Positions 1 to 64,000 of a DNA stretch of 64,000 nt are shown one piece after another; the first letter of the stretch is position 1, and every line of letters starts with the position of its first letter. The stretch comes from Mobula hypostoma (taxonomy: Eukaryota). Made by a program: the position numbers and the translations under genes. Location of the stretch: positions 98,272,001 to 98,336,000 of the forward strand of contig NC_086107.1 in assembly GCF_963921235.1 (NCBI RefSeq). The letters run 5' to 3'. The notes under the pieces are model-generated. The model was not told where the DNA came from. It did no database searches and saw only the letters and a program-made list of their open reading frames with translations.

Positions 1-86
1 GTCTCGGCCTGAAACATCGACTGTACCTCTTCCTAGAGATGCTGCCTGGCCTGCTGCGTTCACCAGCAACTTTGATGTGTGTTGCT
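1..86 (+). mobile_element. Right half of a Penelope-derived hairpin element, cut by the window edge
   Basis: Nearly identical to the arms of 35611-35760; begins with the partial hammerhead-like motif gtctcggcctGAAACatcgac. Confidence 0.7.
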
Positions 87-1589
87 TAAAATGACGAATA
101 CGACTACTTTAATATTGTGAAGTGCAAAGTGTTTAGGGTGGGTGGGGGAATGGGAAAGAGGGAGGTGGGACTGTACTGATCAGGAGAGATTTTGTTGTGC
201 CTGGGGGAGGGGAGGTCGTTGCGGTGGGGGGTGGGGGTGGGGGTCGGTGGGAGAAGGGGAAATTCCATTTGGTTAACGTTAAGAAGCCAGAAGGGAAGGA
301 TTTGTTCCAGAATTCTCCAACTTCTACAGAGTGGAGCAGATCAAAGGGAGGGACGTTCCAAGTGTGTCAACTTTGTTAGCTCTGCGGCAGCAGCACATGA
401 AAATATAGAAAAAAACTGTGAGTTACAGTAAATATATATAATAGGTCTGTCAATTAAATAAGTAGGGCAAAAACAGAAATGAAAAAAAAGTGAGATGGTG
501 TTAATGGATTCATTGTCCATTCAGAAAATGGACGGCAGAGGGGAAGAAGCTGTTCCTGAATCGTTGAGTGTGAGCCTTCAGGCCCCTGTACCTCCTTCCT
601 GATGGTAACAATGAGAAGAGGGCACGTCCTGGGTGGTGGGGGTCTTCATGGTAGATGCCACCTTCCTGAGGCATGGCTCCTCGAAGATGTGTTGGATACG
701 ATGGAGGCTATTATCCATGATGGAGTTGACTAATTTTACACCTCTCTGCAGCCTTACTTTTGATCCTGTGAAGTAGCCACCCACCACCCCCCCCCCATAC
801 CAGCCGGGGAACGAGGTGGATCATTTGGACCATGCCTGAGGCCAAATGTGAACACTGCATCGTAGTGTTGAGATTGTCAGTGGAGACAATTGTCTCACAG
901 CTTCAGCGACCTGGCTTCAGTCCAGATCTCCAGTGCTATCTGTGTTGAGTGGACTTCTCCCAGGTGTCTTCCCGTATCCCAAAGGTGTGGGTGTGTGGGG
1001 GAACAATGGGAATATAGGGTGACTGAAGTTGAAGGTTCCTCCAAGAGGACCACAACCTTGACGTAGACTTTGGAGGCTTGCATGCCTCAATAACCCAGAG
1101 AGCTACGTTGGCTGAAGTCAGGGCTTTACGCTTTGGCTCTTGGTAGGGTCACCCATGCCAAACAGGTCAAAGGGTAGAGGTCAGACCGAGAATGGTCCAC
1201 CAGTCTTCCAGGTTTTGGGTCCATCTCAGGGCTAATGACCCTGACAGGCAAAGCAAAACTGTTACAGAAACATCAATGAAGAATCCTTCTACATCTGAGT
1301 GGCCAAGGACAGTCAGAGATGGAGGACCTTCATTGCTGCCCTAAACACCAGTGGTGTAGCAGGCTGGAAGTAAGTATTAATGGCCAGCTTGGACTCGGTG
1401 GAGTCAGAATCTGCTTGAGTGCTGTGGGAAACTACAAAGTTGAACTTTATACGAGAAGACTTCAGATGAGAGGAGATTTAGCCACATGAAATGGAACAAA
1501 GGATTAACGGGAAAAACTATTGGGCCAATTGGTGATCTTTGAGGCCGAGTTTCAGGCTTTCTCTATAGAGAGAAACGGACACTCAATCG

Positions 1590-1910
1590 TTTGGGTTGAG
1601 ATCCGTTAGACTGGATGAGAGTGTAAAGGGACTGGACATCCATGGTGAAAATGTAGCAGTCAGATATATGGAACTGGAAGTCGTTAAGGTGAGTATGTGA
1701 GGTGTCCCAGTTGTAAGTGGGAGGAGACCAGACCAGGATGACAAGAAGAGTCGACGTATGAGGAGCTGAGCTCAAGGCAAGAACAGTCAGATACCTTGGG
1801 CCTACCAGGCTGATTTTCTTGTGAACCTTGGGTGGAATTAGAAGCAGGCAGTGCAGTTGGGGAAATCTCAGGTTGCAGGCTGTGGCGGGGAGATCTCCAG
1901 CTGTGACGGT
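1590..1910 (-). pseudogene. Decayed Penelope-like reverse transcriptase fragment
   Basis: Minus-strand translation IFTMDVQSLYT resembles the Penelope RT motif DVxSLYT; frame is broken; limits approximate. Confidence 0.55.
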
Positions 1911-1924
1911 AAGGAAGACGATGC

Positions 1925-2700
1925 TCTGACATCAGTAAGACCGAAGAACTGACTGTGGATTTCAGAAAGGGTAAGATGAGGGAACACGCACCAGTCCTCA
2001 TAGAGGGATCAGAAGACGAAAGAGTGGGCAATTCCAAGTTCCTGGGTGTTAACATCTCTGAGGATCCAACCTAGGCCCAACATATCGACGCAGCTACAAA
2101 GAAGGTGCAGAAGCAGCTATATTTCATTAGGAGCTTGAAGAGGTTTGGTATGTCACCAAAGGCACTCACATATTTCTACAGATGTACCATGGAGAACATT
2201 CTGACTGGCTGCATCATCGCCCTCTGGTATATTGGGGGGGGGGCTACTGCACAAGATTGAAAAAAGCTGTAAAAAGTGAATTTAGCCATCTCCATCATGG
2301 GCACCAGTCTCCATAGTATCCAGGACATCTTCAGGGAGCAATAACTCGAAAAGATGGCGTCCATCATTAAGGACCCCCATCTCCCAGGCCATGCCCTGTT
2401 CTCATTGTTACCATCAGGAAGGAGGTGCAGGAGCTTGAAGGCACACACTCAATGATTCAGGAACAACTTTTTTCCCGCTGCCATCCGATTTCTGAATGGA
2501 CATTGAACCCATGAACACTCCCTCACTATTTCATGATTTTATTTTTGCACTACTTGTTTAGTTTTACAATTATATTTTTATATATATGTACTTACTGTAA
2601 TTCACATTTTTCCTATTACTATGTATTGTACTGCTTCTGCAAAGGAAACAAATTTTATGACATATGCCAGTGATATTAAACCAGATTGATTCTGATTATT
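1925..2700 (+). mobile_element. Rex1/Babar-type LINE 3' fragment
   Basis: Degenerate KTEELTVDFR / FKFLG / IKDPHxPGHALFSLLPSG-type coding remnant followed by an AT-rich 3' UTR and a (ctgatt)-type tail. Confidence 0.7.
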
Positions 2701-3412
2701 GACATTGGTGGAGTCATGGTCCCCATGGAGATAAGAGGAGGAATCAGAGAACTGCCATCTGCCCTCTGCAGGTTAAGTTCAGGTGAAGGGTCTCGACTGG
2801 AAACATCGAGTGGATTTCCCTCCACAGGTGCTGCCTGACCTGGCGCAGAGCTCCTTCAGCGTCTTGAGTGTTGCCCTCGATTCCAGCCTCTGCAGCTTCT
2901 TGTGCCGGGGACTGAGTTCTTCTAACGCAGATAAAATAAGCTGAGGAAGTAAATGAAGAAGAAAATAAGACTGGCAAAGTGAGACTCTCGGAGATGAAGG
3001 TACAAGGGAATTTAGAAACCACCTGCTAACCTGTAATTAGCAAGCAGGTAGGGTGAAACCTACTGGAGTTAGCCAAAGATGCAGTAGATTTTGGACAAGA
3101 GTGTTTTATGGAAGTTTTGTGTCAATACCCAAGGAAGAGCTTGCAGATGAAATATCAATACCTGGAAGTAAAGGTGGAAGAGATGGAGGAAGCTGAAAGC
3201 TGAGGAGCAGGAGCTGTTGGAAAGCCTTGTTGCCTGGCCCAGATGGTTTGCATCCCAAATATCTAAGGAAAGTGGAGATGGGGACAACAGAAGACTCATC
3301 ATACTCTGTGAGAAAAAAAAATGTCATTTCATCTCTTCTGATCTTCCCAAATCACGAGGAAGATCCAGAGAGTAGCAAAAAGGCAAATCCATGTTCTAGA
3401 ACACATCTATAC

Positions 3413-3970
3413 ACACTCAGAGGCCATTTTATTAGTTACCTCCTTTACAAGATAAACGGACCACCGGGTACATCTTTGTAGTCTTCTGCATCTGTAGCCC
3501 AGCTACTTCAATGTTAAATGTGTTGTGCGTTCAGAGATGCTCTTCTGCACAGCACTGTTGTAATGTGGTTATTTGAGTTACTGCTGCCTTCCTGTCAGCC
3601 TGAGCCAGTCTGGCCATTCTCCTCTGATCTCTCTCATTCACAAGATGTTTGCACCCATGGAAATGCTGCTCACTGGATTTTTTTTTTGTTTTTCACGCCT
3701 TTCTCTGTAAACTCTAGAGACTGTTGTGTGTGAAAATCCCAGGAGATCAGCAGCTTTCGAGATGATCAAACCACCCCATCTAGCACCAACGTCACTTCGC
3801 CATTCCACAGTCAACGTCACTTCGATCACATTTCTACCCATTCTGGTGCAGCAATTGAACCTCTTGACCATGTCTGCATGCTTTTATGCACTGAGTTGCT
3901 GCCACATGATTGGCTGACTTGATATTTGCATTAACAAGCAGGTGTCACTAATGAAGTGGCCACTGAGGGT
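3413..3970. mobile_element. Non-autonomous Tc1/mariner-like element
   Basis: Inverted termini cactcagaggccattttatta ... taatgaagtggccactgagggt; same family as 21725-22279 and 46408-46934, opposite orientation. Confidence 0.7.
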
Positions 3971-4254
3971 ACATGAGTAACAAAACCAAGGAACAAATTA
4001 GCAGGGAAATCAAGAACTTCATTAACTGAGGAGAGGCAGCACAGATTTGTAAAAAGCGCATCTGGACAAACCTAATTGAAATTTCCAGTGAAGTAACAGA
4101 GGTGACAAAGAAAAGGCAGCGTGTGTTGTCTAAATCAATTTTAAGAACATATCTGACAAAGCAGACAGAAGTCTGCTATCAAAATTAAGGTGTGTGGAAC
4201 TGGAAGATCAGTGTCAGTGTTGGATTATTAAATTTTGCAAAATGGTTTCTTCAA

Positions 4255-4980
4255 GGCTGAAACCCAAACAAGCCTGGGCCCTGCACGCAAGTGCAGATAA
4301 GAAAGCACGGAAGTGCCTCTACTTCTTAGACGTTTACGAAGATTTGGTATGTCATCTAAAACTTTGGCAAGCGTCCTGTGTGTGGTGGAGAGTGTATTGA
4401 CTGGTTGCATCTCGGCCTGGTATGGAAACACCAATGCCCTTGAACAGAAAATCCAACAAAAGATAATGGATATGGAGCAGACCATCATGGGTAAAGCCCT
4501 CCCCACCATTAAGGACATACAGTATATATGCAGTGCAGGAAAGCAGCATCCATCACCAGGGACCCCCACCACCCAGGTCATGCTCTCTTCTCACTGCTGC
4601 CATCAGGAAGAAGGTACAGGAGCCTCAGGACTCGCACCACCAGGTTCAGGAACAGTTATTACCCCTCAACCATCAGGCTCTTGAGCCAGAGAGGATAACT
4701 TCACTTTCCCCATCACTGAACTGTTCTCACTTGCAAGGACTCTTTGTCTCATGCTCTCAATATTTATTTATCATTATTATTATTATTTCTTTTTTTTATT
4801 TTTCTATTTGCGCAGTTTGCTGTCTTAGGCACCTTGAATGCTTGTCCGCTTTGTTGGATGCGGTCTTTCATTGATTCTATTATGGTTCTTAGATTTACTG
4901 AGTAGGTCTGGAAAAAATGAATCTCAGGGTTGTATATGGTGATGTAGATGTACTTTGATAATAAATTTACTTTGAACATT
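4255..4980 (+). mobile_element. Rex1/Babar-type LINE 3' fragment
   Basis: ORF 4313-4684 reads LRRLRRFGMSSKTL...VESVLTGCISAWYGN; AATAAA and a (ttgaac)-type tail near 4960-4980. Confidence 0.75.
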
Positions 4981-7114
4981 GAAGAGTGGTTGGTTATAGT
5001 ATTGAGAGGGTTCTCAGATCAATGCTGGGATCTTTTTCTTCTACATATACAAATGACTTAGTGAGGTATTTGATACTTTGAATTTACATTTCTAATTCCC
5101 TAGAATTGGGAAGGTTGCATTAGATTAGAAATTAGCAAATGTAACCCCTTTACTTAAGCAGGGAGACAGAAAGCAGGAAACCACAGGCTTATCATCTATC
5201 AAAAAGAACACACTGAAAGTTATAATTAGAGATGTTGCAGCAGGATACTGAGAAAAATGCAAGGAAATCAGCAAAGTCAATGCAGTTTTATGATAGGGAA
5301 ACAATTTTTTGACCAAATTAGTGGAGATCTTTGAAGAATTTATATAAATGACTTGGATGAAAGTACCACAGGTATAGTTGTTAAATTTTCTGTAGACACA
5401 AAGGTAAGTTGTAGGCAGGACGTAAAGAGGTCATGGATGGATATGGATAGGCTAGGTCAGAGGGCAAAGGTATGACAAATGGGGTGTAATGTGGGAAAAT
5501 TTCATAATGTTCATTTTTGCAGGTAGAATAAAAAGAACAATTATCCAAAAGGTGAGCAGTTGTACAGCTTGGAGCTAAAAAGGGTAGGTCTCCTTTTTAA
5601 AGGATGCTTATGACAGAAGGTTTACTAGACTAATACTTGGAACAGGTGGGTTGTCTGACACAGAGAGATTTGACGGGTGTTTTATAACTGCAGGGCATGG
5701 GTAGGTTGGTGAAATGGGCAGATGGAATTTAATACAGAGAACTAGATGAAGCATCTTGGCAAAAGAGTTGGGAGAGACAGTATAGACAACAGCACCATGC
5801 TAACATAAGGTCATGGGGCATACAAGCAGAATTAGGCCATTCAGCCCATCGAGTCAGCTCCGCCATTCCATCATGGCTGATTCCGGATCTCACTCAACCC
5901 TACACCTGCCTTCTCGCCATATCCTTTAATGCCCTGACTGATCAGGAAATTATCAACTTCTGCCTTAAGTATACCCACGGACTTGGCCTCCACCGCAGTC
6001 TGTGGCAGAGCGTCCCACAGATTTACTGCTCTCTGGCTAAAATAATTCCTCCTTCGGTTCTAAAGGGTGGCCCCTCAATTTTGAGGTTGTGCCCTCTAGT
6101 TCTTGATACCCCCACCATGGGAAACATCCTCTCCACATCCACCCTATCTCATCCTTTTGGTAGGTTTCAATGAGAACCCCCCCCACCCCCCCTCATTCTT
6201 CTAAATTCCAGTGAGTTCCAACCCCTTCACTGCCAGAAGGTGGAGAAACAGAGGAGGATCTGTTGACCAAATGTGGCAGTAAGTATTGAGATAGAAAAGC
6301 ATGTGGAATCATGCGGATGGTATAAAGGCATGGGCATTATTGAGAACTTGTAGAAAGCCCTGCCTCTGGTCACTGCACTTCAGGAAGAGGTCAAATGTCC
6401 TTGAGAAGGTGCAGAGGAACCAATTCTAGGGATGAGGGGTTTCAGCTGCAAGATCAGGTTGGAGAAGCTGAGGTTGTTCTCCTTGGCGGACAGATGTTGA
6501 AGAAAGAGAGAGTTGAAAGAGGAGACTAAGAGGTTGTGTCTAGTTTCGATATCACAAAGAAACATTGCTCCCGTTGGCTAATGGTACGGGGACACAGACC
6601 TCCAAACCTGGGCACAAGGAAGAGAAGACGTGAGGAGGAAGAGCTATCGTACAAAGCGGCTGGTAAGGACTCTGTAATTACATCCTCATGAAGGTGGTAA
6701 AAGTGAAAGAAATTAGTTACGTTAGATAAGATTAGACCATAAGATATAGGAGCAGAATGAGGCTATTCCCTCTCTCCCCAATCTCCTGCCTTCTCCTCGT
6801 ATCCCTTCATGCCCTGACCAACCAAAGATCTATCAATCGCTGTCTTAAATGTACATAAAGACTTGGCCTCCACAGCCACCTGTGGCAATGAATTCCACAG
6901 ATTCATTACTCTCTGGCTGAAGAAATTCCTCCTCATCTCCGTTCTAAAAGGACGCCCCTCTATTCTGAGGCTGTGTCCTCTGGTCTTAGAACTCTCCCAT
7001 CATAGGAAACATCCTCGCCACATCCACTCCATTGAGGTCTTTCACCATTCGATAGGTTTCATTAAGGTCACCCCTCGTGCTTCCAAATTCCAGTGAGTAG
7101 AGGCCCAGAGTATA

Positions 7115-7490
7115 AAATCTGAAAGGGATTGGACAGGCTAGATGCAGGAAGATTGTTCCCCGATGTTGGGGAAGTCCAGAACGAGGGGTCACATTTTGAG
7201 GATAAAGGGGAAGCATTTTAGGACCGAGATGAGGAAAAACTTCTTCACACAGACAGTGGTGAATCTGTGGAATTCTCTGCCAAAGGAAACAATTGAGGCC
7301 AGTTTCATTGGCTATATTTAAGAGGGAGTTAGATATGGCCCTTGTGACTAAAGGGATCAGGGGGTATGGAGAGAAGGCAGGTACAGGGGTTCTGAGTTGG
7401 ATGAACAGCCATGATCATACTGAATGGCGGTGCAGGCTCGAAGGGCCGAATGGCCTACTCCTGCACCTATTTTCCATGTTTCTATGTTTC
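7115..7490 (+). mobile_element. 5'-truncated young CR1 3' end
   Basis: High similarity to 37590-37964; ggtgcagg...cctgcacc stem-loop and TTTCTATG tail. Confidence 0.85.
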
Positions 7491-7894
7491 AGAGTCATCA
7501 GATGTTCAGAAGAATGTTGGATCAGCATGGGGGATGGGAGGAGTTGTGAAACCAGGGGGTTAGAACAGGGAAAATGGGACTGACTAGGCTGGCCAGCATA
7601 GAGGCAACATGGCCTCCCTCTGAAGAGAATGTTCCAATGAAGTAAAGAGGAGATCCTAATAAACCCAGAGAGGGAACAGCGTGTGGACCTGGCTGGATGT
7701 GAGATTAATGCTGCGAGCATTGAGAAGCCCATGAGGGGGAACGGAAGGGAGCAAGGGGCAAGTGCAGTGTATAAACACTTATTGACCACTGGGGCAAACA
7801 GTCTGTACATGTGAACTTCTGTCTGAAATCTTACAGAGGCAGCGGTGGAGGACGTTAGAATACCCTAAAGATATATATATATATATATATATAG

Positions 7895-8895
7895 AAATAA
7901 TTTTATTTATTTATTGAGAATCAGTGTGAAATAGGCCCTTCCGACCTTTCGAGGCACACCACTGAGCAATCCCTCATTTCATAGACAATAGACAATAGGT
8001 GCAGGAGTAGGTCATTCAACCCTTCGAGCCAGCACCACCATTCACTGTGATCATGGCTGATCATCCACAATCAGTACCCCCTTCCTGCCTTCTCCCCATA
8101 TCCCTTCACTCCGCTATCTTTAAGAGCTCTATCTAACTCTTTCTTGAAACAATCCAGAGGATTGGCCTCCACTGCCTTCTGAGGCAAAGCATTCCACAGA
8201 ACCACAACCCTCTGTGTGAAGAAGTTTTTCCTCAACTCCGTTCTAAATTGTCTACCCCTTATTCTTAAACTGTGGCCTCTGGTTCTGGACTCCCCCAACA
8301 TCGGAAACATGTTCCCTGCCTCTAGCATGTCCAATCCCTTAATAATCTTATATGTTTCAATCAGATCCCCTCTCATTCTAAATTCCAGTGTATACAAGCC
8401 CAGTTGCTCCAATCTTTCAACATATGACAGCCCTGCCATCCTGGGAATTAACCTTGTGAACCTACGCTGCACTCTCTCAATAGCTAGAATGCCCTTCCTC
8501 AAATTTGGAGACCAAAACTGTACACAATACTCCAGGTGTAGTCTCACCAGGGCCCTGTACAACTGCAGAAGGACCTCTTTGCTCCTATACTCAATTCCCC
8601 TTATTATGAAGGCCAACATGCCATTAGCTTTCCTCACTGCCTGCTGTACCTGCATGCTTGCTTTCAGTGACTGATGAACAAGGGATAATCCTAGCCTAAT
8701 CACGGGATAATTTACAATGACCAATTAACACACCAACCAGTAGGTGTTTGGACTGTGGGAGGAAACGGGAGCACTGGGAGGAATCCCATGCGGTCACGGG
8801 GAGAACGTAAAAACTACTTACAGGCAGTAGTTGGAATTGAACCCCGGTCGCTGGTATTGTAAAGCGTTGTGCTAACCACTACACTACCATGCCGC
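7895..8895 (-). mobile_element. tRNA-derived V-SINE interrupted by a CR1 insertion
   Basis: Minus strand starts gcggcatggtagtgtagtggttagc (box A) ... ggttcaattcc (box B), then a V-domain-like ttctccccgtgaccgcatggg...ttcctcccacagtccaaa; the 3' part resumes at 7895-7979. Confidence 0.7.
7981..8683 (-). mobile_element. CR1 3' fragment (RT C-terminus), (CTATTGT)n tail subfamily
   Basis: ORF 8071-8724 reads LYRALVRLHLEYCVQFWSP...RKNFFTQRVV; 3' stem-loop and 7-bp tail repeat at 7981-7997. Confidence 0.9.
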
Positions 8896-9796
8896 TTCCC
8901 CAAAATGGGGGATCAGTTTGTGCCGGGACACTTTTGGCAAGTCCAGGCGCCCATCCGTTAGTTAAGAAGGTCTGCTGACAAACCTTCAGCTGGTAAGCAT
9001 GGGCAATGCCGGGGAAGGCACACGGCTCCGTTAGGCTGTGGTCACGCACGGTCTGGGGGAAAACCCCGAGCTACTCCCTCCGCCACTGCCTTCGACTCCC
9101 ACCACTATGAGCCCAAGGTCTGTGTGCTTCAGCAAGCAGTCAGATACTAAATGGAAAATTTCAGGCACTGGGGCCGGCAGCATCACTTCATTGTAACTCG
9201 GTGTTATTGTGTTGAATTCGCGCTCCACCCTTGTCAAGGATAGGGAGGCCCTGACGCCATCGGCCTGATCACAGTTCTGTCCCTGTGACCCCTCAGGGAC
9301 TTCACTAAATGCAATGTTTGCAAAGCTCTCTCAGCCTGCCTTGTCAGAGCTGTTCCTACTTCCGTGTGACGACTGGATGGTCAGCAATTACAAAACTTAA
9401 CCTGTTCAGCATTTCACTTGTTCCAGTTTCACACGACTGATTGAAAATTACTTCTCAAATGAGTCTAAACTTCAAACATTGTACATGGGATTGGGCAGGG
9501 CTGAACCACCATGGGATGGCTGTCATGTGTCCTGAATACAGTTACAGGATTGGTGAAGTTGTATTTGAATTTGGGTATCTAGTCAGGCAAATGTTCTGAA
9601 AATGTGCAGAGCTGTCCCTGTTGTGGAACACACCCCACAGGTGTGCATATCATCTAGGACAGCACCAATGCCTTCCTGGTCAGGTACTGTACAGTATGTA
9701 TCTTGCGCAGTGCTGCCCTGGTTGTGTGCAGGTTAAACACTGCACAGTGTTTCCCAACCTGCGTGTATAATCTAAAACTGCACTGTTTTTCGGGGC

Positions 9797-12700
9797 TGCA
9801 GTGTCTCTGGGATTCTGTCTCTCTGGGATTCAGTGTCTCTGGATCCAGTGTCTCTGGATTCAGTGTCTCTGGGGATTAGTGTCTCTGGGATCCAGTGTCT
9901 CTGGATTCAGTGTCTCTGGGGATTAGTGTCTCTGGGATCCAGTGTCTCTGAATTCAGTGTGTCTGGATTCAGTGTCACTGGGATTCTGTGTCACTGCGAT
10001 TCAGTGTCTCTGGGATTCAGTGTGTCTGGATTCAGTGTCACTGGGACTCAGTGTCTCTGGGATTCTGTGTCTCTGGGATTCAGTGTCACTGGGATTCAGT
10101 GTCACTGGGATTGTGTGTCAATGGGATTCAGTGTCTCTGAGATTCAATGTCACTGGGATTGTGTGTCTCTGGGATTCAGTGTGTCTGGATTCAGTTTGCC
10201 TGGGATCCAGTGTGTCTGGGATTCAGTGTCTCTGAGATCCAGTGCCTCTGCGTCCAGAGTCTCTGGATTCAGTGTGTCTGGATTCTGTGCCTCTGGGATT
10301 CAGTGTCAGTGGGATTCAGTGTCCCGGCATCCAGTGTCTCTGGGATTCAGTGTGTCTGGATTCAGTGTCACTGGGATTGTGTGTCTCTGGGATTTAGTGT
10401 GTCTGGATTCAGTGTGTCTGGGATTCAGTGGTTCTGGGATTCAGTGTCACTGGGATTGTGTGTCTCTGGGATTCAGTGTGTCTGGATTCAGTGTGTCTGG
10501 ATCCAGTGTGTCTGGGATTCAGTGTGTCTGGGAATCAGTGTCTCTGGGATTCAGTGTGTCTGGATTCAGTGTCACTGGGATTCAGTGTGTCTGGGATTCA
10601 GTCTATCTGGGATTCAGTGTCACTGGGATTGTGTGTCTCTGGGATTCAGTGTGTCTCGATTCAGTGTCTCTGGGATTCAGTGTCACTGGGATTGTGTGTC
10701 TCTGGGATTCAGTGTCACTGAGATTCAGTGTCTCTGGGATTCAGTGTGTCTGGATTCAGTGTCACTGGGATTGTGTGTCTCTGGGATTCAGTGTCTCTAG
10801 GATTCAGCGTCACTGCGATTGTGTGTCTCTGGGATTCAGTGTATCTGGGATTCAGTGTCACTGGGATTGTGTGTCTCTGGGATTCAGTGTGTCTCTGGGA
10901 TTCAGTGTGTCTGGATTCAGTGTCTCTGGATTCAGTGTCTCTAGGATTCGGCGTCACTGGGATTGTGTGTCTCTAGGATTCAGCGTCACTGGGATTCTGT
11001 GTCACTGGGATTCAGTGTCACTGGGATTCAGTGTCTCTGGGATTCAGTGTCTCTGGGATTCAGTGTCACTGGGATTGTGTGTCTCTGGGATTCAGTGTGA
11101 CTGGATTCAGTGTCTCTGGGATTCAGTGTCTCTGGGATTCAGTGTCTCTGGGATTCTGTGTCTCTGGGATTCTGTGTCTCTGGGATTCAGTGTCTCTGGA
11201 ATTCAGTGTCACTGAGATTCAGTGTCTCTGGGATTCAGTGTGTCTGGATTCAGTGTCACTGGGATTGTGTGTCTCTGGGATTCAGTGTATCTGGGATTCA
11301 GTGTCACTGGGATTGTGTGTCTCTGGGATTCAGTGTGTCTAGATTCAGTGTCTCTGGATTCAGTGTCTCTAGGATTCGGCGTCACTGGGATTGTGTGTCT
11401 CTAGGATTCAGCGTCACTGGGATTCTGTGTCTCTGGGATTCAGTGTCACTGGGATTCAGTGTCACTGGGATTCAGTGTCTCTGGGATTCAGTGTCACTGG
11501 GATTGTGTGTCTCTGGGATTCAGTGTGACTGGATTCAGGGTCTCTGGGATTCAGAGTCACTGAGATTCTGTGTCTCTGGGATTCTGTGTCTCTGGAATTC
11601 AGTGTCACTGAGATTCAGTGTCTCTGGGATTCAGTGTGTCTGGATTCAGTGTCACTGGGATTCAGTGTCAGTGGGATTCAGTGTCCCAGCATCCAGTGTC
11701 TCTGGGATTCAGTGTGTCTGGATTCAGTGTCACTGGGATTGTGTGTCTCTGGGATTTAGTGTGTCTTGATTCAGTGTGTCTGGGATTCAGTGTCACTGGG
11801 ATTGTGTGTCTCTGGGATTCAGTGTGTCTGGATTCAGTGTGTCTGGATCCAGTGTGTCTGGGAATCAGTGTGTCTGGGAATCAGTGTCTCTGGGATTCAG
11901 TGTGTCTGGATTCAGTGTGACTGGATTCAGTGTCTCTGGGATTCAGTGTCTCTGGGATTCTGTGTCTCTGGAATTCAGTGTCACTGAGATTCAGTGTCTC
12001 TGGGATTCAGTGTATCTGGATTCAGTGTGTCTGGATTCAGTGTCTCTGGGTCAGTGTCTCTAGGATTCGGCGTCACTGGGATTGTGTGTCTCTAGGATTC
12101 AGCGTCACTGGGATTCTGTGTCTCTGGGATTCAGTGTCACTGGGATTCAGTGTCACTGGGATTCAGTGTCTCTGGGATTCAGTGTCACTGGGATTGTGTG
12201 TCTCTGGGATTCAGTGTGACTGGATTCAGTGTCTCTGGGATTCAGTGTCACTGAGATTCTGTGTCTCTGGGATTCAGTGTGACTGGATTCAGTGTCTCTG
12301 GAATTCAGTGTCACTGAGATTCAGTGTCTCTGGGATTCAGTGTGTCTGGATTCAGTGTCACTGGGATTGTGTGTCTCTGGGATTTAGTGTGTCTTGATTC
12401 AGTGTGTCTGGGATTCAGTGGTTCTGGGATTCAGTGTCACTGGGATTGTGTGTCTCTGGGATTCAGTGTGTCTGGATTCAGTGTTGCTGGATCCAGTGTG
12501 TCTGGGAATCAGTGTGTCTGGGAATCAGTGTCTCTGGGATTCAGTGTGTCTGGATTCAGTGTCTCTGGGATTCAGTGTCACTGAGATTCTGTGTCTCTGG
12601 GATTCAGTGTGACTGGATTCAGTGTCTCTGGAATTCAGTGTCACTGAGATTCAGTGTCTCTGGGATTCAGTGTATCTGGATTCAGTGTCACTGGGATTGT

Positions 12701-13743
12701 GTGTCTCTGGGATTTAGTGTGTCTTGATTCAGTGTGTCTGGGATTCAGTGGTTCTGGGATTCAGTGTCACTGGGATTGTGTGTCTCTGGGATTCAGTGTG
12801 TCTGGATTCAGTGTGTCTGGGAATCAGTGTGTCTGGGAATCAGTGTCTCTGGGATTCAGTGTGTCTGGATTCAGTGTGACTGGATTCAGTGTCTCTGGGA
12901 TTCAGTGTCTCTGGGATTCTGTGTCTCTGGAATTCAGTGTCACTGAGATTCAGTGTCTCTGGGATTCAGTGTATCTGGATTCAGTGTCACTGGGATTGTG
13001 TGTCTCTGGGATTCAGTGTGTCTAGATTCAGTGTGTCTGGATTCAGTGTCTCTGGATTCAGTGTCTCTAGGATTCGGCGTCACTGGGATTGTGTGTCTCT
13101 AGGATTCAGCGTCACTGGGATTCTGTGTCTCTGGGATTCAGTGTCACTGGGATTCAGTGTCACTGGGATTCAGTGTCTCTGGGATTCAATGTCACTGGGA
13201 TTGTGTGTCTCTGGGATTGTGTGTCTCTGGGATTCAGTGTGACTGGATTCAGTGTCTCTGGGATTCAGTGTCACTGAGATTCTGTGTCTCTGGGATTCAG
13301 TGTGACTGGATTCAGTGTCTCTGGAATTCAGTGTCACTGAGATTCAGTGTCTCTGGGATTCAGTGTGTCTGGATTCAGTGTCACTGGGATTGTGTGTCTC
13401 TGGGATTCAGTGTCTCTAGGATTCAGCGTCACTGCGATTGTGTCTCTGGGATTCAGTGTGTCTGGATTCAGTGTCTCTGGATTCAGTGTCTCTAGGATTC
13501 GGCGTCACTGGGATTGTGTGTCTCTTGGATTCAGCGTCACTGGGATTCTGTGTCTCTGGGATTCAGTGTCACTGGGATTCAGTGTCACTGGGATTCAGTG
13601 TCTCTGGGATTCAGTGTCTCTGGGATTCAGTGTCACTGGGATTGTGTGTCTCTGGGATTCAGTGTGTCTGGATTCAGTGCCTCTGGATTCAGTGTCACTG
13701 GGATTCAGTGTCACTGGGATTGTGTGTCTCTGGGATTCAGTGC
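9797..13743. repeat. ~3.95 kb satellite array of 15-16 bp units (consensus TGGGATTCAGTGTCTC / TGGATTCAGTGTGTC)
   Basis: Continuous tandem variants visible directly; the many overlapping C/S/V/W-rich ORFs are a by-product of the repeat. Confidence 0.97.
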
Positions 13744-14027
13744 CCCTTTGACGAAGGTTGTGATGAACTCTCCTTGCTGTTGTGTTGGTTGTTGGTCAGT
13801 TGTGTGTTGTTAGCAACTTCACAGGAAAAGCACAGGAAATGATCCCACAGAACACGAGTTTTCTGAGTAATTGTAGCAAAAAATACAACTTGTGGTTATT
13901 CAGTTTCGAAAAGTAGAGCTGGGGAAACATCAGCGGAATGAAACCCCCAGAATGGGAATAACTCATGGTCAGACTGAGGAAACAATTGCAATAATGAACT
14001 GACATGAACATATCCTGTAGCGTCGGT

Positions 14028-14168
14028 AAACACCTCATCTATGTAAAACATCCAATTCCCAGTAAACACTTCGTCTCCACAAAACATCCAACTCCCAGAA
14101 AACACCTTGTCTCCATAAAACACCCAACTCCCAGTCAACAGCTCATCTCCTTAAAACATCCAACTCCG
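14028..14168. repeat. 36-bp minisatellite, about 4 diverged copies
   Basis: aaacacc..gtctcca.aaaacatccaactcccag units start at 14028, 14064, 14100 and 14136. Confidence 0.85.
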
Positions 14169-14556
14169 ATCCACAAAACACAATACAATCATCAAAAGAC
14201 CACATCCAACCATTGCACAAAAAGACAGCAAGCTGTGCTAATACAAAAAGGCAAAAATTCTAAAGTAATAATAATAAATAAATAAGCAATAAATATCAAG
14301 AACATGAGATGAACAGTCATTGAAAGTGAGTCCATAGGTTGTGGGAACAGTTCAGTGATGGGGTGATTGAAGTTGAGTGCATTTATTCTGTCTGGTTCAG
14401 AAGCCTGATGGTTGAGGGGCAATAACTGTTCCTGAATCTGGTGGTGTGAGTCTTGAAGCTCCCGTCCTTTCTTCCTGATGGCAGCAGTGAGAAAAGAGCA
14501 TGACTCACAACACGCTGGAGGAACTCAGCAGCTGGGGCAGCATCCGTGGAAATGCT

Positions 14557-14594
14557 CAGTCAATGTTTCGGGCCGGAACCCTTCGTCAGGACTG
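14557..14594 (-). ncRNA. Minimal type I hammerhead ribozyme-like motif in a Penelope pseudo-LTR
   Basis: Minus strand CAGTC-CTGACGA-AGGG ttccgg CCC-GAAAC-ATT-GACTG: stem I CAGTC/GACTG, CUGANGA and GAAA core, short stem II. The cleavage triplet has drifted from the GTC seen in other copies. Confidence 0.65.
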
Positions 14595-14910
14595 AAGGGG
14601 GAAGGGGCAGAGGCCCTATAAAGAAGGTGGGGGGAGGGTGGGAAGGAGAAGGCTGGTAGGTTCCAGGTGAAAAACCAGTAAGGGGAAAGATAAAGGGGTG
14701 GGGAAGGAAAGCAGGGAGGTGATAGGCAGGAAAGGTGAAAAAGGAATAGGGGAAAACACACTGGGTAGTAAAAGGAGGCGGAACCATGAGGGAGGTGGTA
14801 GGCAGCTGGGGGAGGGGGCAGAGTGAAATAGGGATAGGGGAGGGAATTACCAGAAGTTGGAGAATTCTATGTTCATACCAAGGGGCTGGAGACTACCTAG
14901 ATGGTATATG

Positions 14911-15417
14911 CAGACATCCCACCCTCCAAAAACTCATTTCAGGGAGGTAGCACCATCAATTTGCGGGAGACTCCCGGAACTTCCGGGAGAGGTGGGATGT
15001 CTGCAATAGAGTAGCTCCTTAGCAGCTAGACAGCTAGTTTAAATAACGTTAGCTATGCTAATGAACGAATGACACCTGTTAAACTCACCTCAACATGTCT
15101 TTTACAGTCTTAACCTACCATGGGCAATAGAAAAGTCACTGTTGCAAACAGTGCAGCGAGCAACATTGTCATTATTTTTGACCCCTATTAGGCAGGGGTA
15201 CACTTTAGTGTAGTCTGGGGTGAGGTACGTTTTATATTTTCTTTGTTTGGAACACTCTGCCATGGTGTGCTCGCTCTCTCTCTCCTCTCGTGGTCGCTCT
15301 CTCTCTCTCTCAAAAAAAAATTGGTTTCCGGGTCATTGTATATAAATTGCGGGCATCATGGAGCCACTATTAATATGTGGGAGACTCCTGGAACTTCCAG
15401 GAGAGGTGGGATGTTTG
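14911..15417. mobile_element. MITE (non-autonomous DNA transposon)
   Basis: TIRs cagacatcccacc / ggtgggatgtttg; tatatg duplicated at 14905-14910 and 15418-15423; splits the Penelope GIY-YIG frame. Confidence 0.8.
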
Positions 15418-16034
15418 TATATGAGGTGTTGCTCCTCCAACCTGAGTTTAGCCTCATTATGGCAGTAGAGGAGGCCATGTATGGACATATCCGAATGGGA
15501 ATGTGAAGCAGAGTTGAAGTGGGTGGCAACCGGGAGATCCTGTCTGTTGTGGCGGACGGAGTGGAGGTGCTTGACGAAGCGGTCCCCCAGTCTGCGTCGG
15601 GTTGTGAGTGTTGCTTTGACCCCAGCATCTGCAGAGTATTTGGTGTTTGAGAAGAGAGCATGACCTGGGCAGTGGGGTCCCTGTTGTTGGATGCTGCTTT
15701 CCTGCGACAGCACGCGATGTAGATGTAGTCAGTGGTGGGGAGGGAATTGCCCATGATGGACTGGGCCATATCCGCTACTTTTTGTTGGATTTTCTATTCA
15801 AGGGCGTTGGTGTTTCCATACCAGGCTGCGATGCAGCCAACCATTACACTCTCCACCACACAGGATCAGGTTTAATATCACCAGCATATGTCGTGAAATT
15901 TGTTCAGTATGCAGCCGCAGTACAATGCAATACATGATAAATATAGAAAAAGAAACAGAAATTTAAAAATAGTACTGAGGTAGTATTCATGGGTTCAATG
16001 ATCATTTAGAAAACGGATGGCAGAGAGGAAGAAG

Positions 16035-17100
16035 CTGTAGAAATTTGTCAAAGTTTTAGATGACATGCCAAAACTTTGCAAGATTCTGGGAAAGTAGGGG
16101 CACTGCTGTGCTCCGTTCGTAATTGCACTTATGTGCTGAGCCCAGAACAGACCTTCTGAAATGATAACACCGAGGAATTTAAAATTACTGACCCTCCCCA
16201 CCTTTGATCCCCTGGATGAGGACTGGCTCTTGGACCTCTAAGTTCATCCTCCTGGAAGCCAATAATCAGTTCCCTAGTCTCGCTGACATTGAGTGAGAGG
16301 TTGTTGTTGTGGTACCACTCAGCCAGATCTTCAATCTCCCTCCTACATGCTGATTCATCACGATTTTTGATTCGGCCTAAGACAGTGGTGTCGTCAGCAA
16401 ACTTGAATGTGGCATTGGAGCTGTGCTTAGCCTCACAGTCATAAGTGTAAGTGAGTAGAGCAGGGGGCTCAGCACACAGCCTTGTGGTGCACCTGTGCTG
16501 GTGGAGATCACGGAGGAGATGCTGTTCCCTATCCGATCTGACTGGGGTCTGCAAGTGAGGAAATCGAGGAGTATTGAGGTCAAGGTCTCGAAGCTTATTG
16601 ATTTGTTTTGAGAGGATAGCAAGCGAAATCAATAAAAAGAGCATCTTTTCTGTCCAGCTGTTGTGACAGTAGGTAAACTGGAGCGGATCGAAGTCGCTTC
16701 TCACGCAGGAGTTGATATGTTTCATCACCAACCTCTCAAAGCACTTCATCACTGTGGATGTAGTGTTAATGGATGACAGTCACTGAGGTAGATTACCATG
16801 TTCTTCTTAGGCATGGGTACAACTGAGGCCTGCTTGAAGCAGGTGGGTGCCAAAGGGAGAGGATCTTTAAAGATCTCCGTGAACATTCCGGCCAGCTAAT
16901 CACCACGGGTCTTCAGCACTCGGCCAAGAACCCCATCTGGGCCAGATGCTTTCTATGGGTTCACCTTCCTGAAGGATGCTCTCATAGCAGCCTCGCAGAC
17001 TGAAATCACAGCTTCATCTGGGGCTGTTGGAGTTTGGGAAGGTTCCTTTGTGTTTTAACAAAGTCAGCACAGAAGGCATTGAGCTCATCTGGAAGCGAAG
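16035..17100 (-). pseudogene. Rex1/Babar LINE reverse transcriptase remnant
   Basis: MKCFERLV...[45 protein letters not shown]; frameshifted. Confidence 0.85.
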
Positions 17101-17370
17101 CCCTGTTGTTTCCTGTGCTGCGTGGTTTCACGGTTTAAGAGGTTATGGACAGAGCTTGTGGTCATGAAGCTGAAGAGGGCCAGTGACATAGGTTCATAAA
17201 CTAATGAGTGTTCAGCACAGAAACGTGCCGCTCAGCTCAACATGTCCATGCTGACTGCGATGCCTTTCCGCACAGATCCCATTCGTCTGTTGTAGGCTTC
17301 TATCCCTCTTCTCTGTTCCTGTCCAAGTACCTGTCCAAATGATTTTCAGTCCTGTATGTTGTAAAACCTA

Positions 17371-17476
17371 GAACAGGGCCGGTGTCTGTCCGACTGTGTG
17401 TCAGTGACTGAACAGGGTCTGTTCTGTCCGACTGTGTGTCAGTGACTGAACAGGGCTGGCATCTGTTCAACTGGGT
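17371..17476. repeat. 38-39 bp tandem repeat, about 2.7 copies
   Basis: gaacaggg...ctgtccgactgtgtgtcagtgact units start at 17371, 17410 and 17448. Confidence 0.85.
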
Positions 17477-17889
17477 GTTGACTCACTTCAAGGAGTCATT
17501 TTCTCAGTGTTACTAGTTTTACTTGCATTGTTTGTCTCTATGTATAAATCTTCATAAATTCTATTGCATTTCCTTTATCCCCGTAGATGCCGACAAGGAA
17601 ATGAATCTCAAGTAGTATGTGGTAACATGTACATTCTTGGATAATAAATTTGTTTGAAGGTGAACTCGTGATCTCTCAGTCTGCCTTTCCACGTTATTTA
17701 TCTACTTGCACAGCTCTTTTTCTGTAGCTGCAACACTTCATTCTGCATTTTGAAGTTCAGTAATTGACCAATGGGCAGAGCTGCTGACACAATTATTGAA
17801 TTATCAGTTAGCAGGTCCACATAGAGAGCAAAAAGTAGTGCACTAACGTCAAAGTTCTAATTAAATTTTATTATTAAAGTTCATATATG

Positions 17890-18760
17890 TGTATCCTGGG
17901 GAAAAGCACGCGTTCAGGACAACAAAGACTTTTTTCAGGTTTTAATTCCTTTATCTGTTTTAGATGTTTAAGTGCCAGAAGAGGGTCGCGAATCAAAACG
18001 AAAGAATTTACAGTCAGTTCTTTCCGTTTCAATCTCAGTTTAACTTTTGATCCACACCCTTGTGTATGGACAGAATTATGTATGCAGTATGAAAAATACC
18101 AGAACTAATGCGGTAGTGACAATTCTGAAGGAACACAATACAAACAACATTAGAATCCCACCCACCCTGCATCTTACACATAACAGTGAAAAATATAAGC
18201 GACTACATCTCATCTCAGACGTACACAGGTGCTGAACTTCCGAACAGAGACTAAACATTCATGTTACGCGGTTACATGCACAATCAGTCCCGATGCAATA
18301 AAGTTAGACAAAAGGTACACTTTGGCACAACTTTCACAAGGTATTGCCTGGTAGTTAAATTACAGGAAGACTGACCTAATTGGCTGGTGAGGAACTTTGC
18401 CCAAGCCACGCGATCCAGTGTTGAGTCACTTACTCGAGAAAGTCTAAAGCATCCACATGTAAAACGTGTCAAATTACCAATATTCTTGATCCTCCAACAA
18501 GCATAAACGCATTCACATGGATATTGTCAACTGATGCTCAACTTTCCTTACCATGCCCAGCACACTCTGGGAGGAACCCAATTCCAACGCCCTACCACGT
18601 CTTCAGTAGAAAGCAAAATGGTCTCCCCACTATCCCGCGCGTGCATAATGACATCACTGACTCCCTTAAATGGACAGACAACTATTCTAGCATTACCCAT
18701 ATGGATGCTTAAGTATACTTTTAACAATACTGAATAAGATCCGATGGTCACCCGGTTACA
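17890..18760 (-). mobile_element. Solo LTR (871 bp) of a Gypsy/ERV-type element
   Basis: TG...CA ends with imperfect inverted repeat tgtatcctgg / ccggttaca; 4-bp TSD TATG at 17886-17889 and 18761-18764; interrupts a Rex1 3' UTR that rejoins cleanly; ATTAAA on the minus strand near 17942. Confidence 0.8.
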
Positions 18761-19789
18761 TATGTCACCATATACAGCCCTGAGATTCATTTTCCAGTAG
18801 GCATAGTCAGCAATAGTAACTGTAACAGAATCAATGAACAACCATCCAACTAGGACGTTCAACCAGAAGACAACAGACTGTGCAAATACACAAAGAAGAA
18901 ACAATAATATAAATAAATAAGCAATAAATATCGAGAACATGAGATGAAGATTCCTTGAATCCATAGGTTGTGGGAACATTTCAATGGTGGGGCAAGTGAA
19001 GTTGAGTGAATTTATCCCTTTTGGTTCAAGAGCCTGATGGTTGAGGGGTAGTAACTGTTCCTGAACCTGGTGGTGCGAGATCTGAAGCTCCTGCACCTTC
19101 TTCGTGATGGCAGCAGCGAGAAGAGAGCACAGCCTCTCAATGGTCAAACCGCCTTAGGGTGGGCGGGCAGGCAAGGGAGGCAATTTGGGTTTAGGAGGTG
19201 GGAAGGTTTGGGAAGGCGGATTGGAACAGCGTAGGTACAGTGAGGTTCAAAAGGAGCAGAGCGATAAAGAAGAGCTGGACGTGGGTGGCTGTGAAAGACA
19301 AGAAGCAAAGCTCCTGGATTTGAGCAGAGGGAAGGAGTGGAGGCAGTTAGACTGGTAGGCGAAGAGCAGATACTGGCAAATTGGTACATTGGTTTACCAC
19401 AGCCTGGTGTAGTGAAAAACTTGGTTTTGCACGCTATCCCTACTGATCACCACATTACAACAATGCATCGAGGTGGTACAAGGGAAAAGAATAACAGGCT
19501 GCAGAATAAAGTGTAACAGTTACAGAGAAAGTGCTGTACAGGTAGACAATAAGGTGCAAGATGAATGCAGGGGTGAAGAGTCCACTTTATTAAACTAGGG
19601 GTTTCCTCCCAGGGAAGCAGTAGATGCTACAGTTCCTTGTTAAACATATTTAAGACACACAGTTAGAATTTTGTTTAGTAGGGGAATTAAAGGTTATGGG
19701 GGAACGGCAGGTAGGTGGAAATGAGCCCACAGCCACATCAGCCAGGATTTTTTTTTTAGCAGAATTACACCATTCATCCCTTCGAGTCT

Positions 19790-20610
19790 CCTCCACTATT
19801 TTATCATGGCTGATCCATTTTCCTCTCAACCCCAATCTCCTGCCTTCTCTCCATAAACCTTTCAAGCCCTGACTAATCAACCTCTGCCTTAAATATACTC
19901 AATGACTTGGCCTTCACAGCCGCCTTTGGCAGTGAACTCCACAGATTCACCAACCTCTGGCGAAATAAATTCTGCCTCATCTCCATTCTGAATGGAGGTC
20001 CCTCTATTCTGAGGCTGTGCTCGCTGGTCTTAGATCCCCCCGCCACAGGAAACATCCTCTCCACATCTCCTCTATCTAGTCCTTTCAACATACAATAGGC
20101 TCAACTGAGATCCCCCCCTCGTTCTTCTGAGTTCCAGTGAGTAGAGGCCCAGAGGCATCAATTGCTTTTCATAACCATAAGCCTTTCTTTCCCGGAATCA
20201 TTCTCGTAAACCTCCCCAGAACTCTTACCACTGTCAGCACATCCTTTCTTAGATAAGGGGCCCAAAACTGCTCATAATACTCCAAGTGAGGCCTCACCCA
20301 TGCCTTATAAAGCCTCAGCATCTTTGCTTTTATATTCTGGTCACTCGAAATAAATGCTGACATCGCATTTGTCTTCTTTAGTGACTCACCCTCTGAGTTA
20401 ACCTTTCGGGAATTCTGCATGAGTCCCTTTGCACCTTAGATTTTGTAATGTTCGCCCCATTTAGAAAATAGTCTGTGCTTTTAGACCTGCTGCCATAGAG
20501 CCTGACCACACTTCCCAGCGCGGTGTTCCATCTGCCACTTCTTTGCCCATTTTCCCAGTCTGTCCAAGTCCTTCTGCAGACTCCCTGCTTCCTCAACACC
20601 ACCTACCCCT
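19790..20610 (-). mobile_element. Decayed CR1 RT/3' fragment
   Basis: ORFs LYKAWVRPHLEYYEQFWAPY and LFRQRLVNLWSSLP. Confidence 0.8.
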
Positions 20611-20831
20611 CAACCTACTATTGAATGGCAGAACTGGCTCGACGGGCCAGGTGGCCGACTTGTGCTCTTGTTTCTTATGCTATGTCCGTCCAATAGTTTT
20701 ATAACAGTCAGCTAGAAGCTGACCTTGAGCCTGATAGGAGACAATGCCCTGGGTGATTCTGTTGGCTGCTTTACCAAGGCAGAGGGAAGTGCGGACAAAG
20801 TCCATGCGGAGGAGTCTACTTTCTGTTTCTG

Positions 20832-21380
20832 GTTCCCATTCTGACACATCTGTCCACGGCCTCCTCTACAGTCATGATGAGGCCACACCCAGGTTGGAGG
20901 AGCGACACCTCATAGCCCATCTGGATAGCCTCCAACCTGATGGTACGAACATCAATTTCTCAAACTTCCGTTAATTGTCCCCCCACCCTCTCCTTCACCA
21001 TTCCCCATTCCCATTTCCCTCTCTCACCTCATCACCTCCCCCTGGTGTTCCTCACCTTCTCTTTCTTCCATGGTCTTCTGTCCTCTAATCAGATCCCCCC
21101 TTTTCCAGCCCTGTATCTCCTTCACCAATCAACTTCCCAGCTCTTTACTTCACCCCCTCCCCATCTCCCGGTTTCTCCTACCACCTGCCACCTTGTACAT
21201 ATTCCTCCCCTCCCCTCACCTTCTTCCTCTGACTCCTTCTCCCTTCCTTTCCACTCCTGATGGTCGCGACCCAGAACGTTGACAGATTACTCTTTTCCAC
21301 AGATGCTGCCTGGCCCACTGAATTCCTCCAGCGTTTTGTGTGTGTTGCCTCGGACTTCCAGCATCTGCAGATCTTCTTGA
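20832..21380 (+). mobile_element. Penelope-like 3' remnant (GIY-YIG end plus pyrimidine-rich pseudo-LTR)
   Basis: SHSDTSVHGLL...RLEERHLI..LDSLQPDGTNINFSNFR*, then a decayed hammerhead-like motif near 21255-21285. Confidence 0.75.
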
Positions 21381-21724
21381 GTCTGGTTGTCTATGATGTG
21401 TTGAGCAGTGTTCACTCCTCTTTGCAGTTTCTGGATATATCTGGCAGGACAGTTGTCAAACCAAGCCATGGTGCATCTAAACAGAGCACTTTCTCTTGGT
21501 AAAGTGGTTTATTATGGTGGCTTATAGAGAGGGAAGAACTTTGTTTGGTATTCCAACACTTCATTACAACAGTGCATTGAGGTACCACCAGGAAAAACAA
21601 TAACAGAACACAGAATCTAGTGTTAATTACAGAGGAAGTGCTCTGTGAGGTCATAACGAGGTAGATTCTGAGTTTAGCAAGTGACAAAGTGAGGGGTCAG
21701 GAAGGTGTGGAGAAGAGAACACTT

Positions 21725-22279
21725 ACACTCTGTGGCCACTTCGTGAGGTACACCTGCTCGTTAATGCAAATATCTAATCAGCCAATCAGGTGGCTGCAAC
21801 TCAATTCATAAAAGCATGCAGACGTGGTCAAGAGGTTCAGTTGTTCAGACCTAACATCAGATCCAGGAAGAGACATGATCTAGGTGGCTTTGACCCATGG
21901 ACTGATTGCTGGTGCCAGACGGGGTGGTTTGAGTATCTCAGCAACTGCTGATCTCCTGGGATTGTCGCGCACAACATTCCCTACAGAAAATGGCACGAGA
22001 AACAAAATAAAAGCATCCAGTGAGCGGCAGTTCTGCGAGTGAAAAGGTCTTGTTAATGAGAGAGATCGGAGGAGAACGGCCAGACTGGCTCAGGCTGACA
22101 GGAAGGCGACAGTAACTCAAATAACCACACGTTACAACAGTGGTGTGCAGAAGAGCATCTCTGAACTCACAACACATCGAACGTTGAGGTGGACGGGCTA
22201 CGGCAGCAGAAGACCATGAACATACACTCAGTGGCCACTTTATTAGGTACGAGGTACCTAATAAGGAGGCCACAGAGGG
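21725..22279. mobile_element. Non-autonomous Tc1/mariner-like element
   Basis: cactctgtggccact... start, internal TIR copy at ~22225 and an inverted end; homologous to 3413-3970 and 46408-46934. Confidence 0.7.
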
Positions 22280-25200
22280 CAGTTTGAGAAGATGGAGGAC
22301 GATGAAAAGAGAGGCCAAAAGCGGAGAGGAAAGGTGAACATCTGGATTTCGGCATTGCAGGAGAGGGAAATCACTCACCCAGATGTGGGGGTGTGAGTAG
22401 AGTTTTTTGATTTGCATGGGTAAGAAGCAGAGGGCGGGAGACCATCCGGATTCGGGTGGGCGGTGAGAAGCAGACCGGGACGAAGCCGGCCTGGTTTAAC
22501 CTGACGATGTGGACAGTCTCAGCCTCGTGCTCCCGTGTTCGCTGGATGTTGTGTAGACCAGAGCATCAGACAGGATCTGGCCACTCCAAACAACATGAGC
22601 TGTGGAAACAACATGTTTGTGTTAATTCAATCTGCTGAAATCCTGCTGTCAGATGTCCAATGATCAGGGTGTTTGTCAGAGTTTATTCTCTCTCTTTTTT
22701 TTAAATTTTCCTTTGGTATGTTGAGAGTCAAGGCCAAGGAACAAATTCTTCCTTAAAAACAGAATGACGTAAGTCAGCGGCAGGCGCTCTCTTCAGCTCT
22801 GTTACACAAGCTATTGTTGCCCGAGCTCAGGACAGGAAATGCGGCCTAGCAACTAGGCTTTGACTTGAAGCAAACACAGGAAGTCAGTGGAGAAGGCTAT
22901 TGTCTGATTACAAAAGATCTATATTGACTATCAAAGTCTGGCCGTGAGCCAGAGGTCCTCCACATTCCAGACATACAATAATCCTTCTGCAATATTTCCT
23001 CCCCGTGCATGTGTTTGTTGATTCCTTTTGGTCCACGCAGTCTGAAGACTTGTCCTGTCCCAGTGCCAGATCAGGACAACTATTCTTTCAAAACATAAAA
23101 GCCCAGCTATCAGAAGACAATAGCTACACATTCCACCATCACAGAAAGTCTACTGGAACGGCATTTCGAAAGTGATTCATCTCAGAGGACTAATGTTGAC
23201 AGGATGAAGGCAGATGTGTTTTGGAGAGTGGGGAGTGCGTCAACAGAAAGTACATGGAACGTAGAGCTCCTGGCGTCGAATAGGTTCCATTTAAAATTCT
23301 ACGCTCATTACTAATGCCTATGGTCACTGTTGATCGCTTCCTCCCGGATTCAGCGAGGACACCATCTTCTTAATCTTCACCCTCCTCCTCAGGAGCAACG
23401 GTGTCCATGGGGAGAGGCCTGGATTTGACTGCACGCAGATCCAGGGAGTTTCAGCAAGTGCGGGTGACTGCGCAGGATCTCCCCGATTCATTGCGTGTGA
23501 ATGGCAGTGGCCGAAGCCCTGTGCAACAGAGCAGTTGTGGGGAATCCCGGGGCTGGCGTGTACTCCAGTCAGAGTGTGCAGGTTGTGGTGGGAGCGCAAT
23601 GGAAGGTGAATGGTGCCGTAATCACACCTGTCCAGGTGAGTGGTGAGAGGCCCTCCTTCACACCTGAGCCATGTAGGTGGACCAGAAGATAAATAGACAC
23701 ACTCCAATCCAGCTGTTGTAGACAAGTCAATATGCCTAAATCTTTAATCAGAAGGGACCTCCAGGATTTTAATGGAGGGGAAATTTAATGACAAGGAGAC
23801 TACTGAGCTTTATCGTGTTTCAAAGGCAAACAGCCGCAGATTCTGGAAATATGAAACAAAACTGGAAAATGCCAAAACTACTCAGCCGGCCAGACTTCAC
23901 CTGAAAGAGACACAGAATCAATATCCCAGGTCATCAAATCCTGTCCACGAACGAGCTTTGCCCCCAACTCACCGAGTGTCCCTAGTATTCCCTAACACCA
24001 GCACTGGCCAGTCCTAACACAAACTGGAAAGGCTGGTTATCTGAAATTGCCGAATCAATATTGAGACCTGCAGGCTGAAAAGGAAGATGAGGTGCCATTG
24101 CTTGAGATTAGGATTGGATAAAGGAGATGAAAGCAAGAAAGGTCATGGTGTGAGATAGATAGAGAATTCCATCCGCCACTGCATTTCGTGTTTCAATATA
24201 AACATTTCCTTCTTTAGAGGCATTGCAGATCAACAACTTTAATGTCACATCACCAGCTTCCCTCCTCTGTCATGACTCTTCGCACCACCCCCTCACTCTT
24301 CCAATTCACCATGACTCCCTCCTCCCACCAACTCTTGATTTGAATGAATGAACCTCGTGTGAAGGCCTCTGCTTCAGTCCCCAACCCATTTTAAAGGATC
24401 CTGAGCCCTACATGATGTCATTCTCTTCTTCTGCCACCCCGGCCTCTGTGCCAGGAGACTTCATTCCAGATCATGGTGGACCCCACCTTTGGTCTTCAGT
24501 ATTCCAATCCTCCTGGACCACTCTCTCTGGGTTCCACACACCGTGACTGCTGATGCGTTTTGATCATCACAGAAACAACACACTAGCTCTGGAGGAGCTC
24601 AGCAGGTTAGGCAGCATCTGTGGAGGGAAATGGACCAGGCCTATCAACACCACCCCTCCCCAGCTTCTGAGCCATTCTCCCTCTCCTCCCTGCCCCATCT
24701 GCCTATTACCCTCTCCGCCTGGATCCACCGTTTGCCTGCCAACTCTTGCTCCACCCCTACCCTCCTCCCCTTAATACTAGTTACCTGCTCCCTACCTTTG
24801 TCCCGATGAAGGGTCTTGGCCCAAAAGGTCGACTGTCCATTCCACTCCACAGATACCGTCTGACCTGCTGAGTTCCTGCGGCATTTTGTTTGTTGTTCCA
24901 GGTTCCAGGGTCTGCAGTCTCTTGTGTCTTCACTTTTCTCTCAGAACCCGCAGAAGCCTGCTCAGCAAGGCCCAACCTCTGACATCATCATCGAGCCTAC
25001 CAATCAGGGCTGTGCTCTCATGATCAGGTGACCTGACCACCCCACCCCGCCCCACACCAGCTCTCAGCCTCATCTTCATTCCTCTCTCCGTCCCTCCATG
25101 GATTGGTTTTCCATCTCAGTCTGTGCCTCCTCAAGGCATTGCCCCACGTATCCACCTTTCCTATTAAATCTTCATTTCTCAATACACACGGATCCAAACA

Positions 25201-25483
25201 CCCCTTCCGGGTAAAGCAGTGTGTTCACTTTTAATTTGAGTTTTACTTTTGGTCATTTCTTCTACATCGGAGAAGATTAGTTGACCATTCAGTCTGTAGG
25301 GGAAACCCTGATCTACCAAATGCCTATCAGTTGGAGTCTCCAGCATCAGCTCACTCTGACCCCACTGTGTGTAGGCCCGTACGGTTTCATAGCAACCCCA
25401 ACATGAGTTTAAGGGAGGACATTTCAGATTCAGATTTATATACCACATATACATCTAAAACGTACAATGACTTGCCTCTGCGA

Positions 25484-25630
25484 CACACACAAAATGCTGG
25501 AGGAACTCAGCAGGCCAGGCAGCATCCATGGAAAAAAGTAAACAGTCGACGTTTCGGGCCAAAGTGCCGACTGTGCTCTTTTCCATGGATGCTGCCTGGC
25601 CTGCTGAGTTCCTCCAGCATTTTGTGTGTG
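25484..25630. repeat. Penelope-derived palindromic element with perfect 52-bp arms
   Basis: 25484-25535 is the exact reverse complement of 25579-25630. Confidence 0.85.
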
Positions 25631-25867
25631 ATGCTCGGATTTCCAGCGTCTGCAGATTTTCTCCCGCTGGTGAAATGCCTCATTTGTGTTCACAACCAAC
25701 GCACGCAAGGAGGTGCAAGGGGCACCCCGAAAGAGTCGCCAAACATTCTGGCGTCAGCGTCGTGTGCCCACAATGGTCGGCACAGCAACACGGAGCATAC
25801 TAAATGACAAAGCAACAAGGGCAAGACAAGACCTGTTCCTCCCTCCCTCTGATGATCCCACCCTCCC

Positions 25868-25876
25868 ACTCACACA

Positions 25877-25918
<42 letters not shown>

Positions 25919-25959
25919 CACACTCACTCACACTCACACTCACACTCACACTCACACTC
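25868..25959. repeat. (CA)n / (CACTCA)n microsatellite
   Basis: Directly visible. Confidence 0.95.
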
Positions 25960-26919
25960 AATCCTCTAACCCCAGGACAGGCTGTCATCTTTGGCCTTCA
26001 GCCTCCAATGGACTCTCCTTCCACCTAGGTTCTCAACAACCTTCCAGAGTCGGTATTGATTTGATCCAGTTGAGTAACCAGCCTTTATCTGCTTGTGTCA
26101 AATCTGGCTGGTTCTGATGTAAGAGCTGGGGGCGTCCAGTGGAGTATCCATGGAGAGGGGTGTGCGGGGTGAGGGGAAGGTGCGCTCAAACTGATGGCCT
26201 CTCTCTACAAGTGTCATTGTGTAAGGGGGTTGCCTGTGTGGGTGTCTCGCTCTCTCTCTTTACCCAGCACTAGCTGGTTTAGTTTCAGGTTTTCTGCATC
26301 TGCAGTGTCCCCACCTTTCAATCCTGGTCTGTGTCTTTCCACAGGAGCTGCCTGACCGGAGGGATTTTCCCCAACATTCTCCTTCATTCCACAGTCGCAG
26401 TAGTTTAAGTTCCTCTTCTCCATCCTCCCTCCGCCCTTCCTGACTGACCAGCTGAGTATTTTTCATCCCCTTCTAGTCCACACCCTCCTTCACCACGGGC
26501 AGGAGTCATCCAACTTCTCCTGGTCTCTGCCCAATCACAGCCATCCCTTTGGTTTCTGCCATCTGTTCTACAAGTTTAAACACGCTTGTTTCTCATCTCT
26601 TCCCAATTTGTCATCATCTTCAAATTTTAACCTAGTTTCTCTTTCCACCAACCATCAGGCTCCTGAAGTGTGGACAACTTCACTCACCCCAACCCTGAAC
26701 TGAATCGTCAACCTATGGACTCATGTTCAAGGTCTCTGTATGATCTATCTGTCTATCCGTCTGTCTGTCTATCTATCTTGTGATTGCACTGCTCCTGGGA
26801 AACACTGTCTCATTCTGCCTGCAGAGCTGATGTACGGTTAGAATGACAATAAAGTTTTTTGAATCTTGAATCTTGACTCTATCTATCTATCATCTAATTA
26901 TCTATCTATCTTGTTGTTA

Positions 26920-27119
26920 TTCCTTTTCGGGCCTTGTGGCACATCGGGTGCCACTTTTTTGCCATTTCCTTAGCATTTGTCTGGTTTTTTATGAGGAAAA
27001 GTTTCTAACTTGACACTCAACCCATCATGGATGGAAAGTATGCAAGGAGCTTGCCAGATTTGAACCCAGGACAATTCACCTCGAAATCCAGTGGTGATGC
27101 CACCACACCACCAGCTGGC
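26920..27119 (-). mobile_element. tRNA-derived SINE related to 49591-49856
   Basis: Minus strand ccagctggtggtgtggtggcatca...gggttcaaatctggc, embedded in a (TATC)n tract. Confidence 0.65.
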
Positions 27120-27850
27120 TATCTATCTATCTTTTTTATTTATTTGTCCTCTCTTGCACATTGGTCCATCTTTCTTTGATCCAAGAGCAGGGTCTCGGCA
27201 TGAAAAGTCGACTCTTTATTCCTGTCCGTAGGTGCTGCCTGCGCTGCTGAGGTGCTGACCGTACGCAGATTCAGGGAGGTTCACCAAGTGCTGATGATTG
27301 CGCAGAAATTCCCCACTTTGCTGGCCCGCGAGTGACCCTGGGCATGACCTGGGTACAAAGGTGCCCTTCTAAGAGGCGCCTAGGGGTGGCATGTAGGGTA
27401 GCCAGAGCTTGCAGAGATCCATTTGCAGGAAAGGTCATGGAAGGTGACTGGTGTTGTGAGTATACCTGTCCAGGTGTGTGGTGAGTGCCCTCCCCTCACA
27501 CCTGAGCCATGTAGGATGAATCAGACGATAAACAGAGTACACTGCCAACGCAGCTCTTGAAGACACGTCGAGATGTCTGAAACTTTAATCAGAAGGGACC
27601 TCCAGGATATTGACGGAGAGGCAACTTGGTGAGGAGGTGCATCCTGGTCCCAGAGGAATGCTCTTTCATTTGGGTAAGCAGATCAGGTTTAGTACCACCG
27701 GCATATGTCATGAAATTTCTTAACTTTGCGACAGCAGTACAATATAATACATGATAAATACATTAAAAAACTGAAATACAGTAAATATATATATATATAT
27801 ATATATATAAAATAGTTAAAGTGAGTAGTGCAGAAACAGAAATTAAAATA

Positions 27851-28215
27851 AATAGACAATAGCCAATAGGTGCAGGAGTAGGCCATTCGGCCCTTCGAGC
27901 CAGCACCGCCATTCACTGTGATCATGGCTGATCATCCACAATCAGTATCCCGTTCCTGCCCTATCCCCATAACCTTTGATTCCGCTATCTAAGAGCTCTA
28001 TCCATCTCTTTCTTGAAAGCATCTGGAGACTTGGCCTCCACTGCCTTCTGGGGCAGAGCATTCCATATATCCACCACTCTCTGGGTGAAAAAGGTTTTCC
28101 TCAACTCCGTTCTAAATGGCCTACCCCTAATTCTTAAACTGTGGCCTCTGGTTCTGGACTCACCCATCGGCGGGAACATGCTTCCTGCCTCCAGCGTGTC
28201 CAATCCCTTAATAAC
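27851..28215 (-). mobile_element. CR1 3' fragment inserted in a Rex1 3' region (Rex1 continues 28215-28800)
   Basis: IKGLDTLEAG...RKTFFTQRVV with a (CTATTG.)n tail; adjacent minus ORFs 28292-28908 are Rex1-type. Confidence 0.8.
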
Positions 28216-30374
28216 CTGTAATGAGGTATTGTTCATTGGTTCAATGTCCATTCGGAAATCAGATGGCAGAGGGGAAGAAGCTGGTCCTGAATTATTGTGT
28301 GTGTGCCTTCAGGCTCCTGTACCTCCTTCCTGACGGTATCAATGAGAAGAGGGCATGTCCTGGGTGGTGGGGGTCCTTAATGATGGACGCTGCCTTCCTG
28401 AGGTACGGCTCCTTGAAGATATCCTGGATACTACGGAGGCTAGTGCCCATAATGGAGGTGAATAATTTTACAACTTTCTGCAGTTTACTTCGATCCTGTG
28501 CAGTAGCCCCCCACCCCAGACAGTGATACAGACAATCGGGATACTCTCCATGGTACATCTGTAGGAGTTTTCGAGTGTTTTTGGTGACATACTAAATCTC
28601 CTCAGTCTCCTAATGAAATACAGCCACTGTTGTGCCTTCTTTGTAGCTGCATTGATACGTTGGGACCAGGTTAGATCCTCAGAGATATTGATACCTGGGA
28701 ACTTGAAATTACTTACTCTTTCCACTTCTATGAGGGCTGGTGTGTGTTTCCTCATCTTACCCTTTCTGAAGTCCACAATCAGCTCGTTGGTCTTACCGAC
28801 GTTACCATTCATGAATGTCTGAGAGACAACGTACACTTGAACTTGAGACTGCTGAGCTTTATCCTGTTCAAACGGGAAACAGCTGCAGGTTCTGGAAATA
28901 TGAAACAAAACTGGAAAATGCCAGAAGTAAAAACACAGTTATGAGGGATATAGATAGAGCAAATGAAAGCAGGCTTTTTCCACTGAGGTTGAGTGAGATT
29001 AGAACTAGAGGTTATGGATTAAGGGTGAAAGGTGAAATGTTCAAGGGGGAATATGAGGGGAATCTTCTTCACTCAAAGGGTGGTGAGAGTGTGGAATGAG
29101 TTGCTGGTGGAAATGATGGGTGTGGGTTCGATTTCAATATTTAAGAGACGTTTGGATAAGTACATGGATGGGAGGGGTATGGGAGGGCTATGGTCCAGGT
29201 GCTGGTTGATGGGACCAGGCAAAGTAATAGTTCAGCATGGACTAGATGGGCTGAAGAGCCTGTTTCTGTGCTGTGGAGTCTGTGACCCCAAGTAGTCAGC
29301 CGGCTGGTCAGCATCTCTCGAAGGAGAAAGAGCATCAATATCCCCACCATGGAAGAGCATTGCCCCCAGCTCACTGAGCACCAAAGTCAGGGCGAGCCAG
29401 TCCTGACACAAACTGGAAAGGCTGGTTATCTGAGACTGCTGAGTCCAATATTGTGTCCTGCAAGCTGAGACGGAAGGTGGGGTGCTGTTGCCTGAGCTCG
29501 GGATGGGCTCCATTGGAAGGGTAAGGGAGATTAAAGCGAGACAGGTCAGAGTGGGAGACGGATGGAGAATTCCATCTGTCGCTGCATTCTGAGCTTCCCC
29601 CCCTCCATTCCCCTCCACAGATACTGCCTGACCTGCTGAGTTCCTGCCATATTTGTTCGTTGCTCCAGATTCCAGGATCTGCAGACTCTTGTGTCTTCAC
29701 TTTTCCACTAGCCTTTCTCATTCTGACCCGTCTCCCTAAATCTGCAGAAACCTGCTTAACAAGGCCCAACCTCTGACATCACAATCTAACCAACCAGGGC
29801 AGTGCTCTTGTGATCAGGTGACCTGACCCCTCACCCCCACCCCCCCACATCAGCTCTCAGACTCATCTTCATTCCTCTCTCTATGTCTCCATGGTTTGGT
29901 TATTATCTCTACCTTCACCTCATGGTACTGTCCCACGTAACCAGAGGAGATGGACCACCTTTCCGATTAACTCTTTATTTCTCAACACTGAAGGGCCCAA
30001 ATAATCCTTCCAGGTAAAGCAATGGTTCACCTGCACTTCTGATTTAATGTTTTATTTTTGGTAATCTCCTCTACGTCAGAGAAGATTAGTTGACCATTCA
30101 GTCTGTAGGGGTAACACTGAGATACCATGTGCCAACATACTCCCACCCCTGTTGTGTGTGGGATTGTATTGCTTCACAGAAACCCAACATAAATTTCTCA
30201 GATTTAGGTTCAGATTTATGTATCACATATACATTGAAACATATGGTGAAACATGTCGTTTGTGTGAACAGCCAGCACACCCAAGGATGGTGCGAGGGGC
30301 AGGCCAAAAGAGTCGCCACTCGTTCCAGTGACAGCATAGTGCACCCGCAGTGGTTGTCAGAACCACACATAACA

Positions 30375-30855
30375 TAAACACAAAATAATCTGCAGATGCT
30401 GTGATCAAAGCAACACTTTCAGTGCGCTGGATGAACTCAGCAGGTCGGGCAGCATCAGTAAGAAACAACGAGTCGTTGTTTTGAGCTGGAACCCTTCGTC
30501 AGGACTGAAGAATGAAAGATGGGGAAGGATTTGAAGAATGCTTGTAGCTTCAGTTGAAAGACCAGTAATTTGAAAGACAAAGGGGTGGGGGAGGGGAAGC
30601 ATTGACGTCATAGCCCTGAAAACAATGGGTAGTAGAAGAAGGAGGCGGAACCATAAGGGAGGTGAGAGGCAGTGGGGGGAGGGGGTAGAGTGAAATAGGG
30701 ACAGAGGAAGGGAGGGGGAGGGAATTACCGGAAGTTGGAGAATTCTATGTTCATACCAAGGGGCTGAAGACTACCTAGACAGTATATGAGGTGTTGCTCC
30801 TCCAACCTGAGTTTAGCCTCATCATGGCAGTAGAGGAGGCCATGTATGGACATAC
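30375..30855 (-). mobile_element. Penelope-like 3' remnant with pseudo-LTR
   Basis: Similar to 14505-14910 plus 15418-15490; hammerhead-like cagtcCTGACGAagggttccagctcaaaa at ~30470-30508. Confidence 0.75.
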
Positions 30856-32163
30856 ATACATACATACCACACAGAACATGCCAAGCGATAAAGCAACAAC
30901 AGCAAAACTAGCCCCATTCCTCGCTCCAATGAACCCAGCCACGTACAGTCTTCTAAGCCCAGGACAGGCTGGTGGCTCCCTGCCTCCAGTCTCCGACAGA
31001 ACACTGGGGGTGTCCAGTGAGTTTTGAGCTGTGTCCATGGAGAGGAGTGCAGGGCTGGCTCTCAAATTGATGACCTCTCTCAGCAAGTGTCATTGTGTAA
31101 GGGTGTTGACTATGTCTCTCCCTCTTTACCCAGTTTGCTACTTCATGCATTTCCCCCTTCATTCCCCTCCACAGATGATCCATGAGCTGCTGAGCTCCTG
31201 CCGTGTTTTGTTTGTTGATCCCGATTCCAGGGTCTGTAGACTCTTGTGTCTTCACTGTTCCACTGGCCTTTCTCACTCTAAACTATCTCCCCGGAATCGG
31301 TTTTGTCTCAGGTTTTCTGCACCTGCACCATTTAGTCCTGGCCTACGTCTGGCATAAGATATCCTCTTTCCACAGAAGCTGCCTGACCTGAGGGATTTTC
31401 CCCAACATTCTCCTTCATTCCACAGTTGCAATGGGTTAAGTTCCTCTTCTCTGTCCTCCCTCCACCTCCACGCCTCCTGACTGACCAGCTGAGTATTTTT
31501 CATCCTCTTCTAGTCCACACCCTTCTTCACCACGGGCAGAAGTCATGCAACCTCTCCTGGTCCCTGCCCAATCACAGCTGTCCCTTTGGTTCCTGCCAAC
31601 CATTCTATGTGTTAAAACATGCTTTCTTTTCAAATCTTCCCAGTTGTGGTAAAAAACATCATCAAAAAATTTAACTCTGTTCAAAGTTCATCTTTTTGTC
31701 ATCTGATTGTACATTTATAGAACCAAATGAAACTATGTTCCTCCGGACCATGGTACACCCACAAAGCATACATCACACACAGCCCATGAAAGAAAATATT
31801 ACCATAAATAAAGGGTGGCAGGGTGGAGATACATTGCTGCCAAAGCAGGTATAAAGTGCAGCTTCCTTCTGATAGCCTGCAGGTCATCCTTGGGCAAGGT
31901 GTAGCACCTGCTAAGCTCCCCACTCCTTGCCCCGTCCCCCGATCAGGGTCACGTGAAACCATGGGAGCTGGTGGTGGATGGTTGTATGAGTAGCTGGTGC
32001 ATATCACAAGTCCTGGTTGACGCCAGGCAGACAATTTCTGAAGAGTATTGATAACCTCTGGCAGAAGAAATTCCTCCTCACCTCAGTGTTAATGGAACGC
32101 CCCTTGCCCCTTTATTCTGAGCCTGGGCCCTGAGATCTTTGACACTCATACTAATGGAAATAT

Positions 32164-32858
32164 CATAGAAACATAGAAACATAGAAAATAGGTGCAGGAG
32201 TAGGCCATTCGGCCCTTTGAGCCTGCACCACCATTTATTATGATCATGGCTGATCATCCAACTCAGAACCCTGCCCCAGCCTTCCCTCCATACCCCCTGA
32301 CCCCCGTAGCCACAAGGGCCATATCTAACTCCCTCTTAAATATAGCCAATGAACTGGCCTCAACTGTTTCCTGTGGCAGAGAATTCCACAGATTCACCAC
32401 TCTCTGTGTGAAGAAGTTTTTCCTAATCTCGGTCCTAAAAGGCTTCCCCTCTATCCTCAAACTGTGGCCCCTCGTTTTGGACTTCCCCAACATCGGGAAC
32501 AATCTTCCTGCATCTAGCCTGTCCAATCCCTTTAGGATTTTATACATTTCAATCAGATCCCCCCTCAATCTTCTAAATTCCAACGAGTACAAGCCCAGTT
32601 CATCCAGTCTTTCTTCATATGAAAGTCCCGCCATCCCAGGAATCAATCTGGTGAACCTTCTTTGTACTCCCTCTATGGCAAGGATGTCTTTCCTCAGATT
32701 AGGGGACCAAAACTGCACTCAATACTCCAGGTGTGGTCTCACCAAGGCCTTGTACAACTGCAGTAGTACCTCCCTGCTCCTGTACTCGAATCCTCTCGCT
32801 ATAAATGCCAGCATACCATTCGCCTTTTTCACCGCCTGCTGTACCTGCATGCCCACTT
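32164..32858 (-). mobile_element. Young 5'-truncated CR1
   Basis: ORF 32263-32718 nearly identical to the end of 36753-37868; (TTTCTATG)n tail. Confidence 0.92.
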
Positions 32859-33136
32859 CATGTCCACCCTAACCAGCCCTTCCAGTATCCAGTAGATTTC
32901 AATGGGATTCCCCCTCATCTTTCTGGTCCTAATGCAGGTAAATAGGATTAGGGAAGATGGACAAAGAGATAGCATGAGAGAAGATGGGCTGAAGTGCCTG
33001 CTTCTGTGCTGTGTGATTATATTGCAAAAGTAAGTGAATTGTAAAGACAGATCCAGCGATAGGGAGCACATGTACTGACAATTGGTGAGGCACTTAGAAA
33101 AAAAAGCAAGTAGGGAAAGCAATAGATTATAACCAT

Positions 33137-33787
33137 AGATTAGATTAGATTATGAGGACACGCAGTCCTCTTTTATTGTCATTTAGTAATGCATGCATTA
33201 AGAAATGATACAATGTTTTTCCAGAATGATATCACAGAAACACATGACAAACCAAGACTGAAAAACTGACAAAAACTACATAATTATAACATATAGTTAC
33301 AACAGTGCAAAGCAATACCGTAATTTGATAAGAACAGACCATGGGCACAGTAAAATCTCAAAGTCTCTTGAAAGTCCCATCATCTCACGCAGACAGTGAA
33401 CCTCCAGCACTGCAAACTTGCCGATGCAGCATGCTGGAAGCATCCAACCACAGTCCAACTCCGAGTCCATCCGAAAACTCCGAGCCTCCGACCAGCCCTC
33501 CGACACTGAGGACCAAGCACCATCCCTGCCGAGTGCTTCGACCCTGGCCCTAGCCACAGGCAATAGGCAAGGCCGAGGATTTGGGGCCTTCCCTCCGGAG
33601 ATTCTCGATCGCACAGTAGCAGCGGCAGCGAAGCGGGCATTTCAGAAGTTTCTCCAGATGTTCCTCCGTGCTTCTCACATCTGTCTCCATCAAATCAGAA
33701 TTGTGCACGGCATCCTACTTCACAGATACGATATAATTCGGAACAGCCGCGTGCGCTGCATCACGCCACCATCTTCTCCTCCCTCCC
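33137..33787 (-). mobile_element. ~650 bp non-autonomous retroposon, copy 1
   Basis: Starts gggagggaggagaagatgg, ends in AATAAA plus a (TAATC)n tail; homologous end-to-end to 51562-52179. Confidence 0.7.
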
Positions 33788-34708
33788 AATATAAGCAAGA
33801 AAATGGGAAATGATAAGAGAGATATTTACCTCAAGTTAGAAAATGCAAACTTCATTGCAGAAGGCTGCAAAGTGCTAGAGCAGGGTCTCCCAATCTTCTG
33901 TATGCCATGGACCAATACCATTAAGCAAGGAGTCCATGGTCACCAGGTTGGGAGCCTTCAGCCCCGAAAAAAGATGAGGTGATGTTGCTTACTTTGTGCC
34001 TGACTATGGAAGGGGAGGAAACTGCATAAGTTCGAGCAGATGTTGATCGTTCGTTATGTATGACATGGACAATCATGGTCCTTCCATGGCCTTGCATGTT
34101 CTTGGAAAAAATTTCCTCAGAAGTGGTTTGCCTTCTTCTGGGCAAGATGGGTGACACTCCTCAGAGAGTGTCTGCCTGGTGTCAGCGGTCGCATAACCAG
34201 GACATGTGATGTGCACCAGCCAATGTGGGATTGGGAATCGAGGTGGGGGTAATACGAAACTCAGGTCAGCACCCACCCCCCAGGGACTGGGCATGGGTGC
34301 TCTGCGAAGCGATCTCCTCGTGCAGCTCTGGTTTTCCCAGTGTGGAGGAGGTCACTCTGTGAGGATGTTCAGGTGAGCTGCAGCAACACCTGGATGGTGG
34401 GAAGGGAAAAGGTGGATCAGCAGGCACAGCGGCTCCCCCAGTTGCCTGGAAAAGTGCCCTGAGTGTTGGAGAGATGGGTGGGGTCGGAATAGTCACCAAG
34501 CAAACGGCCCCTGCACAACGGGAGGATGAGGGGAGGATGTGACCGGTGGATCACTTTGGAGCTGGCAGAAACAGCAAAGGACAATGTACTGAACACAAAA
34601 GTCTGTGGGGGGTGGGGGAAGGGGTGGAAGGTGATCACCAGGAGAAACTCTATCTTTGCTCGTCCTGGGGGAGAGGAGCTGAAAGCAGGCTCAAGAGAAA
34701 TAAAGTAC

Positions 34709-34948
34709 TGTTGTGTATTTAATATTTCAGTGATATTTGAGTCATTTTGTAACTATGTTGTTGATTAAGCATTCTTTGTTTAAATAATTCATTACGGGTT
34801 CTCTGTAAAAATAGGTACATTTTATACGTCATGATGCTACCACGCGATACGTGCCCGCCGTGCTTAAGCTAAAGACTCGCATCAGTTTGGACTCCAGTCT
34901 TTTTATTGCAATTAGTTTTTTTTATGTTTTGAAGTTACAAACATAACA
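34709..34948. mobile_element. Possible short LTR
   Basis: AT-rich 240 bp bounded by tgttgtgt ... acataaca inverted ends; no matching TSD (gtac vs ccaa). Confidence 0.45.
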
Positions 34949-34999
34949 CCAAATTTCATTTCGCAGAGTCTGTGGTTCCACCAGTTCCGAGAACTCAGT

Positions 35000-35500
35000 G
35001 AGCGGTGGGAACTGGGTTCTTTGGAAGTGGGCCCAGCTGGCAGTTGGCTCTCATGGGCCCTTCGACTGTGTGCTTCTTGGACATAGGAATGGCTTCCTGG
35101 GCCAGGCCCAAGACTCCCTGACTGACTCACTTCCCTCGGCACGGGTCCTCAAAGATCAAGTGCATCGAGAACTTGAGGAGCAGTCCCCTTTCAGAGAGTC
35201 GGACGAAGGCTCCGCTGTCTCGTGCACTTCTAATGGACGTGGTCGCACTGCAGAGATGGGAAGCGGGTGTCAGAGTCTGTGAACAAGGGTCTGTGTGGAA
35301 GCTGCCCAGTGCAACAGCATCCACCCCAGGTCTCCGGTGTAAAAAGGGTGGAACACTGGACACCCCACCCGAAGCCCTACTTGCTGCGAGATGGCAGAAT
35401 AGACCAGCATGGTGTGCCCGACTGAGGGGAAGGAAGTGGAGGTCATACAGGAGCTGCTGATGAAGAAAATTGCTTAGTGTTGTGTTGGATGGCAAGAAGA
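35000..35500 (-). pseudogene. L1/Tx1-clade ORF2 C-terminal (zf-RVT) remnant
   Basis: Frameshifted IGDLGWMLLH...RGLLLKFSMHLIF...LGLAQEAI resembles the Tx1 C-terminus. Confidence 0.55.
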
Positions 35501-35576
35501 ATGTTTTTGAGACAAGGTTCAGATCATGTGGCTCTCTATTACAGTACATGTGTAGATAAGAACATAAGAAATAGGA

Positions 35577-35762
35577 AACAACAGGAAATCTGCAGATGCT
35601 GGAGATTCAAGCAACACACATCAAAGTTGCTGGTGAACGCAGCAGGCCAGGCAGCATCTCTAGGAAGAGGTACAGTTGACATTTCAGGCCGAGACCTGTA
35701 CATCTTCCTAGAGATGCTGCCTGGCCTGCTGCGTTCACCAGCAACTTTGGTGTGTGTTGCTG
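35577..35762. mobile_element. Penelope-derived palindromic element inserted in a CR1 tail
   Basis: ~65-bp near-perfect arms spanning 35611-35760; 13-bp TSD ataagaaatagga at 35564-35576 and 35763-35775. Confidence 0.85.
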
Positions 35763-35934
35763 ATAAGAAATAGGAGCAGGAGTCGGCCATCTGCCCTGTC
35801 GAGCCTGCTCCGCCATTCAATAAGATCGTGGCTGACCTGGCCATGGACTCGTCTCCACCTATCTGCCTTGTCCCCCTTAACCCTAAATTTCCCCTGCTGT
35901 GCAAAAATCCATCCAACAGCTTTCACCTTTCAAT

Positions 35935-38420
35935 CCCCGCCCCCTGCTGTACTCACTGTACCCCCATGATTGTGTAGCCAAGTTTCCATCGAACTCAATA
36001 TATAAGTTTGCTGATGACGCCACAATTGCAGGCCGTATCTCAGGTAATGATGAGATTGAGTACAGAGAGGAAGTTAAGAACCCGGTGGCATGGTGCGAAG
36101 ACAATAACCTATCCCTCAACATCAGCAAGACGAAGGAATTGGTTGTTGACTTCAGAAGGAGTAGCGGACCTCATGACCCCATCTACATCGGTGGTGCACA
36201 GATGGAACAGGTCAAAAGCTTTAAGTTCCTCGGGGTCAATATCACAAATGACCTGACTTGGTCCAACCAAGCAGAGTCCACTGCCAAGAAGGCCCACCAG
36301 CGCCTTTACTTCCTGAGAAACGTAAAGAAATTTGGCCTGTCCCCTAAAACCCTCACTAATTTTTATAGATGCACCGTAGAAAGCATTCTTCTAGGGTGTA
36401 TCACAACCTGGTATGGAAGTTGTCCTGTCCAAGACTGGAAGAAGCTGCAGAAGATAATTTTTCAAAACTCGTTAGATTCTGGACTAGTTCCTGAGGATTG
36501 GAGGGTGGCTAATGTAACCCCACTTTTTAAAAAAGGAGGGAGAGAGAAACCGGGGAATTATAGACCGGTTAGCCTAACGTCGGTGGTGGGGAAACTGCTG
36601 GAGTCAGTTATCAAAGATGTGATAACAGCACATTTGGAAAGCGGTGAAATGATCGGACAAAGTCAGCATGGATTTGTGAAAGGAAAACCATGTCTGACGA
36701 ATCTCATAGAATTTTTTGAGGGTGTAACTAGTAGAGTGGATGGGGAGAACCAGTGGATGTGGTGTATTTGGATTTTCAAAAGGCTTTTGACAAGGTCCCA
36801 CACAGGAGATTAGTGTGCAAACTTAAAGCACATGGTATTGGGGGTAAGGTATTGGTGTGGGTGGAGAATTGGTTAGCAGACAGGAAGCAAAGAGTGGGAA
36901 TAAACGGGACCTTTTCAGAATGGCAGGCAGTGACTAGTGGGGTACCGCAAGGCTCAGTGCTGGGACCCCAGTTGTTTACAATATATATTAATGACTTGGA
37001 TGAGGGAATTAAATGCAGCATCTCCAAGTTTGCGGATGACACAAAGCTGGGTGGCAGTGTTAGCTGTGAGGAGGATGCTAAGAGGATGCAGGGTGACTTG
37101 GATAGGTTGGGTGAGTGGGCAAATTCATGGCAGATGCAATTTAATGTGGATAAATGTGAAGTTATCCACTTTGGTGGCAAAAATAGGAAAACAGATTATT
37201 ATCTGAATGGTGGCCGATTAGGAAAAGGGGAGGTGCAACGAGACCTGGGTGTCATTATACACCAGTCATTGAAAGTGGGCATGCAGGTACAGCAGGCGGT
37301 GAAAAAGGCGAATGGTATGCTGGCATTTATAGCGAGAGGATTCGAGTACAGGAGCAGGGAGGTACTACTGCAGTTGTACAAGGCCTTAGTGAGACCACAT
37401 CTGGAGTATTGTGTGCAGTTTTGGTCCCCTAATCTGAGGAAAGACATCTTTGCCATAGAGGGAGTACAAAGAAGGTTCACCAGATTGATTCCTGGGATGG
37501 CAGGACTTTCATATGAAGAAAGACTGGATGAACTGGGCTTGTACTCGTTGGAATTTAGAAGATTGAGGGGGGATCTGATTGAAACGTATAAAATCCTAAA
37601 GGGATTGGACAGGCTAGATGCAGGAAGATTGTTCCCGATGTTGGGGAAGTCCAGAACGAGGGGCCACAGTTTGAGGATAGAGGGGAAGCCTTTTAGGACC
37701 GAGATTAGGAAAAACTTCTTCACACAGAGAGTGGTGAATCTGTGGAATTCTCTGCCACAGGAAACAGTTGAGGCCAGTTCATTGGCTATGTTTAAGAGGG
37801 AGTTAGATATGGCCCTTGTGGCTACGGGGGTCAGGGGGTATGGAGGGAAGGCTGGGGCGGGGTTCTGAGTTGGATGATCAGCCATGATCATAATAAATGG
37901 CGGTGCAGGCTCGAAGGGACGAATGGCCTACTCCTGCACCTATTTTCTATGTTTCTATGTTTCTAAGATCATGAACACAGTCCAGCACATCACACAAACC
38001 AATCTTCCGTCCTTGGACTCACTTTACACCGCACGCTGTCGGAGCAGTGCTGCCGGGATAATCAAGGACACGACCCACCCAGCCAACACACTTTTCATCC
38101 CTCTTCCCTCCGGGAGAAGGCTCAGGAGCTTGAAGACTCGTACGGCCAGATTTGGGAACAGCTTCTTTCCATCTGTGATAAGACTGCTGAACGGATCCTG
38201 ACCCAGATCTGGGCCATACCCTCCAAATATCTGGACTTGCCTCTCGGTTTTTTTGCACTACCTTACTTTCCCTTTTCTATTTATGATTTATAATTAAAAT
38301 TTTTATTATATTTACTATGATTTGTACTCCAGGGAGCGTGAAGCTCAGAATCAAATATCACTGTGATGATTGTACGCTCTAGTATCAATTGTTTGGCGAC
38401 GATAAAGTAAAGTAAAGTAA
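35935..38420 (+). mobile_element. Young Rex1/Babar LINE 3' part split by a CR1
   Basis: PLLYSLYPHDC...KFADDATI...KKLQK at 35935-36455 resumes IMNTVQHIT...SFFPSVIRLLN at 37965-38201; (TAAAG)n tail near 38400-38420. Confidence 0.88.
36456..37964 (+). mobile_element. Young 5'-truncated CR1 (RT domain) with a 1-bp deletion near 36742
   Basis: Near-identical to 61740-63242; TSD aagat at 36451-36455 and 37965-37969. Confidence 0.93.
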
Positions 38421-39976
38421 ACCTGTACTTGAATTTTCTCCAGGCTTTGTTGCATTCTTTGTTTCAGATTAAATTAACTCGCCTCCCAGTTTAATGAAAC
38501 CGATGACGTGAAGATTGGTGGAGTTGTGGACAGGGTAGAAGGTTGTCGTCGGTTACAACGGGACATTGACTGGATGCAGAGCCGGGAGGAGGAGAGGCAG
38601 ATGGAGTCCAACTTGGAAAAATGTGAAGTGATTCACTTTGGAAGGTCGAAACTGAAGGCAGAGTACAGAGCTAATGTCAGGATTCTTAACAGTGTGGAGA
38701 AATAGAGGTCCGCGTCTATAGATCGCTCAAAGTTGCAGCGCAGATCACCAGGTGGCTAAGAAGGTGTATGGTGTCTTGGCTTTCAATAGTTGGGTGAATG
38801 AGTTCAAGAAGCTGCAAGGAAATTTTGCCGCTGCATAAAACTCTGGTTAGACCACTTGGAGTATTGTATTCAGTTCTGATCATCTCATTGTAGGAAGGAT
38901 GTGGAGGCTTTAGAGAGGGTGCAGAGGACGATGCTGCCTGGATTGGAGAACAGGTCATATGAGGAAAGTTCGAGCAAGCTAGGGGTTTATCTTTCGAGAG
39001 AGGGAGGATGAGAGATGATTTGATAAAGGTATATGAGATGATAAGAGGCATTAAATAGCGTGGACAACCAAAGACTTTTTCCCCAGGGAGCATAACTTTA
39101 AGGAATTGGGAGGAAAGTATAAGGGGAATGTCAGAGTTGAGTTTTTTTCACACAGGGAGGGTTGGTTGCATGGAACACACTGCCGGGGTGATGGCAGAGG
39201 CAGATAGATCAGGGACATTTAGGAAACTCGTAGATAGGCACATGGATGAAAGAAAAATGGGGGGCTATGTGGGAGGGAAGGGGCAGATTGATCTTGGAGT
39301 AGGTTAAGGGGTTGGCACAACATCGTGGGCTGGACACCAGTACTGTGCTGTACGGATCTGTGTTCGATGTCATAATCGCTCTTCTCAATTCTTCCAGGAA
39401 TAGGTTCTGCTAGGAAAACCAATATTGCTAGGTTAACAAGTGCGAAGGGTATGGTTTGAGAAGCTTTACTGTTGGTGGAGGGGTCTAGAATTAGGGATAT
39501 GAAATGAAGTTGGTAGGTAAGAGGATGCAAGCTGAAATGGGGAATTTGTATTTACACGGTGAGTGTTTAGAACTCAAGCTGCTCGGTCACAGAGATAAAC
39601 TTCCAGGAGATGAACTTTCTTTCCTTCTGTCCATCTGGTAGACTCTTTCCATAACAGACCTCAGAATTTTGATTCTATTACCCTGAACCATGTCTTTCTG
39701 ATCACTGGTGATTTCACTCGCTGTGACCACCATCTCCTGTGGGACACGACCAGCTGATCGGAGCTCAGGGTCGGTGCCTTCCAGTAAGGAGGAAGGACAA
39801 GGATGGGCAAGGTAAGGGAGCGTTGGATGACAAGGGGGCGATGAGTTAAGTTGAAAAGAGACAGGAAGCAAATATAAGGTTTAGGAAGCACAAAAACAGA
39901 CAAGTTCCTCGAGTAATATAAAGATAGCAGCAGGGAACTTGGGCAAGGGCTTAGGAAGGCCAAAAGGGCCAAAAGG

Positions 39977-42900
39977 GTTCACAACAGAGGGATGGGAACC
40001 AGTGCAGAGAGACAGAGGGGTGTAAAGTGAGCGTAGAAGCAAAAAGTACAAAGGGGAAAAGTAAAAGTGGCAGGTCGACAAATCCAGGGCAAGCATTAAA
40101 AAGGGCTAAGAGAGTTGTAAAAGAGTGCCTGAAGGCTTTATGTGTCAATGCAAGGAGCATTCGTAATAAGGTGGATGAATTGAAAGTGCAGATTGTTATT
40201 AATGATTATGATATAGTTGGGATCACAGAGACATGGCTCCAGGGTGACCAGGGATGGGAGCTCAACGTTCAGGGATATTCAATATTCAGGAGGGATAGAC
40301 ACGAAGGAAGGGGAGGTGGGGTGGCGTTGCTGGTTAAAAAAGAGATTAACGCAATAGAAAGGAAGGACATAAGCCGGGAAGATGTGGAATCGATATGGGT
40401 AGAGCTGCGTAACACTAAGGGGCAGAAGACGCTGGTGGGAGTTGTGTACAGGCCACCTAACAGTAGTAGTGAGGTCGGAGATGGTATTAAACAGGAAATT
40501 AGAAATGTGTGCAATAAAGGAACAGCAGTTATAATGGGTGACTTCAATCTACATGTAGACTGGGTGAACCAAATTGGTAAAGGTGCTGAGGAAGAGGATT
40601 TCTTGGAATGTATGCGGGATGGTTTTTTGAACCAACATGTCGAGGAACCGACTAGAGAGCAGGCTATTCTGGACTGGGTTTTGAGCAATGAGGAAGGGTT
40701 AATTAGCGATCTTGTCGTGAGAGGCCCCTTGGGTAAGAGTGACCATAATATGGTGGAATTCTTCATTAACATGGAGAGTGACGTAGTTAATTCAGAAACA
40801 AAGGTTCTGAACTTAAAGAGGGGTAACTTTGAAGGTATGAGACATGAATTAGCTAAGATAGACTGGCAAATGACACTTCAAGGATTGACGGTGGATATGC
40901 AATGGCAGGCATTTAAAGGTTGCATGGATGAACTACAACAATTGTTCATCCCAGTTTGGCAAAAGAATAAATCAAGGAAGGTAGTGCACCCGTGGCTGAC
41001 AAGAGAAATTAGGGATAGTATCAATTCCAAAGAAGTAGCATACAAATTAGCCAGAGAAAGTGGCTCACCTGAGGACTGGGAGAAATTCAGAGTTCAGCAG
41101 AGGAGGACAAAGGGCTTAATTAGGAAGGGGAAAAAAGATTATGAGAGAAAACTGGCAGAGAACATAAAAACGGACTGTAAAAGCTTTTATAGATATGTAA
41201 AAAGGAAAAGACTGATAAAGACAAATGTAGGTCCCCTGCAAACAGAAACAGGTGAATTGATTATGGGGAGCAAGGACATGGCAGACCAATTGAATAATTA
41301 CTTTGGTTCTGTCTTCACTAAGGAGGACATAAATAATCTTCCAGAAATAGTAAGGGACAGAGGGTCCAGTGAGATGGAGGAACTGAGCGAAATACATGTT
41401 AGTAGGGAAGTGGTGTTAGGTAAATTGAAGGGATTGAAGGCAGATAAATCCCCAGGGCCAGATGGTCTGCATCCCAGAGTGCTTAAGGAAGTGGCCCAAG
41501 AAATAGTGGATGCATTAGTGATAATTTTTCAAAACTCGTTAGATTCTGGACTAGTTCCTGAGGATTGGAGGGTGGCTAATGTAACCCCACTTTTTAAAAA
41601 AGGAGGGAGAGAGAAACCGGGGAATTATAGGCCGGTTAGCCTAACGTCGGTGGTGGGGAAACTGCTGGAGTCAGTTATCAAGGATGTGATAACAGCACAT
41701 TTGGAAAGCGGTGAAATGATCGGACAAAGTCAGCATGGATTTGTGAAAGGAAAATCATGTCTGACGAATCTCATAGAATTTTTTGAGGATGTAACTAGTA
41801 GAGTGGATAGGGGAGAACCAGTGGATGTGGTATATTTGGATTTTCAAAAGGCTTTTGACAAGGTCCCACATAGGAGATTAGTGTGCAAACTTAAAGCACA
41901 CGGTATTGGGGGTAAGGTATTGGTGTGGGTGGAGAATTGGTTAGCAGACAGGAAGCAAAGAGTGGGAATAAACGGGACCTTTTCAGAATGGCAGGCGGTG
42001 ACTAGTGGGGTACCGCAAGGCTCAGTGCTGGGCCCCCAGTTGTTTACAATATATATTAATGACTTGGATGAGGGAATTAAATGCAGCATCTCCAAGTTTG
42101 CGGATGACACGAAGCTGGGTGGCAGTGTTAGCAGTGAGGAGGATGCTAAGAGGATGCAGGGTGACTTGGATAGGTTGGGTGAGTGGGCAAACTCATGGCA
42201 GATGCAATTTAATGTGGATAAATGTGAAGTTATCCACTTTGGTGGCAAAAATAGGAAAACAGATTATTATCTGAATGGTGGCCGATTAGGAAAAGGGGAG
42301 GTGCAACGAGACCTGGGTGTCATTATACACCAGTCATTGAAAGTGGGCATGCAGGTACAGCAGGCGGTGAAAAAGGCGAACGGTATGCTGGCATTTATAG
42401 CGAGAGGATTCGAGTACAGGAGCAGGGAGGTACTACTGCAGTTGTACAAGGCCTTGGTGAGACCACACCTGGAGTATTGTGTGCAGTTTTGGTCCCCTAA
42501 TCTGAGGAAAGACATCTTTGCCATAGAGGGAGTACAAAGAAGGTTCACCAGATTGATTCCTGGGATGGCAGGTCTTTCATATGAAGAAAGACTGGATGAA
42601 CTGGGCTTGTACTCGTTGGAATTTAGAAGATTGAGGGGGGATCTGATTGAAACGTATAAGATCCTAAAGGGATTGGACAGGCTAGATGCAGGAAGATTGT
42701 TCCCGATGTTGGGGAGGTCTAGAACGAGGGGTCACAGTTTGAGGATAGAGGGGAAGCCTTTTAGGACCGAGGTTAGGAAAAACTTCTTCACACAGAGAGT
42801 GGTGAATCTGTGGAATTCTCTGCCACAGCAAACTGTTGAGGCCAGTTCATTAGCTATGTTTAAAAGGAAGTTAGATATGGCCCTTGTGGCTACAGGGGTC

Positions 42901-43029
42901 AGGGGGTATGGAGGGAAGGCTGGGTTCTGAGTTGGATGATCAGCCATGATCATAATAAATGGCGGTGCAGGCTCGAAGGGCCGAATGGCCTACTCCTGCA
43001 CCTATTTTCTATGTTTCTATGTTTCTATG
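39977..43029 (+). mobile_element. 5'-truncated young CR1 retaining almost all of ORF2, inserted in an older CR1
   Basis: Colinear with 60193-63245 (offset 20216); the older CR1 host reads ...aggccaaaagggcc | atgaaatgcccttg across the insertion. Confidence 0.95.
40027..42930 (+). CDS. CR1 ORF2, APE endonuclease plus reverse transcriptase (uninterrupted, but no ORF1 or promoter)
   Basis: NARSI, GITETW, VYRPP, GDFN, SDH endonuclease motifs; QHGF, LDFQKAFD, GVPQGSVLGP, FADD RT motifs. The GTG start is only the ORF-finder choice. Confidence 0.9.
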   Translation: MSVEAKSTKGKSKSGRSTNPGQALKRAKRVVKECLKALCVNARSIRNKVDELKVQIVINDYDIVGITETWLQGDQGWELNVQGYSIFRRDRHEGRGGGVALLVKKEINAIERKDISREDVESIWVELRNTKGQKTLVGVVYRPPNSSSEVGDGIKQEIRNVCNKGTAVIMGDFNLHVDWVNQIGKGAEEEDFLECMRDGFLNQHVEEPTREQAILDWVLSNEEGLISDLVVRGPLGKSDHNMVEFFINMESDVVNSETKVLNLKRGNFEGMRHELAKIDWQMTLQGLTVDMQWQAFKGCMDELQQLFIPVWQKNKSRKVVHPWLTREIRDSINSKEVAYKLARESGSPEDWEKFRVQQRRTKGLIRKGKKDYERKLAENIKTDCKSFYRYVKRKRLIKTNVGPLQTETGELIMGSKDMADQLNNYFGSVFTKEDINNLPEIVRDRGSSEMEELSEIHVSREVVLGKLKGLKADKSPGPDGLHPRVLKEVAQEIVDALVIIFQNSLDSGLVPEDWRVANVTPLFKKGGREKPGNYRPVSLTSVVGKLLESVIKDVITAHLESGEMIGQSQHGFVKGKSCLTNLIEFFEDVTSRVDRGEPVDVVYLDFQKAFDKVPHRRLVCKLKAHGIGGKVLVWVENWLADRKQRVGINGTFSEWQAVTSGVPQGSVLGPQLFTIYINDLDEGIKCSISKFADDTKLGGSVSSEEDAKRMQGDLDRLGEWANSWQMQFNVDKCEVIHFGGKNRKTDYYLNGGRLGKGEVQRDLGVIIHQSLKVGMQVQQAVKKANGMLAFIARGFEYRSREVLLQLYKALVRPHLEYCVQFWSPNLRKDIFAIEGVQRRFTRLIPGMAGLSYEERLDELGLYSLEFRRLRGDLIETYKILKGLDRLDAGRLFPMLGRSRTRGHSLRIEGKPFRTEVRKNFFTQRVVNLWNSLPQQTVEASSLAMFKRKLDMALVATGVRGYGGKAGF

Positions 43030-45001
43030 AAATGCCCTTGACAAGTAGGATTAAAGAGAATCCAAGGATTCTCATACTTACATTACAAACAAGAGGATAA
43101 TTAGAGAGGGGGTAGGGCCACTCAGAGGATGTGGGAGAGGTACCAAACGAGTGCTTTGCATTGATTTCACCAAGGAGAAGTACACGAAGGATACTGGGTT
43201 TATTGCGGGCCAGGCTCATGTACTTGGGCATTTTGAGGTTAAGGAGGAGGAGGTGTTTCTGGGTCCTTTGAAGAGCATCAACGTGGATAAGCCTCCAGGG
43301 CCCGACAGGATATGTCTCAGGTCATTGAAGCAGACAAGAAGGGAAATTATTCAGGCCTTGATGAAGATCTTTGTATCCTCACTAGCAACAGAACTCCCAG
43401 AGGTTTGGAGAGCAGCCAGTGTTATTCCTTTGTTCAGGAAGGAAAATAGAGATAATCCAGGAAACTACAGGCCAGCCAGCTTCACATCAATGGTAGGGAA
43501 GCTGTTGGAGACATTTTTTAGGGATAGGATTTACTCACATTGAATAAACTGTAGCATTATGTGGAACAAGTCACGTCTTACAACTTGATTGAGTAGGTGG
43601 CAAAGGTGATTGCTGAGAGTAGGGCAGTGGATGCGGTCTACATGGATTTTGGTAAGGCATTTATCCCACATGATAGGCCAATCCAGAAGATTAAGATGTA
43701 TGGGATCTGTGATGACTTGGTAGTGTGGACCCAGGAGAGGCTGCCATTGAAGACAGAGGGTAGTGGTCAACAGGATTTACTCTGACCTGGGGGTCCGTGA
43801 CCAGTCATGCTCAGCCAGGATCGGGTGCTGGATCTCTGTGTTTGTGATACATATAAATGATTCGGATAGCTGGGTTAGTGGGTTTGAAGATGATACAAAA
43901 GTAGGTGGAGTTGTGTACGGTGTAGAGGGCTGTAGATACAATGGAATATAGATCTGTTGCAGATATGGATAGGACCATTAATAGATAAATAAATAGATAG
44001 ATACTTTATTGATCCCAAAGGAAATTACAGTGTCACAGTAGCATTACAAGTGTACAGATAAACAAATATTAGAAGAGAAGTAAGAAAGAATAAAAAATAA
44101 GTTACCTCAAACAGTCTAACAGGAGGGGTGGTCATCACTTCCCCAGCTATAGCTTGATTCATTATAGAGCCTAATGGCTGAGGGTAAGAATGACCTCATA
44201 TAGCGCTCCTTGGAGCAGCACAGTTGTCTTAGTCTATTAGTAAAAGTGCTTCTCTGTTCAGCCAAAGTGCCATGTAGAGGGTGAGGAATTGTCAGGATTT
44301 CCCTTTGTTCTACCACAGCCTCTAGTGTGTCCAGTTTGACTCCTATAACAGAGCCAGCCTTTCTAATCAGTTTATTGAGCCTGTTGGCATCACCCATGTT
44401 GATGCCATTGCCCCAGCACACCACCGCAGAGAAGATTGTACTGGCGACAACGGGCTGGTAGAACATGTGAAGGCGAAGCCTGCGTACTCCAAAGGTCCTC
44501 AGTCTTCTCCGGAAGTAGAGGCGACTCTGGCCCTTCTTGTACACAGCCTCTGTGATGGTGCTCCACTCAAGTCTGTCGTGCAGGTGCACCCAGGTACTTG
44601 AGCATTGATGTACAGAAGATCCAAGTCCATAGCCTTCCTGAAAGTATCCATGCAAGAAGATAGGGTGGGAAAGAAGGTAAATGGCAAACTTGCCTTCATT
44701 GGTTGGGGCATTGAGTTAGAGGGCTCAGGAAGTCATGTTGTAGCTACATAAAACTTTGGTTAGGGTGCACTTGGAGTATTGCGTGTAATTCTGGTTGCCC
44801 AGGAGGGGTATGGAAAGAGTGCAGAAGAGGTTCACCAAGAGGCTGCCTGGATAAGGAGAAGTTGGACAAACTTGGGCTGTTTTCTCTGCAGCACTGGAGG
44901 CTGAGAGATGTTTATTAAATAATGAGAGGCACACTTAGGTAGACATTCAGAATCTTTATCCCAGGGTAGAAAGGTCAAGTACAAGAGGACATGGATTTAA
45001 G

Positions 45002-45678
45002 CTTTATTGGGCTCGACATTCAGATTTCTTCAGCATTCATAGACTCGGGGCCTCAAGCCACGGCGTCGCCTGTTTACAGCTGCCAGGAGAGAGGCGTTGG
45101 AGTCAGTGTGCTCCACCAGGGGGCGCCGTGGTGTAGCATCTGGACTGGAGTTGGTACTAACCATTCCCCCAGTATTCACTCGGCAGAAGATAAGCTTTAT
45201 TGATTGAAGGTTTCTGCAGCATTGATGGATTCAGGTTCTGGACTATATATATATATATATATATACATTTTTTTGTGAGGTTGTATTTTACTGGTAGCCT
45301 ATATGAGTTTGCTATCTTATATGTGCAAGGACTGGGCCTCAAGCTACGGTGCCATCTGTTTACAGCCGCTAGGAGAGAGGTGTTGGAGCCGGTGCGCTCC
45401 GCCGGAGACCGTGTGCTGTGGTGTCTGGGCTGGAGACGGTGCTGCTCAGCAAAAGACAAGCTCTATTGTGTTCGACCGAAGATTCCTGCGGCAACTCATG
45501 GCCCAGGTCTGGGCTTTGTTGCGTGAGTCTATCTTACTGATATTTTTATGTGCTTGCTATCTTGTACATGCAATGTGGACTTCGTGCTGTGTGTGACTTT
45601 GGTACTGTGTTTTGTACCTTGGCCCCAGAGCTGTATTCATGGGTACTCATGTATGATTGAATGACAACTGAACTTGAA
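45002..45678 (+). mobile_element. Unclassified retroposon-like insertion in an old CR1
   Basis: Host ggatttaag | gtaagg rejoins with ttaag duplicated; internal ~75-bp diverged direct repeat (45048-45122, 45334-45408); gaacttgaa tail. Confidence 0.55.
45112..45127 (+). promoter_or_regulatory. CTCF consensus match
   Basis: tCCACCAGGGGGCGCc matches the CTCF core CCASYAGRKGGCRS; motif match only. Confidence 0.5.
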
Positions 45679-46407
45679 TTAAGGTAAGGAGGGGAATGTT
45701 TAGAGCAGGTGTACAGAGCAAGTTTCTTTTATACAGAGAGTGATAGGTCCCTGAAAGATTTCTAGGGGTAGTGCTGGAATAGTTATGACAGTGGCATTTA
45801 AGAGGCTGTTAGGTACATGGTTTTACAGGGAATGGGACAATATGGATCATGTACAAGCAGAAGAGGTTTAGTGTAATTCAATATTGCGTTTTGTGCAAAC
45901 ATCATGAGCTGAGGTGCTGTACTGTTTGTTCTGTGTTCTATGTACTAACTCCCCTGTTTGCCTACCCATGCACTGTAGCTTTCCGGTCATTGACGTTTTC
46001 ATTATGTATATCTCTCACCAACACCTTTCCCCATCTAACAATTCAGAGGTGAGTGGGCTGCTACCTTAATCAACAGACGATGGCGCTAGGCCTTAGCGGT
46101 ACGATGGCCATTCCGATGATTGTGGCAAGTTTTCGCAACAATTTTCCTTTTGTGTCACTGGATACACAGAAGGAAGTTCTGCGTGTGGAGCCCCAGCACA
46201 CAACAAAATCTACTTCTGGCAAGTGCCTTTTCTCATAATGTCTGTGTCAAAACACCAGGGGCAATCAAACCAGCTTTCAGCATTGCTCTTAACTTTCTGA
46301 CGTCAAAACGGTGCCCTGTTCAACATCATTCTGCTCCTAGCCTTCGATATCTTCATAATTTCTCTATAAAAGTTCTATGTGTAACTTTGATAGATGTCTT
46401 GCATGTT

Positions 46408-46934
46408 CACTCAGTGGCCACTTTATTAAGTACACCTGCTCATTAATCCAAATATCTAATCAGCCAATCAGGTGGCGGCAACTCAATTCATAAAAGCATG
46501 CAGACATGGTCAAGAGGTTCAGTTGTTGGTCAGACCAAACAACAGTGTGGGGAACATGGGGAAGTGACTCTGACTGTGGAATGATTATTGGTGCCAGATA
46601 GGGAGGTTTGAGTATCTCAGAAACTGCTGATCTCCTGGGATTTTTGCCCACGGCGGTCCCTAGAGTTTACAGAGAATGATGCAAGAAACAAAGGAAGCAC
46701 CCAGTAGGTGGCAGTTCTGTGGATGAAAATGTCATGTTAATGAGAGAGATCAGAGAAAAATGGCCAGAGTGGTTCACACTGACAGGAAGATGACAGTAAC
46801 TCAAATAACCACAAGTTACAAGAGTGGTGTGCAGAAGAGCATCTCGAGATAGGCTCCAGTATCCGAAGAACATGAATATACACTCAATGGTGACTTTATT
46901 AGGTACAGGATGTATCTAAGAAAGTGGCCACTGT
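46408..46934. mobile_element. Non-autonomous Tc1/mariner-like element
   Basis: cactcagtggccactttatta ... aaagtggccactg inverted ends. Confidence 0.72.
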
Positions 46935-47399
46935 AGACCCAAGTGGCAACAGCAATGTCTTCCTACTCACTTCCATTAAATGTTCATGAAGGCGGTTAGT
47001 ACCTTTAACAAACATTTTGAACGTCCTTTATGAACTAATGGTTGATTGCAATATGCCTGCTGTTGAGCCCAACGATGTGCTTTAATCCAGCCAACATCAA
47101 CACAGTACTGACATGAGTATTTTTACTCAGCCCATCCCTTCCTTCTATTTTCAATGCTCTTTATTATAGGAATGGTATTTTGTTCCTGAAACAATGCTTG
47201 CACTCAAAAACTGGAAAATCACGTTTTTGGCACCAAGCTCTCGTGAGCGGGAAAGCCTGTCATAGATGACTGTCTCTTCTTGTACCACAGTGAATGTTAA
47301 ATTATTATCCAGATTTTATATCTAATTGAACAGTGCTCGTAGCCAAGGTGAGCCTCTTTGTTATAGAGTCGGAACGCCACAGAACACTGCGGCTCATTA

Positions 47400-49960
47400 A
47401 CTGCACCTTTGTCCCATCCAGTCTGTGCCAAAGCATTAATCTGCCTACTCCCATCACCCAGCTCCCGGACCATAGCCCTCCATACCCCTCACATCCATGT
47501 ACCTGTCCAGATTTCCCTTAAATGTTAGAATCGACCCCGCATCCACCACCTGTGCTGGCAGCTCGTTCCTCACTCCCACCACCCTCTGAGCGAAGAGGTT
47601 CCCCCTCATGATCCCCTTAAACAGTTCACCTTTCAACTTTAACCCGTGACCTCTAGTTGTAGTTTCACCCAACCCCAGTGAAAAAGGCCTGCTTGCATTT
47701 ACCCTTTCTACAGCCCTCATAATATTGTATACCTCTACCAAATCTCCTCTCATCCTTCTACATTCTAGAAAATAAAGTCCGAACCTGTTCAACCTTTCCC
47801 TATAGCTCAGGTCCTCAAATCCTGGCAACATCCTTCTAAATTTTCTCTGCACTCTTTCAATCTTATTGACATCCTTCCTGTAGGTAGGTGACCAAAACTG
47901 CACACAGTACTCCAAATTAGGCCTCACCAACTTCATATACAACATAACATCCCATTCTCCTGTACTCAGTATTTTGATTTATGAAGGCTGATGTGTCAAA
48001 AGTTTTCTTTATAGCACTATCTACCTATGTCGCCACTTTTTAGGAATTATGGATCTGTATTCCCAGATCCCCTTGTTCTACCACTCTCCTCAGTGCCCGA
48101 CCATTCACTGAGTAAGATCTGCCCTGGTTGGTCCTACTGAAGTGCAAAAGCTCGTACTTGTCTGCATTTAACCACAGTTAACTACATTAACCCCAGTTAA
48201 CCACGTTATCATCTGGATCATTGATATAGATGACAAACAACAATGGACTCAGCACCGATCCCTGTAGCACTCCACTAGTCACAGGCCTCCAGTCAGAGAA
48301 GCAACCATCTACTACCACTCTCTGCAAACCCAGTGTCTAATCCAATTTACTACCTCTTCTTGAATGCCGAGCGACTGAACTGTCTTCACCAAACTCCCAT
48401 GTGGGACCTTGTCAAAGGCCTTGCTAAAGTCCATGTAGACAGCATCAACTGCCTTGTTTTCATCCACTTTCCCGGTAACTTCCTCGTAAAACTCTATAAA
48501 ATTGGCTAGACGTGACCTACCACACACAAAGCCATTTTGACGGTCCCCAATCAGTCCCTGCCTGTCCTATCACTTATCTATGCAGTCCCTTGGAATACCT
48601 TCCAATGACTTTCCCATTACTGATGTCAGGCCTATAACTTCTGGCTTATTCTTAGAGCCTTCCTTAAACAACTAAGGTGCCCTGAACCTGTTGGCCTTGC
48701 CTTTTATTCTGACAGGAGCATACGAACTCCGTACTCTCAAAATTCCACTTTTGAAGGCCTCCCACCTACCGAGTACACCTTTGCCAGAAAACAACCTGTC
48801 CCAATCCACACTTGCCAGATCCTTTCTGACACCATCAATATTGGGCCTTTCTCCAATTTAGAATCTCAACCTGAGGACCAGACCTATCCTTTTTTCATAA
48901 TTACCTTGAAACTAATGACATTACGATCACTTGATGGAAATTGTTCCCCTACATAAACTTCTGTCACCTGCCCTGTCTCATTTCTATTAGCACACTCTCT
49001 CTCATTGGGACTTCTATGTACTGATTAAGGAAACTTTTCTGAACACATTTGACACTCTTTTCCATCCAGCCCTTCTACAGATTGGGAGTCCCAGTCATTA
49101 TGTGGAAGATTAAAATCACCTACTATAACAACCTCATGTTTCTTGCAACAGTCTGCAATCCCTCTACCAATTTGCTCCTCTAAATCCTGCAGACAGTTGG
49201 GTGGTCTGTAATATAATCCCATCAATGTGGTCATATCTTTCTTATTCCTCATTTCTACCCATAAAGCCTCACTAGATGAGCTCTCTAGCCTGCGTTCTAC
49301 CTGAGCATTGCCATGATATTTTCCCTGACTAGTATTGCCAACCCTCTCCCTTTAATCCCTCCCACACTGTTGGGTCTAAAACAATGGAATTCTGGAATAC
49401 TGAGCTGCCAGTCCTGCCCCTCCTGCAACCAAGTCTCACTAATGGCTACAATGTCATAACTCCAGGTGCTGATCCATGCCCTAAGCTCATCCATCTTTCC
49501 TACAATACTCCTTCCATTGAAATATACACAATTCAGAACATTATTCCCAGTATGCTCAACGCTTTGATTACTGAGTTGCATGTAGGCTTAAACCCAGCTG
49601 GTGGCGTAGTGGCACCAGGCCGGACTTCGGGACGAAAGGTCCCGAGTTCGAATCCAGCCGGCTCCCCTGCACGCTTTCCATCTGTGCTGGGTTACGAGCT
49701 GGTGATCTCTTTGGAAACTCACCCGGCAGAAGGCAATGGCAAACCACCGCTGTAACTTGCCTTGTATGCGGTTCCCCACTACGTCAGAGAGGTGTACCAG
49801 AGGGAAATCGTCCGCTAACTGGAGAAACTCCAGACGCGACGTACCTTTCCTTTCTGTGTAGGCTTATCAACATCTTTCAACACAACCACAACCACTCCAC
49901 CGTCTATTCTGGCGTTCTGGTTCCCAACCCCCTGCAACTCTAGTTTAGCCCTCTTCCCAC
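47400..49960 (-). pseudogene. Older CR1 ORF2 remnant reaching the ORF1/ORF2 junction
   Basis: Minus ORFs YFNGRSI...AISETWL, YYRPPN...VGDFN, YMDFSKAFDKVPH, LVRPNLEYCVQFWSP; junction aaactagagttgcagggggttgggaac at ~49920-49946. Confidence 0.88.
49591..49856 (+). mobile_element. tRNA(Pro-like)-derived SINE with RTE-like 3' part
   Basis: Box A tggcgtagtgg, box B gttcgaatcc; cttcgggacgaaaggtcccgagttcgaatcc resembles tRNA-Pro; tttcctttc tail; TSD tgtaggctta at 49581-49590 and 49857-49866. Confidence 0.82.
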
Positions 49961-51561
49961 ACCTGGAAATTGTTATCTGGGAGCAGATAGTTTTTGTCTC
50001 TGTTGGGCACGGGTGATCCTAAACCTCCACAGGTCCACCCTGACTTCTCCCACTATTTTGCAAAAATCAGAATATACAGAGGGACATTAATAGTATATTG
50101 GAAAAAATTCAAGTGACATCCTGATAAAATGTTCATTTCCATCACTGTGAACTTTGTACAGTTCTGCCTGATCCTTTACATGTCTGTGCCAAATACAACA
50201 GCAACGTGTTCTCGGCATTCTCTGCGTTGGGCATACTTTCCATGAGTTCTACAACATGATGTGCTCCTGATTCATCTCGGAACTTCCCATTTGTTGGCTC
50301 CCTCTGTCTCAGTTTGGGAAGTATTTTTGATTTCATTTCCATCAACAAGGGCTTTGGTCACCCTTTCCTGTAAGTGGATGTGGTTGTAATAATCAACATA
50401 AAACATAGAACATGACAGCACAATATGGGCCCTTCGGCCCACAGTGTTGTGCTGACCTTTTAACCTACTCTGATCAATCTAACCCTTTCCTCCAACGTAG
50501 TCCTCCATTTTCTTATCATCCATCTGTCACCCATTAAAGAGTTTCTTAAATGTCCCTAATGTATCAGCCTCTACCAAAATGCCAAAGTCAAACTTCAACA
50601 TAATTCTGTTATCAAAGTGCATACGTGTCACCATATACAACGCTGAGATTCATTTTCTTGCGGGCATTCACAGCAGATACAAAGAAACGCCATAGTATCA
50701 ATGAAAGACCACACACAACAAGATGGACAAACAACCAATGTGCAAATACATGTGAAAACCCATGTGTAAAACACAATCATAATAATAATAATAATAATAA
50801 TTAATAAGCAATAAATACTAAGAACATGAGATGAAGAGTCCTCGAAAGTGAGTCCATAAGTTGTGGGCACAGTTCAGCGTTGGGCTGAGTTAAGTTATCC
50901 CCTCTGGTTCAATAGCCCAATAGTTGAAGAATAATAACTATTCCTCAACCTGGTGGTGTGGGTCCTGAGGTTCCTGTACCTCCTTCCTGATGGCAGCAAC
51001 GAGAAGGGAGAATGGCCTCGATGGTGGGGGTTTTTGATGATGATTTCCTGTGATAGGTCTCCTTGTAGATGTGCTCAGTGATGGGGAGGGACTTACCCGT
51101 GATGGATTGGGCCGTATCCACAACTTTTTCTGGGCGTTTTGATGGATTTGATGCCTCTGGGCCTCTGCTCTCTGGAATTCAGAAGAACGAGGGGTGAACT
51201 TATTGAAATCTATCAAATGTTGAAGGGCCTCGATAGAGTGGGTGTGGAAAGGATGCTTTCTATGGCGGGAGAGTCTGAGACCAGAGGACACAGCCTCTGA
51301 ATAGAGGGGTGTCCTTTTAGAACGGAGATGAGGAGGAATTTCTTTAGCCAGAGAGTGGTGAATTTGTGGAATTCATTGCTGCAGGTAGTTGTGGAGGCCA
51401 AGTCATTGGGTATATTTAAGGCAGAGGCTGCTAGATTCTTGACAGGCATGAAAGGATACAGGGAAAAGACAGGAGATTGGGGTTGAGAGGGAAAATGGAT
51501 CAGCCATGATGACATGGCGGGGCAGACTCAATGGGCCAGATGGCCTAATTCTACTCCTACG

Positions 51562-52179
51562 TCTTTTATGTCATTTAGTAATACATGCATTAAGAAATGA
51601 TAAAAATGTTTTTCCAGAATGATATCACGAAAACACATGACAAACTGACTTAAAAACTAACAAAAATCACGTAATTACAACATATAGTTACAACAGTGCA
51701 AAGCAATACTGTAATTTGATAAGAACAGACCATGGCACAGTAAAAGTCTCAGAGCCTCTCGAAAATCCCATCATCTCACGCAGACGGTAAACCTCCAGCG
51801 CCGCCAACTTGCCAATCCAGCATCCCGGAAGCGTCCAACCACAGTCCGACTCCAAGTCCGTCCGAAAAACATCCGAGCCTCCAACCACCTCTTCGACACT
51901 GATGCAACGAGCACCATCTCTGCCGAGCGTTTCGACCCCGGCCCCAGCAACAGGCAATAGGCAAAGCCGAGGATTTGGGGCCTTCGTCTCCGGAGATTCT
52001 CGATCGCACAGTAGCAGTGGCAGCAAAGCGGGCATTTCAGAAGTTTCTCCAGATGTTCCTCCGTGCTTCATGGCTGTCCCCATCAAACCCGGATTGTGCA
52101 CAGCACCCCTAGTTACACATATCGACATTCATTCGGAACGGGCGCGCGCGCTGCATCGCGCCATCTTCTCCTCCCTCCC
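51562..52179 (-). mobile_element. ~620 bp non-autonomous retroposon, copy 2
   Basis: Homologous to 33137-33787 with the same 5' start gggagggaggagaagatggcg; inserted in a CR1 tail. Confidence 0.7.
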
Positions 52180-53077
52180 TCTTATGGTTATATGGAGTTT
52201 CCGTACCAGAATGTGATGCAACCTGTCAGTGTACACTTCACCGCACATCTATACAAGTTTGTCAAAGTTTTAGATGATGTGCCAAATCTTCACAAACTTT
52301 GAAGAAAGTAGAGGCACTGCCATGTTTTCTTTGCAATGACGGTTACAGGCTGGACTCAGGCCAGGTCCTCTGAAACGATAATGCCAAGGAATTTAAAGTT
52401 GCTGACCCCTGGCAGGACATTCCACACGCCCACCAATCTCCGTGTAAAAAAACCCTAACAACGACATCCCCTCTATACTTTCCTCCAATCACCTGAAAAT
52501 TATGTTAGCCACTTCCACCCTTGGAAAAAGTCTGTGGCTATCTACTGAATCTAAGCCTCTTATGACCTAGTACTCCTCAGTCAGGTCACCTCTCATTTTC
52601 AGTCGCTCCAAAGGGAATAGCCCCAGTTTGTTCAATCTTTCCTTATAAAACATGGTCTCTAATCTAGGCAGCATCCTGGTAAATCTCCTCTGCACCATAT
52701 CCTTCCTATAATGAGGCGATCAGAAGTGAACACAATACTCCAAATAGTAAGTAAGTCACCTGGACCAGGTGGGCTACACGCTAGGATGTTGAAAGAGGCG
52801 GCTGAAGAGATTGTGGAGGCTTCAGTAGTGATCTTTCAAGAGTCACTAGATCTGGAATGGTTCCAATGACATGCAAATGTCACTCCACTCTTTAAGAAGG
52901 GAGGGAGGCAAAAGACAGGAAGTTATAGACCAATTAGCCTGATTTACATGTTGGGACGATGTTGGAGTCTACTATCAAGGATGAGGTTTTGAGGTATTTA
53001 GTGGCACATGATAAATATGCTGGACTTAGCATGGTTTCCTTAAGGAGAAATCTTGCCTGTCAAATCTGTTGGACAAA

Positions 53078-53534
53078 TAACGTCGTGGCTATCCCTCGAG
53101 GTTGAGGATGATGGTCTTCGTTCTGTAGATCTACTTATGGTCTCTCAAGTGGCTTATAAGTCCAACCTTGGCTTTGAAAGTTCTTCCGCATTCAGGACAG
53201 GTATTTCCAGATGGCAGATCGGGCTTTGGTTGTTGCTGCTTCTCTTTCCATTTTCTTCTAATTCTGCACATCTGTTGGCTTCGAAAGTTGCTGTTCCTTC
53301 TTAGATGATGGCTTGCCACAGTTTCCTGTCCTTGGCATTGGTTTCCCAATTGTTGATGTTGATGTTACATTTCTTCATGTTGGCTTTTATGACGTCTTTG
53401 AATCTCTTCTGTTGTCCGCCTCTTTTACGTTTGCCTTCTTTAAGCTGGGAGTAGAAGATTTGTTTCGGCAGACGTTCGTCTTTCATCCGATCAACATGAC
53501 CGCTCCACCTTAGTTGGTTCTTGATGAAGCAGGA
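53078..53534 (-). mobile_element. RTE-clade LINE 3' fragment inserted in an old CR1
   Basis: QLRWSGHVDRMKDERLPKQIFYSQL...RGGQQKRFKD and C2H2-like CPECGRTF...LISHLRDH; TSD tggacaaa at 53070-53077 and 53535-53542. Confidence 0.85.
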
Positions 53535-54629
53535 TGGACAAACGATGACCTGTGGATGTTGTGTACTTAGGTTTCCATAAGGCCTTTGACAACATGCCAC
53601 ACATGAGGCTGCTTAACAAGCTATGAGCTGTTACAGGAAACATTCTAGCATGGGTAAACCAGTGGCTGATTGGCAGAAGGCAAAGGATGGGAATAAAGGG
53701 AACCTTTTCTGGCTAGTTGCCAGTGTCTAGTGGTGTTCCACAGGGGTAGGTATTGGGGCTGCTTTTTTTTATGTTATATGTCAATGACTTGGATAGCAGA
53801 ATTGATGGCTTTGTGGCTAAGTGTGCAGATGATATGAAGATATGTTGAGGAAGCAGTGAGTCTGTAGAAGGACTTAGACAGATTGGGAGAACAGGCAAAG
53901 AAGTGGCAGATGAAATATAGTGTAGGGAAGTGCATGGTTATGTGCTTTGAAGCAATAAAAGTGTAGACTATTTTCTAAACAGGAAGCATATTCAGAAATA
54001 GGATATGCAAAGGGACTTGTGAGACTTTGAGCAGAATTCCCTAAATTGAACAGAACTCATTGCCTGCTGAGTCAGTGGTGAGGAATGCAAATGCAATGTT
54101 AGTATTCATTTCGATAGGACTAGAACATAAAAGCAAGGGTGTAATGCTGAGGCTTTATAAGGCATTGGTCAGACCACAGTTGGAGTATTGTGAGCAGTTC
54201 GTGGTGCCTTATCTGAAAAAGAATGTGCTTACATTGGAGAGGGTTCAGTGGAGGTTCAAGACAAAGATCCTGGGAGTGAAAGGGTTAACACATGAGGAAC
54301 ATGTGATGGGTCTGTCTGGGTCTGTACTCAATGGGCTTTAGGAAATGGTGGGGGGAGGGTGGAGGGAATATTGACAAGCCTAGATAGAGTGGACGTGGAA
54401 AGTTTGTTTCCTGTAGTGGGGGAGTCTAGGACCAGAGGGCACAGCCTCAGAATGAGGGACAAACCTTTGGAACAGAGATGAGGTAAAATTTCTTTAGCCG
54501 GAAGGTGATGTATGGAATTCATTGCCACAGACAGTTGTGGAAGCCAAGTCATTGAGTATATTTTAAACAGATGTTGATAGGTTCTTGATTCATGAGAGTG
54601 TCAAAGGTTAAGGGGAGAAAAGAGGAAAT

Positions 54630-55152
54630 AAATTGAATTGAATTGATTTTGTTACTTACATCCTTCATAAACATGAGGAGTAAAAATCTTTACGTTATGT
54701 ATAAATGTGCAATGTTCAATTTATAGTAATTTATAATAAATAGTATGTACAACGGGACAGTCAATATAACATAGAAATACAATTGTGCCACCATGAATTA
54801 ATCAGTCTGATGGCCTGGTGGAAGAAGCTGTCCCGGAGCCTGTTGGTCCTGGCTTTTATGCTGCGGTACCGTTTCCCGGATGGCAGCAGCTGGAACAGTT
54901 TGTGGTTGGGGTGACTCGGGTCCCCAATGATCCTTCGGGCCCTTTTCACACACCTGTCTCTGTAAATGTCCTGAATAGTGGGAAGTTCACATCTACAGAT
55001 GCGCTGGGCTGTCCGCACCACTCTCTGCAGAGTCCTGTGATTGAGGGAGGTACAGTTCCCGTACCAGGCAGTGATGCAGCCAGTCAGGATGCTCTCAATT
55101 GTGCCCCTGTAGAAAGTTCTTAGAATATGGGGGCCCATACCAAACTTCCTCA
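54630..55152 (-). mobile_element. Rex1/Babar LINE 3' fragment
   Basis: LRKFGMGPHILRTFYRGTIESILTGCITAWYG...SFFHQAIRLIN; (TTCAA)n tail. Confidence 0.85.
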
Positions 55153-58100
55153 AGGAGATCGAGGATGAGAAGGATAATAAATTAGCCATGAGGGAATAGC
55201 GGAGCAAATTTGATGGAGCAAATAGCCTAAACCTGCTCCCATGTCTTATAGTCTCATGGATTATATTTAAAAAAGATCGAGATGTCCAGGCACAGAAAGC
55301 ATCAAGGGATGTACGGGGAGAGATATTTTGGGAACTGGTACTGGTTTATTATTGTCCCAAGTACCAAGTTACAGTGAAAAACTTATCTTGCAGACTGTTC
55401 ATATAGATCAAATCAATACATTGAGGTAGAACAAGGTAAGACAATTATGATGCAGAATAAAGTGTAACAGCTACAAAGAAAATCCTGTGCGGGTAAACAA
55501 TAAGGTGCAAGATCAAAGCGAGATAGGTTATGGTAGATGTGGAAATATGGTATTGAGTAGGGGGACATGTTGAATGACAGAACATGCTTGAAGGCCAAGA
55601 TGGCTCCTATTTAGAACATAGAACGTAGAAGACTACGACGTTTTGCCGGCCTCTTAACCTACTCTAAGATCAATTCAACCCTTCCCTCCTACATTGCCCT
55701 CCATCATCCACGTACCATTTCTTAAAAGTCCCCAATGTACCTGCCTCTACCACCACCCTTGGCAGGGAATTTCCAAACACCCACAACTCTCTCTTTAAAG
55801 AACTTACCTCTGACAACCCCCACTATACTTTCCTTCAGTCACCTTAAAGTTAGTCATTTCCCCCCTGGGAAAAGTCTCTGGCTATCCAATCGATCCACGC
55901 CCCTTATCATTTCTTGTACACCTCCCATTCTCAATTCCTCCAAAGAGAAAAGCCTTCTCACTCACTCTTTCCTCATAATACATGCTCTCTAATCCAGGTG
56001 ACCAATCCTCTAGTTCAGGCAGCATCCTGGCAAATCTCCTCTGCAACCTCGCTAAAGCTTCCACATCTTTCCTTCAATGAGGCGACCAGAACTGAACACA
56101 ATATTCTAACCAAGGTTTTATAGCCCTGCAACACTTCTCATGGTCTTAATCCTTCAGGACACAGTAACAATAAACTTCCTACAGGTTCCAGGAATTCCAC
56201 TCCTAAAATGGGAGAGGTTTAAATGTTAAATCTGTCAGCCGGCTCCCAGCTTCCCAGATCAGCGTTGCTCCAATGGCCTCTTTGTGTCATTTGCTTTGAT
56301 TTGAACAATCCTATTGTTCTGTATTTAGATGTTGTTTTCCCCTCTGGATCACAGGGTGCTGATTGTTGCAGGCGTGACTTTAATCTCCTGCAGTATTTGA
56401 CAAGACAACCAAATGCATATACACAGCCAGTTCAGAAGCTGCTGCCTGCCCCTCATGAGCCTGGATTTGAAACAAAAATGACAACCAGACTTTCTGCAGA
56501 TCATCAGACCTTAACAGATCTGCCTAACTACATTCCAGCAGCCTCATCTAGTCACCTATCCATAAAGCACAAGATTTGCAGATGCTGGAAATCCAAAGCA
56601 ACACAGGTCAAATGTGGCGGGGGGGGGGTGGGGGGTGGGGGAGCTCAGTGGGTCAGAAAGCATCTATCGAGAGGGATAAATGGTCGTGCTTCGAGCTGAG
56701 ACGTCGACTGCTTATTCCTCTCCGTAGATGCTGCCTGACCTGCTGAGCTCCTCCTGCATCCTGTGTGTGTTGCAAAGGGAATATCCGTTCAGAAATCCCG
56801 CAGCAACTGCAGCCCACCCAGCAGCTCGTCTACTGGCCAATATGCTGTATCTTGTCCTCAGCCCGGCCAGAAGACTATCAGCCAGTCTAGAAACAATTAA
56901 ATGCTAATTGCATCTATCTTTACATCTCAGTCACAGTCCAGTTGTACAAACAATGCGACGAGACAAAAAATGCATGTGGTACTAGTCACGGTCCCGGCCA
57001 AACTAAGGGACGATTGTTGGTCTGGATCCCAGAATTCCCCACCCAATGCACAACTGGCATTAGGAACCCTTACTCCTTCATTTCCAAACTCTCCTCTCTT
57101 TGAATTTGCAGTTGACTGCCTTTCCGTTCTCAGAGCAGGTGTTCGTTCTGGTATCCCACATCCTTGGAGAACATTGCAGGTCTTAAAGATGGCCATTTAC
57201 CTCAGGAAAATGGGATTATGCTATCTCCAATATATTCCTAGAGGCTCTGAGAGATAGGAAACACAGCAACCCCAGACAGGAAGAAAGTTAAGAGTGAGAT
57301 TCTTCAATTAAAATGCCATGATTGATGGAATCTTGTCTCTTTAACTGAGCTCCTGGATGAAACGCGGATGGCTCACACATTGTCTCTTTAGATTTACTCT
57401 CCCTTTCACACTTGTACTAAAACACACAGGCACTGCCATTTGCAGCAATATTGCCAGGCAGCCTCATAATTACATAGCCAACACAGCCACCTTGACAGCC
57501 ACACACAAATTAGCAGAATCCCTGACACTCTGATTCACCCTGTCAAAAATGCCACAGTTAAGTAACAAACAACAATGAGATGGCTGAGTTCCAACCAAAC
57601 ACCACTATTACATTCCTTCCCACTGAGCTATTTATAGCCTGACTCTCTAGCCTCGTGCATTGGATAGCATTTAAGATCAACATCTTCGGACTGGGCTCCA
57701 ACGCGCTAATAACTTAGTCTGTGTCAGTTCAGAACCTACATGTTCAGAATCAAGTTTAATAACACTGGCATATCGTGAAATTTGTTAACTTTGCGACAGC
57801 AGTACAATGCAATACATGGTAATAAAGGAAAATGTTAATTACACTAATTATATATATACAATGCCTATAAAAAGTATTCACCCCCTCTCCTTGGAAGTTT
57901 TCATGTTTTATTGTTTTACAACATTGGATTTAATTTGGCTTTTTTGACACTGATCAACAGAAAAAGACTTTCGTGTCAAAGTGAAAACAGATCTCTACAA
58001 AGTGATCTAAATTTATTACAGATATAAAACACAAAATAATTGATTGTATTAAGTATTCGCCCCCTTTAATATGACACACCAAATCATCACTGGTGCAGCC

Positions 58101-58605
58101 AGTTTGGTTTAGAAGTCACATAATTAGTTAGATGGAGGTCACCATGTGCAATGAGGTTGTTTCAATTGATTGTAGTAAAAATACATCTGTATCTGAAAAG
58201 TTCAATTGCTGGAGAGTCAGTATCCTGGCAAAAACTACACCATGAAGACAAGCCAACACTCCAAGCAACTCCGTGGAAAGGTTATTGAAAAGCACAAGTC
58301 AGGAGATGGATACAAGAAAATTTCAAAGTCACTGAATATCCCTTGGAGTACAGTTAAATCAATCATCAAGAAATGGAAAGAATATGGCACAGCTGTAAAT
58401 CTGCCTAGAGCAGGCTGTCCTCAAAAACTGAGTGAGGGAGGCCGCCAAGAAACCTGTGACAATTCTGGAGGAGTTACAAGCTTCAATGCCTGAGACGGGA
58501 GAGACTGTACATACAACAAAGGTTGCCCGGTTTCTTCACCAGTTGCAGCTTTATGGGAGAGTGGCGAAGAGAAAGCCACTGTTGAAAAAAATCACATGAA
58601 ATGTG

Positions 58606-59043
58606 ATTTCGTTATTTTTTTTTCTCCAACGGCTTTCTGAGAGGCAGGACTGCGCAGGCGTGTGACGTCGGGCAGTGCAGCGCGGCAGATTTAAAAGGGC
58701 AGACATCCTGCTTCGGATTTGATTCGAAGAAGGAGTCTGAGAGTCTGAGTGGGAGTGCCGAGAAAGAGATTTTTGAAATTTTCGTTATTTTTTTTTCTCC
58801 AACGGCTTTCTGAGAGGCGGGACTGCGCAGGCGTGTGACGTCGGGCAGTGCAGCGCGGCAGATTTAAAAGGGCAGACATCCTGCTTCGGATTTGATTCGA
58901 AGAAGGAGTCTGAGAGTCTGAGTGGGAGTGCCGAGAAAGAGATTTTTGAAATTTTCGTTATTTTTTTTCTCCAACGGCTTTCTGAGAGGCGGGACTGCGC
59001 AGGCGTGTGACGTCGGGCAGTGCAGCGCGGCAGATTTAAAAGG
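58606..59043 (+). promoter_or_regulatory. Tandem 172-173 bp CpG-rich 5' UTR monomers (about 2.5 copies) with promoter-like motifs
   Basis: ctccaacggc recurs at 58624, 58797 and 58969; units carry ggcggg (ggcagg in the first), tgcgcaggcg, tgacgtc and tttaaaa in that order. Confidence 0.75.
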
Positions 59044-59205
59044 AACAAAGCCTCATAGAGCGGGCAGCGTAGTTTGCGGGCGGCGGAGTGAGCCGGGAGC
59101 AGAGTGAAGACTTAAGGGCTTCGGCTCAACGGGCTTAGGCGGAAGCGGGCGAGGCGAGGAAGGTTTGACATTCATTTTCTGTTGCTATTTGAGGAGAGGG
59201 GCATT

Positions 59206-60141
59206 ATGACTGTGAGGGCAGTTTGCTGTTCTCGGTGTCGGATGTGGGAGGCCCTGGAGTCTCCAAGCCTCCCGGACGTCTACATCTGCGCCAAGTGCAT
59301 CGAGATGCAGCTCCTAAGGGACCGCGTTACGGAACTGGAGCTGCAGCTCGATGACCTTCGTCTGGTCAGGGAGAGCGAGGAGGTGATAGAGAGGAGTGGA
59401 AGGCAGGTGGTCACGCCGGGGCCACGGGAGGCAGACAAGTGGGTCACGGTTAGGAGAGGGAAGGGGAAAAGGCAGGTGATGAGGAGTACCCCGGCGGCTG
59501 TGCCCCTTAACAACAGGTACTCCTGTTTGAGTACTGTTGGGGGGGACAGCTTACCCGGGGGAAGCGACAGTGGCCCTGCCTCCGGCACAGAGTCTGGCCC
59601 TGTAGCTCAGAAGGGTAGGGCAAGGAAGAGGAGGGCAGTTGTGATAGGGGACTCGATAGTAAGGGGGTCAGATAGGCGATTCTGTGGACGCAGTCCAGAG
59701 ACTCGGATGGTAGTTTGCCTCCCTGGTGCCAGGGTCCGGGATATTTCTGATCGTGTCCAAGATATCCTGAAGTGGGAGGGTGAAGAGCCAGAGGTCCTGG
59801 TACATATAGGTACCAATGACATAGGTAGGAAAAGGGATGAGGTCCTGAAAGAAGAATATAGGGAGCTAGGAAGGGAGTTGAGAAAAAGGACCGCAAAGGT
59901 AGTAATCTCGGGATTACTGCCTGTGCCACGCGACAGTGAGAGTAGGAATGCGATGAGGTGGAGGATAAATGCGTGGCTGAGGGATTGGAGCAGGGGGCAG
60001 GGATTCAAGTTTTTGGATCATTGGGACCTCTTTTGGCGTAGGTGTGACCTGTACAAAAAGGACGGGTTACACTTAAATCCTAGGGGGACCAATATCCTGG
60101 CAGGGAGATTAGCGGGGGCTACTGAGGTGACTTTAAACTAG
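59206..60141 (+). CDS. CR1 ORF1 protein (311 aa): Zn finger, coiled coil, SGNH/GDSL esterase
   Basis: First ATG at 59206; CSRC...CAKC, heptad LLRDRVTELELQLDDL, GDS / PGA / HIGTND / DGLH blocks. Confidence 0.93.
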   Translation: MTVRAVCCSRCRMWEALESPSLPDVYICAKCIEMQLLRDRVTELELQLDDLRLVRESEEVIERSGRQVVTPGPREADKWVTVRRGKGKRQVMRSTPAAVPLNNRYSCLSTVGGDSLPGGSDSGPASGTESGPVAQKGRARKRRAVVIGDSIVRGSDRRFCGRSPETRMVVCLPGARVRDISDRVQDILKWEGEEPEVLVHIGTNDIGRKRDEVLKEEYRELGRELRKRTAKVVISGLLPVPRDSESRNAMRWRINAWLRDWSRGQGFKFLDHWDLFWRRCDLYKKDGLHLNPRGTNILAGRLAGATEVTLN

Positions 60142-63100
60142 AATGGTTGGGGGGTGGGAATCAAATTAAAGCGGCTAGGTGTGAGGAGGTTAGTTCACAA
60201 CAGAGGGATGGGAACCAGTGCAGAGAGACAGAGGAGTGTAAAGTGAGCGTAGAAGCAAAAAGTACAAAGGGGAAAAGTAAAAGTGGCAGGCCGACAAATC
60301 CAGGGCAAGCATTAAAAAGGGCTAAGAGAGTTGTAAAAGAGCGCCTGAAGGCTTTATGTGTCAATGCAAGGAGCATTCGTAATAAGGTGGATGAATTGAA
60401 AGTGCAGATTGTTATTAATGATTATGATATAGTTGGGATCACAGAGACATGGCTCCAGGGTGACCAGGGATGGGAGCTCAACGTTCAGGGATATTCAATA
60501 TTCAGGAGGGATAGACACGAAGGAAGGGGAGGTGGGGTGGCGTTGCTGGTTAAAAAAGAGATTAACGCAATAGAAAGGAAGGACATAAGCCGGGAAGATG
60601 TGGAATCGATATGGGTAGAGCTGCGTAACACTAAGGGGCAGAAGACGCTGCTGGGAGTTGTGTACAGGCCACCTAACAGTAGTAGTGAGGTCGGAGATGG
60701 TATTAAACAGGAAATTAGAAATGTGTGCAATAAAGGAACAGCAGTTATAATGGGTGACTTCAATCTACATGTAGACTGGGTGAACCAAATTGGTAAAGGT
60801 GCTGAGGAAGAGGATTTCTTGGAATGTATGCGGGATGGTTTTTTGAACCAACATGTCGAGGAACCGACTAGAGAGCAGGCTATTCTGGACTGGGTTTTGA
60901 GCAATGAGGAAGGGTTAATTAGCGATCTTGTCGTGAGAGGCCCCTTGGGTAAGAGTGACCATAATATGGTGGAATTCTTCATTAACATGGAGAGTGACGT
61001 AGTTAATTCAGAAACAAAGGTTCTGAACTTAAAGAGGGGTAACTTTGAAGGTATGAGACATGAATTAGCTAAGATAGACTGGCAAATGACACTTCAAGGA
61101 TTGACGGTGGATATGCAATGGCAGGCATTTAAAGGTTGCATGGATGAACTACAACAATTGTTCATCCCAGTTTGGCAAAAGAATAAATCAAGGAAGGTAG
61201 TGCACCCGTGGCTGACAAGAGAAATTAGGGATAGTATCAATTCCAAAGAAGTAGCATACAAATTAGCCAGAGAAAGTGGCTCACCTGAGGACTGGGAGAA
61301 ATTCAGAGTTCAGCAGAGGAGGACAAAGGGCTTAATTAGGAAGGGGAAAAAAGATTATGAGAGAAAACTGGCAGAGAACATAAAAACGGACTGTAAAAGC
61401 TTTTATAGATATGTAAAAAGGAAAAGACTGATAAAGACAAATGTAGGTCCCCTGCAAACAGAAACAGGTGAATTGATTATGGGGAGCAAGGACATGGCAG
61501 ACCAATTGAATAATTACTTTGGTTCTGTCTTCACTAAGGAGGACATAAATAATCTTCCAGAAATAGTAAGGGACAGAGGGTCCAGTGAGATGGAGGAACT
61601 GAGCGAAATACATGTTAGTAGGGAAGTGGTGTTAGGTAAATTGAAGGGATTGAAGGCAGATAAATCCCCAGGGCCAGATGGTCTGCATCCCAGAGTGCTT
61701 AAGGAAGTGGCCCAAGAAATAGTGGATGCATTAGTGATAATTTTTCAAAACTCGTTAGATTCTGGACTAGTTCCTGAGGATTGGAGGGTGGCTAATGTAA
61801 CCCCACTTTTTAAAAAAGGAGGGAGAGAGAAACCGGGGAATTATAGGCCGGTTAGCCTAACGTCGGTGGTGGGGAAACTGCTGGAGTCAGTTATCAAGGA
61901 TGTGATAACAGCACATTTGGAAAGCGGTGAAATGATCGGACAAAGTCAGCATGGATTTGTGAAAGGAAAATCATGTCTGACGAATCTCATAGAATTTTTT
62001 GAGGATGTAACTAGTAGAGTGGATAGGGGAGAACCAGTGGATGTGGTATATTTGGATTTTCAAAAGGCTTTTGACAAGGTCCCACACAGGAGATTAGTGT
62101 GCAAACTTAAAGCACATGGTATTGGGGGTAAGGTATTGGTGTGGGTGGAGAATTGGTTAGCAGACAGGAAGCAAAGAGTGGGAATAAACGGGACCTTTTC
62201 AGAATGGCAGGCGGTGACTAGTGGGGTACCGCAAGGCTCAGTGCTGGGACCCCAGTTGTTTACAATATATATTAATGACTTGGATGAGGGAATTAAATGC
62301 AGCATCTCCAAGTTTGCGGATGACACGAAGCTGGGTGGCAGTGTTAGCAGTGAGGAGGATGCTAAGAGGATGCAGGGTGACTTGGATAGGTTGGGTGAGT
62401 GGGCAAACTCATGGCAGATGCAATTTAATGTGGATAAATGTGAAGTTATCCACTTTGGTGGCAAAAATAGGAAAACAGATTATTATCTGAATGGTGGCCG
62501 ATTAGGAAAAGGGGAGGTGCAACGAGACCTGGGTGTCATTATACACCAGTCATTGAAAGTGGGCATGCAGGTACAGCAGGCGGTGAAAAAGGCGAACGGT
62601 ATGCTGGCATTTATAGCGAGAGGATTCGAGTACAGGAGCAGGGAGGTACTACTGCAGTTGTACAAGGCCTTGGTGAGACCACACCTGGAGTATTGTGTGC
62701 AGTTTTGGTCCCCTAATCTGAGGAAAGACATCCTTGCCATAGAGGGAGTACAAAGAAGGTTCACCAGATTGATTCCTGGGATGGCAGGTCTTTCATATGA
62801 AGAAAGACTGGATGAACTGGGCTTGTACTCGTTGGAATTTAGAAGATTGAGGGGGGATCTGATTGAAACGTATAAGATCCTAAAGGGATTGGACAGGCTA
62901 GATGCGGGAAGATTGTTCCCGATGTTGGGGAGGTCTAGAACGAGGGGTCACAGTTTGAGGATAGAGGGGAAGCCTTTTAGGACCGACGTTAGGAAAAACT
63001 TCTTCACACAGAGAGTGGTGAATCTGTGGAATTCTCTGCCACAGCAAACTGTTGAGGCCAGTTCATTAGCTATGTTTAAAAGGAAGTTAGATATGGCCCT

Positions 63101-63146
63101 TGTGGCTACAGGGGTCACGGGGTATGGAGGGAAGGCTGGGTTCTGA
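60138..63146 (+). CDS. CR1 ORF2 (APE endonuclease plus RT), open from 60126; start given at the predicted frameshift entry
   Basis: All endonuclease and RT motifs intact; no in-frame ATG before 60750. Confidence 0.93.
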   Translation, partial: LEWLGGGNQIKAARCEEVSSQQRDGNQCRETEECKVSVEAKSTKGKSKSGRPTNPGQALKRAKRVVKERLKALCVNARSIRNKVDELKVQIVINDYDIVGITETWLQGDQGWELNVQGYSIFRRDRHEGRGGGVALLVKKEINAIERKDISREDVESIWVELRNTKGQKTLLGVVYRPPNSSSEVGDGIKQEIRNVCNKGTAVIMGDFNLHVDWVNQIGKGAEEEDFLECMRDGFLNQHVEEPTREQAILDWVLSNEEGLISDLVVRGPLGKSDHNMVEFFINMESDVVNSETKVLNLKRGNFEGMRHELAKIDWQMTLQGLTVDMQWQAFKGCMDELQQLFIPVWQKNKSRKVVHPWLTREIRDSINSKEVAYKLARESGSPEDWEKFRVQQRRTKGLIRKGKKDYERKLAENIKTDCKSFYRYVKRKRLIKTNVGPLQTETGELIMGSKDMADQLNNYFGSVFTKEDINNLPEIVRDRGSSEMEELSEIHVSREVVLGKLKGLKADKSPGPDGLHPRVLKEVAQEIVDALVIIFQNSLDSGLVPEDWRVANVTPLFKKGGREKPGNYRPVSLTSVVGKLLESVIKDVITAHLESGEMIGQSQHGFVKGKSCLTNLIEFFEDVTSRVDRGEPVDVVYLDFQKAFDKVPHRRLVCKLKAHGIGGKVLVWVENWLADRKQRVGINGTFSEWQAVTSGVPQGSVLGPQLFTIYINDLDEGIKCSISKFADDTKLGGSVSSEEDAKRMQGDLDRLGEWANSWQMQFNVDKCEVIHFGGKNRKTDYYLNGGRLGKGEVQRDLGVIIHQSLKVGMQVQQAVKKANGMLAFIARGFEYRSREVLLQLYKALVRPHLEYCVQFWSPNLRKDILAIEGVQRRFTRLIPGMAGLSYEERLDELGLYSLEFRRLRGDLIETYKILKGLDRLDAGRLFPMLGRSRTRGHSLRIEGKPFRTDVRKNFFTQRVVNLWNSLPQQTVEASSLAMFKRKLDMALVATGVTGYGGKAGF

Positions 63147-63179
63147 GTTGGATGATCAGCCATGATCATAATAAATGGC

Positions 63180-63245
63180 GGTGCAGGCTCGAAGGGCCGA
63201 ATGGCCTACTCCTGCACCTATTTTCTATGTTTCTATGTTTCTATG
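63180..63245 (+). other. CR1 3' recognition stem-loop and 8-bp terminal repeat
   Basis: ggtgcagg (63180-63187) pairs with cctgcacc (63211-63218), enclosing ggcc-gaat-ggcc; followed by TTTCTATG x3. Confidence 0.85.
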
Positions 63246-64000
63246 AAATCTCAGATAGAGTTTGCCAGAAGGCATGTGGGAGACTCTGATGTCAGTTGAA
63301 AGAAGGTTATACGGTCTGATGAAACCACCATCAGACTTAACGCTATGTTTGGCCTAAGACAAACACCGCACATCATCAAAAACACAACATCCCTACCGTG
63401 AAGCATGGTGGTGGCTGCATCGTGCTGTGGGGACGCTTCACTGCAGCAGGCCCTGGAAGGCTTGTGAAGGTGGAGGGTAAAATGAATCCAGCAAATACAG
63501 GGAAATCCTGGAGGAAAACCTGATGCAGTCTGCAAGAGAACTGCGACTTGGGAGAAGATTTGTTTTCCAGCAAGGCAATCACCCCAAGCGTAAAGCCAAA
63601 GCTACGCAAGAATGGCTTAAAAACAACAAAGGTAATGTCCAGGAGTGACAAAATGGAGACCTCAATCCGACTGAGAATTTGTGGCTGGACTTGAAAAGGG
63701 CTGTTCATTCACGATCCCCATGCAATCTGACAGAGCTTGAACAACTTCATAACAAAGAATGGGGAAAAAAATTGCATGTCCTGATGTGCAAAGCTGATAC
63801 AGACCTATCCACACAGACTCAAGGCTGTAATTGCTGCCAAAGGTACATCTACTAAATACTGACTTGAGGGGGGCAAATACTTGTGCAATCAATTATTTTG
63901 TGTTTTAGATTCAAAAATAATTTAGATCACTTTGTAGAGATCTGTTTTCACTTTGACATGAAAAAGTCTTTTACTGTTGATCAGTGTCAAAAAAGCCAAA

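Follow-up and report, generated by a model that had tools for sequence, protein, structure and literature searches.

The CR1 retrotransposon described here lies in a 64-kb stretch of DNA from a Mobula ray (the whole of the stretch that was analysed being called the window below) and begins with a tandem array of near-identical units, each carrying a promoter-like block; comparison with related sequences confirms this tandem layout as a trait of the family. It seems probable from these sequences that each block acts as an upstream-type promoter firing into the spacer that follows it, such that daughter copies would inherit n−1 blocks from a parent having n, and arrays would have to regrow. Comparisons with published consensus sequences were made by eye, using the first ~400 letters of 78 CR1 rows in the available part of the supplement to PMC13343379, and it is to these rows that all statements below about named consensus sequences apply.

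The element and its insertion site

The element is an intact CR1, with an esterase ORF1 and an endonuclease-reverse transcriptase ORF2, inserted into a Tc1 copy; its features, and those of its target, are given here for the plus strand. ORF1 (59206-60141, 311 aa) specifies an SGNH/GDSL esterase (Pfam Lipase_GDSL_2, E 4e-16) that shares 98% identity with a protein of Mobula hypostoma and has its closest named homologues in rays and sharks, and the ORF2 frame (60126-63146), with an AP endonuclease and a reverse transcriptase, is open throughout and lies in the −1 frame relative to ORF1. The 3′ UTR (63147-63245) ends in three 8-base tail repeats. Three features of a canonical vertebrate CR1 (an esterase ORF1, an ORF2 with AP endonuclease and reverse transcriptase, and a 3′ end of 8-base repeats without poly-A) are all present, and the 5′ UTR in the window matches sequences that the same supplement classes as CR1.

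Where the two reading frames overlap (60126-60141), a slippery-type heptamer (60132-60138) immediately precedes the ORF1 stop; the first Met of ORF2 is residue 209, inside the endonuclease, and in an alignment of 26 sequences the final residue of ORF1 is N throughout. The overlap is consistent with a programmed −1 frameshift. One shark-type CR1 ORF1 protein (P0022) is entered in the public collections, on a contig of 4.2 kb, under the name of a Pseudomonas aeruginosa hydrolase, and the record is likely to represent host contamination of the public entry.

The insertion is bounded by a 7-bp target-site duplication, of which the left copy (58596-58602) has the same seven letters as the right copy (63243-63249), the latter overlapping the tail by 3 bases. 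The target was a decayed Tc1-type DNA transposon, the left part of which (57934-58602) retains HTH_SB (E 4e-19) and HTH_Tnp_Tc3_2 (E 3e-9) matches, and the right part (63250-64000) a DDE_3 match that is weak (E 0.019) and falls short of the curated cut-off; a terminal inverted match of 89% joins 57934-58064 to 63869-64000. The same seven letters follow the tails of two young CR1 copies (63243-63249 and 43026-43032), and a similar string follows that of a third, on the minus strand near 32160, so that either a target preference or microhomology with the tail is possible. The window also holds a 16-base minisatellite of about 250 copies (9799-13742) and a truncated CR1 (35887-37968) joined in frame, at about 36453, to part of a different LINE that bears an RT.

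At the 5′ junction (58589-58609, no strand assigned) there is a perfect 9-bp inverted repeat with a 3-base loop, completed by filler (58603-58606) that is a fold-back copy of target DNA; a seeded 4-base fold-back of this kind is possible at 126 of 63,960 window positions. The junction can be read from its sequence as a repair-type join made after truncation. The original prediction had begun the array at 58603, but the filler falls outside any unit. The present copy was truncated at its 5′ end, which lies 58 bases beyond the phase of the family (see below), from which it follows that the RNA held at least three blocks. The family is young, because a truncated copy at 39977-43033 is 99.6% identical.

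Architecture of the array

The array occupies 58607-59043, with a period of 173, 2.5 copies, 99% matches and a score of 860 according to TRF, which bears out the earlier description of about 2.5 near-identical units of 172-173 bp. Its order is A-B-A-B-A, where A comprises a T run and a motif block and B is an 81-base spacer, and over its whole length it contains just one substitution (58646) and one indel in a T run. Part A of unit 1 (58607-58698, this and all other parts being on the plus strand) carries a T run, a GC box with one change, NRF1-like and CRE-like sites and TTTAAAA at 58690, and is followed by the first copy of spacer B (58699-58779), which contains a hairpin and a predicted start near 58721. 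Part A of unit 2 (58780-58871) has its promoter-like block with TTTAAAA at 58863, and it is in the second copy of spacer B (58872-58952) that the 5′ ends of the family map by eye, at 58891-58896 (TATA +28 to +33). Part A of unit 3 (58953-59043) holds the last promoter-like block, comprising a GC-box-like site (58987-58993), an NRF1-like site (58996-59005), a CRE-like site (59008-59014) and TTTAAAA (59035-59041), with a predicted start at 59066. The four motifs anticipated for each unit were accordingly located, with the reservation that the GC box of unit 1 holds the substitution; the T runs, put at 8 to 10 letters, in fact measure 9, 9 and 8.

Taken singly, these motifs occurred in 114 (NRF1-like), 756 (CRE-like), 260 (TATA-like) and 5,878 (GC box) of 20,000 dinucleotide shuffles of one unit, and the NRF1-like, CRE-like and TATA-like motifs occurred together in none of the 20,000, figures that are to be read in the knowledge that the consensus motifs were picked post hoc, with the sequence already in view. 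The TTTAAAA of the window differs by one letter from the canonical TATA box. The CpG observed/expected ratio is 1.26 in the array as against 0.35 in the window, and the last block is undiverged from the others. There is only one such array within the 64-kb window, where the unit matches nothing else and, in particular, shows no match to the element's own 3′ end. No YY1 motif is present in the window's unit or spacer, nor is there any sign of a tRNA-like head (0 tRNA genes in the window, and no Rfam tRNA match in the unit).

As had been proposed, the array gives way to unique sequence just past the last TTTAAAA, at 59044, and this unique 5′ UTR, or tether (59044-59205, 162 bases, plus strand), separates the array from ORF1. 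The notion that the tether is itself an old decayed unit was rejected, as 1035 and 919 of 2000 shuffles align equally well.

The block and the tandem layout in other copies

A search of the consensus sequences for a 13-base GC/NRF1-like string located it at 10 places in nine of them (six from Hypanus and three from Pristis). In all nine a TATA-like box lies 28-42 bases beyond the string (41-42 in five; 42 in the window), and in HypSab_CR1-12 the box is canonical. A CRE core is present in 6/9 (as the full palindrome in three), an AP-1-like site in one, and neither in the remaining two; in HypSab_CR1-6a two letters of the NRF1-like site are missing. The block is kept while spacers differ between families, and is common to three ray genera. 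Among the alligator sequences, AllMis_CR1-1a resembles the ray block in having a canonical NRF1 site and then TTTAAAA at its very front, and four others begin with E-box-like sites, as the available part of PMC2734521 describes for chicken.

Of most significance for the tandem layout is HypSab_CR1-12, from the Atlantic stingray, which carries a tandem pair of units having the GC-box/NRF1-like block in common with the window, a spacer that differs from that of the window and a homologous tether; its share of intact ORF2 (208/839) is the highest among the 17 stingray families shown. Across the consensus sequences and the window the number of blocks is one, two or three, and six of the seven block-bearing Hypanus sequences have one only. 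Single-unit copies elsewhere had been named as what would count against the original prediction, and here the outcome is mixed: most stingray consensus sequences are indeed single-block, yet their starts fall within the spacer, at the phase predicted, and under the model this is to be expected of daughters of two-block parents.

Public sequencing runs provide a further line of evidence. Contig depth was taken over 58830-59730 in 4 of the 23 listed runs (X1, X5, X9 and X13; X19-X23, with small shares, were left out), all four being analysed as contigs; X5 is guessed to be RNA. Relative to the unique UTR, summed depth was 1.1, 1.1, 1.2 and 0.11 for spacer B and 1.1, 2.0, 1.6 and 1.3 for the last block (X1, X5, X9 and X13 respectively), so that unit depth is about equal to that of the unique UTR in runs of two organisms; such figures give no unit number, because neighbouring UTR bins vary 2.6- to 15-fold. 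One X13 contig, from another organism, runs from the end of a block through a spacer into the next block (58847-59004; 12 changes, 11 gap letters), and one X9 contig extends 43 letters to either side of 58890, the block-to-spacer contigs of X13 and X9 having at most 25 block-side letters, under the 31-letter bridge rule.

Several other possible signals were set aside. The steps in depth that follow the TATA-like boxes (between bins 58861 and 58892, and between bins 59047 and 59078) were discarded as a start signal, as neighbouring bins differ equally, and depth at the first-place block end was discarded as a junction count, 12-125 contigs per run fitting two places. The fusion proteins P0064, P0066 and P0026, considered as array-initiated transcripts, do not show such starts. 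A motif search for loci in metagenome, viral and prokaryote collections gave 0 matches in each, an ORF1 search of the same three kinds of public collection gave no confirmed locus, and searches with chance reading frames across unit junctions gave no candidates and 0 matches, a result that is uninformative either way.

Phase of the 5′ ends

The distance from a TATA box to the start of transcription is about 30 bases. If position 58863, where the upstream box has its first T, is taken as the origin of counting, all seven block-bearing Hypanus consensus sequences begin between TATA +28 and +33, these being the sequences with a clear block among 19 Hypanus CR1 rows (HypSab_CR1-9 and -2, whose fronts are variant or different, were unregistrable and were left out, and the other ten stop short of the block). 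HypSab_CR1-12 starts at +29, measured on its own second unit, while on the window spacer the starts are +32 for HypSab_CR1-1, +33 for -5 and -6a, about +33 for -15, +31 for -17 and +28 for -18. It must be remembered that the seven represent about four related lineages and that six of them borrow the register of the window, CR1-15 being the least sure. A catshark sequence, ScyCan_CR1-11b, with an unrelated CCAAT/TATA unit, starts at its own +34, and two X5 contigs with different flanks join the element at 58895 (+32). Both kinds of junction are followed, at +31, by a pyrimidine-purine step. The chance of hitting a 7-base target in a 173-base unit is ~4%, and three separate registers match (the window, CR1-12 and the catshark).

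Not all of the results fall into line. None of the three block-bearing Pristis consensus sequences is in phase, and four of six rows with tandem fronts (PriPec_CR1-4, LeuEri_CR1-1, AciRut_CR1-1 and SquAca_CR1-15b) lack a canonical TATA at −28 to −34. Block-less copies starting at 59066, a class that the model predicts, were absent from the 24 listed of 1,831 loose ends.

The hairpin and the turnover of units

The small cttcgga/ttcgaag hairpin noted earlier is present, but turns out to be the tip of a 17-pair stem (58873-58912, plus strand; z −4.79, equalled in 0/300 shuffles), the loop of which (58892-58894) lies at the inferred start. Its 5′ arm repeats, in inverted orientation, the 18 bases with which the inferred RNA would begin. 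The single stem change displayed, A to G at 58890, preserves pairing as G-U. Rfam returned no ribozyme or other family on the array at E up to 5, the three weak matches in the search all lying at the Tc1 junction and none being a ribozyme, and the long stem is not visible in the spacer of HypSab_CR1-12. The hairpin could be an aid to template jumping, a relic of fold-back or a cut site. A second hairpin, over the T run, was rejected as within chance (z −0.5).

With all units collapsed on one another, G at 58890 accounts for 99.9% of the depth in X9 and 30% in X1, with A in both window spacers; at 58979, G accounts for 96% in X9 and 13% in X1, with T in all three window blocks. Likewise, the units of HypSab_CR1-12 resemble each other and not the window spacer. 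This uniformity of units within a species argues that arrays are rebuilt from the current unit. An 8-base duplication in the spacer (58903-58920) is probably recent, as X1, X9 and X13 each have a contig that lacks it and it is absent from HypSab_CR1-6a too.

A proposed mechanism and its alternatives

According to the preferred reading, the array would be the promoter of this ray CR1 family and its unit a compact Pol II promoter of the upstream type, made up of a GC box, an NRF1-like site, a CRE and a TATA-like box, from which RNA would start about 31 bases past the TATA box, within the next spacer. The firing block would be left behind and every downstream block copied into the RNA, a parent with n blocks giving daughters that have at most n−1 and begin at spacer positions 58891-58896. 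Arrays would then be rebuilt from the current unit, often enough for the family to survive and for its units to stay uniform, by either of two routes: the cDNA end might jump from the RNA's 5′ terminus to the same stretch of sequence within a downstream unit, or there might be unequal exchange in DNA. We infer promoter activity and start site from sequence, and likewise that each round costs one unit and that arrays are then rebuilt. The idea of a self-renewing upstream promoter, as originally put forward, survives to the extent that the array is a family trait and that relatives appear to start ~30 bases past the TATA position of a lost unit; what does not survive is erosion by itself, which is insufficient because the block is common to three ray genera.

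The most serious competitor, though an unlikely one, is that the promoter is internal, the block acting from downstream to start RNA about 90-150 bases upstream, at 58895, so that one unit would be self-sufficient and extra units would be boosters or by-products, placing the system nearer to mouse L1 or to the amniote E-box CR1s. The prevalence of single blocks in Hypanus (6/7) and the empty class at 59066 among the 24 listed of 1,831 loose ends both speak for this, as does a 7/8 match to the mouse L1 YY1 motif (from the available part of PMC6454616) about 35-50 bases past the start in HypSab_CR1-12, -5 and -6a. However, the window spacer has no YY1 match, the upstream TATA-to-start distance holds in the two self-measured cases (+29 and +34) even though spacer lengths vary, and a conserved TATA-like box would be left without a role.

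RNA processing, in which cleavage of a read-through RNA within the 17-pair hairpin's loop yields a phased 5′ end, as in the ribozyme-trimmed R2-type elements, would account for the coincidence of the loop (58892-58894) with the mapped 5′ ends, for the strength of the fold (z −4.79) and for the fact that the sole displayed stem change (58890) stays paired. It is nonetheless improbable, given that no Rfam ribozyme or other family is found on the array (E up to 5), that HypSab_CR1-12 shows the same start phase with no long stem visible, and that the conserved promoter motifs go unexplained. More improbable again is a duplication peculiar to this locus, made at insertion, or an artefact of assembly: the solitary array in the window and the repair-type filler at its 5′ junction would fit, but the tandem form recurs in a stingray consensus and a block-spacer-block contig in another organism, and the units differ at two places and so are not one read counted twice. 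As an explanation for the family this possibility is largely refuted.

The preferred reading, of upstream promoters lost and restored, can be extended, although the extension is distinctly doubtful. The CR1s of rays, perhaps together with those of many sharks and of older vertebrate lineages, might run on ordinary gene-type upstream promoters that are restored during reverse transcription by a cDNA jump of one unit, aided by the hairpin, with unrelated units (GC/NRF1/CRE-TATA in rays, CCAAT-TATA in the catshark) having reached the 30-base phase separately. The jump to one unit downstream would then be the LINE counterpart of LTR strand transfer.

Implications

LINEs are generally held to require internal promoters, upstream ones being lost on copying. 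If the reading preferred here is true, a tandem TATA-type promoter would be a clean exception among LINEs, and one found in the dominant LINE group of rays; L2/CR1/Rex elements make up 12.5-22% of batoid genomes according to the available part of bioRxiv 10.64898/2026.10.27.761883. The array, together with the starts of its relatives, suggests that each unit would launch an RNA carrying the later units, so that copies could be re-activated, and complete portable promoters would then lie scattered across ray genomes. If the start is fixed and one unit is lost per round, the number of units and the junctions in many young copies could show whether template jumping or unequal crossing-over is at work.

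Comparison with known systems

In Dictyostelium, the A-module of TRE5-A is repeated in tandem. Like the ray unit it is a 5′ module, of 200 bp, and it has promoter activity (available part of PMC3159450), as is predicted for the ray unit; TRE5-A differs from the ray CR1 in being L1-related and tRNA-gene-targeting, with a promoter that is unrelated and internal. In HeT-A and Penelope (available parts of PMC2377424 and PMC4700185) an upstream copy provides the promoter for the sequence downstream, as proposed here, but there it is a neighbouring element whose 3′ UTR supplies the promoter, whereas the ray unit is a dedicated 5′ module without a match to the 3′ end.

Closer to hand, the 5′ UTR of chicken CR1-B has reporter activity and Sp1 sites, and the CR1 elements of turtle and pufferfish are cited as having direct repeats of 32 bp (PMC2734521, available part). 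Although of the same clade as the ray element, CR1-B is of E-box type and about 240 bp, with no large monomers described and no mention of TATA in the available text of that paper. For CR1-group LINEs, the legend to Fig. 4 of PMC13343379 mentions repeating subunits close to the 5′ UTR, 1-5 in number and 100-500 bp long, but in the available text these are stated for ORF1-less elements only and given no function, whereas the ray element is a canonical CR1 with an esterase ORF1. The terms “promot”, “monomer” and “tandem” have 0 occurrences in the available main text of that paper, the supplement to which itself contains unremarked tandem examples. In the literature searched, which took in neither most subscription journals nor Repbase reports, no earlier description of TATA-type promoter units in CR1 was found.

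The closest parallel is with the L1Md monomers of mouse (A, Tf and Gf), where phased 5′ ends match CAGE peaks (available parts of PMC6454616, PMC9022269 and PMC5381506) and where second-strand priming or unequal crossing-over has been proposed for the regrowth of arrays (PMC6454616). Common to both are tandem CpG-rich units of ~200 bp ahead of a tether and ORF1, and 5′ ends that cluster at a single phase of the unit (for the ray, in 7/7 block-bearing Hypanus but 0/3 Pristis sequences, by eye). The ray element is, however, a CR1 with an esterase ORF1 and not a member of the L1 clade; its block is TATA-type and wholly upstream of the inferred start, with an apparently tight phase, whereas in mouse L1 the starts are scattered across 30-40 bases close to YY1 or AP-1 sites (the term TATA being absent from the available text of PMC6454616 and PMC9022269); and its last block has not diverged, whereas the mouse M1 has diverged from the other monomers. 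The best reading is that the ray array works like the mouse L1 monomers, what is new being that it is TATA-type and that it is found in CR1.

Follow-up and report, generated by a model that had tools for sequence, protein, structure and literature searches.

The window, a stretch of 64,000 nucleotides of Mobula hypostoma DNA, contains a young, full-length LINE of the CR1 clade with an esterase-type ORF1; the CR1 placement comes from its homologues and its 3' end. The ORF1 reading frame is open from stop to stop between positions 59116 and 60141, and its product matches the Pfam family Lipase_GDSL_2 (E value, 3.7e-16). The cysteine columns of the N-terminal motif are conserved in an alignment of ORF1 homologues, and the ORF1 protein shares 98% identity with a protein of Mobula hypostoma. 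ORF2 spans 1006 codons without a stop and matches Exo_endo_phos (E value, 3.5e-12) and RVT_1 (E value, 1e-33). The endonuclease match begins at residue 93 of the stop-to-stop ORF2 frame, in which the first ATG is residue 209.

The tandem repeats upstream of ORF1, found with 99% matches by Tandem Repeats Finder, are probably the 5' untranslated region or promoter monomers of the element, with their membership uncertain. Repeat subunits of 100 to 500 bp at the 5' end are described for some CR1-group elements in a 2026 CR1 survey (PMC13343379). An octamer repeat is likewise named for a bird CR1 (PMC2612034), and alignments with other, truncated copies in the window extend to 63249 to 63252. Because the window has a 5'-truncated copy with 99.6% identity over 3,057 nt, and 16 of the 20 run rows with part of the stretch contain at least half of its sampled words, the family has been recently active. 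There is no second ORF1/ORF2 junction in the window; the remaining copies are all 5' truncated, the nearest beginning at the equivalent of position 60193.

Features of the CR1 element and its ORF1/ORF2 junction (positions in the window)
Feature	Position	Strand	Description
173-bp tandem repeat	58607..59043	+	2.5 copies, directly 5' of ORF1
ORF1	59206..60141	+	First ATG to stop; 311 codons plus TAG; N-terminal Cys-rich motif, GDSL/SGNH esterase domain
ORF2 frame	60126..63146	+	−1 relative to ORF1; about 70 linker codons, followed by APE endonuclease and reverse transcriptase
Slippery heptamer T_TTA_AAC	60132..60138	+	In ORF1 phase; proposed −1 shift site; exact in 17/19 junctions
ORF1 stop TAG	60139..60141	+	Abuts the heptamer; stop at the same place in 16/19 junctions
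G6 run	60149..60154	+	Starts at nt 11 past the heptamer, between GG (60145-60146) and GGG (60156-60158); conserved candidate stimulator
3' untranslated region	63147..63245	+	Three copies of the octamer TTTCTATG at 63222-63245; CR1-type 3' end, no poly(A)

Direct reading of the sequence bore out the layout of the junction given in the original prediction. ORF1 ends with the codons ACT TTA AAC TAG (60130 to 60141), so that a phased X_XXY_YYZ heptamer stands directly before its stop. The −1 frame, closed upstream by a TGA at 60123 to 60125, opens there as ORF2 and overlaps ORF1 by 16 nt. No in-frame ATG follows for 206 codons past the heptamer; the first, codon 207 at 60750, sits inside the endonuclease domain, downstream of the NARSI, ETW, and YRPP motifs, as had been predicted. 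An ATG at 60143 lies in the third frame and closes after the 8 codons foreseen for it (MVGGWESN). The G-tract that was said to begin 6 nt after the heptamer does so with its flanking GG, ahead of the G6 run.

In order to compare this junction with those of relatives, 18 further junctions were taken from metagenome contigs with ORF1 identities of 24 to 39%, for a total of 19 with the window. The 18 fall into about five sequence groups, and several are decayed copies. Among 42 loci, the ORF1 frame reached a stop in 20, and its end carried [T/G]TTAAAC in 16, TTTAAAT in one (L013), and neither in three; in a further locus (L025), the heptamer was present and the ORF1 frame ended 13 nt later. Twelve loci had an ORF1 frame that was intact through the esterase match and ended in Leu-Asn (LN).

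The comparison of junctions proposed with the original prediction came out in its favor, with the heptamer, its phase, the abutting stop, and the −1 relation kept while the flanks were close to random identity. Departures from TTTAAAC were confined to GTTAAAC in L007 and TTTAAAT in L013, and each of the seven columns was at least 94% identical. The abutting stop was TAG in 14 junctions, TAA in one, and TGA in one. Five group representatives shared 18 to 48% identity over the 60 nt upstream versus 80 to 100% over the heptamer and stop, and these 60 nt had no conserved column besides the heptamer in the 19 junctions. The frame read from the first base of the heptamer gave FKL or VKL and was stop-free into the endonuclease motifs in 11 of the 19. 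Its first methionine in L004 (963 codons) and L002 was codon 59, past the NARS motif. In nine junctions a stop in the −1 frame lay just 3 to 9 nt upstream of the heptamer, and the stretch open to a shift is therefore about 13 to 19 nt. The constraint is at the nucleotide level: the Leu codon was TTA in all 19 junctions, the Asn codon was AAC in 18, and the base before TTA, the third base of codons for T, S, Y, H, C, F, or A, was T in 18.

A run of four to six G's began 8 to 13 nt after the heptamer in all 17 junctions with enough downstream DNA, and at the 11th nucleotide in 14 of them. When the plus strand of all 42 loci and of the part of the window that was scanned is considered, 34 matches to [T/G]TTAAAC had enough downstream DNA; the 16 that were followed by a G-run were exactly those at ORF1 ends, and none of the 18 elsewhere had one.

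Evidence from proteins extended over a wider set of hosts, the named sources of ORF1 homologues being rays, skates, sharks, coelacanth, frogs, turtles, lizards, a snake, and a hummingbird. LN was the C-terminal end of 83 of the 93 homologues with a complete C terminus (10 had other ends) and of 64 of the 121 representatives of clusters at 50% identity (57 had other ends). Gene models reading through with FKL in the ORF2 frame were present in Hypanus (P0036 and P0052) and in the bird Limosa (P0148). Two sawshark gene models (P0124 and P0127) start with MAGGWEP, which resembles the MVGGWES of the third frame in the window; going by these protein models, that subfamily may have an ORF2 AUG just past the stop, in a different frame relation.

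The end of one divergent contig of run X13 reads ...GGGGAGGCTTTAAA, at the same distance as in the window, which is a hint only. Contigs of four runs were weakly informative: none of the 40 substitutions listed, of 317, fell in 60116 to 60171, and none of the 7 indels listed fell in 60082 to 61000. A search of genome contigs with a narrow alignment returned three weak bacterial matches (24 to 37% identity) and no LINE, and no relative of the element was found in viral contigs. The pattern TTTAAACTAG-N6-8-GGGGG had 40 matches in viral contigs, none of which adjoined an esterase or endonuclease/reverse transcriptase gene, and these were set aside as chance matches.

The region downstream of the heptamer was evaluated for a stimulator. 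Over the 90 nt after the heptamer, no unusually stable structure was detected (z-scores of the minimum free energy, −1.6 to +1.7 in 16 junctions), and no conserved fold emerged for the two groups folded with RNAalifold, which gave −0.73 and 0 kcal/mol and no compensatory pair. The test covered local folds. Between −200 and +400, no C-rich partner of the G-run was conserved, and 5 of the 16 junctions had no partner at all; the Rfam search gave just two sub-threshold chance matches. Both of the structures that had been guessed as stimulators failed. None of the 16 junctions had a three-tetrad G-quadruplex motif, and 7 had a loose two-tetrad one. Pairing of the tggtt at 60144 to 60148 with the AACCA at 60213 to 60217 was neither part of the predicted fold nor conserved. 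What is kept is the G-run itself, at a fixed distance.

The finding of no conserved or unusually stable RNA structure after the site speaks against frameshifting. Structured frameshift stimulators usually lie 5 to 9 nt downstream, and the position of the G-run, 10 nt past the heptamer, is beyond that range, which also speaks against it. So do the two sawshark gene models, the small number of sequence groups among the 18 relatives' junctions with several decayed copies, and the ORF1 C termini other than LN. The abutting stop and the G-run are conserved parts of the signal, and the G-run is a candidate stimulator.

We estimate a probability of roughly 0.7 that programmed −1 frameshifting at U_UUA_AAC makes an ORF1-ORF2 fusion protein, of about 1,313 amino acids by our count and about 1,310 in the original prediction. 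Comparative evidence from the junctions and the LN ends supports this reading, because the heptamer, its phase, the abutting stop, and the −1 relation are kept amid diverged flanks and ORF1 homologues end in LN. Ribosomes translating ORF1 would arrive at U_UUA_AAC with UAG as the next codon. A fraction would slip back by one base, the tRNA-Leu moving from UUA to UUU and the tRNA-Asn from AAC to AAA. The slipped ribosomes would resume at CTA (60138 to 60140; CUA GAA UGG...) and continue through the linker, the endonuclease, and the reverse transcriptase, giving an ORF1p-ORF2p fusion with the junction ...EVTLN-LEWLGGGNQ. Ribosomes that did not slip would terminate and release the 311-amino-acid esterase protein. 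The sequences show the anatomy of the junction and its conservation at the nucleotide level; from these we infer slippage, its efficiency, and a role for the fusion as active ORF2p.

An unlikely alternative is that ORF2 is translated by termination-reinitiation or by non-AUG initiation. A fraction of the ribosomes that end ORF1 would restart in the ORF2 frame a few nucleotides past the UAG, at an AUG if one is present or, failing that, at a near-cognate codon (for example, the UUG at 60147 or a GUG). The 40S subunit would be held or positioned with the aid of the G-run, and the heptamer would be conserved for some other reason. An ORF2-frame ATG does occur at codon 4 or 5, 1 or 2 codons after the CTA, in L001, L005, L011, and L027 (4 of 17 relatives' junctions). 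This observation counts against frameshifting and makes independent initiation possible in those four relatives. Three more loci (L003, L004, and L008) have GTG at that codon, the window has TTG at codon 6, and some shark and ray gene models begin with Met near the G-run (P0382, MGGEGK...; P0124 and P0127). SART1 and human L1 are described as using such mechanisms (PMC3708506 and PMC3894237), and the absence of a detected frameshift-stimulating structure also fits a restart. However, no putative start codon is kept across the junctions. Codon 5 reads TGG in the window and L017; TCG in L002, L012, L021, L038, and L013; GCA in L006; and GCG in L007. ATGs within 6 nt of the stop look incidental, because they occur in 8 of 17 junctions and are spread over all three frames. 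In the window, an ORF2-frame AUG near the ORF1 stop, of the SART1 UAAUG type, is absent, the sole nearby ATG being the one at 60143. Furthermore, a restart does not predict that U_UUA_AAC is invariant, in phase, and conserved at synonymous sites, or that the −1 relation is constant.

The conserved block has also to be considered apart from decoding. TTTAAAC-TAG-N7-GGGGG might be a signal in RNA or DNA, for example one that is bound by ORF1p or by a host factor, or one for packaging. Alternatively, the esterase might need its terminal Leu-Asn. In either case ORF2 would be translated in another way, for example from an internal entry site or from a subgenomic or spliced RNA. The conservation of the block as a linear motif would suit such a signal, as would a G-run that has no known decoding role or structure partner, and internal entry is left open in a 2013 review of LINE translation (PMC3894237). 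This explanation seems quite improbable. A protein need for LN leaves unexplained the exclusive use of TTA, one of six Leu codons, as well as AAC and the preceding wobble T, and an unrelated motif would have to match by chance a top eukaryotic slippery heptamer, in phase, within a −1 overlap of 13 to 19 nt. Moreover, of 299 joints in the contigs of the four runs, the best-supported 15 include none that cleanly links ORF1 to ORF2, which is weak evidence. Coincidence in a decayed or non-functional copy can be given hardly any weight. By our own rough estimate, made without a tool, about 32 of the 16,384 heptamers have the form X_XXY_YYZ when Y is A or U, and a 16-nt overlap has about 4 phased positions, so that a single copy would have a phased heptamer by chance in about 1% of cases. 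That figure is what coincidence has in its favor; both ORFs are intact, near-identical copies exist, and recurrence of the motif in 18 further junctions with diverged flanks refutes a chance origin.

Beyond the frameshift itself, a broader reading can be put forward that as a whole we regard as doubtful. Esterase-type CR1 LINEs would make ORF2p solely as a transframe fusion, through a structure-independent −1 shift stimulated by the UAG and by a G-tract to which either a host protein or ORF1p itself binds. The ratio of ORF1p to fusion would then be self-regulated, and cis-preference would come from covalent linkage. In sister lineages with QGN or xKN at the end of ORF1, the same place would be taken by G_GGA_AAC or A_AAA_AAC; such lineages were absent from the loci examined.

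No published report of frameshifting at the CR1 ORF1/ORF2 junction was found, and an older mention is possible (Kapitonov & Jurka 2003, Haas et al. 1997, Kajikawa et al. 1997). The junction DNA from 18 distant relatives is new here. How the second ORF of LINEs is translated is an acknowledged open question, and the answers known from human L1 and SART1 both involve a restart and yield separate proteins. If frameshifting is the answer in CR1, the reverse transcriptase would be delivered covalently joined to the esterase protein, and the stoichiometry of the two products would be set by the frameshift rate. The signal would be a compact, testable element of about 25 nt and a widespread case of U_UUA_AAC frameshifting in cellular genomes, apparently without a pseudoknot.

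Among retrotransposons, ORF2 expression by UAAUG coupling in SART1 and by unconventional termination-reinitiation in human L1 (PMC3708506 and PMC3894237) likewise concerns a LINE RNA that is bicistronic and in which only a few nucleotides separate the stop from the beginning of ORF2. Those elements have an ORF2 AUG and make separate proteins, whereas ORF2 in the window lacks a usable AUG and follows a slippery heptamer in the −1 frame. In Drosophila, expression of the non-LTR retrotransposons HeT-A, with its gag frameshift, and TART has been linked to frameshifting or closely spaced ORFs (Atkins et al. 2016, PMC5009743). However, HeT-A has no reverse transcriptase gene, and neither element is known to have a conserved U_UUA_AAC joining ORF1 to an endonuclease/reverse transcriptase. 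The gag-pol arrangement of retroviruses and LTR retrotransposons follows the same logic, in which one mRNA gives a structural or accessory protein in abundance and a reverse transcriptase fusion only rarely, but CR1 is a non-LTR element, has no protease to free the reverse transcriptase, and has an esterase rather than a capsid protein as ORF1.

Viral frameshift sites offer further parallels. Protein-stimulated −1 frameshifting occurs at the PRRSV nsp2TF site, with a C-rich motif about 11 nt downstream, and at the 2A-dependent site of cardioviruses. These sites share with the CR1 junction a conserved linear element at least 10 nt downstream of the shift site and no strong local structure; the CR1 motif differs in being G-rich, and its binding factor is putative. 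In luteoviruses and dianthoviruses (BYDV, GGGUUUU-UAG; RCNMV, GGAUUUU-UAG), an adjacent bulged stem-loop acts with long-distance pairing. The heptamer there is another one, and an adjacent stem-loop was not found at the CR1 junction, but the ORF1 stop is likewise immediately 3' of the heptamer, and a fusion of low abundance is the only form in which the polymerase is produced. The ORF1a/1b frameshift of coronaviruses and arteriviruses uses U_UUA_AAC, or G_UUA_AAC in equine arteritis virus, and requires a pseudoknot 5 to 7 nt downstream; the zero-frame stop is not adjacent. In contrast, the CR1 junction has an abutting stop, and no conserved structure was found there. The heptamer is nevertheless identical, an upstream protein is in both cases fused to a downstream polymerase (at the CR1 junction, a predicted fusion), and the arterivirus form corresponds to the GTTAAAC variant of L007.

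The junction between ORF1, which encodes an esterase protein, and ORF2, which encodes the endonuclease and reverse transcriptase of the CR1-type LINE, was read directly from the sequence, and all of the observations in the original prediction held. ORF1 ends ACT TTA AAC TAG, with T_TTA_AAC (60132 to 60138) an X_XXY_YYZ heptamer that abuts the stop codon, and ORF2 lies in the -1 frame, which has 1006 open codons after a TGA at 60123 to 60125. As had been claimed, the first ATG in this frame comes late, at 60750 (codon 207 from the heptamer), downstream of the NARSI, ETW, and YRPP motifs; the Pfam endonuclease match begins at residue 93 of the -1 frame, ahead of that ATG. From the ATG at 60143, the third frame reads MVGGWESN-stop, and the G-tract has GG from 6 nt after the heptamer and a run of six G residues from the 11th nt.

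Coordinates of the CR1 element and of related copies in the window
Feature	Position	Strand	Description
173-bp tandem repeat	58607-59043	+	2.5 copies, 99% matches; directly upstream of ORF1
ORF1	first ATG 59206; stop TAG 60139-60141	+	311 codons; GDSL/SGNH esterase domain
ORF2 long frame	60126-63146	+	APE-type endonuclease and reverse transcriptase
Element 3' end	63222-63245	+	octamer TTTCTATG three times, without poly(A)
Other 5'-truncated copies, same or related CR1 families	39977-43033; 36453-37968; 32157-32858 (-); 7980-8676 (-); others		64-99.6% identity

The LINE is full length and its family is young: a 5'-truncated copy elsewhere in the window is 99.6% identical across 3,057 nt, and at least half of the sampled words were present in 16 of the 20 run rows holding part of the stretch. 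The protein closest to the window ORF1 is a Mobula hypostoma protein (98% identity), which makes a myliobatid ray the probable host. The 173-bp repeat looks like promoter or 5' untranslated region monomers of the mouse L1 kind; a 2026 survey of the CR1 group (PMC13343379) mentions 5' repeat subunits for some elements. Open frames flanking the LINE (58197 to 58493 and 63341 to 63855) resemble the N- and C-terminal parts of a Tc1/mariner transposase (SLNIPWSTVKSIIKKWKEYG, NPTENLWLDLKRAV), and these translations suggest that the LINE may have inserted into a Tc1-like element.

Every further CR1 copy in the window lacks an ORF1/ORF2 junction. Relatives were sought by aligning 22 diverse ORF1 proteins (A1) and then scanning metagenome contigs, which gave 42 loci with 23 to 55% identity to the window ORF1 in the best segment. 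In 22 of these the stored DNA stops short of the ORF1 stop, although one (L025) still has the heptamer. Among the 20 loci with an ORF1 stop, [T/G]TTAAAC was found at the end of ORF1 in 16; one locus (L013) has TTTAAAT and has lost the stop, and the heptamer is absent in three (L029, L039, and L036), with the match confined to the N-terminal portion of the esterase in the first two and a different C terminus in the third. The 18 junction-bearing loci that were used (24 to 39% identity to the window ORF1) represent about five groups rather than 18 independent cases, several being decayed copies. Together with the window they provided 19 junctions, which were aligned by anchoring on the heptamer.

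The heptamer, its phase, and the spacer were largely kept in this alignment, a check of the kind that the original prediction had proposed for CR1 consensuses across vertebrates. The exact sequence TTTAAAC occurs in 17 of the 19 junctions (L007 has GTTAAAC), with Leu encoded by TTA in all 19 and Asn by AAC in 18. The first heptamer base is the wobble position of the preceding codon and is T in 18 junctions, even though that codon (ACT, TCT, TAT, CAT, TGT, TTT, or GCT) specifies seven amino acids. The stop codon abuts the heptamer in 16 junctions (TAG in 14, TAA in 1, and TGA in 1). Every one of the 17 junctions whose DNA extends far enough downstream has four to six consecutive G residues, starting 8 to 13 nt after the heptamer and, in 14 cases, at the 11th nt. 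The codon ahead of the central GGG has G as its last base throughout (TTG, CAG, AAG, GCG, or TCG), across different amino acids. In contrast, representatives of five sequence groups share only 18 to 48% identity in the 60 nt preceding the heptamer (40 to 60% at third-codon positions), which places the constraint on the RNA or DNA sequence and not on the encoded amino acids. Across the 42 loci and the scanned portion of the window, the plus strand has 34 matches to [T/G]TTAAAC with sufficient downstream DNA; the G-run follows 16 of them, exactly those at ORF1 ends, and none of the 18 others.

The surviving long ORF2s of relatives (L002, L004, L007, L011, and L012) are all in the -1 frame and overlap ORF1 by 16 to 121 nt. 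The frame that starts at the first heptamer base reads FKL (VKL in L007), and in 11 of the 19 junctions it reaches the endonuclease motifs without meeting a stop. A -1-frame stop lies 3 to 9 nt upstream of the heptamer in nine junctions, and so near a stop confines the frame change to about 13 to 19 nt, a space filled by the heptamer. L004 (963 codons) and L002 have their first Met at codon 59, past the NARS motif, so these relatives, like the window element, have no usable ORF2 AUG. Junction-spanning gene models from Hypanus (P0036, ...GFKLNLQGAG; P0052, ...GFKLDVQGAG) and from the bird Limosa (P0148, ...GFKLEVKGEGDKT; matching the metagenome group L005/L011/L012/L017) also read FKL in the ORF2 frame.

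Among the 120 ORF1 matches listed, 83 of the 93 with a complete C terminus end in LN, and several of the others are one-step variants (TIN, AVN, and YSN) or truncations. The named sources of these homologues include Mobula, Leucoraja, Hypanus, Hemitrygon, Pristis, Narcine, Stegostoma, Scyliorhinus, Mustelus, Pristiophorus, and Latimeria and, among tetrapods, Xenopus, Hyla, several turtles, lizards, a snake, and a hummingbird. When 1.84 billion cluster representatives were searched with a profile, the match extended to the C-terminal region in 121 of the 150 top hits; 64 of the 121 end in LN, a count biased upward at the last positions because the profile is itself LN-ended. Ten end in GN, nine of them in QGN (P0110, P0115, P0287, P0294, P0304, P0310, P0318, P0339, and P0377), and two in KN (SKN and GKN; P0313 and P0363). 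As a lead rather than evidence, QGN would fit CAG_GGA_AAC and KN would fit NNA_AAA_AAC, other classical slippery heptamers. Several records (P0022, P0026, P0052, P0063, and P0381) are evident CR1 ORF1/ORF2 sequences under other names or hosts; misnamed examples include a Pseudomonas aeruginosa "SGNH/GDSL hydrolase" on a 4-kb contig, "40S ribosomal protein S24 isoform X2," "hydroxyacid oxidase 2 isoform X1," and a Tanacetum "hypothetical protein." Contamination or chimeric gene models probably account for such records.

Programmed -1 frameshifting at the junction, as originally proposed, is probable (roughly 0.7) and has strong comparative backing in the conservation across the 19 junctions. 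Tandem -1 slippage is the simplest account of a U_UUA_AAC that is phased and invariant, lies in a minimal -1-offset overlap, and precedes an ORF2 with no start codon. In the window the product would be ORF1 (311 aa) followed by ...EVTLN-LEWLGGG... and 1002 further codons, about 1313 aa, and would be the same for a slip with AAC in the P site as for one with AAC in the A site.

ORF2 might instead be produced by restart after termination or by non-AUG initiation. Four relatives (L001, L005, L011, and L027) have an ORF2-frame ATG one or two codons past CTA, three have GTG at the same codon, some shark gene models begin with Met beside the G-run, and the chicken CR1 ORFs were reportedly described by Haas et al. 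in 1997 as "two closely spaced," all of which makes restart plausible in some lineages. However, the would-be start codon is TGG, TCG, GCA, or GCG in other junctions, the ATGs within 6 nt of the stop (8 of 17 junctions) are spread over all three frames, and restart leaves the heptamer unexplained; we consider it unlikely. The clearest possible exception is a subfamily in the sawshark Pristiophorus japonicus, whose ORF2 models P0124 and P0127 start MAGGWEP, like the third-frame MVGGWES of the window, with homology to the window ORF2 frame beginning only at about residue 29; there, ORF2 may lie in another frame behind its own AUG. Constraint on nucleotide sequence could also reflect a signal unrelated to decoding, which we regard as very improbable for a block that is kept in phase at ORF1 ends.

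If frameshifting occurs, the conservation of a stop next to the heptamer points to a contribution from slow decoding at UAG. The G-run is, from its conservation, a real part of the predicted signal; beyond the conservation of the G-tract, the earlier guesses about a stimulator, including a structure or a G-quadruplex, were not supported. In folding of 16 junctions, the 90 nt after the heptamer were no more stable than shuffled sequences (z scores, -1.6 to +1.7), RNAalifold found essentially no conserved structure downstream in two groups, and no conserved C-rich partner for the G-run lies within -200 to +400. Of 16 junctions, none contains a three-tetrad quadruplex motif and 7 contain a loose two-tetrad one. 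In the bird-like group, a local hairpin (CCAGGC...GCCTGG) starts about 28 nt downstream of the heptamer (L005, 1257 to 1281; L017, 3525 to 3549; L012, about 462 to 487); RNAalifold missed this hairpin, and the other groups lack it.

No description of frameshifting between ORF1 and ORF2 of a CR1 element was found in the literature searched, which included parts of a 2016 recoding review (PMC5009743), a 2014 ORF1 survey, and a 2014 amniote CR1 paper; Kapitonov and Jurka (2003), Haas (1997), and Kajikawa (1997) lie outside the search, and an earlier remark there is possible. The word "frameshift" does not occur in a 2013 review of LINE protein biogenesis (PMC3894237), nor do "frameshift," "overlap," "slippery," or "stop codon" in the 2026 survey (PMC13343379).

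The proposed mechanism would be a known type of recoding, here in non-LTR retrotransposons, in which ORF2 translation is an open question. A LINE requires very little ORF2p, as is known from L1, and a low-efficiency shift could therefore suffice. Frameshift stimulators in PRRSV and cardioviruses are protein dependent, and it is tempting to speculate that the G-run, with its 10-nt spacing and linear nature, may be analogous to them.
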